NCBI GenBank assembly: GCA_963675755.2
Contig: CAXXMD010000003.1
Location: 288,001-352,000 of the forward strand
From: a bacterium
Lineage (GTDB): Bacteria; Zhuqueibacterota; Zhuqueibacteria; Residuimicrobiales; Krinioviventaceae
Length of the DNA stretch: 64,000 nt
Direction: 5' to 3'
Shown one piece after another: positions 1 through 64,000 of the stretch (position 1 is its first letter; each line of letters begins with the position of its first letter). The translations under genes and the position numbers were made by a program. Under the pieces are notes generated by a model. That model made no database searches. It had not been told where the DNA came from and saw only the letters and a program-made list of their open reading frames with translations.

Positions 1-356
1 TTCACATTTCCATACACACCCGCCGCACTGCCAAGATCTCGTTTACGATATCGTTGACGTGCGTAATCATCGGGTACAATATCAAATATACGTTGCGATA
101 TACCAACCAGCAATATAGTAGAAACCTGAGACTGGCCATTCTGAAAATTCATATTTATTACAGGTTCAAACTCTGTTGCCGTACTGCGGCCCCAGTGATA
201 ACCAATTACCCAGCGGACGTCAAAATTGCTATAACTTGAATCACCGGAATTGGATTGAAAAGAAAACAAACCACCGGTATCTACAGAACCTTTTCGTTGT
301 GCAAAACCAGCAGTAGCCATAGTCAAAACAAGAATGAAAAGTAATTTTTTAGACAT
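1..356 (-). CDS. Secreted/outer-membrane beta-barrel-like protein (3' end runs off the window)
   Basis: ATG at 356 with GGAGA RBS upstream; reads MSKKLLFILVLTMATAGFAQ (signal peptide) then alternating beta-strand-like sequence; open to the window edge. Confidence 0.6.
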   Translation of the reverse strand, partial: MSKKLLFILVLTMATAGFAQRKGSVDTGGLFSFQSNSGDSSYSNFDVRWVIGYHWGRSTATEFEPVINMNFQNGQSQVSTILLVGISQRIFDIVPDDYARQRYRKRDLGSAAGVYGNV

Positions 357-480
357 AGTTTCTCCAAATTTCGGAATTGCACAAAGCAATTCCCGGTTTA
401 CCAGTTTCTTAAATGTATAAAAAATTACTGAATAAAACAAGACATGCAGAAAACGAACATTGCTTATCAGTTAAATTTTT

Positions 481-1254
481 TTATGTAGGTGGTAATTTGT
501 CTTTTTCTAAAAGTTCTTTTAATCGGTTGTCCAATTGATCAAGCATAATCAATGCCTTGGGCATAAAACGTGATGAATCCTGAGCTTTTTCGCGTATCAG
601 AAATTTAGCAGCCACAATTTGTTTAATCAAGGTCTCTTTAACTTGAGGCCTAAACTCACATTCCGGATATATATCATAAAACTCGTCAAACAAAGTAAAC
701 GAAGCAACAACTTCAGTAAGAATATCCTGCCATTTTACCCGCGATTCATTGTCAAGTGCCAAACGGATAATATATTTCTTGTCATGCCTGCGCGAGGGAT
801 TGTCCCACTGGGCAAGTGCAATATATTTCATGAACAAGCGCTGCAAATATATATTTTTTTGATACATACTGTCTTCAAGGGCAATTTTTCTTTTCAGGTC
901 TTCCACATCATGCAGCCAAACACGATGTTCAAATTCAACTTTGTGCAGTTTGTATCTCAATTCAAGATGGGTCCATGAACTAACTGTTTTCCCCTTTAAC
1001 CTGGCCGGTATATATTTGACAGATTTGGCATATTCAATTGCTGCACTGTCTAGCATGGCATTGCCGGATGAACGAACAATATTGGTTTCCTGGGGCATGC
1101 CTTTATCGCTTACAAAAACGCCGACCAAAGCGCTGCCTTCTATCTTTTCAATTTGAGCATCAAGGGGATAGTTTAGATCTCGATCAATAATAACCTTGGG
1201 GGCTTTATAGTCCAATAGAGATGCATTACCCCCGCAAGAAATGAATCCCACCAT
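481..1254 (-). CDS. TonB C-terminal domain protein with helical C-terminal extension; true start probably upstream (see findings)
   Basis: YP...IEG..LV.VFV...G....IVRSSG...LDSAA...PA..KG TonB_C pattern. Confidence 0.75.
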   Translation of the reverse strand: MVGFISCGGNASLLDYKAPKVIIDRDLNYPLDAQIEKIEGSALVGVFVSDKGMPQETNIVRSSGNAMLDSAAIEYAKSVKYIPARLKGKTVSSWTHLELRYKLHKVEFEHRVWLHDVEDLKRKIALEDSMYQKNIYLQRLFMKYIALAQWDNPSRRHDKKYIIRLALDNESRVKWQDILTEVVASFTLFDEFYDIYPECEFRPQVKETLIKQIVAAKFLIREKAQDSSRFMPKALIMLDQLDNRLKELLEKDKLPPT

Positions 1255-1280
1255 AATTAAAACACAAATAACACACCAAT

Positions 1281-1307
1281 ACAGCCCCCTTTTAAAAGGG
1301 GTGCTGT
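1281..1307. other. Strong inverted repeat between the fadL-like gene and the TonB gene
   Basis: ACAGCCCCCTTTTAAAAGGGGTGCTGT is a near-perfect palindrome; no clear U-tract. Confidence 0.5.
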
Positions 1308-1325
1308 AGGTGTGAGATACATGTT

Positions 1326-2747
1326 TTAAAATCTTATCGATAATGTTCCTACTACTTTGGTAAACGATTTATCTTCAACCGTGGTCGTATTGGTTAAACC
1401 ATCATAAACGGATTGTTCCCAACTACCCTTCATTGATGCAATATCAACCATCACTTGTTTATCCAGCATCAAACTTATACCTGCTGTAAGATATTCCTTA
1501 TCTGGCTTTTCATCAGCATATTTATATGGCGACGGGCTGGTCGAATATCCACCACGCAACCTTATATTTATTACAGGAACAAATACTTCGGCACCCAAAT
1601 GTACTTTGGTCACTGCCTGCAGGTTTTGTTTTATATTAACATTAGCTTCGCTCATAGTAATTCCCGAAACCGGGGGTTCTGATTTAAATTTTGCCTGTGA
1701 CCAATCCTGAAATTCTAAACCACCAGACAAGAGAAGGTTCAACAGTTTAAAAGAGGCTCCCGCCGCAATAGAATAGGGTTCCTGTATTTTATATTCAAAT
1801 TCACCTTCATATTTCAACTGTTCCAGCGGATCAACGCCGTCATATGTTTCATCAAATGTTTCTGACCAATTTTCGGTGATTGTATAAGTAGTTGGAAACA
1901 GGATTGTGGCTCCCAAGCGCAGTGCATCGTTATAGCGATACAAAGCACCTACCTTGAGATTGGTAGCACTAAAATCAGAAACTATTCCCTGAGTATAAGA
2001 CCAGGTATCCAGATCGTTCATAATTACATTGGTCACGCCATTTTCATCTTCATATTCCAAATATGAATTATAAATATTCATCAAATCTTTTTCAGTAAAG
2101 ATCAGATTATAATCATCTTTTCCACTAATAAAGTTAAGAGATGCACCCAGGAAAAAATTCTTTTGTACTTCAACCGCACCAGATACCACAAAATGATTCA
2201 TGGTGCCTTCTTCAATCAAAGACTCGTATTGATTTAACGAATCATCAATATCGGTAAAGTATTCAAAATCATCGTCCGCACCCCAGTTGGGCAATACATA
2301 ATCCGCATATGAGGAATAATCCGTATTGAATCCATCCAGTTCAAGCACATTATCAAAATCATGAACACGGTTATAACCGGCAGCAAAGACCATACTGCCT
2401 TGATAGGTTGGTACAGGAAATACAAAACCAAATGAATTTAAACGGGTAGCACTATTGGTACTATTAAATGTTGATCCCAAAAAGTTGAGATCATTTTCAG
2501 CTATATTGTGTGAAAAACCGATATTCATTTCCATTCTTCGGATCTGGCCCAAACCCGCGGGATTCCAGTATACTGCAGAATAATCATCTGCTATTCCTGA
2601 GAATGCGCCACCCATACCAATAGCACGGGCACCAATACCGGTTTCGTGTCCTAAAAAGAAAATCTCTTCCTGGGCTGTTGCCGCTCCCGGCAACAATATA
2701 CCAGCCAGCACACAAACAGCAATACTCATCATGATTAATTTACGCAT
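1326..2747 (-). CDS. Outer membrane transporter, FadL/OmpP1/TodX family
   Basis: Signal peptide, GARAIGMGGA...ADDYSAVYWNPAGL hatch motif, C-terminal Phe. Confidence 0.85.
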   Translation of the reverse strand: MRKLIMMSIAVCVLAGILLPGAATAQEEIFFLGHETGIGARAIGMGGAFSGIADDYSAVYWNPAGLGQIRRMEMNIGFSHNIAENDLNFLGSTFNSTNSATRLNSFGFVFPVPTYQGSMVFAAGYNRVHDFDNVLELDGFNTDYSSYADYVLPNWGADDDFEYFTDIDDSLNQYESLIEEGTMNHFVVSGAVEVQKNFFLGASLNFISGKDDYNLIFTEKDLMNIYNSYLEYEDENGVTNVIMNDLDTWSYTQGIVSDFSATNLKVGALYRYNDALRLGATILFPTTYTITENWSETFDETYDGVDPLEQLKYEGEFEYKIQEPYSIAAGASFKLLNLLLSGGLEFQDWSQAKFKSEPPVSGITMSEANVNIKQNLQAVTKVHLGAEVFVPVINIRLRGGYSTSPSPYKYADEKPDKEYLTAGISLMLDKQVMVDIASMKGSWEQSVYDGLTNTTTVEDKSFTKVVGTLSIRF

Positions 2748-2789
2748 AATATATTCTCCTATCTCACGTTGCCGTTAGTTTGTTTACTG

Positions 2790-3908
2790 TTAACGTCTGC
2801 CGCCTGACCTGCTGCTGCTCCCTGATGAACTTGAAGAAGATCTTCCGCTTGAGCTTGAGCTTGAAGAACTGCTTCCTGAACTGCTGCTGGAGCTGCCTGA
2901 AGATCTCGAAACGCTTGAAGATCTTGATCTTCCAGAGCTACTGCTGCTGCTTCTGCTGGAAGATGAAGGTTTGCTATAAGATCCACTACTACTGCTGCTG
3001 CTCCTTGTTTTACGGGTAACGGTTCTTGATCTGCTGTCAGAACTGTTGCTTGAGCTAGAGCTTGATCTTGAACGTGTTGAACTAACGGTTCCTGACGAAC
3101 TTGAAGATGAACGAGTACTGTTCCGTGTTACTTCACGTGTTGTTGAAGAATTATTGCTTGAACGACGGCTTGTACTTGAAACTGCAGACGGAATCTTGAC
3201 TTTTCTGGTCCGTGTTGTACTTCTGCGAATTTCACTGCTATTCGTACTGGTTGTCGGTTTGCGTGTAACTGTACTCGTTCTGCCATCAGTAGTTGTACCG
3301 CGTCTTGCTGTACGAGTTGTACTGTTTGCAATGGACTCACTACTACTGCGTCCTGTGTTGGGTGTAATATTACCGGCAACTGAACGGCTTGCAGAGCGGA
3401 TAGGATTATAAGACCGACGATCAAAATCACGCTGTTGCTGAACATGACCGGCGTATCCTACACCGCCATAATAGTTTCGGGGGTAATAGCCATTGTGATA
3501 ATGATGATGTCCATACCAGGCCCATCCACCATAATATGATACAGGTGCCCAGTAATAGGGATCATAATGCCAGCGATAATAATCATATCCCCACCAGGGG
3601 TCCCAATAATTATGATGTCTCCACCAGAAAGAACTGGTAGGATAATACCAACTGTCATAATACCAGGGATTATAAACATCATGATAAACATAAACATCAT
3701 GATCATACTGATAGTATTCAACCTCAGATTCATCCTGAACTTGTTCTTCAGGGACGTAATCATTTTCAACTACGTCATACTCTGCATAATAATCATCTTC
3801 GGCTGTAGTTCTGATTGTCTCCGAACCAAAGCGGGTATAACAACCAGTCATACTTGTTGCGATGAATATAATGAACAACAAAGCCGGAATATTTTTAATT
3901 TTCTTCAT
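2790..3908 (-). CDS. Putative lipoprotein with Tyr/Trp/His-rich middle and Ser/Arg-rich disordered tail
   Basis: Lipobox MTGC; low-complexity tail ending GGRR; GGAGG RBS. Confidence 0.75.
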   Translation of the reverse strand: MKKIKNIPALLFIIFIATSMTGCYTRFGSETIRTTAEDDYYAEYDVVENDYVPEEQVQDESEVEYYQYDHDVYVYHDVYNPWYYDSWYYPTSSFWWRHHNYWDPWWGYDYYRWHYDPYYWAPVSYYGGWAWYGHHHYHNGYYPRNYYGGVGYAGHVQQQRDFDRRSYNPIRSASRSVAGNITPNTGRSSSESIANSTTRTARRGTTTDGRTSTVTRKPTTSTNSSEIRRSTTRTRKVKIPSAVSSTSRRSSNNSSTTREVTRNSTRSSSSSSGTVSSTRSRSSSSSSNSSDSRSRTVTRKTRSSSSSSGSYSKPSSSSRSSSSSSGRSRSSSVSRSSGSSSSSSGSSSSSSSSSGRSSSSSSGSSSRSGGRR

Positions 3909-3990
3909 AGGATTTGCCTCCTTTCAGGCGCACCAAAAACACATAATTCTCAATCAGCAAGTAATATAACACGTTTCAGCTCTCATTTAT

Positions 3991-4020
3991 TTGACGTATC
4001 TGGCAAAAAAAACGTTTACA
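3991..4020 (-). promoter_or_regulatory. Putative ECF-sigma promoter for the lipoprotein-fadL-tonB unit
   Basis: Minus strand TGTAAAC-N17-CGTCAA matches the ECF -35 AAC / -10 CGT pattern. Confidence 0.45.
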
Positions 4021-4024
4021 TGAT

Positions 4025-4654
4025 TTATCGATTTTCAAAACTATACTCACACGTGGTCCACATTTCAATTGATTTCGCATTTGCTTTTGCAGGCAAATAC
4101 CTGCTCTTGTAAGCAGCGGAAACCGCTGCCAATTGACAATCTTGATTGCCTGTCGTGTTTTTAGAGACCACTACATCGACCACTTTGCCAGTATGATCGA
4201 TCTTTATATGTAATTTTACGTTTCCACCGACTTTTTGTTTCTGCAAGTTTTTAGGATATTCCGGTAAAACCTGCACAAGTGGTCGTGGAGGAATCGTATC
4301 CGGAGCACCGATGGTAAGCCCGGCGTTCCCATCCGGAGAATCACCCAGGTCCCAGATTACATTGGTTTCGTCGATTGTCTCATCATCCGGAATTTGTGGA
4401 TCTTCTGATGGAACCGGAATTACAGGACGTTCAGGGCGCGGGTTTCCGCGTCTAACATGCTGCGTGGTAACCGGTATATCTGCAAAGACAAAATCGAATT
4501 TTATAACCTGAGGTTTACGGGGAACATGGTTAAACTTTTTGGGCAAGATTTGAAAAAATAGTATGAACAGAAAAAGTACAAGGGCAATGGCCTGATTCAA
4601 GCGTAAATAATAAAAACGGTGCTCGATTTTATTCTTTTTATTCATGTAAACCAA
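4025..4654 (-). CDS. Energy transducer TonB family protein
   Basis: N-terminal TM helix, Pro-rich linker, PEYP...GGNVKL...G.V TonB_C domain. Confidence 0.8.
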   Translation of the reverse strand: MVYMNKKNKIEHRFYYLRLNQAIALVLFLFILFFQILPKKFNHVPRKPQVIKFDFVFADIPVTTQHVRRGNPRPERPVIPVPSEDPQIPDDETIDETNVIWDLGDSPDGNAGLTIGAPDTIPPRPLVQVLPEYPKNLQKQKVGGNVKLHIKIDHTGKVVDVVVSKNTTGNQDCQLAAVSAAYKSRYLPAKANAKSIEMWTTCEYSFENR

Positions 4655-4680
4655 AAGTTACAAAAGCTGCCATTATCTAT

Positions 4681-5436
4681 TTAAATAACTTCCAATGCAC
4701 TCTTTTTCATCCATCCAACTTTACCATCGGCCAGTTCAATTTTCACAAAATCACCGGATTCGTCCGTTATTCTTACTTTTAGACCTTCGTGAAGCGCAAA
4801 AACTTCCGTTGCATCGCGTGCCGGGGAGCTCATTATGTCAATTTTTTCTACAAGAATCACACCATATTTATGATATATATCTTCCTGTACCCGTTGTACA
4901 AAAACCAGAGTACTGAAAATACATATAATTAAAACAGGAATAAAAGCAATTTTAGCAAACCTTTTAACTTGTTCATTACGTAAAACCAAGCGTAACATTA
5001 ATAACACCATTAACAAGACATAAATAATCAATGTAACAGTGCCCAATTGAGATATATTTAGCGCATTTTTAACACTATTCCACAATTTGGTAAAAATAAA
5101 TGGCGGTGGAACTGCCAGTTTATCTACCACCTGCAATTGAGCAATCTCTAAATTATAGGCAACATCGGGATCATGGGGTTGTATTTTGAGGGCTTTTTCA
5201 TAATACAATATACTATGCCCAATATCACCTAGCTTGTAATATGAATTACCCAGATTATAATACAATTCGGGACTTGTGTAACCGGTCTCTATTGCAGACT
5301 GGTATTTTTCCACAGCTTCAATGTATTTTCCCTGCTGGTACATTTCGTTTCCAGCTTGAAAATTGGCAAGCACCTGGCCCTCCTGGGCTTTGGGTGCCAA
5401 CAATAAAACAATGTATGCAATTATCCACATATTCAT
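4681..5436 (-). CDS. batE: BatE, TPR + SH3 domain protein
   Basis: TPRs (YYNLGNSYYK), two TM helices, LHEGLKV...GKVGW SH3b; last gene of the bat operon. Confidence 0.85.
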   Translation of the reverse strand: MNMWIIAYIVLLLAPKAQEGQVLANFQAGNEMYQQGKYIEAVEKYQSAIETGYTSPELYYNLGNSYYKLGDIGHSILYYEKALKIQPHDPDVAYNLEIAQLQVVDKLAVPPPFIFTKLWNSVKNALNISQLGTVTLIIYVLLMVLLMLRLVLRNEQVKRFAKIAFIPVLIICIFSTLVFVQRVQEDIYHKYGVILVEKIDIMSSPARDATEVFALHEGLKVRITDESGDFVKIELADGKVGWMKKSALEVI

Positions 5437-7298
5437 TTATAAAGTTTTTTCCAGACTGATTATTGCTTCTTTTGCCTTTCCTAAAAAGGCTTCCATTTCA
5501 TCAAGTTTAACATTTGCCGGTGCAAACCTTTGGTAATCACAGTGTTGTACCAGCTCTAAATACTGTTGAATTATCTGCGGTTCAACATTCTTGCTTTTTA
5601 AATGCGATTCCAGCTCTGTAGATATAATACCCGCTTCTGCCAGATTCAATTTATCTGCCGCAAAACCCAACAATGCTCTTGAAACTGCCGCATAATATTC
5701 TTTTTGCGTGTCTTCGGATAACAGTTTTTTGGCTTTTGATAAATGTTTAAGAGCCATTGCATTTGCACGACGACTACGCGCATAAGCAACATTACCGCTC
5801 ATTTTCACCAAATGCTTATTATAAGCTATGGAACCCATCAATAAAAGTAAAGGGAAAATAATTACCGTATAAAAAGAAAAGCTCTTGTAAATTCTATAGT
5901 TTAGCGGGATAATTCTTTCCTGGCTGAGCTTGATAAACCGAATATCCTGGCCTACCAACCTTACTTCTTCTTTACTCAAACCAGAGCCGCTAACCGCAAC
6001 AAACTCGTCGTTTCCCTTGTCTACCTGTATTACAAATTCCGGGGTTGTCAACGTTTTATACTTTTTATCTTTGAGATCAAAAAATGTCAACACATAGGGT
6101 TTAATATGCTGTTCGCCCGGAAATCGCGGTACCAGTACAAATTCAAAACTTTTGGTTCCGGTAACACCTGTTTTCTGTCTTGATATATTTTCAGTAGATT
6201 TAGGCGCGTATTGTTCAAAATCTCCGGGAATAGTTAATTCCGGCTCTGGGATCATTTTAATATTACCGCTTCCCGCAATATCAATTTTCAAGGTTATAGC
6301 TTCATTGGTGGTAACATGGTTTTTATCCAGACTTGCGGTCATTTTAAAATCACCAACAAGTCCTGAAAAATTGGCAGGTTTACCAGCCTGAGGTAAAGAC
6401 ATTACTTCAATATCGAGTGGTTTTGAAAAGATGGTCTTTGTTACCGTACGTGAGAAAAAAGAATTGTCAAAAAAATCGTTAAATATATCTCTACTATTAC
6501 TCCGTTGCGGAACACGTATATTACAATCAATTGCCAACTCGCCAATGGTCTTTTTGCCGGGTGATGTTGGAAACAATACCTGTTTTTTGATATCGGCAAG
6601 TACATATTTTTTGCCATTAATTACTTCTTCCCAAACTTTGGGACGCGTACCCAAGTCTACCTCTTCCGCCCAGAAACCAACATTTTCCGGTAATTTTGAA
6701 GGCACATAATTTTCAAATCCCAGTCCGGCAGCAATAAATACCCGATACGTAACAATTACAGGCTCATTCTGATATACTTTTTTCTTGTTCACAATACCAC
6801 GTATAAACAATTCGTCAGAAGTTGCTCCCGCCACCTGTTGTGATTTACCATCTGCACCCGGCTGCGCCTGGGCTTTTTCATCAGCTTTCAAGATTGTTAA
6901 TTTAACGGGTTGCGAGCTCACCTGGTCGTTCTTTAGACTGACTGTCATTGCAGGAATGGTATATGAACCTTCTTTGACAGCCATATAATAATATTTCTGA
7001 GATTTGGTTACAGACATTTTGCCATTGATAAACTGGATATTCTGCGAAGTACCGCCAGAGCCCATAAAACGAAAGAAACCTCCCATATCCGGGGGATCAG
7101 GCAGCTCTACTTTATTCGCATCTTTGCCAGACAATTCAATTGTCAGCAATAATTGTTGATTAACAGCAAGTGCTGTTTTATCTACAATAGCACGTAATGA
7201 CAAGGGATCCTGGGCAAACAGCGTTCCTGTTAAAACCCAGCCCCATAACACAATAAAAAATAATTTTGCAAATTTGTTATTCATCAACACCAATCCTG

Positions 7299-7305
<7 letters not shown>
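5437..7305 (-). CDS. batD: BatD family protein
   Basis: SQNIQFINGK, FSGLVGDF, GSGNIK motifs, C-terminal TM and RFAP motif; start may be a few codons downstream. Confidence 0.85.
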
Positions 7306-8119
<814 letters not shown>

Positions 8120-8141
<22 letters not shown>

Positions 8142-9151
8142 TCCTGTTTGATTCTTTTACGCTCGGGTAAAATAAACTCTATTACCAGTAACAACAATCC
8201 AATAACAACAAAATACTGGTAACGATCTTCAAACTGAGAAAACTTTAAAGAGCCCAGCTCTTTTTTATCCATAGAATCAATATCTTTATAGATCTTGTCA
8301 AGCTCATCTTCACCACTGGATGCTCTAAAATATTTACCACCGGTTTGCAGGGCAATTTTTTCCAGAGTAATTTCATCCAGCTTGGTGATTACCACCTGAC
8401 CAGAACGATCTTTTTTAAAACCCATTTCACCATTACCATCCTGTGCTATGGGAATTGGCTCGCCTTTGGGAGAACCAATACCTACACAGTAAATGATAAT
8501 ACCTTCTTTTTCAGCGGCTTCGGCAAATTTCATCACTTCGCCCTGATGATCTTCACCATCAGTGATCAACACCATCACTTTGTGTTTGCGCTCTTTTTGA
8601 TCAAAGGTTTCTATAGCTTTCTCTATCACCTTGCCCAGATTAGTACCGGGTGTGGGAATCAGATCCGGATCCATAATGTCCAGAAATATTTTAGCCGCAC
8701 CATAGTCAAGTGTTAACGGACATTGTACAAACGGCACTCCTGAAAATGCAATCAAACCAATTCGGTCACCGCGCAGTCTGTCAATAAATCCTTCTACCTC
8801 ATGCTTGGCTTTTTCAAGACGACTGGGTTGTATATCCCTTGCCATCATGGAGCGGGAAACATCAAGTGCTACAACAATATCAATACCTTCACGCTTTACC
8901 TCTTCAAGCTTTGTGCCAATCTGAGGTCGGGCAAGAGCAATTACCAAAAACATGATTGCAAACAGAATCAAACTGATCTTGCCAAACTGACGTGCCCGGC
9001 TGGTATTCCGGGAAAGTTTTTTCAACAGCTCTAAATTTCCAAATTTTTGCATCGCGCGTTTTTTTGCACGAAACGCAAAAAAGTAAAAAACAATCAAAAG
9101 TGGTATCAACCACATCAAGTGTAAAGCATAAATTTGAGCAAAACGTATCAT
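8120..9151 (-). CDS. batB: BatB, VWA domain protein
   Basis: ALARPQ, DVSRSM MIDAS, PLTLDY, ITDGED. Confidence 0.9.
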
Positions 9152-9172
9152 CTACTTTTCACACCTTTATCC

Positions 9173-10165
9173 TTAGGGTATCTTGCGGAACACGGTATTG
9201 GCTAAAAAGACTTCTATCATCAACAAAACAATGGCAGCCAATAACCAGGGTAAAAACAATTCTTTATAACGGGTATACTCTTTAACTTCAATTTTCGTTT
9301 TTTCCATTTCACCAATCTCTTTATAGATTTGTTCAAGACTGGATTCATCTGTAGCCCTGAAATACTGTCCACCTGTTATTTCAGAGACCCGCCGTAACAA
9401 ATTTTCATCAATTTCTACAGGCATTTTCACATAACGTTTGCCGAAAATGGGATCATCAATGGGATACATGGCCTCACCCCGCTTACCTGCGCCAATGGTA
9501 TAAATGCGCACGCCAAAAGCTTTGCCCACATTGGCAGCCGTTATAGGATCAAGCTCACCGCGGTTATTTCTTCCATCTGTAAGCAGGATAACCACTTTAC
9601 TTTTGGCTTTGCTCTCTTTGAGCCGGTTAACACAATTTCCAATGGCCATACCAATAGCGGTACCATCATCAATCATACCAATATGAATATCTTCAAGAAA
9701 CCGTAATAAAATCCCATAATCCAGCGTCAGGGGGCACTGGGTAAAGCTGAGTCCTGAAAAAACAACTAGTCCAATGCGATCATTGGTGCGTCCCTTGATA
9801 AATTCAGACGCCACAACTTTGGCTGCTTCAAGACGATTTTTGGGTTTAAAATCTTCGGCTTTCATACTACTCGAAACATCCATCGCCAGGATGATATCAA
9901 TTCCCTCGGTAATAATCTCTTCTTCACTTCTTCCTGATTGCGGTCTGGCAAAACAAAAGATAAGAATAATAACAACAAGGGTACGTAATACAAATAAAAT
10001 ATGACGAAAGCGTTTTTTAGGTGAAGATTTTACACTTTTTACTATTCCCAAATTGGAATAGCGCATGGTTGCGGATACGGTTTTATTTTTCCGCAGATAC
10101 CACCAGATCATGACCGGTACAATAACAAGAAGCGCCAGAAATTCGGGATTTGCAAATCTAAACAT
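9173..10165 (-). CDS. batA: BatA, VWA domain protein
   Basis: MFRFANP start, ARPQ, DVSSSM, GTAIGMAI, LLTDGRNNRG. Confidence 0.9.
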   Translation of the reverse strand: MFRFANPEFLALLVIVPVMIWWYLRKNKTVSATMRYSNLGIVKSVKSSPKKRFRHILFVLRTLVVIILIFCFARPQSGRSEEEIITEGIDIILAMDVSSSMKAEDFKPKNRLEAAKVVASEFIKGRTNDRIGLVVFSGLSFTQCPLTLDYGILLRFLEDIHIGMIDDGTAIGMAIGNCVNRLKESKAKSKVVILLTDGRNNRGELDPITAANVGKAFGVRIYTIGAGKRGEAMYPIDDPIFGKRYVKMPVEIDENLLRRVSEITGGQYFRATDESSLEQIYKEIGEMEKTKIEVKEYTRYKELFLPWLLAAIVLLMIEVFLANTVFRKIP

Positions 10166-10166
10166 A

Positions 10167-11246
10167 TTATGCTTCCTCCCCGTCTTTACGTTCCGGTTCT
10201 TCAAGTGCCGGTTCAGAAGAATCGATTTCTGTCAATTCCTTTTGTTTTTCTTCATCCGCTTCCAGCTCGGCAGGTTTTTCATCAACCGGCTCAGTCGCTT
10301 CCTCACTGATGGGTTCTTCTATAATCATTTTTGTCTTTTCAACAAAGTCAAACGCCAGATCTGTACTATTTTTTGTTTCTAATTCCTGTGGTACATACTT
10401 GGCAAATTTTACAAGATCGCAACCATTTAAAAATGTGTCCATCATATCACGATATTCGGTATCCAGCTGCTGACGCTCCATCTCGTCCAACAATTGAGAC
10501 GTTGTCATTTCCGGTGCATCAATGTAAAACCGGTTACGAATGTAATGACGAACAATATCAGACAATTCAATGTAATATGCTTTGAATTGCTTTTCCTCTA
10601 AAAGATTGCCTGCAACCAATGCATTCAAAGCTTCAAGTGCCACCTCATGTGCTGGCCTGGGTGGCGCTTGTCTTACAGGCAATATGGATTTACCCTGTTT
10701 ATAACGACGATAAAAATACCACGCCGCAAAAACAGCTGCCAATACCAGCAACACAATGCCGCCAATGATAATATATTGACGGTAGCTCATTGGAGGTACG
10801 CGCATGGGCTTGATATCCCGAATATCACTATCAATTTCAGGATTCAAACTCTGTATTGTAATCATTATGGGTTCGGTTTTGATGAACCGTACTGTAGAAT
10901 CACTCTCGGTAGAATACCCAATTTGCAATTCCGGGATTTCGTATTCACCGGTATCAAAGGTTGACAAGAGATAATCCGTTTGAGATACGGTTTTTCCGTC
11001 TTCCTCTTGAGGATCAAGGACCTTATAGTCCCGCAGTTCAAACATACCCAAGTTGGTTGCCAGTTCCGGCATATACACCTTAACATCGGGATCATGAGTA
11101 AGGATGACCGAGTATTGGATCACATCGCCAATATAAATTGTGCTCTTGTCTACTTTGGATTCTATAGAAATGCTTCCCTGCGCCCAAAGTACGGTTTGGC
11201 ACAATAACAAGATAATGGCGAAAATGCTTTTCTTCATTGTACGCAT
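10167..11246 (-). CDS. Bat-operon membrane protein (BatD-like Ig domain, DIK motif, TM, cytoplasmic domain)
   Basis: Signal peptide, IRDIKP, TM helix, A.EMTT, DLVKFAK motifs typical of the gene after DUF58. Confidence 0.75.
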   Translation of the reverse strand: MRTMKKSIFAIILLLCQTVLWAQGSISIESKVDKSTIYIGDVIQYSVILTHDPDVKVYMPELATNLGMFELRDYKVLDPQEEDGKTVSQTDYLLSTFDTGEYEIPELQIGYSTESDSTVRFIKTEPIMITIQSLNPEIDSDIRDIKPMRVPPMSYRQYIIIGGIVLLVLAAVFAAWYFYRRYKQGKSILPVRQAPPRPAHEVALEALNALVAGNLLEEKQFKAYYIELSDIVRHYIRNRFYIDAPEMTTSQLLDEMERQQLDTEYRDMMDTFLNGCDLVKFAKYVPQELETKNSTDLAFDFVEKTKMIIEEPISEEATEPVDEKPAELEADEEKQKELTEIDSSEPALEEPERKDGEEA

Positions 11247-11265
11247 TTTAATTGCTGTATTCCTT

Positions 11266-12204
11266 TTACTGAATCCGGCTTTCATAAAACTTGACACCTT
11301 CAGCCCTGATCATTTTTTCAACCAATTCCGCATAAGCCTGCTGATATTTTTGCTGATACAAGGCCTGCATTACCTGTTCTTTAACTTCATTCAGGGATTT
11401 TTGTTTTACAATATTTCCATCTGCATCTTTGTCTGCAAAATCGTCTTTATGTGCTTCATAATACAATTCAACATCATTGGCCTCAACATCCACTTTTTCA
11501 GCCACACGTTCCTGCAATAACTTGCGGACCATAATTGCTTTTTTAGCCTGAAATGCACTTTCAATAACTTCTGAGTCATTATCAAGGCCTGAACGTTTTG
11601 CTGTATCATACAACAACTCGGTTGCAACAAATTCACGCAAAAACTCTAATTTTTTGTCCTTGTTGGTAAACTGTTCACGAACCATTGGCGGTAACTGTGA
11701 CAGCTCAAAATCAAGATCGCCCTGGGTAACCTCACGGTTGCCCACGCGCGCCAGGACCTCACCGGGACGTTTTTTGCTTACTTTGGAAGGATCCAGTTGA
11801 ACAGCTTCATCAAGCACCTGCTGCGCATCTTCGGATCGCTCCAAACGTTCCAGACAGGCAATGATCTTTTTATTAACTTCCGGCATTAAACTTTCTTCAG
11901 GATACAAATGTTTGATTTCCAGATAATGAGCAAGTGCACTTTCATAATCTTTAATTCTTTCAAAGTAGGTATTGGCAATAATATAATTGACATTTGCCCG
12001 CTCACGTGTTGCTACCTTGTAATCATCCAGATACGTTTCATAAGCTTCAATCGCATCTTTGTACAGGGCTTTGTTGATCAAATCACCCGCGTACTCACGC
12101 ATTTTATCTGCACTGACTGCGGGTTTGTTACCCTGATTACACCCCACCAACATGACTGCTACTACCAAAAGCACCCCTGCTTTTTGAAAAAATTGCATCC
12201 TCAT
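11266..12204 (-). CDS. Lipoprotein with TPR region and SurA/PrsA N-terminal-like chaperone domain
   Basis: Lipobox LVGC, TPR-like helices, VLARVGNREVT...YYEAHKDDF; no clear rotamase catalytic domain. Confidence 0.6.
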   Translation of the reverse strand: MRMQFFQKAGVLLVVAVMLVGCNQGNKPAVSADKMREYAGDLINKALYKDAIEAYETYLDDYKVATRERANVNYIIANTYFERIKDYESALAHYLEIKHLYPEESLMPEVNKKIIACLERLERSEDAQQVLDEAVQLDPSKVSKKRPGEVLARVGNREVTQGDLDFELSQLPPMVREQFTNKDKKLEFLREFVATELLYDTAKRSGLDNDSEVIESAFQAKKAIMVRKLLQERVAEKVDVEANDVELYYEAHKDDFADKDADGNIVKQKSLNEVKEQVMQALYQQKYQQAYAELVEKMIRAEGVKFYESRIQ

Positions 12205-12214
12205 CTCCCGTTCA

Positions 12215-13093
12215 TTATCTAAATCTCTTTGCTCGCATTCTAAAAAACCGGATCAACGGCTCGAAATACGATTCATCTGTACGAATATCTATATGGTCTA
12301 CATTCAAAGACCTGAACAACTTTTCTCTGACTGTTTGATTCTCCTGTGTTTTACCGACAAACTCTTTTCTGACCGCAGGGTCAGAAGTGTCCAGCAAAAA
12401 GGTTTCACCCGTTTCTGCGTCTTCCAGCTCTATAAAACCGATGCTGGGCAAATCTACTTCACGGGGGTCCGTTACGGTTATGGCAACAATATCATGCCGT
12501 TTATTGGCTATCTGTAGTGGCTTGTCATAACCTGTGCTGATAAAGTCAGAAACCAAAAACACAACTGCACGGCGTTTTGTTACACGGCTCAAATATTCCA
12601 ACGCTGCGCCAATATTGGTTTTACGTCCCTGAGGTTTATGATAAAGCAACTCACGGACAACTCGCAACACATGCGATTTACCCTTTTTGGGTGCCACAAA
12701 CTTTTCAACCGTATCAGAAAAAATGATCAAACCCACTTTGTCATTATTCTTGATTGCCGAAAAAGCCAGCAAAGCACAAATCTCCGCGGCGATTTCACCT
12801 TTCATCTGTTCAAAGGTACCAAATTCTCCAGAAGAACTCACATCCACCAACAACATAACGGTCAGTTCGCGCTCTTCTTCAAACACCTTCACAAATGGGT
12901 GACCCTGGCGCGCAGTCACATTCCAGTCAATAGTACGGATATCATCCCCGATCTGGTATTCACGCACTTCGGCAAACTCCATTCCGCGTCCCTTGAACAC
13001 CGAATGATACTCGCCAGAAAACACATCATTAACCATACCACGTGTCTGGATCTCTATCCGTTTTACTTTTTTTAATATTTCCTTAGGTATCAC
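12215..13093 (-). CDS. DUF58 family protein (MoxR-associated)
   Basis: GEYHSVFKGRGMEFAEVREYQIGDDIRTIDWNVTAR. Confidence 0.92.
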   Translation of the reverse strand: MIPKEILKKVKRIEIQTRGMVNDVFSGEYHSVFKGRGMEFAEVREYQIGDDIRTIDWNVTARQGHPFVKVFEEERELTVMLLVDVSSSGEFGTFEQMKGEIAAEICALLAFSAIKNNDKVGLIIFSDTVEKFVAPKKGKSHVLRVVRELLYHKPQGRKTNIGAALEYLSRVTKRRAVVFLVSDFISTGYDKPLQIANKRHDIVAITVTDPREVDLPSIGFIELEDAETGETFLLDTSDPAVRKEFVGKTQENQTVREKLFRSLNVDHIDIRTDESYFEPLIRFFRMRAKRFR

Positions 13094-13112
13094 GATATCA
13101 TCTTAGTTTTAA

Positions 13113-14102
13113 TTAAGGAACTTCAATTTTGTTTAACACTTTACGAACGACATCTTCTGCTGTAATCTCTTCAGCTTCTGCCTCATAGGTCACAATTACA
13201 CGATGTCTGAGCACGTCTAAACCGATTGAGCGAACATCTTCGGGTGTTACATAACCACGGCGGCGCAAAAACGCATGTGCGCGCGCTGCCATGCTGAGAT
13301 TGATAGACGCACGGGGAGACGCTCCAAAAGAGATCAACTCGTCCAGTTCGTCCAGTCCATATTCCTTGGGTGTACGTGTTGCAAAAACAATATCTATAAT
13401 ATAATTTTCAATCTTGGGATCAATATACACCTCGTGTACAACCTCTTTTGCCCGAAGAATTTCTTCAGGAGTAACAACCGGCTTAACCGTAGGTATATCT
13501 TTACGGGTCATACGTCGCATAATTTCCAACTCTTCATCGCGATTTGGGTACCCGACTGAAAGTTTCAGCATAAAACGGTCAACCTGTGCTTCAGGCAAGG
13601 GGTAAGTTCCTTCCTGTTCAATGGGGTTTTGGGTTGCCAGTACCAGAAAAGGCGAAGGCAGCTTGAATGTTTCGTCACCCAAAGTTACCTGACGTTCCTG
13701 CATAGCTTCCAACAATGCGGATTGTACCTTTGCCGGAGAACGGTTGATTTCATCCGCAAGTACAAGGTTTGAAAAAATAGGACCTTTTTTGGTTTTAAAA
13801 TCACCGGATTTTTGATCGAGCAGCATGGTACCAACAATATCTGCCGGCAAGAGGTCCGGAGTAAACTGGATGCGCTGAAACTGGGTTTTAATTACCGATG
13901 ACAATGTTTTTACAGCCATGGTTTTCGCCAAACCCGGCACACCTTCCAAAAGAATGTGACCATCAGCTAATAGACCAACCAACAGTCTTTCAATCATGTA
14001 CTTTTGCCCGACAATCACATTGCCGACCTCGTTCATGATCTTTTCTACAAATTCACTTTCTTTTTGGATCTTTTCATTAATTGCTTGAATATCGAATTCC
14101 AT
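13113..14102 (-). CDS. moxR: MoxR family AAA+ ATPase
   Basis: LLEGVPGLAKT Walker A, RIQFTPDLLPAD, LADEINR, ATQNPIEQEGTYPLPEAQ. Confidence 0.95.
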   Translation of the reverse strand: MEFDIQAINEKIQKESEFVEKIMNEVGNVIVGQKYMIERLLVGLLADGHILLEGVPGLAKTMAVKTLSSVIKTQFQRIQFTPDLLPADIVGTMLLDQKSGDFKTKKGPIFSNLVLADEINRSPAKVQSALLEAMQERQVTLGDETFKLPSPFLVLATQNPIEQEGTYPLPEAQVDRFMLKLSVGYPNRDEELEIMRRMTRKDIPTVKPVVTPEEILRAKEVVHEVYIDPKIENYIIDIVFATRTPKEYGLDELDELISFGASPRASINLSMAARAHAFLRRRGYVTPEDVRSIGLDVLRHRVIVTYEAEAEEITAEDVVRKVLNKIEVP

Positions 14103-14134
14103 TTATCCTCCCAAAATCATTAACTCTCAGGGAT

Positions 14135-15103
14135 TTATTCATTTTCATTATTTTCATCGTGGATGGTTTCAATTTCACCACGTAAAGATTTATACAGATT
14201 GGTATCTAACAAACCGTACAAACGTTCCAACTCTTGTTTTGACGCCTGGTTCCCGGAAAATTTCAAAACATCCGCAGTAACCAGAATTTGCTCAATATCA
14301 TTGCAAAAACTCTGATCAATGTTAGAATTTTTGAGCTCTTTGATGATATCTTCTGTGGGCTTGCTGCCGACCATAATCTCAAATTTTTCATTCAGGAAGC
14401 GTTTCAAAATTTTCACAGTTAAATTGATACCATTCATCACATCCAGTGCAGGATCATTCAAATTAACAGCTGCTTTCAACTCTTCCAATAGCTTTTTTTC
14501 AACAGGACGGTTACGTTCGGCTTCTTCCTCTTTCAATGCCTGTTTTTCAGCTTTTCGTTTGCTCAAATTTATAACCAGATATACAGCCGCAATCACCAAA
14601 ACAATTCCTAGCGCAAGCCAGATCAACCATGTTTTGTCACCCGGTTCAGCAACAGGATCCGTCACCTTGATCTCTATACGGTTTGTGGTAAGCGTCAAAT
14701 CCGTATCCAGCTTTAAATCCGTATAGCGAATAATTACACTCTCTACATATCCCATTCCCAGGGATTGCGGTTTCAATGTAAAAGTGTATTCATGGGTGGC
14801 AAAACTTTTTCCCTGTTTTGTTGTTACCTTGTTAGCTGAAGAATTGGCAACAATCTCGAAATTATTTAAAATGGGATTATCAAAAGGAAATATCTCGTAT
14901 CTATCAAGATCGCCATACCATTCCAGGGTAAACACAACATCAACGGTTCTATTCATTGGAACATCAGACTGCTCAACTTTTGCCGAAAGTTTGATACCTG
15001 TATCGCCAATAGTATCTGTAGAATCTGTCTGCGCGTTTACAAAAGCAAACGCAGTAATAACAATCATGGCTGTTAAAACGAAAAACTGCCTCAACTTTGC
15101 CAT
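14135..15103 (-). CDS. BatD-like single-pass membrane protein
   Basis: Signal peptide, Ig-like domain, TM helix, D.LKFS motif; GGAG RBS before the ATG at 15103. Confidence 0.6.
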   Translation of the reverse strand: MAKLRQFFVLTAMIVITAFAFVNAQTDSTDTIGDTGIKLSAKVEQSDVPMNRTVDVVFTLEWYGDLDRYEIFPFDNPILNNFEIVANSSANKVTTKQGKSFATHEYTFTLKPQSLGMGYVESVIIRYTDLKLDTDLTLTTNRIEIKVTDPVAEPGDKTWLIWLALGIVLVIAAVYLVINLSKRKAEKQALKEEEAERNRPVEKKLLEELKAAVNLNDPALDVMNGINLTVKILKRFLNEKFEIMVGSKPTEDIIKELKNSNIDQSFCNDIEQILVTADVLKFSGNQASKQELERLYGLLDTNLYKSLRGEIETIHDENNENE

Positions 15104-15137
15104 TTTAAACTCCAAGTTATCAATTGAAAATTGCCAC

Positions 15138-15181
15138 AAAAAAGCCGATGATGGGCAATTGAAAGCCCCAAAAATCGGCGG
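15138..15181 (-). terminator. Putative intrinsic terminator
   Basis: GCCGAT...ATCGGC stem with inner GGGC/GCCC, followed by a T-run on the minus strand. Confidence 0.45.
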
Positions 15182-15237
15182 TTGATTTGAATTACAGAAT
15201 ATGCGTTAATCCCCCTTAACGCAAGAAACATATAAAC

Positions 15238-15732
15238 TTATTGGCCGCTGCTTCCCAACTGAAGTTCAATATCGCTAATATCTTCACCCAGATGGTTCAA
15301 TTCCCATCTAACAGAAGAAGTCAATTCATGTTCAGGGAATTTATCCAAAAATGCCTGGTATGCCTCTTTGGCTTTATCAAGATCTTTAACGTCATTTGCA
15401 TAACGGTAACCAATCATAAAATAAGCCTGAACCACCAGGTTACTTTCCGGATAGTTTTCGATCAATCTATAATAGGTATCAATGGACTTTTGAAAATCAC
15501 CAAAGCTGCTCGCGTACAAGCCTGCCAACTGGTAAAGATTTTCATCTGCTTTTGCGGATTCAGGAAAACGGTCAATCAACTGTTCGTAAACTTTGACAAC
15601 CTCTTCCCATTGCTCTTTATTTTCATAATCGAGGGCTTTGGCCCGTAATTGTTCTTCAGTCAATTTTTGACCACAACCGATTAAAAGACCAACCATCAGA
15701 AACGCAAAAAACAAACCGAACCAACGTTTCAT
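15238..15732 (-). CDS. TPR lipoprotein (BamD/CpoB-like)
   Basis: Lipobox LIGC, repeated ..FP.S TPR motifs; AGGAGG RBS. Confidence 0.7.
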   Translation of the reverse strand: MKRWFGLFFAFLMVGLLIGCGQKLTEEQLRAKALDYENKEQWEEVVKVYEQLIDRFPESAKADENLYQLAGLYASSFGDFQKSIDTYYRLIENYPESNLVVQAYFMIGYRYANDVKDLDKAKEAYQAFLDKFPEHELTSSVRWELNHLGEDISDIELQLGSSGQ

Positions 15733-15813
15733 CAACAAACCTCCTGAATTTTTGATATATTCAACTAGATAATCCCTAAAGAGTTCCATAAGAAAAAAAA
15801 TGTATCCTTTTTT

Positions 15814-18417
15814 TTATACAAAATCAAGGGAATTCTCCTTTAAAACAACTTGTATCGTATCTCCTGCATGGAACTTGCCCTCTATCAAGCGGGTAGCCAG
15901 CGGATTTACGATTGCCTTTTGTACCAGACGTTTTAATGGACGCGCACCAAACGCAGGATCATAGCCATGCTCTGCCAGAAAGGATTCCGCTTCTTCGGTC
16001 AGACTTAGGTTCAAATTCTGTGACTTGAGCATTTTTTGTACCTGCTTGATTTGCATACGAATAATCTGGCGTATATGATCACGACTCAGTGTATGAAAAA
16101 CAATCACATCATCAATACGGTTCAAAAACTCGGGACGGAGTTGTTGTTTCAACAGTCCTTCAATCTTTTGCGATATTTCTTCATGTATGCGATCTTTGTT
16201 TTCTTCGGTAATCTGCGATGACATTTCCATCAAATATTGAGCACCAATATTAGACGTCATAATGATTATGGCGTTCTTGAAACTAACCGTACGGCCCTTG
16301 TTATCCGTCAATCGACCATCATCAAGTACCTGCAATAACACATTAAACACTTCCGGGTGCGCTTTTTCGATTTCGTCAAGAAGCACAACAGAATAGGGTC
16401 GCCTTCTGATCGCCTCGGTCAACTGTCCGCCTTCATCAAAACCCACATATCCCGGTGGGGCACCAATCAATCGCGAAACCGCGTGGCGCTCCATATATTC
16501 AGACATGTCAATTCGCACCATAGCCTGTTCATCATCAAACAGAAACTCGGCTAACGCGCGCGCAAGTTCAGTCTTGCCCACACCTGTAGATCCTAGAAAG
16601 ATAAAAGAACCAATGGGCCGAGCCTGGTCCTGCAAGCCCGCTCGAGACCTGCGGATTGCATCGGCTACAGCCTTGACCGCGTCTTCCTGATTTACCAAAC
16701 GCTGATGAATACGGTCTTCCATCTTTAACAATTTTTCTTTTTCACTTTCAAGCATGCGGCTTATGGGTATACCAGTCCATCTGCCTACAATTTCTGCAAC
16801 ATCCTGCTCATCTACTTCTTCTTTCAGCATCTGCCGATTTTCCTGCAAACGAATCAGCTTGGAGTTTGCCTGAGACAGCCGATCTTCCAACTCACGGGTT
16901 TTGCCATATTTCAATTCCGCGGCCAGGGTCAGATTCCCTTCACGCTCTGCACGTACCGATTCAGCGCGTGTCTGCTCAATTTTTTCTTTAAGCGCACGGA
17001 TGTCAGAAATCACTGCTTTTTCCTGCATCCAGTGTGTCCGCAGGTCACCTCTTTCAATATCCAGTTTCTCTATTTCTTCAGAAACGCTGGCCAGTCGTTT
17101 TTTCGAAGCATCATCTTTTTCTTTTTTAAGCGCTTCCCGCTCTATTTCCAATTGTTTTAATTTACGCTCAATTTTCTCCAGTTCTTCGGGCATACTGTCG
17201 ATTTCAATACGCAATTTCGACGCAGCTTCATCAATCAGATCAATAGCCTTGTCCGGCAAAAAACGATCTGCAATATAACGATCAGACATGGTTGCCGCCG
17301 CTATCAAGGCACCATCCTGAATTCGTACACCATGATGGACTTCGTATTTTTCTTTCAAGCCACGTAAAATAGAGATGGTATCTTCAACAGAGGGTTGATC
17401 AACCAGTACCTGTTGAAAACGGCGTTCAAGTGCTGCATCTTTTTCAATATATTTTCGGTATTCATCCAAAGTTGTGGCACCAATACAGCGCAGCTCTCCA
17501 CGCGCCAAAGCAGGTTTCAACATGTTTGATGCATCCATAGCACCCTCGGCAGCTCCCGCGCCAACCAGTGTATGCAGCTCGTCAATAAAGAGAATAATCT
17601 CTCCATCCGCCTCACCAATCTCTTTTAACACCGCTTTGAGGCGTTCTTCAAATTCTCCACGAAACTTGGCACCGGCAATAAGCGATCCCAAATCCAGCGC
17701 TACAATACGTTTGGTTTTCAAATTTTCGGGCACATCACCGTCAATAATCCGCTTAGCAATGCCTTCTGCAATAGCAGTTTTACCAACGCCCGGTTCACCA
17801 ATCAACACCGGGTTATTTTTGGTGCGGCGGGACAATACCTGCAACACCCTGCGCACTTCATCATCCCGGCCAATTACAGGGTCCAGCTTGTCCCTGCGTG
17901 CAAGATCATTCAAATCTTTGGTATACCGTTTCAAGGCCTGGTATTTTTCTTCAGGATTTTGATCGGTAACACGCTGTGATCCTCTTACCTCTTTTAAAAC
18001 CTTGAGTACCACATCACGTGTAATACCGGACTTGCGCAATATATCTCCTGCTGTAGATTTATCTTCAGCAAGGGCTAAAACAATATGTTCAATGCTAACA
18101 AATTCATCACGCAAGGTATTGGCTTCTTTCAAAGCCGTATCAAACAGAACATTTGCAGCCGAAGACAGGTAAAGTTGTCCTATACCTCCACTCACTTTTG
18201 GAAGTCTGGAAATTTCCTGCTCAACGCGTGATAAAACCATACCCGGCTCAATACCGGCTTTACTGAATATATTACGGGAAATACTTTCTTCCGGTTCTAA
18301 AATACCGGTCAGAATATGCAACGGCTCAATTTGTTGATGCCCATTGTCCGAAGCCTTTTGTTGCGCTTTGCCCAGCGCTTCTTGCGCTTTTATTGTCAAT
18401 TTTTCAAACGATAACAT
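15814..18417 (-). CDS. clpB: ATP-dependent chaperone ClpB
   Basis: Two AAA modules ([16 protein letters not shown]), coiled-coil M domain, GARPLKR. Confidence 0.97.
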
Positions 18418-18434
18418 GTACAACACCCCTTTTC

Positions 18435-18470
18435 AAAAAAGGCGGGAAATTTAAAAAAACTCCCCGCCCT
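18435..18470 (-). terminator. Intrinsic terminator after dnaK
   Basis: Minus strand GGCGGG...CCCGCC followed by TTTTTT. Confidence 0.6.
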
Positions 18471-18498
18471 TATATCTATTACTTTTGGTCAATTTCCA

Positions 18499-20418
18499 TT
18501 ATTTCTTATCGTCATCAACCACTTCAAAATCTGCTTCTTCAGCATCATCTTCCTGACCACCCTGGGCATCTGCCTGAGCATCTGCTCCCGGTTGCGGGCC
18601 GCCCTGTGCTTCCTGGCCGCCTGCAGCTTCATACATCTTTGATGCTGCATCGCTCCACAATTTGCTAAGGGCTTCAACAGAAGATTTAATCTCGTCAAGA
18701 TTGTCTGTCTTGATCGCTTCTTTAACACGGCCTACAGCCGCTTCAAGACTACTGATCATATCGCTTGCAATCTTGTCTTTATTTTCATTCATATGCTTTT
18801 CAGTCTGATAAACCAGTTGATCAGCCTGATTGCGAGCATCAATCAACTCGCGACGTTTTTTATCATCAGCCGCATGATCTTTGGCATCATCAACCATTTT
18901 GTCGATTTCTTCTTTTGACAATCCGGTTGAAGCTTCAATGCGGATCGATTGTTCTTTATTGGTTGCTTTATCTTTTGCAGACACATTCAGAATACCGTTT
19001 GCATCAATATCAAAAGTTACTTCAACCTGTGGGATACCACGCGGGGCCGGTGGAATTCCATCGAGATGGAAACGACCCAATGTACGGTTATCTACCGCCA
19101 TCTCACGTTCACCCTGCAATACATGAATCTCTACAGAAGTCTGACTATCTGCAGCTGTAGAAAAAACTTCTGACTTGCGTGTAGGAATGGTTGTATTTTT
19201 TTCAATCAACTTTGTTGCCACACCACCCAGGGTTTCAATACCCAAAGAAAGCGGGGTAACATCCAACAGCAATACATCAGAAACATCACCGGCTAAAACA
19301 CCACCCTGAATTGCTGCACCAATTGCAACTACTTCGTCCGGGTTTACACCGCGGTGAGGTTCTTTGCCAAACAGCTCTTTAACCATTTCCTGTACCTTGG
19401 GCATACGGGTAGAACCACCCACAAGTACCACTTCATCAATTTCACTCTTGCTCATGCCAGCATCTTTGACTGCCATTTCACAAGGATTTACCAGGCGCTG
19501 GAACAAATCGTCACACAATTGTTCATATTTAGCACGGGTCAGGTTCATATTTAAATGTTTTGGGCCCGTATCGGTCGCCGTAATAAATGGCAGATTGATT
19601 TCAGTCTGCGCTGTAGAAGAAAGTTCACACTTGGCTTTTTCTGCCGCTTCTTTTAAACGCTGCAAAGCCATAGGATCTTTACTCAGATCCACACCTTCTG
19701 CCTTTAAAAACTCATCAACCAGCCAGTCAATTACACGCTGATCAAAATCATCACCACCCAGGTGAGTATCACCATTGGTGGATTTTACTTCAAATACACC
19801 GTCACCAATTTCTAATATAGAAATATCAAAAGTACCACCACCAAGGTCAAATACGGCAATTTTCTCATTGCTCTTTTTATCCAAACCATAGGCCAATGCT
19901 GCGGCAGTGGGCTCGTTGATAATACGTTTCACTTTCAAGCCGGCAATTTCTCCAGCTTCTTTTGTAGCTTGACGTTGACCGTCATTAAAATATGCAGGTA
20001 CGGTAATAACCGCTTCAGAGATTTTTTCTCCCAAATAATCTTCAGCAGTTTGTTTCATTTTCTGCAATACCATTGCTGAAATTTCCTGCGGAGAATATTC
20101 TTTATCGTCTATTTGAACTTTTGCAACATCGTTTTGGCCCTTAACAACCTTGTAAGGCACTTCACCAATTTCAGTTTTTACCTCGTTAAAACGACGTCCC
20201 ATAAAACGTTTAATCGAATAAATAGTCTTGTCCGGATTGGTAATAGCCTGGCGCTTTGCCACTTGACCTACCAGCCGTTCACCTGTCTTGCTAAACGCAA
20301 CCACTGATGGAGTAGTACGCGCGCCTTCAGAATTTTGTACTACAGTCGGCTCGCCACCTTCCATTACCGCCACACAAGAGTTTGTGGTTCCAAGATCGAT
20401 TCCAATAATTTTACCCAT
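18499..20418 (-). CDS. dnaK: Chaperone DnaK (Hsp70)
   Basis: [34 protein letters not shown]. Confidence 0.98.
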
Positions 20419-20480
20419 CAAAAAAACTCCTTTAAAATTTATATTCATTCATAAAAATTCATTTTCATTATTATGCTTTT

Positions 20481-20496
20481 TGCAACTTGCATGCCA
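20481..20496 (-). promoter_or_regulatory. Sigma54 (-24/-12) promoter of dnaK
   Basis: Minus strand TGGCAT-GCAAG-TTGCA with exact GG-N10-GC spacing. Confidence 0.75.
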
Positions 20497-20591
20497 TGAA
20501 ACAAAAACAAGCACAACCCATACAAAAACAGGTACTTGCAGCAATTACAAGCACCTGTTAAAATTCCATTCACCATTTTATTGACACACTA

Positions 20592-20615
20592 AATTATGTC
20601 AATTTGGCAGATATT
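20592..20615. promoter_or_regulatory. Putative enhancer (bEBP site) upstream of dnaK
   Basis: AATTATGTCAATTTGGCAGATATT; 22/24 identical to the reverse complement of 24104-24127. Confidence 0.6.
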
Positions 20616-20640
20616 GCGTCAACTCGTCAAACCTCAAGTA

Positions 20641-20862
20641 TCACGCAGCTGCCTTGTCAGATTTTGATTTTTTTGACTTTTTATCTTTATAATCTGTAAT
20701 ATAAAATCCGGATCCCTTGAATATCAATCCGGTACCACCACTGATTAACCGCTCTACTTTGCCGCCACAGTGGGGACATGCAGCCAGAGGCTTTTCAGAG
20801 ATACTCTGAAAAGCCTCAAAATTTTTACCACATGATTTACATTTATAATCATAGGTTGGCAT
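20641..20862 (-). CDS. FmdB family zinc-ribbon protein
   Basis: MPTYDYKCKSCG...CPHCGG...FKGSGFYITDY. Confidence 0.9.
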   Translation of the reverse strand: MPTYDYKCKSCGKNFEAFQSISEKPLAACPHCGGKVERLISGGTGLIFKGSGFYITDYKDKKSKKSKSDKAAA

Positions 20863-20877
20863 AGAAATCTTGCTCCC

Positions 20878-22392
20878 TTATTCTTTATCCTTTTCAGGAA
20901 CTCGTAGTGCTTCAAAAAAGCTGGTATCACCGCTCTTCATTCTAAACAAGACAATATCACCGGGTTCAAGGCCTTTGAGCTGCTTGTTAAAATCACCAAC
21001 ATCTTTAACCGTTACGCGATTTACAGCCAGAATCAAAAATCCGGGACGTATACCTTTTTTAGAAGCTTCAGAACCAGATTCAACGTCTACTACCAATACA
21101 CCCTGATCATCTTCTGTCAGGCGATATCTGTTACGCAATTCCGGAGTCAGATTCTGAACTTCAATTCCCAAATGAGTTTCTATCTCTTCATTTGCTTTTT
21201 GGCTGCTGCTGCCACCACTTGCAAGCTTGTCAAGATCGCGTTCACCCAATGTTACGGTGATATCTTTCATTTTATTGTCGCGCCAAACTTTTAATTTCAC
21301 TTTTTCATCCGGCATTTTCGAACCAATAATCATAGTCAAATGATCGCTGCTGGTAATATCTTTATCATCCACTTTGAGAATAATATCACCGTCTTTGAGT
21401 CCGGCTTTTTCAGCAGGACTGCCATCGACAACATCAGACACCAAAGCACCGTTAGTAGACTCGAGACCAAAGCCCATTGCAAGATCTTCATCTACATTGG
21501 CGATTAGAACACCCAGCCAACCACGAACAACTTTGCCTTCGTTGATCAACTGTTCCATTACATTGCGTGCCAGATTGATAGGTATGGCGAAACCAATACC
21601 AATGTTGGCCTGACCCACAATAGCAGTATTGATACCCACCAGCTCACCACGCAGATTCACCAATGGACCACCACTGTTACCGGGGTTAATTGCGGCATCG
21701 GTTTGAATAAAATCTTCATACGTAATACCGGAACCACGCATCAGGCTTTTACGACCTTTGGCGCTTACAATACCGGCGGTTACGGTTTTATTCAAATCAG
21801 ATGAGAACGGGTTTCCAATAGCCATTACCCATTCACCAACTTCCAGACTCTCAGAGTCACCCAATTTGACTGGAACCAAACCCTCTTTATCAATCTTGAC
21901 CACTGCCAGATCGCTCTCAGGATCACGTCCAACAATCTCTGCGTCATATTCTTTACCGTCAACAGTAACAGAAATTTCATCTGCATCTGCAACAACATGA
22001 TTGTTGGTCAAAATATAACCGTCAGCGTTAACAACTACACCAGAGCCAAGACCACGTCTTACCTGATCCTGTTGTTCCGGCATGCGGAAAAAGTAACGGA
22101 AAAACTCGTCATCACCAAATGGATTTTGACGGGCCTTAACAACTACTTCGCTGTTGATTGTAACAACGGAAGGACTTACTTCTTTGGATACAGCAACAAA
22201 AGCCTTGCTGAGATTTTCAAGTCCTGCCAATTCTTGTGAAACCGGTTGGGTTGATCCCAACACAACGGTTTCAGCATTATATGCAGCAATGCTTTTATTT
22301 GAAATATCCAAATTGGATGAAATAACCAAACCGGTCACAATACCTACAAACACAGCTAAAATAACCAAAAGTGACACTTTACCAGATTTCAT
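20878..22392 (-). CDS. degP: HtrA/DegP (Do family) serine endoprotease with two PDZ domains
   Basis: TNNHVV, DPESDLAV, QTDAAINPGNSGGPL, two PDZ domains. Confidence 0.92.
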   Translation of the reverse strand: MKSGKVSLLVILAVFVGIVTGLVISSNLDISNKSIAAYNAETVVLGSTQPVSQELAGLENLSKAFVAVSKEVSPSVVTINSEVVVKARQNPFGDDEFFRYFFRMPEQQDQVRRGLGSGVVVNADGYILTNNHVVADADEISVTVDGKEYDAEIVGRDPESDLAVVKIDKEGLVPVKLGDSESLEVGEWVMAIGNPFSSDLNKTVTAGIVSAKGRKSLMRGSGITYEDFIQTDAAINPGNSGGPLVNLRGELVGINTAIVGQANIGIGFAIPINLARNVMEQLINEGKVVRGWLGVLIANVDEDLAMGFGLESTNGALVSDVVDGSPAEKAGLKDGDIILKVDDKDITSSDHLTMIIGSKMPDEKVKLKVWRDNKMKDITVTLGERDLDKLASGGSSSQKANEEIETHLGIEVQNLTPELRNRYRLTEDDQGVLVVDVESGSEASKKGIRPGFLILAVNRVTVKDVGDFNKQLKGLEPGDIVLFRMKSGDTSFFEALRVPEKDKE

Positions 22393-22487
22393 AATAACTT
22401 CCTTTCGTTTGTTCTCCAGTATCTTTTGTTATTTTTTAAACATCATGTTTATTAACATGTTCCAAAATTAAATTACATAAATACATT

Positions 22488-23414
22488 TCAATAGGGCAAA
22501 CCTTCTTCTTTGGCAAATTGTTCCAACAATTGTTTTCCTTTTTTGCCCAAAGACTTGGGAGCCTCAATAACCAACTCTACAATATGGTCACCACTTTTAC
22601 CATTAGCCTTAACTCCCATACCCGTAAGTTTTAACTTTTTACCACTCTTTGATCCGGCAGGGATTTTGAGTTCAACGGTATTCCCTTCAAAAGTCGTTAC
22701 CCGAACTTTGGAACCCAAAGCAGCCTGTACAATATTTATTACTGCGTTACTATACAAATCCAACCCGGTTCTTTTGAACACAGGATGCTCTGCAACATGC
22801 AGAGTTATAAATAAATTGCCTGCAGGGCCGCCATTTGGAGAGGCTTCGCCCTGGCCGGTGAGACGCATGGTCTTTCCATCTTCTGTTCCGGGCGGAATAT
22901 TGATAGACAATTTTTGACTTTTGCCTCCCCTGTTCAAAGAAACCATATGCTTGCCGCCACGAACCGCCAAATCAAAGGGGATTGTAACTTCGGCTTTAAT
23001 GTCTTGTCCAGGTGTGGTATGCCTGCGGGCTCCGCCACGAGAAGTCGAACTGCCGCCAAACAAATCGCTGAACAAATCACCAAAATCAGATCCAGCACTA
23101 CGTCGACTACTTTTACCTCCTCCAAATATAGAGCTCAAATCGTCGAAATTCATCCCGGAGAATCCGCCATACCCACCTTGTCCACCAAAACCACCAGCGC
23201 CAAACTTTCGCATTTGATCGTATTTCTGGCGCTTTTCCTTATTTCCTATAACAGCATAAGCCTCAGAGATTTCCTTAAACTTTTCATCATTCCGCTTATC
23301 ATTTGGATGTTTATCAGGATGGTGTTTTTTTGCAAGATCTCTGTATGCTTTTTTTATATCACTATCAGAGGCGCTTTCAGACACACCCAGTATTTTATAA
23401 AAATCCTTATTCAT
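22488..23414 (-). CDS. dnaJ: DnaJ-family co-chaperone, class II/CbpA-like (no zinc finger)
   Basis: J domain with HPD, G/F-rich linker, DnaJ_C; lacks CxxCxGxG repeats. Confidence 0.88.
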   Translation of the reverse strand: MNKDFYKILGVSESASDSDIKKAYRDLAKKHHPDKHPNDKRNDEKFKEISEAYAVIGNKEKRQKYDQMRKFGAGGFGGQGGYGGFSGMNFDDLSSIFGGGKSSRRSAGSDFGDLFSDLFGGSSTSRGGARRHTTPGQDIKAEVTIPFDLAVRGGKHMVSLNRGGKSQKLSINIPPGTEDGKTMRLTGQGEASPNGGPAGNLFITLHVAEHPVFKRTGLDLYSNAVINIVQAALGSKVRVTTFEGNTVELKIPAGSKSGKKLKLTGMGVKANGKSGDHIVELVIEAPKSLGKKGKQLLEQFAKEEGLPY

Positions 23415-23961
23415 TTACCTGTTCGCTCTCTTTACCTTCTGCAACCATTACCCGAGCCGGTCTGATTAATCTGCCTTTTAACTGATAACCACGCTGCCAT
23501 ACCTGAAGAATTTCACCCGGTTTTGCTTCATCGGTTTTTTCCAGGCGTACAGCTTCGTGCATCTCGGGATCAAAAAGTACATTTTCAGTTTCTACTGTTT
23601 CCAGACCCAATTTCTCAAGAATTGAAAACATTTTATCATATATCATTTTTACGCCCTGTACCGGCAGATGCTCTTTATCATCCGTGTTGTGCAAAAACAG
23701 ATAATCAAAATCATCCATAACCGGCAGCAGCTCGCTGATAACATTGCGGACAGAATTGTCTGCCCAATCGCTCTGCATTTTTTCCATGCGACGCTTGTAA
23801 TTTATAAATTCTGCCTGCAATCTTTGCAGCTGCTCGAGATAATTGGTATTTTCATCACTCCCCGAGGGTGAGGCTTCCTGTTCTGTCACTTCTTCACTCA
23901 TCGGGGCGTTCATTTCATTTTCTTCATTAACCTTTTTTTCTTCAGTATTATTGCCGCTCAT
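23407..23961 (-). CDS. grpE: Nucleotide exchange factor GrpE
   Basis: RLQAEFINYKRR, LLPVMDDF, FDPEMHEAV, QRGY...IRPARV. Confidence 0.95.
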   Translation of the reverse strand: MSGNNTEEKKVNEENEMNAPMSEEVTEQEASPSGSDENTNYLEQLQRLQAEFINYKRRMEKMQSDWADNSVRNVISELLPVMDDFDYLFLHNTDDKEHLPVQGVKMIYDKMFSILEKLGLETVETENVLFDPEMHEAVRLEKTDEAKPGEILQVWQRGYQLKGRLIRPARVMVAEGKESEQVNE

Positions 23962-24005
23962 TTTTCTCCCTTACAAATCGTTATATATTTCATTACAGAA
24001 CTATA

Positions 24006-24021
24006 TGCAAGCCTTGTGCCA
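24006..24021 (-). promoter_or_regulatory. Sigma54 (-24/-12) promoter of grpE-dnaJ
   Basis: Minus strand TGGCAC-AAGGC-TTGCA, a perfect consensus match. Confidence 0.8.
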
Positions 24022-24103
24022 CTAAAAAAAATCGATATAACATACTATTTTTAAATAAATTAAACAAACTCACACAATCAATCAACTCAAGCAATCATGT
24101 CAT

Positions 24104-24127
24104 AATGTCTGCCAATTTGACATAATT
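24104..24127. promoter_or_regulatory. Putative enhancer (bEBP site) upstream of grpE
   Basis: AATGTCTGCCAATTTGACATAATT with TGCCA-N3-TGACA dyad; shared with the dnaK upstream region. Confidence 0.6.
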
Positions 24128-24131
24128 ACAT

Positions 24132-24162
24132 AAAAAAAGGAGAGATAAAATCCCTCCTTTTT
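24132..24162 (-). terminator. Intrinsic terminator after the zinc metallopeptidase gene
   Basis: AAAAAGGAG...CTCCTTTTT hairpin with flanking A/T runs. Confidence 0.6.
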
Positions 24163-24185
24163 AAAATGGATATTTTAAAATAAAC

Positions 24186-24863
24186 TCAATCATCGCCACG
24201 TAAAAGGATCAATCGCAAGAGCTGCAATACTGCCATTGCAGCAGCTGCTACATATGTTAAAGCTGCAGCATCCAGCACTTTCTTAGCTCCCTGCACTTCA
24301 TCCTGACGCAGATAACCACCATTACTCAACTGGGCCATTGCCCTGCTGCTGGCATTAAACTCTACCGGAAGCGTAACCAGATGGAACAGAACCGCACCGG
24401 CAAATACAATAATTCCCAGGTCAATCAACGGTTTCATGCTGAACAGGAAACCGATAAAAAACATAGGAATGCCCAAAGTTGAGCCCAAATTGGCTACAGG
24501 AAAAATCGTCTGCCGCCAGCTCAAAGGCGCATACGATAAACTATCTTGAATGGCATGACCGGTTTCATGCGCTGCTACACCCAACGCAGCAAGTGATGAT
24601 GAATGATATACATCACTTGACAGGCGCAGTTTTTTACTACGAGAGTCATAATGGTCCGTTAACGAACCTGGCGTTTCCTCTACAGTAACATCATAAATAT
24701 TATTTCTCTGTAATAAACTTTGTGCAACCTGCGCACCTGTCATACCTGATGCCGCTCTACGCTTACTCATCTCATTAAAAGCACTCTTTACTTTAAATTG
24801 TGCATAAATTGTCAACGCAAGCGCCGGCAATATCAATATCATTGTAGAATCAAAGAAAAACAT
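24186..24863 (-). CDS. Membrane zinc metallopeptidase, YugP (Zn_peptidase_2) family
   Basis: LTDHYD, VAAHETGHAIQD (HExxH), TLPVEFNASSRA, AAALTYVA. Confidence 0.92.
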   Translation of the reverse strand: MFFFDSTMILILPALALTIYAQFKVKSAFNEMSKRRAASGMTGAQVAQSLLQRNNIYDVTVEETPGSLTDHYDSRSKKLRLSSDVYHSSSLAALGVAAHETGHAIQDSLSYAPLSWRQTIFPVANLGSTLGIPMFFIGFLFSMKPLIDLGIIVFAGAVLFHLVTLPVEFNASSRAMAQLSNGGYLRQDEVQGAKKVLDAAALTYVAAAAMAVLQLLRLILLRGDD

Positions 24864-24913
24864 ATTTCCTCCATATCATTTAAATATTTGATGCACATAC
24901 TATACAACAAGTT

Positions 24914-25111
24914 TCACTTGACAGAAAAAATTTTCATTTTTCTGCCGGGAACCAATAACATCAAACCATATACAATCAAAAGAATTCCGGGTATTATCGG
25001 CAAAACCAATCCCAGTATTCCAATTAACAATAGAGGAATTGCATACAAGGACCGAGTTTTGCGAAAATCACGAATCTCTTCTTTCAACTTTTTCTTTGCC
25101 CGAATTTTCAA
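24914..25111 (-). CDS. Small membrane protein
   Basis: GILGLVLPIIPGILLI hairpin TM; start overlaps the upstream stop. Confidence 0.6.
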   Translation of the reverse strand: MKIRAKKKLKEEIRDFRKTRSLYAIPLLLIGILGLVLPIIPGILLIVYGLMLLVPGRKMKIFSVK

Positions 25112-25755
25112 ATAAAATCCTTTATTACCTTATCCAATTCCTTTTCGTAGCCTGACAACCGTTTTTGTCTGTATTCCATTTCCTCGTTTTTGGTTTTTAA
25201 CGATATTAAACGCTCCTGCTGCAAAATGGTTTCACTAATTCCGGCACCGGGACTAAAATATCGCTGATAAAGCAGCATTCCTGCCAGTACAACAATGCCC
25301 AAAATCAAAGCCAAATAAAAGAAAACAGAACGGTCAAATTGCGCCCAGATAAACATACCCGTTATATACAAAAGGGTACACAAAATCTGGAAAATCAACA
25401 TGGATTGTTTCCGGATTTTGTATACCCTCACATCTTTTTGGATCTGATGGATCTGTTCTTTTAGCTCTGCAATGGTCTGAATTTCGTTCTTTATTCGATT
25501 TTCAAGTGACAAGAGCGATACATCTTTGCGCATATTGATAATGTCACGCATAATTTGCGCTTTTTCAGATTTGGGATTTTTATCAATAGCGATTCGATTA
25601 AAATACAAAGCCTGTTCAAGGTCACCATCTTTGAGTTTGTTTACGGAAAGATTGTGATAGACATAATCTGGCAGCCATTTTTTGTTCTCTGCAAATTTAT
25701 AACCCAGTCTGAACAAACCAATGGTAACAAAGGATGGAATTACAGGAAAAGGCAT
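25108..25755 (-). CDS. Hypothetical membrane protein (TPR-like helix, coiled coil, 2 TM)
   Basis: 215-aa ORF with RBS in a tightly packed operon. Confidence 0.65.
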   Translation of the reverse strand: MPFPVIPSFVTIGLFRLGYKFAENKKWLPDYVYHNLSVNKLKDGDLEQALYFNRIAIDKNPKSEKAQIMRDIINMRKDVSLLSLENRIKNEIQTIAELKEQIHQIQKDVRVYKIRKQSMLIFQILCTLLYITGMFIWAQFDRSVFFYLALILGIVVLAGMLLYQRYFSPGAGISETILQQERLISLKTKNEEMEYRQKRLSGYEKELDKVIKDFI

Positions 25756-25768
25756 TTTTCACGCTCCC

Positions 25769-26077
25769 TTATTTCAGGGCCAACGCTCTTTCTAAATATT
25801 CTACTGCCTTTGGGTATTTTTCACGTACCTGTTCCCATTCCTGTTCTGACAAATCTTTGGGCTCTTTACCGGTAACCGTTTTAGCACCATCATATGCCAA
25901 TTGGATCAAATCTTTATTGGCATTCATAACACCCAGGGTTGCTCCGGCAGCTTCAAGTACACCATCAATAAAATCAACACCCATAGCGGATTCCAATCCG
26001 CGTTCTACAATAAATCCCGCAATGCCGCCAACAGCACCGTGCGTTACACTCTTTTTTATACGTTCAATTTTGCTCAT
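25769..26077 (-). CDS. Hypothetical protein with Gly-rich hydrophobic segments
   Basis: 102-aa ORF, GGAGG RBS, GAVGGIAG motif. Confidence 0.65.
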   Translation of the reverse strand: MSKIERIKKSVTHGAVGGIAGFIVERGLESAMGVDFIDGVLEAAGATLGVMNANKDLIQLAYDGAKTVTGKEPKDLSEQEWEQVREKYPKAVEYLERALALK

Positions 26078-26288
26078 TCTTCTTTTTTTCCTCCGTTTCT
26101 ATAGTTTTCAGGGATTTTTTAATTAAATCATCCTTTTTCTGGATGATACCCTGTAAACGCCGAACCTCCCTTTCCAGTTCCCTTAAACGCTTGTTGCCAA
26201 AAATCATTCCATAGATCTTTTCAACAATGATCAAAACTGCAATAGCGATCACAATTCCAAATACAAAACTAAGAACATCCAACTGCAT
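26064..26288 (-). CDS. Small single-TM coiled-coil protein
   Basis: 74-aa ORF directly abutting the upstream stop; TM followed by a heptad pattern. Confidence 0.65.
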   Translation of the reverse strand: MQLDVLSFVFGIVIAIAVLIIVEKIYGMIFGNKRLRELEREVRRLQGIIQKKDDLIKKSLKTIETEEKKKNEQN

Positions 26289-27182
26289 TTAAACTCTCTC
26301 TATTGTTTGTTCAGGTTCCGGCGCCAGCTTTTTAACCATGATCAGACGATTTTCACCTTCAGGCATGATTTTATAGCTAACTTCATCCATAGAACGTTTA
26401 ATAATGGGTAAACCCATTCCACCACGTTTACGATTATCAACAGCTTCTTCGGCATCAAATATCACCAAATTATCTACATTAAAGCCGTCTCCTTTATCAT
26501 ACACCGTAATACGTAAAATATTCGGATAGGTTTCTACTCCTACCTTGACTGATTTTGTAGGATCAGAATGATAAGCATGTTCAATCACATTAATACATGC
26601 CTCATAAACTGATATTTTAATTTTACTTACATCAGCATCACCAAAACCCATATTTCTCGATATATTAACAACAAAATCACATGCTTTATATAATGAATCT
26701 ACCTTGCTGGGAATTTCAATAAAAACCTGACTTACAGCCTGCCCTTGATGAATTGATTCCATCATTCGGTTATCAATCTCTATCTCTTCATCAAAGTCTA
26801 CCTGTTTTGCAGACAAAATCCGCTCTTCAAAGCGATTAAGAGCTGTATTTTCAAAAACTTCATCGGCTAGATAACTGAACGGCTCAAATATTTCAAAATC
26901 CCGACGCGCGTTATCCGAGATGTTTAACAGATTGACATCTCCGCCCATGCGCCTGGCTTTGGCTGTTATTTCAAAAATAGCAACAATCAGACTGGGTGGC
27001 AATTCATCCAGATTGGCCAGGTCAAATAAAAAGAATTTCTTGTTGTCACGCAGACAGCTGTCAAATGCCGTTAAAATCTCTGGTACCAAAGAAATATCTT
27101 TGGCATTTACCAAAGGTTTTAATTTTATAATTTCCTCAAAAGCACTGACGTTACTAATTTCTACCAGTTCTTTTTCCATCAA
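26289..27182 (-). CDS. STAS domain + anti-sigma factor (RsbW-like HATPase) fusion
   Basis: N-terminal STAS-like fold (FDLANL...GGDVNL); C-terminal EACINVIEHAY, DKGDGF, GGMGL..I...MDEV. Confidence 0.8.
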   Translation of the reverse strand: MMEKELVEISNVSAFEEIIKLKPLVNAKDISLVPEILTAFDSCLRDNKKFFLFDLANLDELPPSLIVAIFEITAKARRMGGDVNLLNISDNARRDFEIFEPFSYLADEVFENTALNRFEERILSAKQVDFDEEIEIDNRMMESIHQGQAVSQVFIEIPSKVDSLYKACDFVVNISRNMGFGDADVSKIKISVYEACINVIEHAYHSDPTKSVKVGVETYPNILRITVYDKGDGFNVDNLVIFDAEEAVDNRKRGGMGLPIIKRSMDEVSYKIMPEGENRLIMVKKLAPEPEQTIERV

Positions 27183-28834
27183 AAACTGTTTTCCTTTAAT
27201 TGTCGTTTCATCACTTTGCCCAGAAAATTACGTGGAAACCTTTCAACAAATTCAAATGAACGCGGTACTTTATATTTTGCCAATCGTTCCCGGCAATATG
27301 CTTCCAGTTCCTTTTTATCAGGTTTTTCTGCGTCCTTTAAAACCAAAAACGCCTTTACTACCTGACCGTAATAATCGTCTTCAACACCCACTACAGCGGC
27401 TTCTTTAACCTGTGGATGGTCACTCAAGACCATCTCAATTTCTGCAGGATAAATACTTTCTCCACCATAAAATATAATATCTTTTTTGCGGTCTGCAATA
27501 CAAAAAAATCCATCCGGATCAATACTTGCTAAATCTCCGGTTTTTAACCACCCATCAACCATCTTTACATGGTTTGTCTCCTCAGGACTTTGCCAATATT
27601 CTAACATAACCTGGGGACCTTTGACTTCAAGCTCTCCAATTTCACCCGCAGGCAATTCTTTACCACTTTCAACATCGACTATACGGGCATCAGTATTAGG
27701 CCAGGGTATACCAATACTTTTTTCTTTCCGCTTCCCATAAACAGGGTTACAGTGCGTAATGGGAGAAGCCTCGGTTAAACCATAACCTTCAATCAACTTG
27801 GCGCCGGTCAACGCTTCAAACTCTTGCTGAATCTTTAGCGGCAAGGGTGCACCACCACTTATACATACCCTAACAGGTAATGATTTTATTTCTCTACGTT
27901 TCAGTTCTTCTATCATTGCTGAATACATTGTTGGTACTCCTGGAAAAATACCAACTTTGTATTTAATTATATCGTCAAGAATCCGTTTCACGTTATAACG
28001 AGGATATAACAACAAAACAGATTGTGTTTGAACAGCCAAATGATGACAAGCTGTCATACCGTAACTATGTATCAAGGGCAAAGCACCTACAATTACTTCT
28101 TTGCTCACCTGAAAATCAGTAATCCAATAACGCGCTTGCAAAGCGTTGGCCACCAGATTACGGTGTGTCAAAACAGCAGCCTTGGGCGTGCCGGTTACAC
28201 CTCCGGTAAAAATCAAAACCGCAGGGTCTTGCGGCGAGATTGCTTCCGGCTCAAGGTCTTTATGTTCGTTTAAAAGTTCACGAAACAGCAAAACAGGCAG
28301 CTTTTTATAAGTCTCTTTTTGCTCATTCACAAACTGTTTTTTAATTTGAAACGCCACATTCATGAAAAATGGCATATATGTCTCTAAACCAGCTGCAATA
28401 ATATATTTCAAGCGACTTTTGCTAAATATTTCATCAATTTTATTCAACTGCCTGTCAAGAACAATAGCAATATCCGCTCCACTTGTTTGTACCTGGTGTA
28501 AAAGTTCCCGCGGGGTCAATAATGGATTTACAAGAACACATATTGCGCCCAATTTCAATACAGCCCAATATGCAATTACAAATTGTGGTATATTGGGTAA
28601 AGCCAGTACAACACGGTCCCCTTTTTTGACTCCAACAGACAATAAACCCAAAGCAAACCTATCCACCAAATTCTGCAGATGTAAATAGCTGATATGCTTG
28701 CCAAAATATGCAAGCGCGGTCTGTTCAGGTGCCAACCTTGTCGCATCTACCAGAAAGCGATTCAATGTTATATCCGGGATTTCCAAAGTCTTGGGTACAC
28801 CGGACTCATAATTTTTAAACCAGACTTTATCCAT
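27179..28834 (-). CDS. fadD: Long-chain fatty acid--CoA ligase
   Basis: FTGGVTGTPK, EGYGLTEASP, GWLKTGD, YKVPR. Confidence 0.88.
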   Translation of the reverse strand: MDKVWFKNYESGVPKTLEIPDITLNRFLVDATRLAPEQTALAYFGKHISYLHLQNLVDRFALGLLSVGVKKGDRVVLALPNIPQFVIAYWAVLKLGAICVLVNPLLTPRELLHQVQTSGADIAIVLDRQLNKIDEIFSKSRLKYIIAAGLETYMPFFMNVAFQIKKQFVNEQKETYKKLPVLLFRELLNEHKDLEPEAISPQDPAVLIFTGGVTGTPKAAVLTHRNLVANALQARYWITDFQVSKEVIVGALPLIHSYGMTACHHLAVQTQSVLLLYPRYNVKRILDDIIKYKVGIFPGVPTMYSAMIEELKRREIKSLPVRVCISGGAPLPLKIQQEFEALTGAKLIEGYGLTEASPITHCNPVYGKRKEKSIGIPWPNTDARIVDVESGKELPAGEIGELEVKGPQVMLEYWQSPEETNHVKMVDGWLKTGDLASIDPDGFFCIADRKKDIIFYGGESIYPAEIEMVLSDHPQVKEAAVVGVEDDYYGQVVKAFLVLKDAEKPDKKELEAYCRERLAKYKVPRSFEFVERFPRNFLGKVMKRQLKENSF

Positions 28835-28909
28835 GAATTCAGCAAATATTATGAAACGGATTCATTTTATAATTTTTTAAATATAAAATATTTTTTTGAT
28901 AAAAACAAC

Positions 28910-30433
28910 TCAGATAAAAGATTCGGGACCCTGTTGTAATACGGTAACATAGATACCTTTAGTACCAACTAACGGACATTTGTTCTCACAAATTCCACAG
29001 CCAGTGCATAAATCCTGATTTACATAAGGAAATTTTACTGTCGCCAGACTACCATCAGGTTTTTCAACCTCTTTAATATCGAACTTGATCGCTTTCTCGG
29101 GCAAGGGACAATGTTCTTCGCATACCAGGCAATCTTTGAGATTGTACCAGGGTATACAAATATCCTTGTTAAAATATGCGGTTCCCATCTTTATCTTTTG
29201 TTTTTCTTTTAACGATAGATTTTGTATAGCACCAGTTGGGCAAATCTTCCCGCAAAGATTACAACTAAATTCACAATACCCGGATGAAAAATCCAATACA
29301 GGGGACCAAAACCCTTCAATCCCAGCCTTTAAAACGGCTGGCTGCAAACATCCGCCAGTCGAAGAACAAATTTTCACACATTCCTGGCATCGGATGCACC
29401 GATCGAGAAAATCCTGTTCATCCAGCGAACCAGGGGGTCTTAAAGGGGCATTACCTGAAACTGCCTGTCGGGTAGTGCTGAGCACAATGGCGCCCACAAC
29501 TCCCGTTGTACCGGCTTGTAAAAAATGGCGTTTGCTCAAATCAATTTTATTATTATCATTGGGTTTGGAAAAACGAAACGATATTGATCCCGGTTTACAA
29601 GTATCCACACAATCAGCACACTCGATACACTCTACAACATGACTCGAGTAATCATCTTCAATTGCATTCATTTTGCAAAGCGACAAACATTTTCCGCACT
29701 GGTTACAGGTTGAATCAACGTAACGATTTAAAATCCGGAATTTTGAAAAAAGACCAAGCAACGCTCCCAGGGGACAAATATTCCGGCACCAGAAACGTTT
29801 ACTAATTATTGTGGCAATAAGGATTAATAAGAATAATAAAAGCACTAAAATACTGGAATTAAATGTCGGCTGTCGAAGAGGTAAAACAGATTGCTGTAAC
29901 AAATCATAGGTCCAATATACCGGTTCGTCCAAAAACCCAACTCTGAATAGTATGTTAAACAATCCATTCACCACCCAAACGAATGCCGGAAAAACCGTCA
30001 AAGTAAACGTTCGGGTAAGCAAAGCAATAGGATCAAAAAACCATACAAATTGAACTGAAAATAAAGATGCCAATAATATAAAAATTAAAATATAAAATTT
30101 TAAATTACGGAGCTTTTTATCTCTAAATGAATTTGAAATGTTTCTTTTTTTTACAAAATATTTATCATTTATATCTATCAGAGTGCCCAGGGGACAAATC
30201 CAACCGCAAAAAAACCTGCCAAATGGGATTGTTAACAAGAGTATAAATATCCCTGGTAATAGCAATAATCCCAGGGAGCGTGATGATAAAGCAGTTACCA
30301 ATCCTATCAATGGATCAAAACGTAAAAACAGATCAGAAGGGACCCGTGTCCCATAAGGAAAACGGGCAAGAAAAAACAAGCCGAGAAAAAATAGCAAAAA
30401 CAGGATTTGAGAGATTCTGCGAAATCGTTTCAA
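28910..30433 (-). CDS. Membrane polyferredoxin (NapH/MauN + NapG/MauM-like fusion)
   Basis: GRFFCGWICPLG, RFWCRNICPLG, several CxxCxxCxxxC motifs, LRPPG. Confidence 0.85.
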   Translation of the reverse strand: MKRFRRISQILFLLFFLGLFFLARFPYGTRVPSDLFLRFDPLIGLVTALSSRSLGLLLLPGIFILLLTIPFGRFFCGWICPLGTLIDINDKYFVKKRNISNSFRDKKLRNLKFYILIFILLASLFSVQFVWFFDPIALLTRTFTLTVFPAFVWVVNGLFNILFRVGFLDEPVYWTYDLLQQSVLPLRQPTFNSSILVLLLFLLILIATIISKRFWCRNICPLGALLGLFSKFRILNRYVDSTCNQCGKCLSLCKMNAIEDDYSSHVVECIECADCVDTCKPGSISFRFSKPNDNNKIDLSKRHFLQAGTTGVVGAIVLSTTRQAVSGNAPLRPPGSLDEQDFLDRCIRCQECVKICSSTGGCLQPAVLKAGIEGFWSPVLDFSSGYCEFSCNLCGKICPTGAIQNLSLKEKQKIKMGTAYFNKDICIPWYNLKDCLVCEEHCPLPEKAIKFDIKEVEKPDGSLATVKFPYVNQDLCTGCGICENKCPLVGTKGIYVTVLQQGPESFI

Positions 30434-30463
30434 GCGAAAATTCCAAAAGATTATATTATTGAA

Positions 30464-31381
30464 TTATGCAGATAAATCGATCGAACGAATATTTAATTTT
30501 TCAAGATCAGCCACACCCAACCCGCGAGAAGCAGCATTTTGTAAATATTCCAGTTCCTGTGGGTGAATTCCAAACAAATCAGCAGCACAAGCGTCAGCAG
30601 CCACACGGTCAGCGGATACTATCACTGTTTTCTTTTCTTCAACATCATTAATATTACCACCTGAAGGACCATTTCGCAACAGAACCCGGTAAGCATCTAT
30701 AATAGTAAGGGTAGTATGTATTCCTGTATTCACATCAACAATCGCGGTATGAAAATCGCGGTGTAATTGTCCTCGGTCACCACCCAAAACACCCATAATA
30801 TTTTTCATACCCAAAGTTAATCTGGAAACCGTATGATCTTTGGCTATGGGTATATTGATTAAAACATCAAAATCCAATACATCTTTATAAACAGGCCATT
30901 TTTTTATTAATACACCCTGGGGCAAATCCACATCAATAAAACGGCTGTCAACAACATGGCGAACCTGTGCACCTGCATCTTTGGCGGCTTTTTCAATACC
31001 GCTATTTAGATAGCATCGCTTTGGTTCATTGCAGGTACGATCCAAAACCCTTATCCGCTTAGCACCTTGTTCTTTACACATTTTAACAACCTGGGCAACA
31101 ATTTCAGGATTTGTATTGGCAGCCTGTTCGGGTAAACGGTCCCACCCAATATTGGGCTTAATCAATACAGATTGTCCTTTTTTAACAAAGCTCTGCATTC
31201 CCCCAAGATTATCAATAGCATGTTTTACAAGTGTGGCTGGATTGGCATTTTGCGTTATTACAACATGAGGAAATGATTGGTTATCAGACTGACCCGCAGC
31301 TAGGGCATAAACTCCCAACCCTGTTATTGTAGCAGTTTTTATAAAATGTCTACGGTCTAATTCCTGCAAAACAGACCTCAT
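30464..31381 (-). CDS. DUF362 family protein with Tat signal
   Basis: LDRRHFIK twin-arginine; VLIKPNIGWDR, TNP, TLGMKNIMG, DRVAAD. Confidence 0.88.
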   Translation of the reverse strand: MRSVLQELDRRHFIKTATITGLGVYALAAGQSDNQSFPHVVITQNANPATLVKHAIDNLGGMQSFVKKGQSVLIKPNIGWDRLPEQAANTNPEIVAQVVKMCKEQGAKRIRVLDRTCNEPKRCYLNSGIEKAAKDAGAQVRHVVDSRFIDVDLPQGVLIKKWPVYKDVLDFDVLINIPIAKDHTVSRLTLGMKNIMGVLGGDRGQLHRDFHTAIVDVNTGIHTTLTIIDAYRVLLRNGPSGGNINDVEEKKTVIVSADRVAADACAADLFGIHPQELEYLQNAASRGLGVADLEKLNIRSIDLSA

Positions 31382-31396
31382 TTTTGATTAAAAACA

Positions 31397-31421
31397 AAAA
31401 AGGCCCGCAAGAGCGGGCCTT
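31397..31421 (-). terminator. Intrinsic terminator
   Basis: AAGGCCCGC...GCGGGCCTT hairpin followed by T-run on the minus strand. Confidence 0.75.
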
Positions 31422-31427
31422 GAAATT

Positions 31428-32450
31428 TTATAAACCTTTTTCAATCAACTCTAGCTCATATTGAGCACTCTTGCGCCAACGGCTATCCCGTTCAGCAGCC
31501 TGAAAGAACTGCTTGGCTTGCGCAATATCACCAAGAGCTTTACTGGCAACACCTGCTTCGTAATTGGCACCACCCTTATAATTTGCAGGTTTTACCAAAC
31601 AAGCTTTTGCTGCTGCAAGTGCTTCTGTATAATTACCTTGTTTATTATAAGCAGTAGCAAGTTGAAAATTTGTACGTGCATCATCCGCTTTAACAGCTAG
31701 AGCATTTTGTAATGCCATAATAGCATCATCAAGTTTACCCATTTCAATAAAAGTTTCACCCATCTGGGTAAATGCTTTAATGTAATTTGGTTTTACCTGA
31801 GTTGCCATTCTTAAATATTTGATGGCTTCTTCAAAAGATTTGGTCTTGTTGTAAACAAGTGCAAGATTGTACATTGAAGATTCGCTTTGTGGATTAAGTT
31901 CAATAGATTTTTTATAAGCTTCTATCGATTTATCAAATTGACGCAAGCGATTATAGGCGTTACCCATTGCAGCATAAGCCATATCATAACTTGGATCAAT
32001 CTCTACAGCTTGTTGAAAAGCTTCAACTGAATTTTCAAATTGTTTCAACTTGTTATAACTGAGACCTTTACCATAAAGTGCCTTACTATAATTAGCATCA
32101 AGTTTCAACGCTGCATCATACTTGGCAATTGCTGCATCATACTGACCTTTTTTGTATAATGTATTTGCCTCGTTATAAGCTTTTTTTGCATTGTTTATTT
32201 TTTCCATTGCGGCAACGTCTTGCTCTAACTTTGATTTCAGTTCCTGCAATTCTTTTTGAGCTTGATTATACTGCGGCAACAATGCATCGTATTCTTCCTT
32301 TTTAATGCCGGGTTTCGACATCTTTGCAGTAATCTCTTTTACTTCTCTAGCTTTGTCATTATACTGTTGCTGCAGGTCTTGTGCTAAACCTGTCGATACT
32401 AAAACGAGAATTGCCATCAAAATAACAGCACCGATGTTTTTTCTCATCAT
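31428..32450 (-). CDS. Secreted TPR-repeat protein
   Basis: Signal peptide and about 7 TPR repeats. Confidence 0.85.
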   Translation of the reverse strand: MMRKNIGAVILMAILVLVSTGLAQDLQQQYNDKAREVKEITAKMSKPGIKKEEYDALLPQYNQAQKELQELKSKLEQDVAAMEKINNAKKAYNEANTLYKKGQYDAAIAKYDAALKLDANYSKALYGKGLSYNKLKQFENSVEAFQQAVEIDPSYDMAYAAMGNAYNRLRQFDKSIEAYKKSIELNPQSESSMYNLALVYNKTKSFEEAIKYLRMATQVKPNYIKAFTQMGETFIEMGKLDDAIMALQNALAVKADDARTNFQLATAYNKQGNYTEALAAAKACLVKPANYKGGANYEAGVASKALGDIAQAKQFFQAAERDSRWRKSAQYELELIEKGL

Positions 32451-32493
32451 AATTCAATCCTTTAGTTTTGTTTCCCTGACCAATTTTACAATG

Positions 32494-32577
32494 TGCCGAA
32501 GGCGGGATTTGAACCCGCACGCCCGGACAGGCACTACCCCCTCAAGATAGCGTGTCTACCAATTCCACCACTTCGGC
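32494..32577 (-). tRNA. tRNA-Leu(GAG)
   Basis: GCCGAAG acceptor, TGGTGGAATTGGTAGAC D-arm, CTATC-TTGAGGG-GGTAG anticodon arm, long variable arm, GGTTCAAATCC; CCA not encoded. Confidence 0.95.
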
Positions 32578-32590
32578 AAAGAACATTTTT

Positions 32591-32968
32591 TTAATTTGCA
32601 TCAGGCTGCGGTTGAGCTGCCGGAATTGTTTCTTGCGGCAATGGCTCTGCAACCTCAGGCAATGTACGTGCAGGTGATGACATTCTGCGTTGACGTTCCT
32701 GTTCAACCAGTCCCTGACCAACTTCACCGCCACGGGTAACCATACCCAACAACAGTGCTATAACCATGAACATAGTGACCAGAATGGTTGTCATACGAGT
32801 CAGAAAAGGTGCTGATCCTTTACCACCAAAAACAGAACCCATAGAATCTACACCACCAAAAGCACCACCTGCCAGTCCGCCACCTTTACCAGACTGGATC
32901 AAAACCACAAATACCAAAAGTAGTGCCGATATTACAAAAATAACTGTTAAAATAGTCTGAATAATCAT
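32591..32968 (-). CDS. secG: Preprotein translocase subunit SecG
   Basis: VLIQSGKGGGLAG...FLTRMT; tpiA-secG-tRNA-Leu synteny. Confidence 0.92.
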   Translation of the reverse strand: MIIQTILTVIFVISALLLVFVVLIQSGKGGGLAGGAFGGVDSMGSVFGGKGSAPFLTRMTTILVTMFMVIALLLGMVTRGGEVGQGLVEQERQRRMSSPARTLPEVAEPLPQETIPAAQPQPDAN

Positions 32969-32992
32969 TATTACCTCAGTAAATTAAAGCAT

Positions 32993-33739
32993 TTAGGCAT
33001 TAACAATACCCAAAAATGAGTCAGCTTTGAGTGCTGCACCACCGATTAAACCACCGTCAATATCGGGTTGCCCCAATAATTCTTTGGCGTTATCAGGTTT
33101 CATACTACCGCCATACTGAATGCGAATTGCATCTGCAAGTGCCTGATCATACAATTCTGCAACCAAATCACGAATCATTTTATGTACTTGTTGAGCTTGT
33201 TCAGGTGTAGCAACTTTACCGGTACCAATTGCCCATACAGGTTCGTAAGCAATTACAAGCTTGGCAGCATCTTCATTAGAAAGATCTTTGAATGCTCCGC
33301 GCACCTGTTTAGCCACAACTTTATCAGTGTTACCAGCTTCACGTTCTTCCAGTAATTCACCAACACAAACAATAGGATTCAAACCGGCTTCTAAAGCTTT
33401 TTTCACTTTTTTATTTACAGTTTCATCTGTTTCATTAAAATATTGCCGACGTTCAGAGTGTCCGATAATGACATATTGACAACCGACGGATTGCAGCATA
33501 CCTGCACAAATCTGTCCGGTAAAAGCTCCATGATTTTCCCAGTACATATCCTGAGCACCAAGACCTATAGGAGTGCCATTAATCACATTATGTACTGCAT
33601 ATAAATTTGTAAAAGGTGGACACAAAACAACATCCACATCATGGTTATCATATGCATCTTTGATCGCTTGTGCCAACTCTACCGCTTCTTCTACGGTAGT
33701 ATTCATTTTCCAGTTACCGGCAATTATTCTTTTTCTCAT
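32993..33739 (-). CDS. tpiA: Triosephosphate isomerase
   Basis: IAGNWKMN, GHSERR, AYEPVWAIGTG. Confidence 0.98.
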   Translation of the reverse strand: MRKRIIAGNWKMNTTVEEAVELAQAIKDAYDNHDVDVVLCPPFTNLYAVHNVINGTPIGLGAQDMYWENHGAFTGQICAGMLQSVGCQYVIIGHSERRQYFNETDETVNKKVKKALEAGLNPIVCVGELLEEREAGNTDKVVAKQVRGAFKDLSNEDAAKLVIAYEPVWAIGTGKVATPEQAQQVHKMIRDLVAELYDQALADAIRIQYGGSMKPDNAKELLGQPDIDGGLIGGAALKADSFLGIVNA

Positions 33740-33834
33740 AGTCCTCTTCTCATTTCACAGGACCGCATCTCTGCGATCCTGTTTATATTTCAACAATTAA
33801 AATTTCTTCAAGTTCCTGCAATATTGAAAAAATA

Positions 33835-35798
<1,964 letters not shown>

Positions 35799-35901
35799 TT
35801 ATGGTCCCTTCGTAAACTATTGTTTTTTATAAAACGACATTTATTAAAGCTATTAAATGTAAACCTGTAAAATTAAGAATAAAATAGGAAAATGTCAAGA
35901 A

Positions 35902-36651
35902 TTATCTGGCACTAATCAACTTCTCAACACGGGCAATTGATACTATATCCACTCTTTTAGCGCCATTTTGACGGAGGGTAAAAGCACATTCGTTAACTGT
36001 ACTGCCGGTTGTTACAACATCATCTACTAGCAGAATAGATTTATCTGAAATTTCCAAAGGATTCGATACAGAAAAAGCGCCAGTCAAACCATTCATTCGT
36101 TCTTGCCGGTCTTTTCTTGCCTGAGCTGTTGTATGCAAAGAACGTTTTAATCCTTTTTTCAACAATGGAATTCCACTCGACTCGCTCAGACTTTTTGCGA
36201 TCAATTCTGACTGATTATACCCACGCATTTTCTGACGACGAGGATGAAGCGGCACAGGTATCATAAAATCCCATTTCTGATCATTGGATTGAATAATTGG
36301 CAACAATTGTTTACTCCAATAATCAGCCAGGCCGGTTTCTCCCCAATATTTGAACAGATGAACAAGATGCCTTAGGTCACCCTGATAGTAAAAAGCAGAC
36401 AGGACAAGTTCAAAATGGATTTCCTGATCTTTAGGGATATCAAGATTATTATGGTCGGCGCAGGGATGTTCAAGCCTTACCAGTTGCTTGTCACACTCGT
36501 CACATACCTGTATTTTTCTATTAACTAAACGGACACCACACAACAGACAGTGTGGCGGAAAACAAAAATCCATCAACGGATCAAAAAAAGAACCGGCCGC
36601 GCCTTTAAACCTATTAAAAACACGGCCATATTTATAATTCTTGCTTGTCAT
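35902..36651 (-). CDS. comF: ComF family protein (double zinc ribbon + PRTase)
   Basis: CLLC..CDEC, PVPLH...RGYNQS, LLVDDVVTTGST. Confidence 0.9.
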   Translation of the reverse strand: MTSKNYKYGRVFNRFKGAAGSFFDPLMDFCFPPHCLLCGVRLVNRKIQVCDECDKQLVRLEHPCADHNNLDIPKDQEIHFELVLSAFYYQGDLRHLVHLFKYWGETGLADYWSKQLLPIIQSNDQKWDFMIPVPLHPRRQKMRGYNQSELIAKSLSESSGIPLLKKGLKRSLHTTAQARKDRQERMNGLTGAFSVSNPLEISDKSILLVDDVVTTGSTVNECAFTLRQNGAKRVDIVSIARVEKLISAR

Positions 36652-37985
36652 TAGAACTGATATGTAAATACCAACTTGGGTTCAATTCTTTCCTGAGGCA
36701 TATAAACTCTTGAACCAGGATCCTTTTCAACAAAGGTCCAAATATAATCCATATAAAGAATTAAATACGGTTTAATTTTATAACCCAAACCTACCCTGGC
36801 TACACTTTGATTATCAAGCGTAAACACATCTTTGACCATCTCAATACCAATTTTATCATAGGTTGCATGCGCGGCAATCCCGGGAATTGCATCAGGAGCA
36901 TCTGCGGAAAGGTGCATAATACCGCTTTCATCTATCTCATCCAAACGACTAAACATACCCAAAAGTCTTACTTTATCTCCCAAGAGGCCACCATACAGCT
37001 CGCCAAATACACCCTTTGTTTCTTCGGTAATACCAATCAACTCGTCAACTTTGTATACGCCAGAAGTTGCACCTTCAGCCACCTGGTAACGCTGAATTTC
37101 ATAAAAAGCGTCAAAGAATGAAGGAACAAACTCTTTACCCAGCCAGCGGCGTTCCAATTTTGCTGAAATATCGATTAAACCCAACAAATTTCCAAAAGAA
37201 GCCATCACACCTACTGCCTGACCATGACCAAATGTACGGGATTCCTGTTCAAAAGCACTAAATCCTGCAATTTGTGCCCAGTCATAATACAATGTTGAAT
37301 TAAAAATAGGGGTGCGGATAATTGGCAATTCCGCGTCAAAACCATAAACTGTGGTTGCATCATCAGAATCATCCTCAGTATCCGGATCAATATCCCGGGC
37401 ATATGACGCACCCAAAGCAAAATTCTTGATAATGGGGATATCTACCACACCCCGCAATGGACGAAAATACCCACGTCCGGCTATCAATTCTGCACGTCCC
37501 ACATTGCTGGTTAAGGTTTCAAATCCAAACTTTCCAAAATCAAGATCAAATGCCAAACCTATTTTACGATTATCATAAGAGGCTTCATTGGTATAATAAT
37601 TTACAATAAATCCATGCCCCAACCGTGCGGCATCCAAAGTTCCAATACGTGCATAAACTGGATCAAATTTGTGTCCCCAACGTAAATAACGGATTAGACG
37701 AAGGTAATCATAGCCTTCATCCCAGTCTTCCTTGCGAAGCTCACCCGTAGAAGTATTATATAACAGGTTTACATTCAGACCAATACCAATTTTACCAAAC
37801 GCAAGCTCGGGTCTGAAATTGATTGAAAAATAGGTTTCATCATCAATGGTTGAAATACCAACACCACCCATCAAAAGTCCACCATCCTGGCCCATATAGC
37901 CCAGTCCGCCATCCGCATATTGCGCCAAGCCGGCCCCGGCAAATAGAAACAGAACCAATATTAAAACAGCAACCATTTTCTTCAT
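36651..37985 (-). CDS. Putative outer-membrane beta-barrel protein
   Basis: Signal peptide, amphipathic strands, C-terminal VFTYQF. Confidence 0.65.
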   Translation of the reverse strand: MKKMVAVLILVLFLFAGAGLAQYADGGLGYMGQDGGLLMGGVGISTIDDETYFSINFRPELAFGKIGIGLNVNLLYNTSTGELRKEDWDEGYDYLRLIRYLRWGHKFDPVYARIGTLDAARLGHGFIVNYYTNEASYDNRKIGLAFDLDFGKFGFETLTSNVGRAELIAGRGYFRPLRGVVDIPIIKNFALGASYARDIDPDTEDDSDDATTVYGFDAELPIIRTPIFNSTLYYDWAQIAGFSAFEQESRTFGHGQAVGVMASFGNLLGLIDISAKLERRWLGKEFVPSFFDAFYEIQRYQVAEGATSGVYKVDELIGITEETKGVFGELYGGLLGDKVRLLGMFSRLDEIDESGIMHLSADAPDAIPGIAAHATYDKIGIEMVKDVFTLDNQSVARVGLGYKIKPYLILYMDYIWTFVEKDPGSRVYMPQERIEPKLVFTYQF

Positions 37986-38092
37986 GATTATCTCCTTGCA
38001 ATAGTCAATACAATAATACCGTATCTCTATTTACGGTTTTTGTCTCTGTTTTTATGTGTTCAACATCACAATTTATTGCAGATATTTAAACA

Positions 38093-39124
38093 TTACCACA
38101 AATCATCCATACCCGGGGGGATATCAAAGTGGGTTGCCCACTGAAAGTGGCCATGCCCTCCCGAAGAAACAGCCTTGTCTAATAATAACAAGCGTTTATG
38201 TTCCAATTCTTCTGTGGCTAAAAATTCAAACATTTCTTTAACTTTGGGACTTTTTGATTTTAACGCAGCATTTCGGTAAAAATCATATGCTTTTTGTTCC
38301 GCGTTAATTGCAAGAGCAATTGCATCATCTGCAGAGATTCCTGCATCCACTTTATGCTTGCCAATTTCAGTATTACTAATATTTATTACCGGTTCTTTGC
38401 CCCCGGACAATTTTTTAAACAACTCAGACAACTGTTCAAAATGCTCAACTTCAACGGTAGCCAAATAGCTGAATTTATTCTTTAACTTTTCACTGCCCAT
38501 CTGACTGCTAACACCCAGATAAAACTCTTGTGCACCCTTTTCTCTGCTGATTGCCAGCTCAAGCGCTTTTAAAACATCCAGTTCAGCCTCTTCTTTTTCA
38601 AGAAATCCTGTATGCAGGGCCTTAAAGATAGCCTCATTAAAAGCACTCAGGTCGTCAGGAGTACGGGATGTTACAAGCTGTCCATCAACACACACAGGTT
38701 GATCAACATATTTGGCGCCTACATTAATCACATCATCACGAATTCCAACATAACAGGTCAACGTTACACCCTTTAAAACACCGGCAGATATCAGCACTTG
38801 CGGACCATGACAAATTGCTGCAACAGGTCTGCCGCTCTGCCAAAACGCTTTCACAAATTCAAGAGCTGTCTCATCTATCCTGATGCGCTCAGGCGCGCCT
38901 CCACCCGGAATGATCAAACCATCATAATCTTCAGGCTTTACCTCTGATATCACCTTGTCTGGCTTTAATGAAAACTCGCCATATTTCCCTGTTACTTCTG
39001 AGGAATCCAATCCAACCAAATCAACAGTTGCATTTTTTTCTCGTAGACAGTCTCGGGGAGATGTTGTTTCTTCCTCGTGGAACTTTTGAGCGATTAGAAT
39101 AGCAATCTTTTTATTTGTTAACAT
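38093..39124 (-). CDS. DJ-1/PfpI protein fused to a rubrerythrin/ferritin-like domain
   Basis: IIPGG, AICHGP, LVTSR; C-terminal paired E...ExxH diiron motifs. Confidence 0.85.
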   Translation of the reverse strand: MLTNKKIAILIAQKFHEEETTSPRDCLREKNATVDLVGLDSSEVTGKYGEFSLKPDKVISEVKPEDYDGLIIPGGGAPERIRIDETALEFVKAFWQSGRPVAAICHGPQVLISAGVLKGVTLTCYVGIRDDVINVGAKYVDQPVCVDGQLVTSRTPDDLSAFNEAIFKALHTGFLEKEEAELDVLKALELAISREKGAQEFYLGVSSQMGSEKLKNKFSYLATVEVEHFEQLSELFKKLSGGKEPVINISNTEIGKHKVDAGISADDAIALAINAEQKAYDFYRNAALKSKSPKVKEMFEFLATEELEHKRLLLLDKAVSSGGHGHFQWATHFDIPPGMDDLW

Positions 39125-39145
39125 AGGCCCCTCTTGACAAAGAGT

Positions 39146-39886
39146 TTATAGTTTACCGTTCAATAACAAGTTCAATTCATCGCGCAAAATTGCAGCGTGT
39201 TCATAATCTTCACGCTCTATTGCCTTTTCAAGTTCTTTATTTAATTTTTCAACCGGGGACAAGGGCTTCATTTCTTGAATCTCCTCGGCCCATTGTTTCA
39301 AATAATCCAACTCAAATTTTTCAGATGTAGCATGATCAGGATAGTTTTTATAAAATTTTTCAATATCTACAATACCTTCATCAATCTGAACAAGCGCTTG
39401 TTCGTATTCAGAATTGTTAATTTGCATTGAAGCGACAGCGCGTGTATACATCATGATCACATAGGGTCGGTATTGCTGAAATGTCCAAACAATCTCTACA
39501 CTGTCTGAATATTTTTCCACAAAATCAAACACTCTCAAGTTTCGTTTTGTATCACGCGCGACTCTTTCAAAATCTTCCAACTTCATTAATGCCAGGTATC
39601 GATGATAATACTGTATAGATTCCTGTTGTAGTTTCAGGCATTCGGTTGGTGTTAAAATAAACGACTCGTCAGGACTTTTTTCGCTTTTAGCAATATAGTA
39701 ATCAAGATACGATTCCTGCCGCGCCGGACGTTTCCCATCCGGCCTTCCATCGAGTTCCATTTGCAAAATCCCCAAATCCAGACGCATCTGTAATTTGGAT
39801 CCACCATCCTCACCCTCGATAATACGGACATTTAAATCGTCTGTTGTATACTTCCAACGTTTTAAAATGGGTCCAATATCATCCAT
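39146..39886 (-). CDS. UvrB/UvrC motif-containing protein
   Basis: QMRLDLGILQME..GRPDG.RP; C-terminal AIEREDYEHAAILRD. Confidence 0.8.
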   Translation of the reverse strand: MDDIGPILKRWKYTTDDLNVRIIEGEDGGSKLQMRLDLGILQMELDGRPDGKRPARQESYLDYYIAKSEKSPDESFILTPTECLKLQQESIQYYHRYLALMKLEDFERVARDTKRNLRVFDFVEKYSDSVEIVWTFQQYRPYVIMMYTRAVASMQINNSEYEQALVQIDEGIVDIEKFYKNYPDHATSEKFELDYLKQWAEEIQEMKPLSPVEKLNKELEKAIEREDYEHAAILRDELNLLLNGKL

Positions 39887-39940
39887 AACACTACTCCAAT
39901 ATATATACGCTTAACAAAGCTTTATACTATACAACATATT

Positions 39941-40714
39941 TCATTTAAAATAATTCACCGCATTTTCGAACAAAATCAAGCCATCGCCCTGTTCTGCCAT
40001 ACCCAACCGGGTCCATTGAGGATGCTGACTTGGCTCAATATGCCGCTCAGGGTGCGGCATTAAACCCAAAACACGGCCAGCTGGGTCACATATTCCAGCA
40101 ATATTCGCAACAGAACCATTGGGATTCATAGGATATTTGACTTCACCGCCATTGGGAGCTGCATATTGAAAGACAACTTGCTTGTTCTTGACGAGTTCGT
40201 TCAGGGTTTCGTCACTGTCCGGTACAAATTTGCCTTCAGCATGAGCAACCGGGAAATACACCTTGTTTGGCATATTTTGTGTAAACACACAAGGTCCGTC
40301 ATTTACATCCAGATGGACCCACCTGTCTTCAAACTTGCCGGAATCATTGTCTGTCAGGGTTACTTTTTGCTGTGCGGTAAGCTCAACTACCGGTAGCAGC
40401 CCTGCTTTTACCAGGACTTGAAAGCCATTACAAATACCAATGATCAATTTGTCATCATTATAAAATTGCTGCAATACTTGCTGCAGTTTATATTTCAATT
40501 GATTAGCCAGCACCTTTCCCGCCGAAATGTCATCGCCATAAGTAAAGCCGCCGGGAATAGCCAGGATCTGATAATCTTCTAGTTTTACAGAGCCTTCTAG
40601 CAGACGGTTAACATGTACCAGATCTGCTTTAGCACCTGCCGTTTCAAATGCGAACTGGGTTTCCTGATCACAATTAGAGCCTGCCGCACGTAATACAATC
40701 ACACGAGGATTCAT
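39941..40714 (-). CDS. purQ: Phosphoribosylformylglycinamidine synthase subunit PurQ
   Basis: GSNCD, PGGFTYGD, GICNGFQ, GLMPHPER. Confidence 0.95.
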   Translation of the reverse strand: MNPRVIVLRAAGSNCDQETQFAFETAGAKADLVHVNRLLEGSVKLEDYQILAIPGGFTYGDDISAGKVLANQLKYKLQQVLQQFYNDDKLIIGICNGFQVLVKAGLLPVVELTAQQKVTLTDNDSGKFEDRWVHLDVNDGPCVFTQNMPNKVYFPVAHAEGKFVPDSDETLNELVKNKQVVFQYAAPNGGEVKYPMNPNGSVANIAGICDPAGRVLGLMPHPERHIEPSQHPQWTRLGMAEQGDGLILFENAVNYFK

Positions 40715-40715
40715 T

Positions 40716-43577
40716 TTACCACCTAAGTGTTTGTTGCCACGATTCTTTTAAATCTGCTATATTTTTATGGACCATTTCCTGGCCATCACTATTTTTAATT
40801 AAAAGCGCAGTTCCTTCAGTTACTTTTCCTATAACTGCGAAAGCATTGTCAGCCATCATTTTTTCAAAAGCCTGCTGATTTTCGGGCTTGACTTCAACAA
40901 TAAACCGGCTGTTTGATTCAGAGAACAAAATCACATCGTCTCTCAGAGCTTCTGTCACAGGAACATCCGCAAGAGATACCTCTGCACCCAGACCACCGGC
41001 AAAGGCCATTTCAGCAAGCGCAACTGCAATTCCACCTTCTGAACAGTCATGGCATGCTCGTACCAGACCAGCATCTGTAGCAGATGCCATAGCTTTAAAA
41101 ATTGCTTTTGCCTTTACAGCATCCACCTGAGGAACATTGGGACTTGTTTCGCCTATCACTTGCAGGTAATGCGAACCACCCAATTCGTTATATGTGGTAC
41201 CTACGGCATACAACAGGTTACCGTTTTCTTTCAGGTCCATACTAACAGCTTTGGCTGCATCCGGCATCACTGCAATTGCTGAGATCAGCAGTGTGGGGGG
41301 TATTGCAATACTTTCACCGGTTTCGGTCTGGAATTCGTTATTCAAGCTGTCTTTACCCGAAATAAATGGAGTTTCAAAGACTTTGGCCATATCATAACAA
41401 GCTTGTGCTGCTCGTACCAATCCGCCTAAACGGTCAGGTTTATCGGTATTGCCCCAACAAAAGTTATCCAGAATAGCTGCCTGTTCAAGACTTCCGCCAA
41501 CAGCCACAATATTACGCAAAGCTTCATCTATTGATGATGCCGCCATCCAGTATGGATCAATTAAACCATAGTTGGGATTCAATCCGTTAGACAAGATAAC
41601 CGCCTTGTTTGAATCCAAACGCGGACGGGTAATACTTGCATCTCCGGGGCCGTCGTTCTCAACACCTACCAGCGGTTTGATTACACTGCCGCCCTGTACT
41701 TCGTGGTCGTATTGACGAATAACCCACTCTTTACTGCACACATTAGGCGCAGCAAGGATCTTTTGCAAAATATCACCGGCATCTTGAGGAACATCAAATT
41801 GTGATTCCTTAATATCCTCCGGTTTCCATTCTGCTTTACGGACAGTTTTGGGCAGCCCTTTATGCAAAAAGTGCATATCCAGTTCGCCTACTACTGTTCC
41901 ATTGTATTTTAATCTGATTTTTTTATCATTTGTGGTGCGGCCAATAACAGTGGCTTCCACATCTTCGCTTTCAAAAACATCCAACGCTTCCTGTAATTTC
42001 TCTGGCGGACAGAAAATTACCATCCTTTCCTGCGCTTCGGAAATCCAGATTTCCATATAGGTGAGACCATGGTATTTCAAAGGTACTTTTTCCAAATCTA
42101 TTTCCGCACCCGTCGTTTCTGCAAGCTCTCCAATAGCTGAAGACAATCCACCGGCACCACAGTCAGTAATAGCACGATATAATCCCTTGTCCCTGGCATC
42201 AAGCAGGGTATCGACCAGTTTCTTTTCGATAATTGGGTTACCTATCTGTACCGCACCGCTCCAGGTTCCTTCACTCTCGGTATGCAATTCTCCTGAAGAA
42301 GCGGTTGCACCGTGGATACCATCACGACCTGTTCGGCCGCCAACGACAACAACATAGTCTCCCGGTACAATAGTTTTTACACATTTATCAACCGGCATAA
42401 TGCCCACATTACCGCAATATACAAGTGGATTGCCAAGATAACGTTCGTCAAAAAAGATCGAACCATTGGTTGTGGGTATACCCATACGGTTACCATAGTC
42501 GCGCACACCGGATACAACGCCCTGCATAACCCGTTTGGGATGCAAAACGCCCTTGGGCAAGTCACTATGTTTCATATCCACAGGACCAAAACAGAAAATA
42601 TCCGTATTGATTACTGGTTTTGCGCCTAATCCGGTTCCCATAGGATCACGAATCACCCCGCCAATACCGGTATTTGCACCGCCATAAGGCTCCATTGCAG
42701 AGGGGTGGTTATGGGTTTCTACTTTGAAACAAATGTTATATTCATCATCAAACTTTATAACACCAGCATTATCTTCAAATACGGAAACACACCAGTCTTT
42801 ATTTAGCTCACTGGTGGCTTTAAATATGGTACTTTTCAGTACATTGTCAATAACCTCACCATTAAATTCCACAAAACCGGTCAATGTTTTGTGACTGCAA
42901 TGCTCTGACCAGGTTTGTGCAAGCATTTCAAGCTCTATATCGGTGGGTTCACGATCCAAACCTTTATAATGATCACGGATCGTCTTCATTTCTTCAAGAT
43001 TTAAAAACAAATCACGATCTTTGCTGATCTTTTGCAACTCTGCATCACTTGCATTCAACAAAGGTACAGTAATTTGTTCAAATTGGTCATGCATGATGGG
43101 GAAAAATATAGTCTCATTGGGCTCTAAAACATGTTCAATTACCTTGTTCATGAGCAGTTTTTCTACAATAATCTGTTTTTCCGCATCACTGAGATGCCCA
43201 ACAATATCATATCGTCTTGAGGTCTTTGCTTCGGTAACCGAGTCAATACCCAGATCATGAATACCTTTTAACGCAGTGGCTGCCACCATATCGGTAACAC
43301 CGCGGTTAAAGGTGACTTCAACAGACCAGTGATCTTTAGCGCCGACCCGGTCAATGGATTCGTCTATGCTATAATCCTGAGTGACCTTGTCTGCAAGCAA
43401 ATGTTCAGCAATATGTTTCTTTTCATCATCGATTATATCACCAAGCAGATAGGTAATATTGAACGCATAAACCTTTTCGATGGAATGGATGTCCAAATCT
43501 TTGGCCCCGCTCAGCACATGTTGTGCTGCCATATCGTTAAACTCGGGTTTTATTGCCAATTCAATTCGAGTAATCAA
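40716..43577 (-). CDS. purL: FGAM synthase PurL with N-terminal tandem PurS-like domains
   Basis: QTWSEHCSHK, KVETHNHPSA, GRDGIHGA, ISGKDS; ~160-aa N-terminal extension resembling two PurS repeats. Confidence 0.93.
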   Translation of the reverse strand: MITRIELAIKPEFNDMAAQHVLSGAKDLDIHSIEKVYAFNITYLLGDIIDDEKKHIAEHLLADKVTQDYSIDESIDRVGAKDHWSVEVTFNRGVTDMVAATALKGIHDLGIDSVTEAKTSRRYDIVGHLSDAEKQIIVEKLLMNKVIEHVLEPNETIFFPIMHDQFEQITVPLLNASDAELQKISKDRDLFLNLEEMKTIRDHYKGLDREPTDIELEMLAQTWSEHCSHKTLTGFVEFNGEVIDNVLKSTIFKATSELNKDWCVSVFEDNAGVIKFDDEYNICFKVETHNHPSAMEPYGGANTGIGGVIRDPMGTGLGAKPVINTDIFCFGPVDMKHSDLPKGVLHPKRVMQGVVSGVRDYGNRMGIPTTNGSIFFDERYLGNPLVYCGNVGIMPVDKCVKTIVPGDYVVVVGGRTGRDGIHGATASSGELHTESEGTWSGAVQIGNPIIEKKLVDTLLDARDKGLYRAITDCGAGGLSSAIGELAETTGAEIDLEKVPLKYHGLTYMEIWISEAQERMVIFCPPEKLQEALDVFESEDVEATVIGRTTNDKKIRLKYNGTVVGELDMHFLHKGLPKTVRKAEWKPEDIKESQFDVPQDAGDILQKILAAPNVCSKEWVIRQYDHEVQGGSVIKPLVGVENDGPGDASITRPRLDSNKAVILSNGLNPNYGLIDPYWMAASSIDEALRNIVAVGGSLEQAAILDNFCWGNTDKPDRLGGLVRAAQACYDMAKVFETPFISGKDSLNNEFQTETGESIAIPPTLLISAIAVMPDAAKAVSMDLKENGNLLYAVGTTYNELGGSHYLQVIGETSPNVPQVDAVKAKAIFKAMASATDAGLVRACHDCSEGGIAVALAEMAFAGGLGAEVSLADVPVTEALRDDVILFSESNSRFIVEVKPENQQAFEKMMADNAFAVIGKVTEGTALLIKNSDGQEMVHKNIADLKESWQQTLRW

Positions 43578-43694
43578 AACCTTTATCCTTCTTTTCAGTT
43601 AACAGTTTACACATGTTAATTATATTTAAAAGTAAAATCAAGTAAAGTCTAAATTATTTTTAGAAATCTATATTTGCTGCCACTATTATCCACA

Positions 43695-45677
43695 TCAATC
43701 GAAAAACATCCAATTAAAGCCCCATCTGAATTCAGATTGAGGCATGGGATATGAAAAAACACGCTGGTATTCAGCGTCAAGCGGATTATGATATGAGAAA
43801 AAGAACGTCATGGTTCTGACTTTCATAATTACATGCACATAAGGAACGATAATCGGATCAGTTATCCAGGTTGACAGAGGATATTGAGCATAATAATAAA
43901 CAGGAGTATACATTTCACCTAACAACGTTCCTCCCAGCCGCAGGGTCAGATCCATATCTTTTTGAAAAAATATATTATGATATTGCACATACCCCTTACC
44001 ATAACCGGCGGGATAGTTGGTAATATCAAAATACGGATCATCGGCGCTTGCCCACAAGTATTTGCCTTTGGCATGCGCAGAGAGACCATACTTCCAATCC
44101 AGGCTGAGGGCCGCGTCTATGGAATATCGATTGTGATTGATCTGATTCATGGCAAAAGCAGTGTCTTCATCGGCATATACAGCACACTGGTTCTGTATAT
44201 CCATGGTCGATGCAGAGAGATATGCAGAAATTCCCCGCCAGGAATATTCAACACCGGCAGCGGTTTGCTGTAACTCTGTGGGATTCAATCCTGAATTACT
44301 GACATAAAATGGACTGGTAGAAAATAAATATGCCAAAGAGGGTGATCTTACCATCTTGTTTGACCAGGCAAAGCCGGTTAAATTTGCCACAGGTCGCCAT
44401 GTAACAGAAACCTCTGGCAGTACATAATCTTTGCCGATTGCATCCAAATAACTGCTGCGTAATCCTGCGGAAGCCGTTATGGATTCACGATTCAACGCCA
44501 CCTGCACCCAACTGTCTGTTCGTGCACGTTTATGGTATCCCCAGTTCTGGATATGCAATTCTTTTAAAGAGTACAAGAAACCTGTTTGCAGTTCAACACC
44601 CATTAACTTTTTACGTAATTGGCCCGAAAAACGATAATTCTCAACCTCCCGGCTGGAATAATAGGTATAATCACCATAATCCATTTCATAATAATCATTA
44701 CGGTATTTGGTGTATTGAAACGTAGACGTAAAAAGTCTTCCATATCGCAAGGCAAGGCCATGATCACTGCGCTTTATTGTTTCGTGAGGGCTGCTTAATT
44801 CCGAATCCTCAATATACTGAGTTACCGGCACATCCAGTTCGGATTTGTTTTGCAAATATATATAATCCATTTCAAATTTTTGAAAGAGCTTGCGATGGAC
44901 CTCCAGGTTGATCTTTTGTCCATCATACCGGTTATAATTCAGCAGACCAACATATTGCTTTAAAATACCGCCCATATTGATTGTCATTTTGGGGTTCGCC
45001 CAAATTCCCAGGCGCACATCCACATCAGAATAACTGGAATTGCCGGTACGATAGGTAACTGTTGATCGCGGCGGTAACGCGGAAATGTCCAAAGGAGACA
45101 CTTGCAATGTTTGTCCCAAATCAGTATAGCCCTGGTCCCGCTGTGCGTGACTCGTAACATGCTCGACAGATCCCACACCTTCCACAGGTACCCAGTTCAT
45201 ATCAGCAAGGCCTGTGTACGGATCGTTCAAATTCAGAAAGCCATACATGAGATCAAACTCGCCCGGTATCCCGGCAAACATGGCTCCCCTTGAATGGTTG
45301 CCCACATTGCCCAGATCGGCATTATAGGTTCCGGGCATCCAGTCGAACACATCACCAAAAGAACCATAATCCAGCCCACGGTACAACAAGGTGTCAGCAA
45401 CATGTGCCCGCACAACCGGAATATCTACCGGTAACTGACTACTGTCAATCTCTACTGGTTTGTGTGCGGCCAGTGTATCCAGCCGGCTGCTGTCAGGGAC
45501 TACTGCATCTCCCATCAATGTATCGGCTGCAACAGAATCGGGAAGCACATCCATTAATGCTTCTGCAGCAGATATAGTATCCGGCACAACACTAACAGTT
45601 GAATCCTGTTCAATAGCAAACAACTGACTGGTTAAGGCCAGCGATATGAATAAATATATGTATGAAATTTTCTTCAT
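43695..45677 (-). CDS. Putative porin / TonB-dependent-receptor-like outer membrane protein
   Basis: Signal peptide, plug-like region, beta-barrel, C-terminal FRWGFNWMFFD. Confidence 0.65.
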   Translation of the reverse strand: MKKISYIYLFISLALTSQLFAIEQDSTVSVVPDTISAAEALMDVLPDSVAADTLMGDAVVPDSSRLDTLAAHKPVEIDSSQLPVDIPVVRAHVADTLLYRGLDYGSFGDVFDWMPGTYNADLGNVGNHSRGAMFAGIPGEFDLMYGFLNLNDPYTGLADMNWVPVEGVGSVEHVTSHAQRDQGYTDLGQTLQVSPLDISALPPRSTVTYRTGNSSYSDVDVRLGIWANPKMTINMGGILKQYVGLLNYNRYDGQKINLEVHRKLFQKFEMDYIYLQNKSELDVPVTQYIEDSELSSPHETIKRSDHGLALRYGRLFTSTFQYTKYRNDYYEMDYGDYTYYSSREVENYRFSGQLRKKLMGVELQTGFLYSLKELHIQNWGYHKRARTDSWVQVALNRESITASAGLRSSYLDAIGKDYVLPEVSVTWRPVANLTGFAWSNKMVRSPSLAYLFSTSPFYVSNSGLNPTELQQTAAGVEYSWRGISAYLSASTMDIQNQCAVYADEDTAFAMNQINHNRYSIDAALSLDWKYGLSAHAKGKYLWASADDPYFDITNYPAGYGKGYVQYHNIFFQKDMDLTLRLGGTLLGEMYTPVYYYAQYPLSTWITDPIIVPYVHVIMKVRTMTFFFSYHNPLDAEYQRVFSYPMPQSEFRWGFNWMFFD

Positions 45678-46231
45678 TTTTTATCAACTATTTGTAAATA
45701 ATCCGGCAAATGCGGAACCAGCCGCGAAATGATTACCGGAACAACAATTATAAACAAGAGTGTATTTACACCAATATGTGTCAGGTAAAACAGCATACCG
45801 GTTGAAAAAACGGCAACAATTTTATTCAAAGACAATTTAAACGTAACAATAATAAAACTCATTGTCGTTAAAACATCATAAACCAAAGTCAGCACAAATC
45901 CCGCTGCTCCGGAAAAGAGAACGCATTTCCAATCACAGGTTATTATTTTTCTCCGCAGTACGCCACCACTCCAGCCAATCAATCCAAAACAAAACACCTG
46001 CGCCAGCAATAATGGCAATATTGGCATCCCATATGGATTAAACACCGAATACAGGGTTTCCGCTGTCAAACCTATACATAATCCCAACAAGGGACCGGTC
46101 AACACCCCTGAAATAAATACCGTAGCGGTTATCATTTCCACATTCGGGATGTACAAAAACAAATATCCGATTGCTACCGACAGTGCAGCCAGAATAGATG
46201 CTAGTATTATTTTTTTTGAAGACGGGGCCAT
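45674..46231 (-). CDS. ECF transporter S component
   Basis: About 6 TM helices, IPNVE motif; ATG at 46231 preferred over the TTG at 46285. Confidence 0.7.
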   Translation of the reverse strand: MAPSSKKIILASILAALSVAIGYLFLYIPNVEMITATVFISGVLTGPLLGLCIGLTAETLYSVFNPYGMPILPLLLAQVFCFGLIGWSGGVLRRKIITCDWKCVLFSGAAGFVLTLVYDVLTTMSFIIVTFKLSLNKIVAVFSTGMLFYLTHIGVNTLLFIIVVPVIISRLVPHLPDYLQIVDKK

Positions 46232-46310
46232 TTCGTTACCGGATATGTGAAACTGGAATTTAGGAAAAGTTGAGGGGATTTCCAAGGTCTTTCACAGGCT
46301 ATATACCTGT

Positions 46311-47324
46311 TTATAAACCAATTCCATCAATTTCCGTACTACATTTGGGACATTTTCCGGCATTTAGCCGGTTCTCAATAATTGTAAAACCCCAACGCTC
46401 AATCAAAAGTTCCCCGCAATGATAACAGTAGGTGTTTTCCCCAACATCTCCGGCTACATTGCCGCTATATACATATCTCAAACCTTCACTCAAACCAATT
46501 TCCCGTGCCCGCCGCATAATGGACAATGGTGTTATGGGTAAATCTCTTAATAAATACTGGGGATGAAATCGGCTAATGTGCCATGGCGTTTCGGGACCCA
46601 GCTCATCTCTGATGAATTGCGCAATCTCGATTATAGTTTTTTCATTATCTACGAATGTAGGCACAATCAGGGTGGTCACCTCTACCCATACGCCCAGTTT
46701 TTTCAAAAGTTTGAGTGTATTTAATATATGTTTCAACTCACCACCAACAACACTTTTGTAAAAATCAGGGTCCCATCCCTTGAGATCAATATTGGCGGCA
46801 GTCAAAAAAGGCGCAATCTTTTCAAGTGGTGCTTTATTTATATAACCGTTCGAAATCCAAACGGTACCCAATCCCTTTTCTACAGCAAGGTTGGCAATAT
46901 CAAAAGCATATTCATAATAAATTGTAGGCTCGGTATAGGTAAATGCTATGGTTTTACACAAATGGCGTTTTGCTGTATCCACAACCTGCTTTGCGGTATA
47001 ATCCTGTCCCACAATCAATTCATTCCGCTGACTGGGCATCTGCGAGATATCACAATTCTGGCAAAACTTGCATTTAAAATTACAGCCCACGGTTGCAACA
47101 GAAAATGAAGAAGAACCTGGCTTTACATGGAACAGAGGCTTTTTTTCTATGGGATCTATATGCGTTGCTACGGCTTTTTCGTAAACCAACGAGTATAAAA
47201 CACCCTGTTTGTTCATGCGAACACCACATATGCCAATTTCCCCATCACTCAGCTTGCAATGATGGGGACACAGCATACACTGCACCTGCCCCTCTGTTTC
47301 CCGAAAAAAATCAGCTCTTTTCAA
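46311..47324 (-). CDS. amrS: AmmeMemoRadiSam system radical SAM enzyme
   Basis: C.LCPH.C, DPIEKKPLFH, GCNFKCKFCQN, HISRFHP. Confidence 0.92.
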   Translation of the reverse strand: MKRADFFRETEGQVQCMLCPHHCKLSDGEIGICGVRMNKQGVLYSLVYEKAVATHIDPIEKKPLFHVKPGSSSFSVATVGCNFKCKFCQNCDISQMPSQRNELIVGQDYTAKQVVDTAKRHLCKTIAFTYTEPTIYYEYAFDIANLAVEKGLGTVWISNGYINKAPLEKIAPFLTAANIDLKGWDPDFYKSVVGGELKHILNTLKLLKKLGVWVEVTTLIVPTFVDNEKTIIEIAQFIRDELGPETPWHISRFHPQYLLRDLPITPLSIMRRAREIGLSEGLRYVYSGNVAGDVGENTYCYHCGELLIERWGFTIIENRLNAGKCPKCSTEIDGIGL

Positions 47325-47335
47325 TGGATTTAACC

Positions 47336-48277
47336 TCAGTCGATTGGGAAAAGTGCTTCCATTTCTGCAATATCATCAGCATCCAGCTCTACTTCTGCGG
47401 CGGCAATATTTGCCTCAACCTGGTCTACTCTTCTGGCACCCACAATGGCAGATGTAACAGCAGGATGCTTTAATACCCATGCTACCGCAAGCTGTCCTAT
47501 ATTCACATCATGTTTTTCTGCTATGGGGCGTAATTTTTCAACTCTCTCCAGGTTTTCTGAAAGCTTGGGCTCGTTATATTCAGGACTCCGTAACCGCCAG
47601 TCATCCTTTGCAAGTTTATTAATATCAAACTTGCCGGTAAGTAATCCGGAAAACATGGGACTGTATGCGACAACACCTATACCATTATCCAGGCAATAGG
47701 GTAATATGTCATTTTCAATACGCCTGCGGAACAAACTGTATGGTGGCTGCAGCGAATCGACATGCCCAATATCCATACAACTCTGCATCAAATCTACTTT
47801 AAAATTAGATACTCCTACCCAGCGGATTTTACCTTCTTCTTTGAGTTTAAGCACTTCCTGCCAGGATTCTTCAACCGGTGTGTGAGTGTCCGGCCAGTGG
47901 AACTGCATCAAATCAATCAAATCGATATCCAGACGGGTCAGGCTGTCTTCAACCTCTTTACGAATGCTCTCTGGTTTTAAATTATTTCGGACTTTATTGT
48001 TTTCATCCCAAACCAGACCACATTTGGTAGCAATGATCAGATCATCACGTTTTCCCTGGATCGCCAGCCCTACAAGTTCTTCCGCAGCACCCAAACCATA
48101 TGCCGGCGCGGTATCGATCCAATTGATGCCCAAATCAATAGCGCGTTCAATTGTACGGATCGATTCTTTTTCATCTGATGGGCCCCAACCAAAGGTCCAG
48201 GATCCGCCAATAGCCCAGGTACCCAGACCAATGAGTGAGAGTTCGGGTCCGTTTTTACCCAGTTTACGTGTTTTCAT
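47336..48277 (-). CDS. Aldo/keto reductase
   Basis: GLGTW, DTAPAYG, IATKCG, HWPD, GVSNF, YSPM. Confidence 0.93.
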   Translation of the reverse strand: MKTRKLGKNGPELSLIGLGTWAIGGSWTFGWGPSDEKESIRTIERAIDLGINWIDTAPAYGLGAAEELVGLAIQGKRDDLIIATKCGLVWDENNKVRNNLKPESIRKEVEDSLTRLDIDLIDLMQFHWPDTHTPVEESWQEVLKLKEEGKIRWVGVSNFKVDLMQSCMDIGHVDSLQPPYSLFRRRIENDILPYCLDNGIGVVAYSPMFSGLLTGKFDINKLAKDDWRLRSPEYNEPKLSENLERVEKLRPIAEKHDVNIGQLAVAWVLKHPAVTSAIVGARRVDQVEANIAAAEVELDADDIAEMEALFPID

Positions 48278-48289
48278 AATACCTCTTTA

Positions 48290-48916
48290 TTATATAGTTA
48301 ACCCGGCTGACATCATCAATGAAAAAATTAAAAGCAAGGGAATAGACAGAATAACTTGTAAAATCAAAAAAGCCCCAACACTTTTCAAAAAAGTAAATTT
48401 ATTGATTTGGGCCAAACCGGAAAATAAAATATACAAATGAAATACGATAACAATTACATCCACAAGCTGAATGATCCCCCATAGTCCCTGCAACAAAGTA
48501 CTGGATTGAATAATGGGTTGTTCAACCTGAAACAACTCGTCCCGGAACAAGATATATTTAATGCCCCATAAAGGCATTGTATATACCAGAGGTGCCCAGG
48601 CCCAGGCCATTACTGTTCTTACGTGACTGAGTGGTGCAGGACCGCCCATTCTTGTGGTTATTTTTTGCAGCACCCAGCCGCCAACATATACGGTAAAAAG
48701 ACCTCCAATGGGGCCCATTAGAATACTTGTTACGATCAAACTACTTGTTTGCATTGAGGGCAGCATTGCAGTTACTCCGCTTGCATTATCAAGGGCTTGT
48801 GCAATACCACCCAGTACAATCAACATTAACATTTGATAACTGGGGTTTTCATCAACAATTCGTTGTATGGTTTCGCGTGGATTTCTCCAGATTGTAGACC
48901 AGGGGCTCGGTTCCAT
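48290..48916 (-). CDS. Yip1 family membrane protein
   Basis: W..IW..PRETI start and 5 TM helices. Confidence 0.75.
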   Translation of the reverse strand: MEPSPWSTIWRNPRETIQRIVDENPSYQMLMLIVLGGIAQALDNASGVTAMLPSMQTSSLIVTSILMGPIGGLFTVYVGGWVLQKITTRMGGPAPLSHVRTVMAWAWAPLVYTMPLWGIKYILFRDELFQVEQPIIQSSTLLQGLWGIIQLVDVIVIVFHLYILFSGLAQINKFTFLKSVGAFLILQVILSIPLLLIFSLMMSAGLTI

Positions 48917-48919
48917 GTC

Positions 48920-49498
48920 TTACTGTTCCGTTCTGCTAGTTGTATTTCCAAACATTTCTATTACTTTTTTTTCAAATCGATAAAATATCGAATCGTCTTC
49001 TAAAAGACGTTTATCTATTCCATTCCAAATACCCTGGACCATAGATTGATAGTACCACTTTTGCTTTTCATATCCTTCGCGAAAGCGGTCCCAAAGCGTG
49101 TCTCCAAGATATTTATAATCATTCAGCATGGATGAAATATTGTGCAGCTTGTCCGCACAGGTCACATATTTCACCGGCATGGGAGCATCATAGATCGCAT
49201 CGATTGTATGCTGCTTCCTGGCCTGCCACGATGCTTTACGGTCCGGTTCTGAACATGCCTGAACAATATCGGCAATCTCTTGCCCAAACTCTTTTACCAG
49301 GGTATCAAAAGTCACATGCGTATCTTCAAGTGTATCGTGCAGTAAACCCGCAATGACTATCTTGTCGCTACATCCTTCTTTTAACAGTAGCATACTGACC
49401 GCAAACGGATGCACAATATAAGGCACATCGCTTTTTTTTCTATACTGTCCGTCATGTGCAGTAGTAGCAAATATAATGGCGTTTTCAAGACTTTTCAT
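48920..49498 (-). CDS. HD-domain protein, Mesh1/small alarmone hydrolase-like
   Basis: AHDGQYRK...PYIVHP, LLHDTLEDT, ADKLHN. Confidence 0.8.
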   Translation of the reverse strand: MKSLENAIIFATTAHDGQYRKKSDVPYIVHPFAVSMLLLKEGCSDKIVIAGLLHDTLEDTHVTFDTLVKEFGQEIADIVQACSEPDRKASWQARKQHTIDAIYDAPMPVKYVTCADKLHNISSMLNDYKYLGDTLWDRFREGYEKQKWYYQSMVQGIWNGIDKRLLEDDSIFYRFEKKVIEMFGNTTSRTEQ

Positions 49499-49515
49499 GT
49501 ATGAAACACTTGGTT

Positions 49516-51246
49516 TTATTTTGTACTTCGAAACGCAGCCAGCACATCGTTCTGGCTTATGATCCCCAACAGCATGGATGAATTTTCATCATCAATGATG
49601 GGTAAATATGTAACATCGCTATTTTGCTTGAAAATTTCCAAAACTTCGCCCAATGTTTGGTCCGGATAAAGCGCCAAAGGCTCGGGTTTTACAAGGTCAC
49701 GCGCTACAATAAATTTTGCAATGCTTTCATCAAACAAGATATCACGTATATCCTGATAGTCTACAACGCCAATAAATCTTTCATTACGGTTAATTATGGG
49801 GAAACGGTCATATTTACTGTGAGAGATCTGACGTAAAATTTCATTAAAAGGGGTATCTTCGTACAAGGTTTCAACATTTTTACGCATTACATGTTTCACA
49901 TATATATCGGCAGCACTTTTTAGATTATGCCCTTTGGGTACGCCAATAGAAGTACGGAACTGATCAATAACATGATGCAGTCCTTCATAGGTACCTTCTT
50001 TGGCTTTCTTGGAAAGCAGGGTCAACAGGGGCACCTCACCTGCATGTACAAGGGCCTGACGCACCGTAATGGGTCCGGCAAGCTCAAAAAACACAACAGA
50101 ACCCAGAATTACGGTCTGGATGATCTCTCCGCCTTCCGGCCACTGCCGTGCAAGAGATTGCGACAATCCAATGGCAACACCCGCCTGGGCAATCATTGCA
50201 TATCCCAGCCAGCGCCGCTCAATATATCCAAAATCGCCCCATCTGGCTCCCATCCAGTTTCCCAACACTTTACCGGCGGTTCGCATTATGATATATGCAA
50301 TACCCAGCAAGCCAATGTCTTTCATCACTTCTATGTGCAAACTTGCACCTGCAATTACAAAGAAAAAGACATACAGGGGATAATCCACACTTTTTAACGC
50401 TTCAAACAGATTCCGCTCTTTTGGGGAAGCATTTACTATGGTTAATCCCGTAACAAAGCAGGACAAAAAGATATCCAATCCCCACATCCACGACAATCCG
50501 ATATTCGCAACAATGCCGCCAATAAGCAGCATCAGGTATTCTGTACGACTCTCGACATTCTGCGCCCACACACTGATGAGCACACCGGTGAGGAATCCCA
50601 AAACGATGGGGCCAAACATGGCTAGCAAAAACATTGTTACAGATCCGCTGCTGTTGAGCAGTAAAAATGTAATGATGTTAAAGATCAAAATAGAGAATAG
50701 ATTATTTAATCCGACCAGTGAAAGCGCAAGGTCCGTTACCGGGCCTTCGGAATCATATTCACGGATTACCATTAATGACGCAGCGGGTGCGGTTGCAATA
50801 GCAATGATACCGGTAAATATGGCCAAATAGATTGATGATCCCAATAAACCTAATGACGCGCCCAAAACGGTTTTATTGAGCAGCATGTTGAACACAAATA
50901 TGGTGATGGAAACCAGAATAAATGTAGCTGCCATTTCTGAAATAGACAGCCGGGCCATGCGTTTGCCCCAGCGTCTGAGAGATTGGAACTTGAACTGACT
51001 TCCGATGGTCAGCATAATAAAAGCCAGTGCAACATCAGAAATGATTTTTACAAATTCCAATACTTCATGGCTGATCAACTCGGGGTAACCCAGCATATGC
51101 GCCATAGACGGGCCTGCAGCCAGGCCTACCAGCAGATATCCGGTAACCCTGGGAACACGCAAACGTGCGGCAACACGACCAAATATCAATGCCGCAAGAA
51201 AGCAGATCCCGGTAGAAAATAAAGTGTGGTTAATGTGCAGGTCCAA
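49516..51246 (-). CDS. Cation:proton antiporter with C-terminal CBS pair
   Basis: About 12 TM helices, ATAPA, QAGVAIGL; two CBS domains. Confidence 0.85.
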   Translation of the reverse strand: MDLHINHTLFSTGICFLAALIFGRVAARLRVPRVTGYLLVGLAAGPSMAHMLGYPELISHEVLEFVKIISDVALAFIMLTIGSQFKFQSLRRWGKRMARLSISEMAATFILVSITIFVFNMLLNKTVLGASLGLLGSSIYLAIFTGIIAIATAPAASLMVIREYDSEGPVTDLALSLVGLNNLFSILIFNIITFLLLNSSGSVTMFLLAMFGPIVLGFLTGVLISVWAQNVESRTEYLMLLIGGIVANIGLSWMWGLDIFLSCFVTGLTIVNASPKERNLFEALKSVDYPLYVFFFVIAGASLHIEVMKDIGLLGIAYIIMRTAGKVLGNWMGARWGDFGYIERRWLGYAMIAQAGVAIGLSQSLARQWPEGGEIIQTVILGSVVFFELAGPITVRQALVHAGEVPLLTLLSKKAKEGTYEGLHHVIDQFRTSIGVPKGHNLKSAADIYVKHVMRKNVETLYEDTPFNEILRQISHSKYDRFPIINRNERFIGVVDYQDIRDILFDESIAKFIVARDLVKPEPLALYPDQTLGEVLEIFKQNSDVTYLPIIDDENSSMLLGIISQNDVLAAFRSTK

Positions 51247-51364
51247 TTCAAATTCCGAAATAGTCTATGATCTGTTTGTTAAACATAGACATTCCCGACT
51301 AAATAATCAAGATTTATTAAACCGGAACAGGAAATGCGTGGGAAAAGATGATGGATAGTTTCAA

Positions 51365-52552
51365 GATCGTGACGGAGTTTAGCGTCAGCGGTCTCCGTCA
51401 CGAAATACTTCTTAACATCTGGATATCCATATCACTCCCCAATGATCGTGACGGAGTTAAGCGCCAGCGTTCTCCGTCACGGATATCTTTTTAACATCTG
51501 GATATCCACAACCAAAGATCCAACGATCGTGACGGAGTTAAGCGATAGCGTTCTCCGTCACGGAATACTTCTTAACATCTGGATCCCCACACCGTCCACC
51601 AACGATCGTGACGGAGTTAAGCGATAGCGGTCTCCGTCACGTATATCCTACTTTCTGGAGTGATCCATACTTATAAAATCAGAAACAATCACACGCAACG
51701 GAGAACACTGCGTTCATCTCCGTTGCGATCTTTTTTTAGATCGTGACGGAGTTAAGCGCCAGCGATCTCCGTCACGGAAATCCTGATTTTTTTGGTTGAT
51801 CCATTATTGTAAAACCATGAACATCTTGCGCAACGGAGAACAGAACACTACGTTTATCTCCGTTGCGATCATTTCTTTTAGATAGTGACAAAGTTTAGCG
51901 TCAGCGGTCTCCGTCGCGGAAATCTTTTTGACATCTGGATATCCACATCGATCCCAAATGATCGTGACGGAGTTTAGCGCCAGCAGTCTCCGTCGCGGAA
52001 CTCTTTTTAACATCTGGATATCCACATCGTCCACCAACGATCGTGACGGAGTTAAGCGCCAGCGGTCTCCGTCACGGATATCTTTTTGACATCCGGAATT
52101 CCACACCGTCCACCAACGATCGTGACGGAGTTAAGCGTCAGCTGTCTCCGTCACGGAATTCTTTTTAACATCTGGATATCCACAACCAAAGATCCAACGA
52201 TCGTGACGGAGTTAAGCGCCAGCAGTCTCCGTCACGGAACTCTTTTTAACATCTGGATATCCACATCGTTCCCCAATTATCATGACGGAGTTAAGCGTCA
52301 GCGGTCTCCGTCACGGAACTCTTTTTGACATCTGGATATCCACATCGATCCCAAATGATCGTGACGGAGTTTAGCGCCAGCAGTCTCCGTCGCGGAACTC
52401 TTTTTAACATCTGGATATCCACATCGTCCACCAACGATCGTGACGGAGTTAAGCGCCAGCGGTCTCCGTCACGGATATCTTTTTGACATCCGGAATTCCA
52501 CACCGTCCACCAACGATCGTGACGGAGTTAAGCGTCAGCTGTCTCCGTCACG
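51365..52552. repeat. Left REP array: 14 type-A hairpins (mostly 79-81 bp period) and 2 inverted type-B hairpins
   Basis: Type A GATCGTGACGGAG-N15-CTCCGTCACG at 51365, 51444, 51525, 51604, 51739, 51881, 51960, 52039, 52118, 52199, 52278, 52357, 52436, 52515; type B at 51694 and 51829. Confidence 0.92.
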
Positions 52553-52670
52553 GGATACTTGAAAAAATAAATACTTGAATCATTAAATATTATTATTAAA
52601 TTAAAGCATACAACTCTTGGGGCGGTTGTATATACCCCATCAACACCAATATCATTACAAGTGAAACGAT

Positions 52671-53204
52671 ATGAGATCAAGATTCAAGGTCTATCCTGAT
52701 ACAGGAATGTATTATATCACTTCAACAATTATTGATTGGACACCTATCATTATCAATGATGATATATGTACAATCCTCATTAATTCTTTCAAACACTGTC
52801 AGGAACACAAGAATTTATGGATATTCGGATATGTTATCATGCCAAATCATTTCCACATGATCATATCCATGGAAAACAGTCTTGACATCCCAAATGTAAT
52901 TCGCGATATGAAACGATACACATCACGGAAAATCTCAAACTATATCAAACAAAATACCAGACAAAACTTTAAACCGTGGTTAAAGCAGTTCTGCGCAACG
53001 AATGGCAATACGGTCTGGCAAAAAGGGTATCATCCTATTTTGATTGAAAGTGACAAATGGTTCAACCAAAAATTGGATTACATCCATTACAATCCAGTAG
53101 AAAAAGGTTTTGTCGATCTACCTGAATACTGGAGATATTCGAGTGCCAGAAACTATATACTGGACGATCATTCGATCCTCAGTCTTGATCTTGATAAATT
53201 ATAA
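52671..53204 (+). CDS. REP-associated tyrosine transposase (RAYT, Y1_Tnp HUH endonuclease)
   Basis: YYITST, GYVIMPNHFH (HUH), DMKRYTS, WQKGYH, LDYIHYNPV (catalytic Tyr), WRYSSA. Confidence 0.9.
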   Translation: MRSRFKVYPDTGMYYITSTIIDWTPIIINDDICTILINSFKHCQEHKNLWIFGYVIMPNHFHMIISMENSLDIPNVIRDMKRYTSRKISNYIKQNTRQNFKPWLKQFCATNGNTVWQKGYHPILIESDKWFNQKLDYIHYNPVEKGFVDLPEYWRYSSARNYILDDHSILSLDLDKL

Positions 53205-53237
53205 CCAGCATGTCTCGTTAAAACAGAAACAATCACA

Positions 53238-54149
53238 CGCAACGGAGAACACTGCGTTCATCTCCGTTGCGATCATTTTTTTATTTGTAATCAACGATTA
53301 CAAAAAGGATCAGTATCTACAAGCGTCCTTATGAATATTTTCAAGCTATAAGAACATGCACCAAGCAATCCCAAAGATCGTGACGGAGTTAAGCGATAGC
53401 GTTCTCCGTCACGGGAAACTCGATCTCTTGAGTGATCCATACTAGTAAAACCAGAAACATCTTGCGCAACGGAGAACACTGCGTTCATCTCCGTTGCGAT
53501 CATTTTTTTATTTGTAGTCAACGATTACAAAAAGGATCAGTATCTACAAGCGTCCTTATAAATATTTTCAAGCTAAAAGAACATGCCCAAGCAACCCAAA
53601 AGATCGTGACGGAGTTAAGCGATAGCGGTCTCCGTCACGTATATCCTACTTTCTGGAGTGATCCATACTTATAAAATCAGAAACAATCACACGCAACGGA
53701 GAACACTGCGTTCATCTCCGTTGCGATCATTTTTTTATTTGTAGTCAACGATTACAAAAAGGATCAGTATCTACAAGCGTCCTTATAAATATTTTCAAGC
53801 TAAAAGAACATGCCCAAGCAACCCAAAAGATCGTGACGGAGTTAAGCGATAGCGGTCTCCGTCACGTATATCCTACTTTCTGGAGTGATCCATACTTATA
53901 AAATCAGAAACAATCATACGCAACGGAGAACACTGCGTTCATCTCCGTTGCGATCTTTTTTTAGATCGTGACGGAGTTAAGCGCCAGCGATCTCCGTCAC
54001 GGAAATCCTGATTTTTTTGGTTGATCCATTATTGTAAAACCATGAACATCTTGCGCAACGGAGAACAGAACACTACGTTTATCTCCGTTGCGATCATTTC
54101 TTTTAGATAGTGACAAAGTTTAGCGTCAGCGGTCTCCGTCGCGGAAATC
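53238..54149. repeat. Middle BIME-like array of alternating B/A REPs (227-bp period, then short modules)
   Basis: B at 53238, 53465, 53692, 53919, 54054; A at 53376, 53602, 53829, 53964, 54106. Confidence 0.92.
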
Positions 54150-54296
54150 CGAATTCAGACAAAACAAGAATCCCCTTTGCGCCCTTGGCGTTTTCCCTGC
54201 GCCCCTTGCGTTTGGCAGTTTTTACATATTAACTATCAACAAAGCACAACCCTAATCTTACAATCCTATAAATCCCAATAATCTTAATTCAGACAA

Positions 54297-55178
54297 TTAC
54301 TCCGCATGCTCTGCACGGGTTTGATTGATCAATCCAAAAACTTCCTGATTAACATCCACATCTATATTATAATACAGCTCGTTAACAATATCCGGTCCCT
54401 CTCTGGTGAAAACCGCAGCATATACATCAAGACTATTCAAATCAATATAAACATCCGCAAAGTGGTCACCGCAATTGTGGGACTCGCACCCTTTCAGCAC
54501 CAGGAAACCATCCTGTATCGCTACTGGCATCTGTACACCAAATGCGGCTTTGAACGCGTCATATTGATCACCCATTATCTCTTTTAAATTATCTTCAACT
54601 CCTTCTACCTGCGCCAGCACTTCGTTAGGGTATTTGGATACATACCCCGCAAGCGTTTCCGCCGTCAAAGCCTCGGATTGGAGTTGAAACGGATCATCCT
54701 CGGTTTCCGTCAAGAATCCCTTTACATATTTCCAGCGGGATACCACCTGTCCCAGCTCATCACATTCCGCAATTTCAATCACATCACCAGAGCCTTCAAC
54801 ATACCCCTTGGTGATTCGGTAAAACCAGAATTCCAGTTCTCCCAGCATTTGATAAGAAGGATCATCATAAATGCCGATCAATCGCAATACCGGGGGACAA
54901 CAATTGCCGCCCTGGTGCTCTGAGATTATGATCACATCTTCATCACCATTCACTCCCGGGAAAAAGGCCTCAACCATGCCCATGCCATATTCCCCGTTAT
55001 TGATTTTGCAAACCTCCTGCGAATTGATTTTCACCAATAGGTTCATCCCATTGATTTCCGCAATCACGAATTCCCCGCCAATGGTATTGATTTTTACAGA
55101 ATCCTCAGCATACACACTGCTTGTATGAGGTACTATCCAAATCAAAAGAAATATAAAGCCCAATCTCCATGCTTTCAT
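54297..55178 (-). CDS. Secreted acidic protein with C-terminal Ivy-like (lysozyme inhibitor) motif
   Basis: Signal peptide, GGAG RBS; GCESHNCGDH resembles the Ivy CKPHDC loop (family assignment is inference). Confidence 0.6.
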   Translation of the reverse strand: MKAWRLGFIFLLIWIVPHTSSVYAEDSVKINTIGGEFVIAEINGMNLLVKINSQEVCKINNGEYGMGMVEAFFPGVNGDEDVIIISEHQGGNCCPPVLRLIGIYDDPSYQMLGELEFWFYRITKGYVEGSGDVIEIAECDELGQVVSRWKYVKGFLTETEDDPFQLQSEALTAETLAGYVSKYPNEVLAQVEGVEDNLKEIMGDQYDAFKAAFGVQMPVAIQDGFLVLKGCESHNCGDHFADVYIDLNSLDVYAAVFTREGPDIVNELYYNIDVDVNQEVFGLINQTRAEHAE

Positions 55179-55342
55179 GCAAAACTCCGGAAACAGTTGA
55201 TCATTTTTATGAATTTACAAAATTAATAAATCAAAAAACATGCCGATTTGGATAGCTTGTCGCGAAATATGATTAAAAGACAAAACGCAAAGTACGCCAA
55301 GAGGTTGCCAGGGACGCAGAGGAAAAGCTCATTTTGGAAATA

Positions 55343-56013
55343 GATCGTGACGGAGATTAGATAGTGACAAAGTTTAGCACCAGCAGTCTCAGTCACGAAA
55401 TTCTTTTTCCCTCTCGCCACCTACAACTACCCCACAACGATCGTGACGGAGATTAGCGCCAGCGGTCTCCGTCACGGAAATCCTGATTTTTTTGGTTGAT
55501 CCATTATTGTAAAGCCATGAACATCTTGCGCAACGGAGAACACTGCGTTCATCTCCGTTGCGATCATTTCTTTTAGATCGTGACGGAGATTAGCGCCAGC
55601 GGTCTCCGTCACGGGATATCCTGATTTCTTGAATGACCCACATTTTTAAATCAAAATACCTTGCGCAACGGAGAACACTACGTTCATCTCCGTTGCGATC
55701 ATTTCTTTTAGATCGTGACGGAGTTAAGCACCAGCGGTCTCCGTCACGGAAATCCTGATTTTTTTGGTTGATCCATTATTGTAAAACCATGAACATCTTG
55801 CACAACGGAGAACACTGCGTTTATCTCTGTTGCGATCATTTCTTTTAGATAGTGACAGAGTTTAGCACCAGTAGTCTCAGTCACGAAATCATGTAATCCT
55901 GTAATCTTTTAATCCTTTTAATCATGGTTCAGATCGTGACAGAGTTTAGCACCAGCAGCCTCCGTGGCGAAATCATGTAATCCTGTAATCTTTTAATCCT
56001 TTTAATCATGGTT
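55343..56013. repeat. Right REP array (~135-137 bp A/B modules, ending in two 84-bp units)
   Basis: A at 55343 (half), 55360, 55439, 55576, 55711, 55848, 55932; B at 55529, 55664, 55801. Confidence 0.9.
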
Positions 56014-56100
56014 AAAAAATATTATCAGGGTCTCTAACTTTTTCCTTGTACTCTAGTCTGTTTTTTCGTTTCTTAATGAAAAACAATGGAGAGATAAAAC

Positions 56101-57351
56101 ATGTATTCCTCAGAAATAGCAAGCAAACCCAAACCCTCAAAAGCTTACAGATGGACCGTACTGATTTTTATCAGCATGGCCATGTTTGGCAATTACTATA
56201 TCTATGACAGCATCAGTCCCCTGGCGGACGTACTCAAAGCGCAGCTCGGTTTTACAGATAGCAACATCGGGCTTTTAAACGCAATTTACAGCCTGCCCAA
56301 TATCCTCATGGTACTGATCGGGGGCATTATTATTGATTTTATCGGTACAAAAAAAGCATCATTTCTGTTTGCTGCCCTCTGTCTCACAGGCGCTATTGTG
56401 ACAGTATCCCACGGATCTCTTGCGGTAATGGCCACAGGCAGATTAATTTTTGGTCTGGGCGCGGAATCGCTCATCGTTGCCGTCACCACAGTTATTGCAA
56501 AATGGTTCAAAGGCAAAGAACTGGGATTCGCAATGGGTATAAACCTAACCATATCACGCCTGGCTACCTTTGCCGCGCTCAACTCTCCCACAATTGCCAA
56601 ACCACTGTATGTCAATTGGCAGTATCCTCTTCTAATTGCTGTTGGAGCGGGTGTTATCTCGGTATTATCCGTTATCATATACTTTTCACTTGAATCCAAA
56701 GCAGAGAGATTATATCACCTGGGTGAAGCAGAAGAAGTGGACAAGATCAATATCAAGACCATGTTTAAAATGAATCCCTCTTTTTGGTTCATTACTTTAT
56801 TGTGTGTTACATTCTATTCAGCAATTTTTCCGTTCCAGACCTTTGCTGTCAAGCTGTTCATGGAACAGCATGGTCTCACCCGAGAGCTGGCAGGCTTCAC
56901 ATCCAGCATCATCACATTTGCGTCTATGGTTATGACCCCCTTGTTTGGACTGCTAATCGACAAAGTCGGCAAACGCGCAAGTTTAATGATGTTTGGTTCA
57001 ATACTACTGGTTCCAGTTTATCTGCTGCTGGTCTACACTTCCCTCCCGCCCATGGTCCCAATGGCTTTAATGGGTATTGCATTCTCGCTCGTACCTGCTG
57101 CCATGTGGCCCGCGGTTGCTCTGATTGTAGAATCCAATCGTCTGGGTACGGCATATGGACTCATGACCATGATCCAGAACATCGGTTTATTCGGGTTCAA
57201 TATGGTTATAGGCTATGCAAATGATTTTTCCGGCGGCTATACTGCGGGAATGTGGATTTTCTCCATTCTTGGTTTTGCAGGAATGCTTTTCGCGTGGCTG
57301 CTGAAACGCGCGGATGAACAACACAATAATGGCGCACTTGAAAGTGCTTGA
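56101..57351 (+). CDS. Major facilitator superfamily transporter
   Basis: 12 TM helices, GIIIDFIG.K and GLLIDKVGKR motif A, GRLIFGLG. Confidence 0.9.
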   Translation: MYSSEIASKPKPSKAYRWTVLIFISMAMFGNYYIYDSISPLADVLKAQLGFTDSNIGLLNAIYSLPNILMVLIGGIIIDFIGTKKASFLFAALCLTGAIVTVSHGSLAVMATGRLIFGLGAESLIVAVTTVIAKWFKGKELGFAMGINLTISRLATFAALNSPTIAKPLYVNWQYPLLIAVGAGVISVLSVIIYFSLESKAERLYHLGEAEEVDKINIKTMFKMNPSFWFITLLCVTFYSAIFPFQTFAVKLFMEQHGLTRELAGFTSSIITFASMVMTPLFGLLIDKVGKRASLMMFGSILLVPVYLLLVYTSLPPMVPMALMGIAFSLVPAAMWPAVALIVESNRLGTAYGLMTMIQNIGLFGFNMVIGYANDFSGGYTAGMWIFSILGFAGMLFAWLLKRADEQHNNGALESA

Positions 57352-57419
57352 TTTTTCAGGATTATTTAACGGTTAAATTTGTTGTAAATATGATAATATA
57401 AAAACAAACGGAAATACAA

Positions 57420-57833
57420 TTGCCTCTGGTATATGTCACACGAAAAGTGCATTTTAATGCAGCCCATCGCCTGCATACGAACAATCTGAGCGAGCAGGAA
57501 AACGAAAACCTGTACGGGCAGTGCAATAATCTTTATGGCCATGGCCACAATTACGAGCTGGAAGTCACTGTTCGCGGTGAACCGGACCCTGTAACCGGCA
57601 TGGTGATTGATCTCAAAGAGCTCAAAGATATTCTTCAAGAACGTGTTGTCAAGGTCATGGACCATAAACACCTCAATCACGATGTGGAAATCATGCGGGG
57701 AATTGTTCCCACTGCAGAAAATATTGCGATTGTGATCTGGCAGCAGTTAGCAGACCATATACCCATCGGCACATTGTACGAAGTAAAGCTGTATGAAACG
57801 CCAAGAAATATGGTTATATACAGAGGAGAATAA
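57420..57833 (+). CDS. 6-pyruvoyl-tetrahydropterin synthase family, PTPS-II-type motif
   Basis: [18 protein letters not shown] (C-X5-HGH), DHKHLN, PTAENIA, ETPRN; TTG start. Confidence 0.88.
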
Positions 57834-57837
57834 ACAT

Positions 57838-58401
57838 ATGGCAAAAACAATCAAGGATTCCGTTCACGATATTTTGGAGATCATTGGTGAAGATCCACAG
57901 CGGGAAGGGCTGATCAAAACCCCCAAACGGGTTGAGAAATCTTATGAATACCTTACCCGTGGTTACAACATGGATATCGATCAAGTTGTTAACGAAGCTA
58001 TTTTTAAAGAAGATTGTGAAGAAATGGTTGTTGTACGGAACATTGAATTTTATAGTCTTTGCGAACACCACATGCTGCCCTTTTATGGGAAATGCCACGT
58101 GGCTTACCTGCCAAAGGGAAAAATCATTGGTTTGAGCAAGATCCCAAGAATAGTTGACATGTATGCACGTCGATTGCAGGTACAGGAGCGTATGACCCGC
58201 CAGATTGCCGAAACCATTCAAAGCATTCTCAAGCCGTATGGAGTGGCCGTCATTGCAGAAGGCAAGCATCTTTGCATGATGATGCGCGGAGTAGAAAAAC
58301 AAAACAGTTTTGTTACCTCAAGCACCATGCTGGGCGGATTCAAAAACGACCGGGTAACCCGTATGGAACTGTTGAACCTGCTACAAACAAGGATAGATTG
58401 A
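57838..58401 (+). CDS. folE: GTP cyclohydrolase I
   Basis: [45 protein letters not shown]. Confidence 0.97.
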
Positions 58402-58402
58402 T

Positions 58403-59122
58403 ATGATCTCTAGCACGCTCAAAAAACAAATAGCCTGGATCACTGGCAGCGGACGTGGTATTGGCAAAAGTATTGCTCAGGAACTGGCAGTAAACGGTGT
58501 CAAGGTGGTTGTATCGTCCCGCACTAAAGCAGAAATCGAATCTGTAGCACAACAAATTAACGAAAATGGCGGCAGTGCCCTTGCCATCCAATGCGATGTA
58601 ACACAAAAACAGCAGGTAAAAGAGCTCGTAGATCAGGTAAAACAGCAATGGGGTGACATAGATATTCTCGTCAACAATGCGGGCATTGTCTATTTTGCCA
58701 AAATTATTGATTATGATGAACAAAAATGGGACGAGTTGATGAATACCAACCTGAAATCCGCTTTTCTCTGCAGCCAGGCAGTATTGCCGGGTATGATTAA
58801 AAAGCAATCGGGGCATATCATCAACGTAGTATCTGTTGCGGGTAAACAGGCGTTTCCCAATAATGCGGGATATTGCGCGTCAAAGTATGGTATGCTGGGA
58901 TTCACAGACGTGCTCCGCATGGAAGCCCGCAAACATAATGTCAAAGTTACCGCATTTCTACCCGGCGCAACGGATACAGAAATCTGGGGAAATGCCAATG
59001 TAGACCGATCAAAAATGCTGACTCCCAAACAGGCGGCAGAATGTGTACTGGCTATCTGCGGAAGCCATCCTGATGCACTGCCGGAAGAAGTGGTATTACG
59101 GCCCATTGGTGGAGATTTGTAA
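58403..59122 (+). CDS. Short-chain dehydrogenase/reductase
   Basis: TGSGRGIG, NNAG, YCASK. Confidence 0.9.
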   Translation: MISSTLKKQIAWITGSGRGIGKSIAQELAVNGVKVVVSSRTKAEIESVAQQINENGGSALAIQCDVTQKQQVKELVDQVKQQWGDIDILVNNAGIVYFAKIIDYDEQKWDELMNTNLKSAFLCSQAVLPGMIKKQSGHIINVVSVAGKQAFPNNAGYCASKYGMLGFTDVLRMEARKHNVKVTAFLPGATDTEIWGNANVDRSKMLTPKQAAECVLAICGSHPDALPEEVVLRPIGGDL

Positions 59123-59137
59123 TATCGGGAGGTCTTT

Positions 59138-59830
59138 ATGCTAAAACTCACATTTTTAGGTCATTCCGCCTTTTTGATTGAATCAGACAAGGGCAATCTG
59201 GTTATTGATCCGTTTCTAAGTAATAATCCTGTAGCCGCAGCCCAGGCAAATGCAATCAAAGCGGATTATGTTCTGCTAACTCATGGTCATGGTGACCATC
59301 TGGGAGACGGGCTAAAAATCGCAAAAGCCAATAATGCAACCATAATCGCGCCCAATGAACTGGCAGTCTATTGTCAAAAAAAAGGATACAATGCTCACCC
59401 CATGCACATTGGTGGTGCATTTAATTTCCCATTTGGTCGGGTTAAACTCACCATTGCCCACCACGGTTCAGGAACCGATCTGGGTGGTGATGCGTTAACC
59501 TATATGGGCAATCCCTGCGGATTTGTCATTACCATCAATGGCAAAAACATTTATCACGCGGGTGACACGGGACTTTTTATGGATATGCAGCTCATCGGCA
59601 AACTGAACAAGCTGGATGTGGCCCTGCTGCCAATTGGTGACAATTTCACCATGGGTATTGATGATGCCGTAATAGCAGCAGAATTCCTGAATCCCGGTCT
59701 GGTTGTGCCCATGCACTATAATACTTTTGATGTCATCAAGGTAAATCCGGAAGATTTTAAACACAAAGTGGAAGCTAAAAACATAAACGTATTAATCATG
59801 AATCCCGGAGACGTAACAAGTTTAACTTGA
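59138..59830 (+). CDS. Metal-dependent hydrolase, MBL fold (UPF0173-like)
   Basis: IDPFL, THGHGDH, YHAGDT, LPIGDNFTM, PMHYNTF. Confidence 0.9.
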   Translation: MLKLTFLGHSAFLIESDKGNLVIDPFLSNNPVAAAQANAIKADYVLLTHGHGDHLGDGLKIAKANNATIIAPNELAVYCQKKGYNAHPMHIGGAFNFPFGRVKLTIAHHGSGTDLGGDALTYMGNPCGFVITINGKNIYHAGDTGLFMDMQLIGKLNKLDVALLPIGDNFTMGIDDAVIAAEFLNPGLVVPMHYNTFDVIKVNPEDFKHKVEAKNINVLIMNPGDVTSLT

Positions 59831-59881
59831 TAGATTTTCAAGAGTTTAGTATATTTCTTGTTCGCAACTTTTACCTTTTTT

Positions 59882-59897
59882 TGGTACAAGTATTGCT
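59882..59897 (+). promoter_or_regulatory. Putative sigma54 promoter upstream of the S55 peptidase
   Basis: TGGTAC-AAGTA-TTGCT, GG-N10-GC spacing, one mismatch to consensus. Confidence 0.5.
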
Positions 59898-59987
59898 ATA
59901 GCAAGGGTAGCTCGAAAGTGAGATGTCCGCATATTGCTTTCATGCTGCCCTTTTTTAACACATGGATTCCCAATACAGGAAAATAAT

Positions 59988-61895
59988 TTGAAAAGGACCC
60001 GATTTGTAATACTGTTCACGTTTTTCATTATAACCGGACTGTTTGCAGAAACCGTCAAATGGGGCGTTCCCATTATGCCGGTCAACGAGATCAAGCCGGG
60101 CATGACAGGCACAGGGTACACTGTTTTTTATGGTAACGAGATCGAAGAGTTTGGATTCAAAGTTATTGAAATTGTAGAAAATTTTTATCCCAAACGCGAT
60201 CTTGTTCTGGTGGAATTGACCGGAGAAAAAGCCAGAAAAAACGGAGTGGTCAGTGGTATGAGCGGCAGCCCAACCTACATTGACGGTAAACTTGTGGGTG
60301 CGCTGGCATTACGCTTTGGCATGTTTATGAAAGATCCCATTGGCGGCATTATGCCCATAGAACAAATGACTGAAATTGATCAGCACGAGTCTGCAAGAGC
60401 TCAGGAAACCACTGCATCGGCTGCACTTTTACCGGATTATATTACAACCACTCTTTGCGGTGCAGACGATTCATTCTGGCAGCAAGTGACCAGCGGTCTT
60501 GAACAGACTTTGCCGGATATGGGTGGAAATTCTATGACCCAGATCAGCTCACCCCTGGTATTTTCGGGATTCGATTCCAGACTGGTTTCGCAGTTTAGTT
60601 CCCAGTTTGAGTCTCTTGGCTTTAATGTAGCTTCCGGTGGTACTTCTGGCAGCAATAAAACCGACGATTCTCCCCTGGTTCCCGGTGCCGCAGTAGCACA
60701 AATATTTATCAATGGAGATATGGGTATTGAATCCACTGGCACGGTAACAGCGGTTGATGATAATAAACTGCTGGCCTTTGGGCATTATGTTTTTAATCTG
60801 GGACCGGTAAATCTGCCAATGGCAAAAGCCAAAATATTAGCAACGCTGCCCAGTGAAATGGGATCAACCAAAATGGCTGCTTCTACTGAAATTGTAGGCG
60901 CCTTTCGTCAGGACCGGCTCACGGGTGTTTATGGAGACATGAATGTAACCCCGCGTACCATCCCTATAGAACTGAATTTTGAGCAGCTTTCCGGAGCAAA
61001 AACAGATTATCACTTTAATATGGCAGATGATCCGGCAATGAACAACATTATGCCGCTTTTCCTGCGTATTGCGCTGATCCAGGCCCTCACTGCAGGACGT
61101 TTATCCGGCAGTTTGAATTCCATGTATCTCAACAGCACTATAGAATTTTCAGATGGGACCCATCTAAAATTAAACGACTTTTTTTCTACGCGCCAGCGTT
61201 TTGGTTTTATGGCTTCGGGCACAGATGCCAACAGTACCAGCGATCTCATTGCTTCCGCATTGGGTGCCTTGATGGTTAATGATTTCGAATCCCCCTACAT
61301 CAAATCCATCAACATCAATACTCGTGAAGTAGCGGGTGAACGCATTGCCAGAATCAAAAACATTTGGCAGAACAAGAATATTGTATCTCCCGGTGATACA
61401 CTGACATTTTCAATCGAACTGGAAACAACCAAAAATAAAGATATTAAAATCCAGCGTTCATTCCCTATCCCCAAAAACCTGGATGCCCGCAACCTCACTA
61501 TTTTAGTATCAAGCGGCCCGACTTTGACTAATTATGAAATTCAGACCAATCGCAATAAATTCATACCTGTGGATTTTCCACACCTGGTGTCGATCATTGA
61601 AAACAGAAGAATGAATGATCATCTGTATCTGCAAATACAAATGCAGGACAAGGGATTAGTGCTGGAAGGTGAAGAACTGACAGCATTGCCGCCATCGGTA
61701 ATGGATATAATGAGCACAATCAAAACAAACGGTTCAAGCCAAAACACCGGCAACCGTATTTTGCATGAAGAATCGATAAAAACGGATTATGTTATAGCCG
61801 GAGCCAAGCGGCTTGTAGTTAAAATCAAACAACCGCCAAAAGCAACATATCCGGATCCCGATGAAGAGCAGCCCGCACAACCGACATACTGGTAA
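59988..61895 (+). CDS. SpoIVB-like peptidase (S55 family), secreted
   Basis: Signal peptide from TTG at 59988 (AGGA RBS), GVVSGMSGSP catalytic motif, GTVT, LAFGH. Confidence 0.85.
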   Translation: MKRTRFVILFTFFIITGLFAETVKWGVPIMPVNEIKPGMTGTGYTVFYGNEIEEFGFKVIEIVENFYPKRDLVLVELTGEKARKNGVVSGMSGSPTYIDGKLVGALALRFGMFMKDPIGGIMPIEQMTEIDQHESARAQETTASAALLPDYITTTLCGADDSFWQQVTSGLEQTLPDMGGNSMTQISSPLVFSGFDSRLVSQFSSQFESLGFNVASGGTSGSNKTDDSPLVPGAAVAQIFINGDMGIESTGTVTAVDDNKLLAFGHYVFNLGPVNLPMAKAKILATLPSEMGSTKMAASTEIVGAFRQDRLTGVYGDMNVTPRTIPIELNFEQLSGAKTDYHFNMADDPAMNNIMPLFLRIALIQALTAGRLSGSLNSMYLNSTIEFSDGTHLKLNDFFSTRQRFGFMASGTDANSTSDLIASALGALMVNDFESPYIKSININTREVAGERIARIKNIWQNKNIVSPGDTLTFSIELETTKNKDIKIQRSFPIPKNLDARNLTILVSSGPTLTNYEIQTNRNKFIPVDFPHLVSIIENRRMNDHLYLQIQMQDKGLVLEGEELTALPPSVMDIMSTIKTNGSSQNTGNRILHEESIKTDYVIAGAKRLVVKIKQPPKATYPDPDEEQPAQPTYW

Positions 61896-61913
61896 ATAAA
61901 AAAGGAATACTGA

Positions 61914-64000
61914 ATGTTGAAAAATAAATCCATATTATTTTTAATTGCTGCATTATTTATACTTTCAAGTGCGGCATTGGCAGTAAAACCGCGTTACAGT
62001 ACCTACCAGTCAAAAGGTAAATTTGAACGGGGTACCAGCAAAAAAATGTCCATCCTGCACAAAGGGATCCTTACTCCGGCGCCCAAAGTAGAAAAAATCA
62101 TGAGCACCGGTGATCCGTTTATCTGGTCCGCAATCAGTGACAGTAAAGGCAATATATATCTGGGCTCAGGTAACGACGGCATTGTATACAAAATATCAGC
62201 CAAAGGTGATACTGCCGTATGGCTCGACACAGACGAACTGGAAGTTTATGCCCTTGCAGCAGACAAACAAGATAATATCTATGTGGGCACATCGCCACGC
62301 GGTAAAGTATACAAAGTAACACCCTCTGGCACCAAAACAGAATTTTACAGTCCAAAATCCGACTATATTTGGGACATGGATATGGATGCAAAAGGCAATT
62401 TATACGTTGCTACCGGTTCTATTGCCTCAATTATAAAAATCACACCAGACGGCACACCTTCAGTTGTAATGAAAAGCGAACAAACCCATATTCGCAGTAT
62501 TTTTGTTCACAATAATACAATCTATGCGGGCAGCAGCGGTAACGGTTATGTTTATAAAATCGAACCGGGCGGCACTCCCTTTGTTATTCTGGACACCCAA
62601 ATGCAAGAAGTTCATGATATCCTGGTAACACCGGATGGTACGGTTTACGCGGCAGCGTTTGGTGAAACAGCAGCCATGTACCCGGGACAGCCCAAGGAAA
62701 GAGCAGACCAGGGTAAATCAAACGGTGACAGTGACGAAGAAGAGGGTGAAAACGAAGCCTCCTTTGCACAATCATTCCTTTTAGAAAATATGGCACAAAC
62801 AGCACAAACCCCCACTGCTTTATATCGAATCGAAACCAATGGCTATGCCAAAGATCTGTGGTTGGGTGCTGAAGAACATATACAATCCTTGTTGCTGGCA
62901 AAAGATGGTAACATTCTTGCCGGTACGGGTGATAATGGTAAATTATACTCTATAGACAAAGAAGGTAATTCTTCATTGCTATTCAACATCGAAGAATCAC
63001 AAATCACAGCAATGACATACGGTATTGACCATAAACTGGTCATAGGTACTTCGAACCTGGGAATTGCCTATGTAGTAATGCCTGAAAAGTCCAAAACTGC
63101 CGAGTATGAATCCGAAACGATTGATACAGGACTGCAATCCATTTGGGGCACCCTGGCCTGGAAAGGTTCAGAGAATGACGGCAAGATAGAATTCTACACT
63201 CGCTCCGGAAATACAGAACTCCCGGAACAATCATGGAGCGAATGGCAAAAAACAGTCATGGAAAACGGCGCATTGAAAATTAAAAGTCCTGCGGCCCGCT
63301 ATGTACAATGGAAGTGCGAAATGCAGCCCGGTAAAAATCCACCACAGATTAAAGAAGTAAATATTGCCTATATGCAAAAAAACCTTCCACCTTTAATAAG
63401 CGATATTGTCATTCATCCCCCCGGCAATTATTATGAAATAGATGACAATAGCGAAATCCGTGAAAAAGGCATTCCTTACCCGCAAACACCAACACAGGAA
63501 GGCAAAAAAACAGGATTTCAAAGTGTAGACTGGTTGTTCGAAGATCCCAATTTTGACGGTATCCTGTTCAGTGTACAATATTGCAAAACAGGTTCAAAAA
63601 ACTGGAAAACATTGGTCACCGATTATCCCGGAAGTTATTTCTCCTGGGATAGCCGTCAAATGGCAGATGGAGAATATCTGGTAAAAGTTATTGCTACTGA
63701 TGCACCATCTAATCCCAAGGCAATGACCCTGACCGGAGAAAAGAATAGTGAGCCCTTTATTATTGACAATTCAGGCCCCAAAATTAACATTCAATCATTA
63801 AAAGATAAAATCCTGACTGTATCAGCAGAGGATGCCTGGAACAACCTGGAAAAAGTTTATTACAGCGTCAATGCTTCATCATGGGAAATCATCTATCCCA
63901 CTGACCAGATAACAGACGCAAAAAAAGAAAAATATCAGATAACAATAGACGTAGCATTACCGGCAGAGATCGCGATCAAAGCCCATGACAATGTTGGAAA
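61914..64000 (+). CDS. Secreted beta-propeller protein with C-terminal beta-sandwich domains (runs off the window)
   Basis: MLKNKSILFLIAALFILSSAALA signal peptide; repeated D..GNIY.G...G.VYK blades; TRSGNT..P...WSEW. Confidence 0.75.
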   Translation, partial: MLKNKSILFLIAALFILSSAALAVKPRYSTYQSKGKFERGTSKKMSILHKGILTPAPKVEKIMSTGDPFIWSAISDSKGNIYLGSGNDGIVYKISAKGDTAVWLDTDELEVYALAADKQDNIYVGTSPRGKVYKVTPSGTKTEFYSPKSDYIWDMDMDAKGNLYVATGSIASIIKITPDGTPSVVMKSEQTHIRSIFVHNNTIYAGSSGNGYVYKIEPGGTPFVILDTQMQEVHDILVTPDGTVYAAAFGETAAMYPGQPKERADQGKSNGDSDEEEGENEASFAQSFLLENMAQTAQTPTALYRIETNGYAKDLWLGAEEHIQSLLLAKDGNILAGTGDNGKLYSIDKEGNSSLLFNIEESQITAMTYGIDHKLVIGTSNLGIAYVVMPEKSKTAEYESETIDTGLQSIWGTLAWKGSENDGKIEFYTRSGNTELPEQSWSEWQKTVMENGALKIKSPAARYVQWKCEMQPGKNPPQIKEVNIAYMQKNLPPLISDIVIHPPGNYYEIDDNSEIREKGIPYPQTPTQEGKKTGFQSVDWLFEDPNFDGILFSVQYCKTGSKNWKTLVTDYPGSYFSWDSRQMADGEYLVKVIATDAPSNPKAMTLTGEKNSEPFIIDNSGPKINIQSLKDKILTVSAEDAWNNLEKVYYSVNASSWEIIYPTDQITDAKKEKYQITIDVALPAEIAIKAHDNVG

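Follow-up and report, generated by a model that had tools for sequence, protein, structure and literature searches.

To our knowledge, work on RAYT/REP systems has dealt almost exclusively with Proteobacteria and their GTAG-footed hairpins. The E. coli K-12 REPtron (TnpAREP/RayT/YafM, PDB 4ER8, with Y/Z2 REPs) is described by Ton-Hoang et al. (2012, PMC3333891) as a single-copy gene bordered by alternately oriented REPs in varying number and with two linker classes; local amplification of BIMEs is proposed for the E. coli REPtrons, and tandem BIMEs were assembled in vitro by TnpAREP. For Pseudomonas fluorescens SBW25, Bertels and Rainey (2011, PMC3116915) describe tandem REP arrays of a single orientation and REPIN clusters beside the RAYTs. 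Subclass 2.6 of the TnpAY1 family (Quentin et al. 2018, PMC6006769), which is RAYT Group 5 of Bertels et al. (2017, PMC5581495), has the motifs NH[LIV]H, WQ, and YIH[QN]NP, a median length of 179 aa, and an SS tail (Table 1 of PMC6006769), and its flanking REPs are atypical, lack the GT[AG]G foot, and have copies elsewhere in the genome.

Positions 51365 to 56013 of the window, i.e., the 64-kb stretch of DNA that was analyzed as a whole, very probably hold such a REPtron, with a single-copy, domesticated RAYT/TnpAREP lying between inverted copies of its REP hairpins. The gene (52671-53204, plus strand) encodes a protein of 177 aa that matches the NCBIfam model of REP-associated tyrosine transposases, NF047646, with 116.4 bits (cut-off, 80; E = 9.3e-34; model positions 5-146 of 146) and PF01797 of Pfam with 39.8 bits. 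Its HUH motif (N59-H60-F61-H62) and its tyrosine motif (Y137-I-H-Y-N-P142) are intact, as the preliminary description had noted for a Y1/HUH protein of this length, and H60, H62, Y137, and P142 are invariant across 29 aligned homologues. In a Foldseek search with the AF2 model (pLDDT, 89.4), the first match was E. coli TnpAREP bound to a REP hairpin (4er8_A; TM 0.68/0.72; E = 4.2e-9), followed by TnpA of ISDra2 and IS608 (2xo6 and 2vjv). The gene is present once in the genome, the next tblastn matches being 43, 25, and 24% identical, and it is flanked by hairpins in inverted orientation: one on the plus strand at 52515, 119 nt upstream (type A), and one on the minus strand at 53238, 33 nt downstream (type B), both with their feet pointing outward. 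Judged by profile, motifs, and modeled fold, the protein is a REP-associated tyrosine transposase, a domesticated Y1/HUH enzyme, and we infer, from adjacency only, that the hairpins are its cognate REPs. The preliminary assignment of protein and hairpins as a RAYT with its REPs is thus borne out by a profile score above the cut-off, by 4ER8 as the best fold, and by the inverted flanking hairpins.

By its motifs and the published description, the RAYT appears to be closest to subclass 2.6. The two have in common the length (177 aa here), the WQ, a tyrosine motif of the form Y---NP, the C-terminal SS tail (here W154-R-Y-S157-S158-A-R-N-Y, i.e., W..YSS), a low copy number, hairpins without GT[AG]G that recur elsewhere in the genome, and an insertion of about 20 residues before the WQ strand. 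Here, this insertion (residues 97-115, preceding VWQ) falls in a lower-confidence stretch of the model, whose predicted secondary structure would make it the alphaC:beta4 insertion. The differences are two single-residue departures, NHFH instead of NH[LIV]H and YIHYNP instead of YIH[QN]NP, and a host that does not belong to the Bacteroidetes. In the clade of 29 sequences, the motifs read NHxH (x = F, L, I, V, A, or W), VWQ, and YIHxNP with N as the commonest residue, and the consensus tail is HWKYSSARNY. Among the rows of Table S1 of PMC6006769 that were covered, GATC is not given as a foot, none of the 12 occurrences of the string "gatc" being one. The claim of a new REPtron-type system therefore fails: the RAYT passes the NCBIfam equivalog cut-off, its clade largely fits subclass 2.6 in motifs, length, tail, and atypical REPs, and the pair thus belongs to an already described class, the outcome that the preliminary description had itself named as refuting.

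With the E. coli REPtron, the locus has in common the fold of the enzyme, the single-copy gene bordered by alternately oriented REPs, and the two linker classes, which here measure 8 to 13 nt (head-to-head) and about 54 nt (tail-to-tail); local tandem amplification is proposed there too (PMC3333891). In contrast, the two proteins are only 17% identical in the structural alignment (the sequence E value is only 0.009), the foot is GATC and not GTAG, the stems are perfect and without a bulge, the loop is long (14-15 nt), and A-only head-to-tail arrays are present. Moreover, the REPtron holds about 36% of the family here, whereas the E. coli REPtron has a few copies out of several hundred (PMC3333891). 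The ordered tandem arrays, the two REP types, the fixed spacings, the arrays in which only one REP type recurs at even spacing, the one orientation per array, and the clusters adjoining each RAYT have their counterparts in SBW25 (PMC3116915); there, however, the RAYTs are of other groups (Bertels Groups 2 and 3), and each family has hundreds of members, compared to a small family of 97 sites concentrated at the RAYT here. TnpA of the IS200/IS605 family (IS608 and ISDra2) shares the HUH/Y1 catalytic core and gave the second-best structural matches, and, by analogy, sub-terminal hairpins would likewise be recognized on single-stranded DNA. The tyrosine motif is Y---NP and not the Y---Q of that family (PMC6006769), though, and the locus has neither multiple identical copies nor an ORF of the size of tnpB. 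An IS200/IS605 insertion sequence was rejected, since there is no second copy and the IS200 profile NF033573 scored 31.2 bits, under its cut-off of 55.

The hairpins form one family with an unpaired 5' GAT(C) foot and a stem of 10 to 12 bp that starts with CGTGACGGAG. Type A has the layout GATC-GTGACGGAG-15 nt-CTCCGTCAC, and type B reads GCAACGGAGA-loop-TCTCCGTTGC-GATC on the plus strand, so that its foot lies on the minus strand. Long-loop forms (14-15 nt), the stem variant of type B (CGCAACGGAGA), and short double-foot palindromes occur, and the preliminary description was right to call the repeat head unusual, the foot being GATC rather than the classical GT[AG]G. Computed as single-stranded DNA, the hairpins have stabilities of −12.7 and −13.5 kcal/mol (z = −3.6 and −5.9), and no Rfam family matched them at E ≤ 0.1. 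A profile search found 97 distinct sites genome-wide, with units of 33 to 37 nt; 35 (about 36%) lie in the three spacers around the RAYT, and of the 62 further sites, 58 are on contig C3 and 4 on contig C2. Two A-like copies with a 15-nt loop lie on the opposite strand, 19 kb from the locus. Only 4 of the 62 outside sites fall in an open frame of at least 150 codons, compared to 89% of 2,000 random sites, which makes the family strongly extragenic. The hairpins are thus short, palindromic, repeated, and extragenic, as REPs are, and 97 copies is at the low edge of the more than 100 per genome that are usual according to PMC2817692. In the preliminary description, no copies had been seen by eye in the other 59 kb or so of the window, and the repeats had been taken as possibly confined to the locus. 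A pattern search indeed found neither type in the rest of the 64-kb window, but with 62 further sites in the genome, the family is not locus-confined, and the sister species has 15 exact matches.

Of 167 genomes of the phylum, 2 have the exact REP pattern, that of the window with 53 matches and that of the sister species with 15. Every other Y1/RAYT gene of this genome and of relatives has its own, different flanking hairpin. The hairpins of one paralogue agree with the REP family in the foot and in the first bases of the stem (GATCGTGA...), so that cross-activity may occur.

Within the locus, the profile search gave 35 distinct hairpin sites, 25 on the plus strand and 10 on the minus strand. 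All 25 type A matches in the window (up to 3 mismatches; 0.01 expected by chance) are on the plus strand and within 51369-55968; a truncated copy of 17 nt (55343-55359) comes in addition. All type B copies are on the minus strand, eight with a 12-nt loop and two with a 17-nt loop (51830 and 54055), and the strict strand bias of some 35 hairpins seen previously is thus confirmed. So are the tandem arrays of several periods, which TRF places at 79, 135 to 137, 227, and 84 nt. Array 1 (51365-52553, plus strand), 5' of the RAYT, has 14 type A (+) and 2 type B (−) hairpins and runs from A-only 79-nt units (TRF, 51365-51653) through two 135-nt A/B units (51604-51924) to 8.5 further A-only 79-nt units (51881-52553). 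Array 2 (53219-54150), 3' of the RAYT, has five type B (−) alternating with five type A (+) hairpins, arranged as 3.3 units of 227 nt (53219-53963) followed by 135-nt units (53828-54150); a T-run follows its first B, which is found 33 nt past the stop codon of the RAYT. Array 3 (55341-56013) comprises the truncated A, six type A (+; three of them degenerate), and three type B (−) hairpins in 137-nt A/B units (55439-55890) and two 84-nt units (55847-56013). With A(+) and B(−) in alternation, both head-to-head and tail-to-tail, the 135-, 137-, and 227-nt units are BIMEs, whereas the 79-nt and 84-nt arrays, being A-only, lack the alternation and strictly speaking are no BIMEs. The 79-nt arrays, which run head-to-tail, also differ from the alternating form of BIME used for studies of the E. 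coli enzyme. A CRISPR array was rejected, as the 42-nt "spacers" are themselves repeated and whole 79-nt units match at 83 to 86%.

The long duplications that had been reported as exact are 97 to 100% identical over 227 to 300 nt. One 227-nt unit (53465-53691) is repeated without a difference at 53692-53918, a higher-order block of five units (51886-52163) recurs at 52283-52560 with 97% identity, and a 300-nt A-B-A-B block (51601-51900, plus strand) recurs in direct orientation at 53826-54125 with 99% identity, so that the two copies bracket the A-only array, the RAYT gene, and the 227-nt array.

Upstream of array 1 lies a gene for a Na+/H+ exchanger with CBS domains (49516-51246, minus strand; 576 aa; PF00999, 93 bits; PF00571, 87 bits) and downstream of array 3 a gene for an MFS transporter (56101-57351, plus strand; 416 aa; PF07690, 180 bits); they have 93 and 90% DNA identity, respectively, with the syntenic genes of a sister species (genome G001). 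Between arrays 2 and 3, a gene for a protein of 293 aa (54297-55178, minus strand) had been taken for an enclosed passenger. The protein has no match in Pfam or NCBIfam and only a weak Atlas lead to Ivy/Y4bG_N clusters (score, 0.88). The gene was found in 2 of 41 related genomes, its own and that of the sister, with 92% amino acid identity and at the same position between the antiporter and MFS genes, although the RAYT was not found there; by gene context, it is an ordinary resident whose flanking spacers were colonized, and not a passenger. The interval from the antiporter gene to the 293-aa gene is variable between the two species. An empty site had been envisaged for a relative; the RAYT is indeed absent from the interval in the sister, but the slot is occupied by a Thoeris-like defense island, and the 293-aa gene is kept. 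The spacer orthologous to array 3 holds a single A-B-A' unit in the sister (L036:7194-7370), compared to 9 to 10 hairpins here. Several dispersed REPs are orthologous in both species, and therefore, much of the family predates the species split and need not mean recent activity.

By analogy to E. coli TnpAREP, the enzyme would bind the folded hairpin and its foot on single-stranded DNA at the replication fork, cut near the hairpin via a 5'-phosphotyrosine intermediate, and carry out a strand transfer, which would seed REP/BIME units in trans. The arrays would then have expanded locally by tandem duplication of whole units and of multi-unit blocks. Such local growth is suggested by the one unit in the sister compared to 9 to 10 hairpins here and by the blocks of 97 to 100% identity. 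Two routes are conceivable, strand transfer by the RAYT, as in the model of Ton-Hoang et al., and host slippage or unequal crossing-over between direct repeats, and for the latest steps, the duplication of higher-order blocks favors the host route. It is a serious possibility, if not the probable one, that the arrays are altogether a satellite-like product of host slippage and unequal recombination, with an uninvolved and perhaps inactive RAYT. Multi-unit blocks were duplicated as blocks (the five-unit block, the 227-nt unit, and the A-B-A-B block astride the RAYT), and elsewhere, where this genome has a 2.7-kb segment bounded by two direct REPs, the sister has only one REP, whose flanks match, as recombination from repeat to repeat would give. 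However, a host-only route leaves unexplained why the densest arrays lie exactly at the RAYT and why 62 copies lie at unrelated extragenic sites, and the E. coli enzyme itself assembles tandem BIMEs in vitro (PMC3333891). The two amplification mechanisms are not exclusive. It is doubtful, but imaginable, that the REPtron is in an active phase, in which the RAYT builds head-to-tail arrays through rounds of one-ended cleavage and strand transfer at the GATC foot, as in the amplification arm of the model of Ton-Hoang et al., and the arrays serve as a nursery for units and REP-bounded, multi-kb segments that are moved or deleted elsewhere. This would fit the 2.7-kb REP-to-REP indel and several breaks of homology between the sister genomes that lie no more than a few bases from the edge of a REP.

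That the assembly inflated or mis-ordered the units is improbable. No contig of the three public runs, which are from one study and may be of the source sample, spans any array, so that the array copy numbers come from the assembly alone, and the short-read pieces end inside repeats (e.g., 51000-51515, 52524-53253, and 54120-55468). On the other hand, the genome is in 3 contigs of 0.39 to 3.6 Mb, short-read contigs (two runs, one sample) cover without differences each of the transitions from unique to repeat DNA that flank the RAYT and the 293-aa gene on either side, the point changes between units are ordered, and the orthologous spacer of the sister, whose genome is a single contig, contains the same hairpins. 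We also consider it unlikely that the arrays are kept for a host function apart from mobility, as terminators or insulators, mRNA stabilizers, or sites for nucleoid proteins. REPs are reported in such roles in other bacteria (PMC3733652 and PMC3333891), the hairpins are extragenic, and B hairpins are followed by T-runs on the plus strand, as after the RAYT stop codon. Yet a scan for terminator-like structures found 7, hardly more than the 3.9 expected from shuffles, and caught only partial B stems on the minus strand, Rfam gave no match, termination does not need 14 tandem copies, and at the shared spacer, a single unit suffices in the sister. Arrival of the 293-aa gene as cargo of an autonomous mobile element, IS200/IS605-type or composite, would agree with the absence of the RAYT region from the sister and with the variable interval, but is highly improbable: the gene has the same position in the sister without a RAYT, a near-identical second RAYT copy and a large TnpB-like ORF (among the locus ORFs of at least 50 aa) are both missing, and the repeats that flank the RAYT block are direct and not terminal inverted ends.

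In sum, the locus is no new kind of system, and every structural feature has a published precedent. What sets this REPtron apart is the GATC foot, the share of about 36% of the family at the RAYT locus, the heavy local copying, and the uncultured lineage. With the GATC foot, perfect stems, and three structural forms, the hairpins would be handy substrates for studies of target recognition by an enzyme of the subclass 2.6 type. The species pair, a 97-site genome with a RAYT and a sister with fewer copies in which the RAYT was not found, offers a natural comparison for the question of whether RAYTs maintain REP populations; the contrast between RAYT presence and REP count (53 and 15 exact matches) is that of one species pair. 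If the REPtron were indeed in an active phase, the locus would be natural evidence for a RAYT that amplifies REPs in cis and remodels gene content at REP feet, far from the Proteobacteria.

Between the Na+/H+ exchanger-CBS gene (49516-51246, minus strand) and the MFS gene (56101-57351, plus strand), the window (C3:288001-352000 of genome G000, 6.48 Mb in three contigs, C1 to C3) contains two genes and three repeat blocks. One of the genes is a REP-associated tyrosine transposase (RAYT) by family, fold, and motifs; it stands in REPtron geometry to its hairpins, which show local block duplications and belong to a dispersed extragenic family. The RAYT open reading frame (52671-53204, plus strand) encodes 177 aa with the motifs NHFH and YIHYNP and scored 116.4 bits with NCBIfam NF047646 ("REP-associated tyrosine transposase"; cut-off, 80), 39.8 bits with Pfam Y1_Tnp, and only 31 bits with the IS200 model (cut-off, 55). 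By sequence, TnpAREP of E. coli (4er8) was barely reached (E = 0.009). With an AlphaFold2 model (29 homologues as input; pLDDT 89.4), 4er8_A was the top PDB match (E = 4.2e-9, TM 0.68/0.72), followed by the ISDra2 and IS608 transposases.

Of 203 candidates in a large protein database, 180 were relatives at E <= 1e-10, and many of these carry the JGI name "REP element-mobilizing transposase RayT." The nearest (proteins P0001-P0008; 56 to 61% identity) are of metagenomic origin, and the named hosts are Nitrospinota, Ignavibacteria, Armatimonadota, and Gracilimonas. Invariant in the alignment are N59, H60, H62, Y137, H139, P142, W154, and S157, and the clade consensus reads NHxH, VWQEGYHP, YIHxNP, and HWKYSSARNY. 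At the DNA level, searches of genome and metagenome contigs for closer relatives gave only 1 and 3 loci, at 32 to 44% identity, and no RAYT above 43% identity was found among the 40 relatives searched. Assigned by features and not by a tree, the protein fits best to TnpAY1 subclass 2.6 of Quentin et al. 2018 (PMC6006769), corresponding to Group 5 of Bertels. Table 1 of that study gives for this subclass a median length of 179 aa and the motifs NH[LIV]H, WQ, and YIH[QN]NP, from which the RAYT differs in two letters, the F of NHFH and the Y of YIHYNP; an insertion before strand 4 and SS in the tail are further characters of the subclass, and its flanks are described there as "atypical secondary structures" that lack GT[AG]G and have further copies in the genome.

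The RAYT locus (51365-56013) contains 35 distinct hairpin sites, 25 on the plus and 10 on the minus strand, according to a profile of 48 oriented copies. By array, the counts of type A and type B are 14 and 2 (51.3-52.6 kb), 5 and 5 (53.2-54.2 kb), and 6 and 3 (55.3-56.0 kb). Type A reads GATC-GTGACGGAG-15 nt-CTCCGTCAC on the plus strand; a pattern search of the 64-kb window with up to three mismatches (chance expectation, 0.01) gave 25 matches, all on the plus strand and all inside 51369-55968, and a truncated copy of 17 nt (55343-55359) adjoins the next copy. Type B, as read on the plus strand, is CGCAACGGAGA-loop-TCTCCGTTGCG-ATC; therefore, its foot lies on the minus strand, where the hairpin starts GATCGCAACGGAGA. 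Its loop has 12 nt in eight copies and 17 nt in two (at 51830 and 54055). The foot, GAT(C), stands before a stem starting with CG, and both hairpin types are predicted to be stable when single-stranded, with −12.7 kcal/mol (z = −3.6) and −13.5 kcal/mol (z = −5.9).

TRF recovered tandem periods of 79, 135, 79, 227, 135, 137, and 84 nt at the positions where the preliminary description had placed repeat arrays; together with the pattern matches, profile sites, and duplications, they confirm the hairpin arrays as a whole. In the 135-, 137-, and 227-nt units, A and B alternate in the manner of BIMEs; the head-to-head linkers measure 8 to 13 nt (about 105 nt for the 227-nt unit) and the tail-to-tail linkers about 54 nt. 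Type A alone, arranged head-to-tail, makes up the 79- and 84-nt units. Identity is 100% between the two 227-nt units at the centre and 97% between the two copies of a five-unit block in the 79-nt array. Furthermore, an A-B-A-B block of 300 nt (51601-51900) is repeated at 53826-54125 with 99% identity, and thus the RAYT gene, with the A-only array before it and the 227-nt array after it, lies between the copies of a direct repeat. The copy numbers rest on the assembly: the public short-read contigs, from one study, end inside the repeats, and none spans an array. These contigs are without differences from the assembly at the junctions 51000-51515, 52524-53253, 54120-55468, and 55984 onward; array parts outside their cover permit no inference either way. 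A CRISPR-like array was ruled out because the "spacers" are themselves repeated. Rfam gave no known RNA family at E <= 0.1 in 51000-56300, and promoter and terminator scans were close to shuffle expectation. A short AT-rich motif (aatcc/taatc type) lies by the stop codon of the second enclosed gene (54242-54297) and inside the 84-nt units (55880-56013); with 82 to 91% matches at G001:C1:1304515 and several other places of the sister species (G001), it may be another small dispersed repeat. Elsewhere in the window, TRF also recovered an imperfect CTG/TTG-rich tandem repeat (7431-7663) with periods between 3 and 36 nt, perhaps a coding region of low complexity.

The preliminary description had seen no copies in the other ~59 kb and suggested that the repeats may be locus-confined. 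This holds for the rest of the window, where no other match was found, but not for the genome, in which regex and profile searches revealed 62 further sites (58 on C3, 4 on C2, and 0 on C1). They comprise 34 long-loop hairpins (loops mostly of 14 nt), 23 short palindromes that have a foot at each end (GATCGTGACGGAGAT-n-ATCTCCGTCACGATC), and 5 partial copies. At 19 kb past the locus, the opposite strand has two A-like copies with a 15-nt loop, and small arrays occur at C3:1850036-1850880, C3:743078-743683, and C2:1759784-1760415. Open frames of at least 150 codons contain only 4 of the 62 sites, compared to 89% of 2000 randomly chosen sites. Repetitive, extragenic, and palindromic, the hairpins thus form a REP family, and 36% of its 97 sites are located at the RAYT locus.

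Cumulative GC skew places the origin near C3:1.48 Mb, and among the profile hits listed, dispersed single-foot copies had no consistent strand bias with respect to replication. Left-arm copies lie on the minus strand in 8 of 8 cases (5 clusters), the orientation opposite to that of type A at the locus, and right-arm copies are mixed (about 12 and 12). A tie of the GATC foot to Dam methylation was considered and dropped: a PF02086 search of the genome, with matches in control genomes, gave no D12-class methyltransferase, and GATC occurs about as often as expected (O/E, 0.93).

The genome has four Y1/RAYT-type genes, each flanked by its own hairpin family; the three others (C2:1359735-1360187, C2:1813574-1814032, and C3:2392813-2393220) have families of 12, 21, and 13 sites. 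One hairpin family per RAYT is a published rule (PMC6006769). The GATCG start recurs on different hairpins flanking a RAYT paralogue (GATCGTGATGCAGAT...) and on hairpins beside the 43%-identical RAYT of another genus of the family (gatCGTCCGG...). Different hairpin families share the intergenic regions C3:493425-493790, C3:1391148-1391188, and C2:1759789-1759853 as mixed mosaics. All four families are concentrated on C3, with many sites clustered; this contig makes up 56% of the genome and contains the GC-skew origin as well as 58 of the 62 outside sites of the focal family, and few hairpin sites lie on the terminus-bearing C2 and on C1.

The exact REP pattern is present in 2 of 167 genomes of the phylum, with 53 matches in G000 and 15 in its sister species; with a narrower loop range, the numbers are 34 and 5 (2 of 41 genomes). 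At the orthologous locus of the sister species, the order antiporter, second gene (54297-55178, minus strand; 293 aa), and MFS is the same, with DNA identities of 93% for the antiporter and 86% for the 293-aa gene (92% as protein) and an identity of 90% for MFS. The RAYT was not found in the sister species; its best match in that genome is a 50-residue fragment, and the best RAYT-family match is a gene split in two frames at another place. The 293-aa gene, thought in the preliminary description to be a passenger, is hence resident and specific to this genus, with matches in 2 of the 41 genomes searched. Its product matched no Pfam or NCBIfam family; an Atlas lead to Ivy (lysozyme inhibitor)/Y4bG_N clusters was sub-threshold (0.88, below 0.9), and a C-E-S-H-N-C stretch presumably resembles the Ivy loop motif.

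In place of the RAYT, three genes occupy 3.5 kb between antiporter and 293-aa gene in the sister species. This island (L036:2641-5823 = G001:C1:4902640-4905822, minus strand; orthologous to window 51357-54252) encodes TIR-TPR (297 aa), SLOG-patatin (564 aa), and ThsB-type TIR (182 aa) proteins, predicted to form a Thoeris-like anti-phage defence system. With RAYT and arrays in one species and this island in the other, the interval is therefore a variable hotspot. The spacer between the 293-aa gene and MFS holds a single A-B-A' unit in the sister species (L036:7194-7370) and 9 to 10 hairpins here. The hairpins upstream of the 293-aa gene are thus older than the species split, and the arrays have either expanded in the G000 lineage or contracted in the other.

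How did the family and its arrays arise? For TnpAREP of E. coli, spread in two steps has been proposed, transposition or recombination and then local amplification, and strand transfer by this enzyme yields tandem BIMEs in vitro (Ton-Hoang et al. 2012; PMC3333891). By analogy with this enzyme (PMC3333891; Messing et al. 2012), the RAYT would bind single-stranded DNA at the folded hairpin and its 5' foot, cut near the hairpin via a covalent 5'-phosphotyrosine link, and could rejoin strands. Such action is the most likely origin of the REP family and of the first local copies, and the sister species, where the RAYT was not found, has fewer REPs. The latest array growth looks like duplication of whole multi-unit blocks, an outcome expected of unequal crossing-over or of slippage between direct repeats; going by sequence alone, either this host route or strand transfer by the RAYT may be at work.

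In the two regions compared between the species, no clean filled/empty pair for a single REP was found; the REPs were orthologous, or at homology breakpoints, or part of one REP-to-REP indel. In the latter (G000:C3:2214885-2217636; L051:8885-11636), two direct REPs bound a 2.7-kb segment with ORFs of 435 and 227 aa without Pfam family and two more REPs; the counterpart in the sister species is one REP whose flanks match on both sides (reverse complement of L066, near 9881). Of 10 REPs of the sister species in these syntenic regions (L064-L066 versus L050 and L051), 5 lie within 14 nt of a homology break, 3 inside conserved alignment, and 2 in species-specific DNA; at one, homology with G000 begins right behind the 3' GATC foot. 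In these regions, rearrangement edges thus coincide with REPs, which may be due to the enzyme or to host recombination.

Each feature that had seemed unusual has a published precedent. Feet other than GTAG are described for subclasses 2.6 and 3 and double-foot REPs for subclass 2.4 (PMC6006769), and in P. fluorescens SBW25, tandem arrays combine two REP types at fixed spacing or consist of a single type at even spacing, each array keeps to one orientation, and REPs form clusters by each RAYT (PMC3116915). The GATC foot is not among the feet in the compared rows of Table S1 of PMC6006769. What is particular to this locus is the GATC foot, the long conserved loop of 14 to 15 nt, and the small size of the family, together with the share of the REP family located at the RAYT gene and the host lineage.
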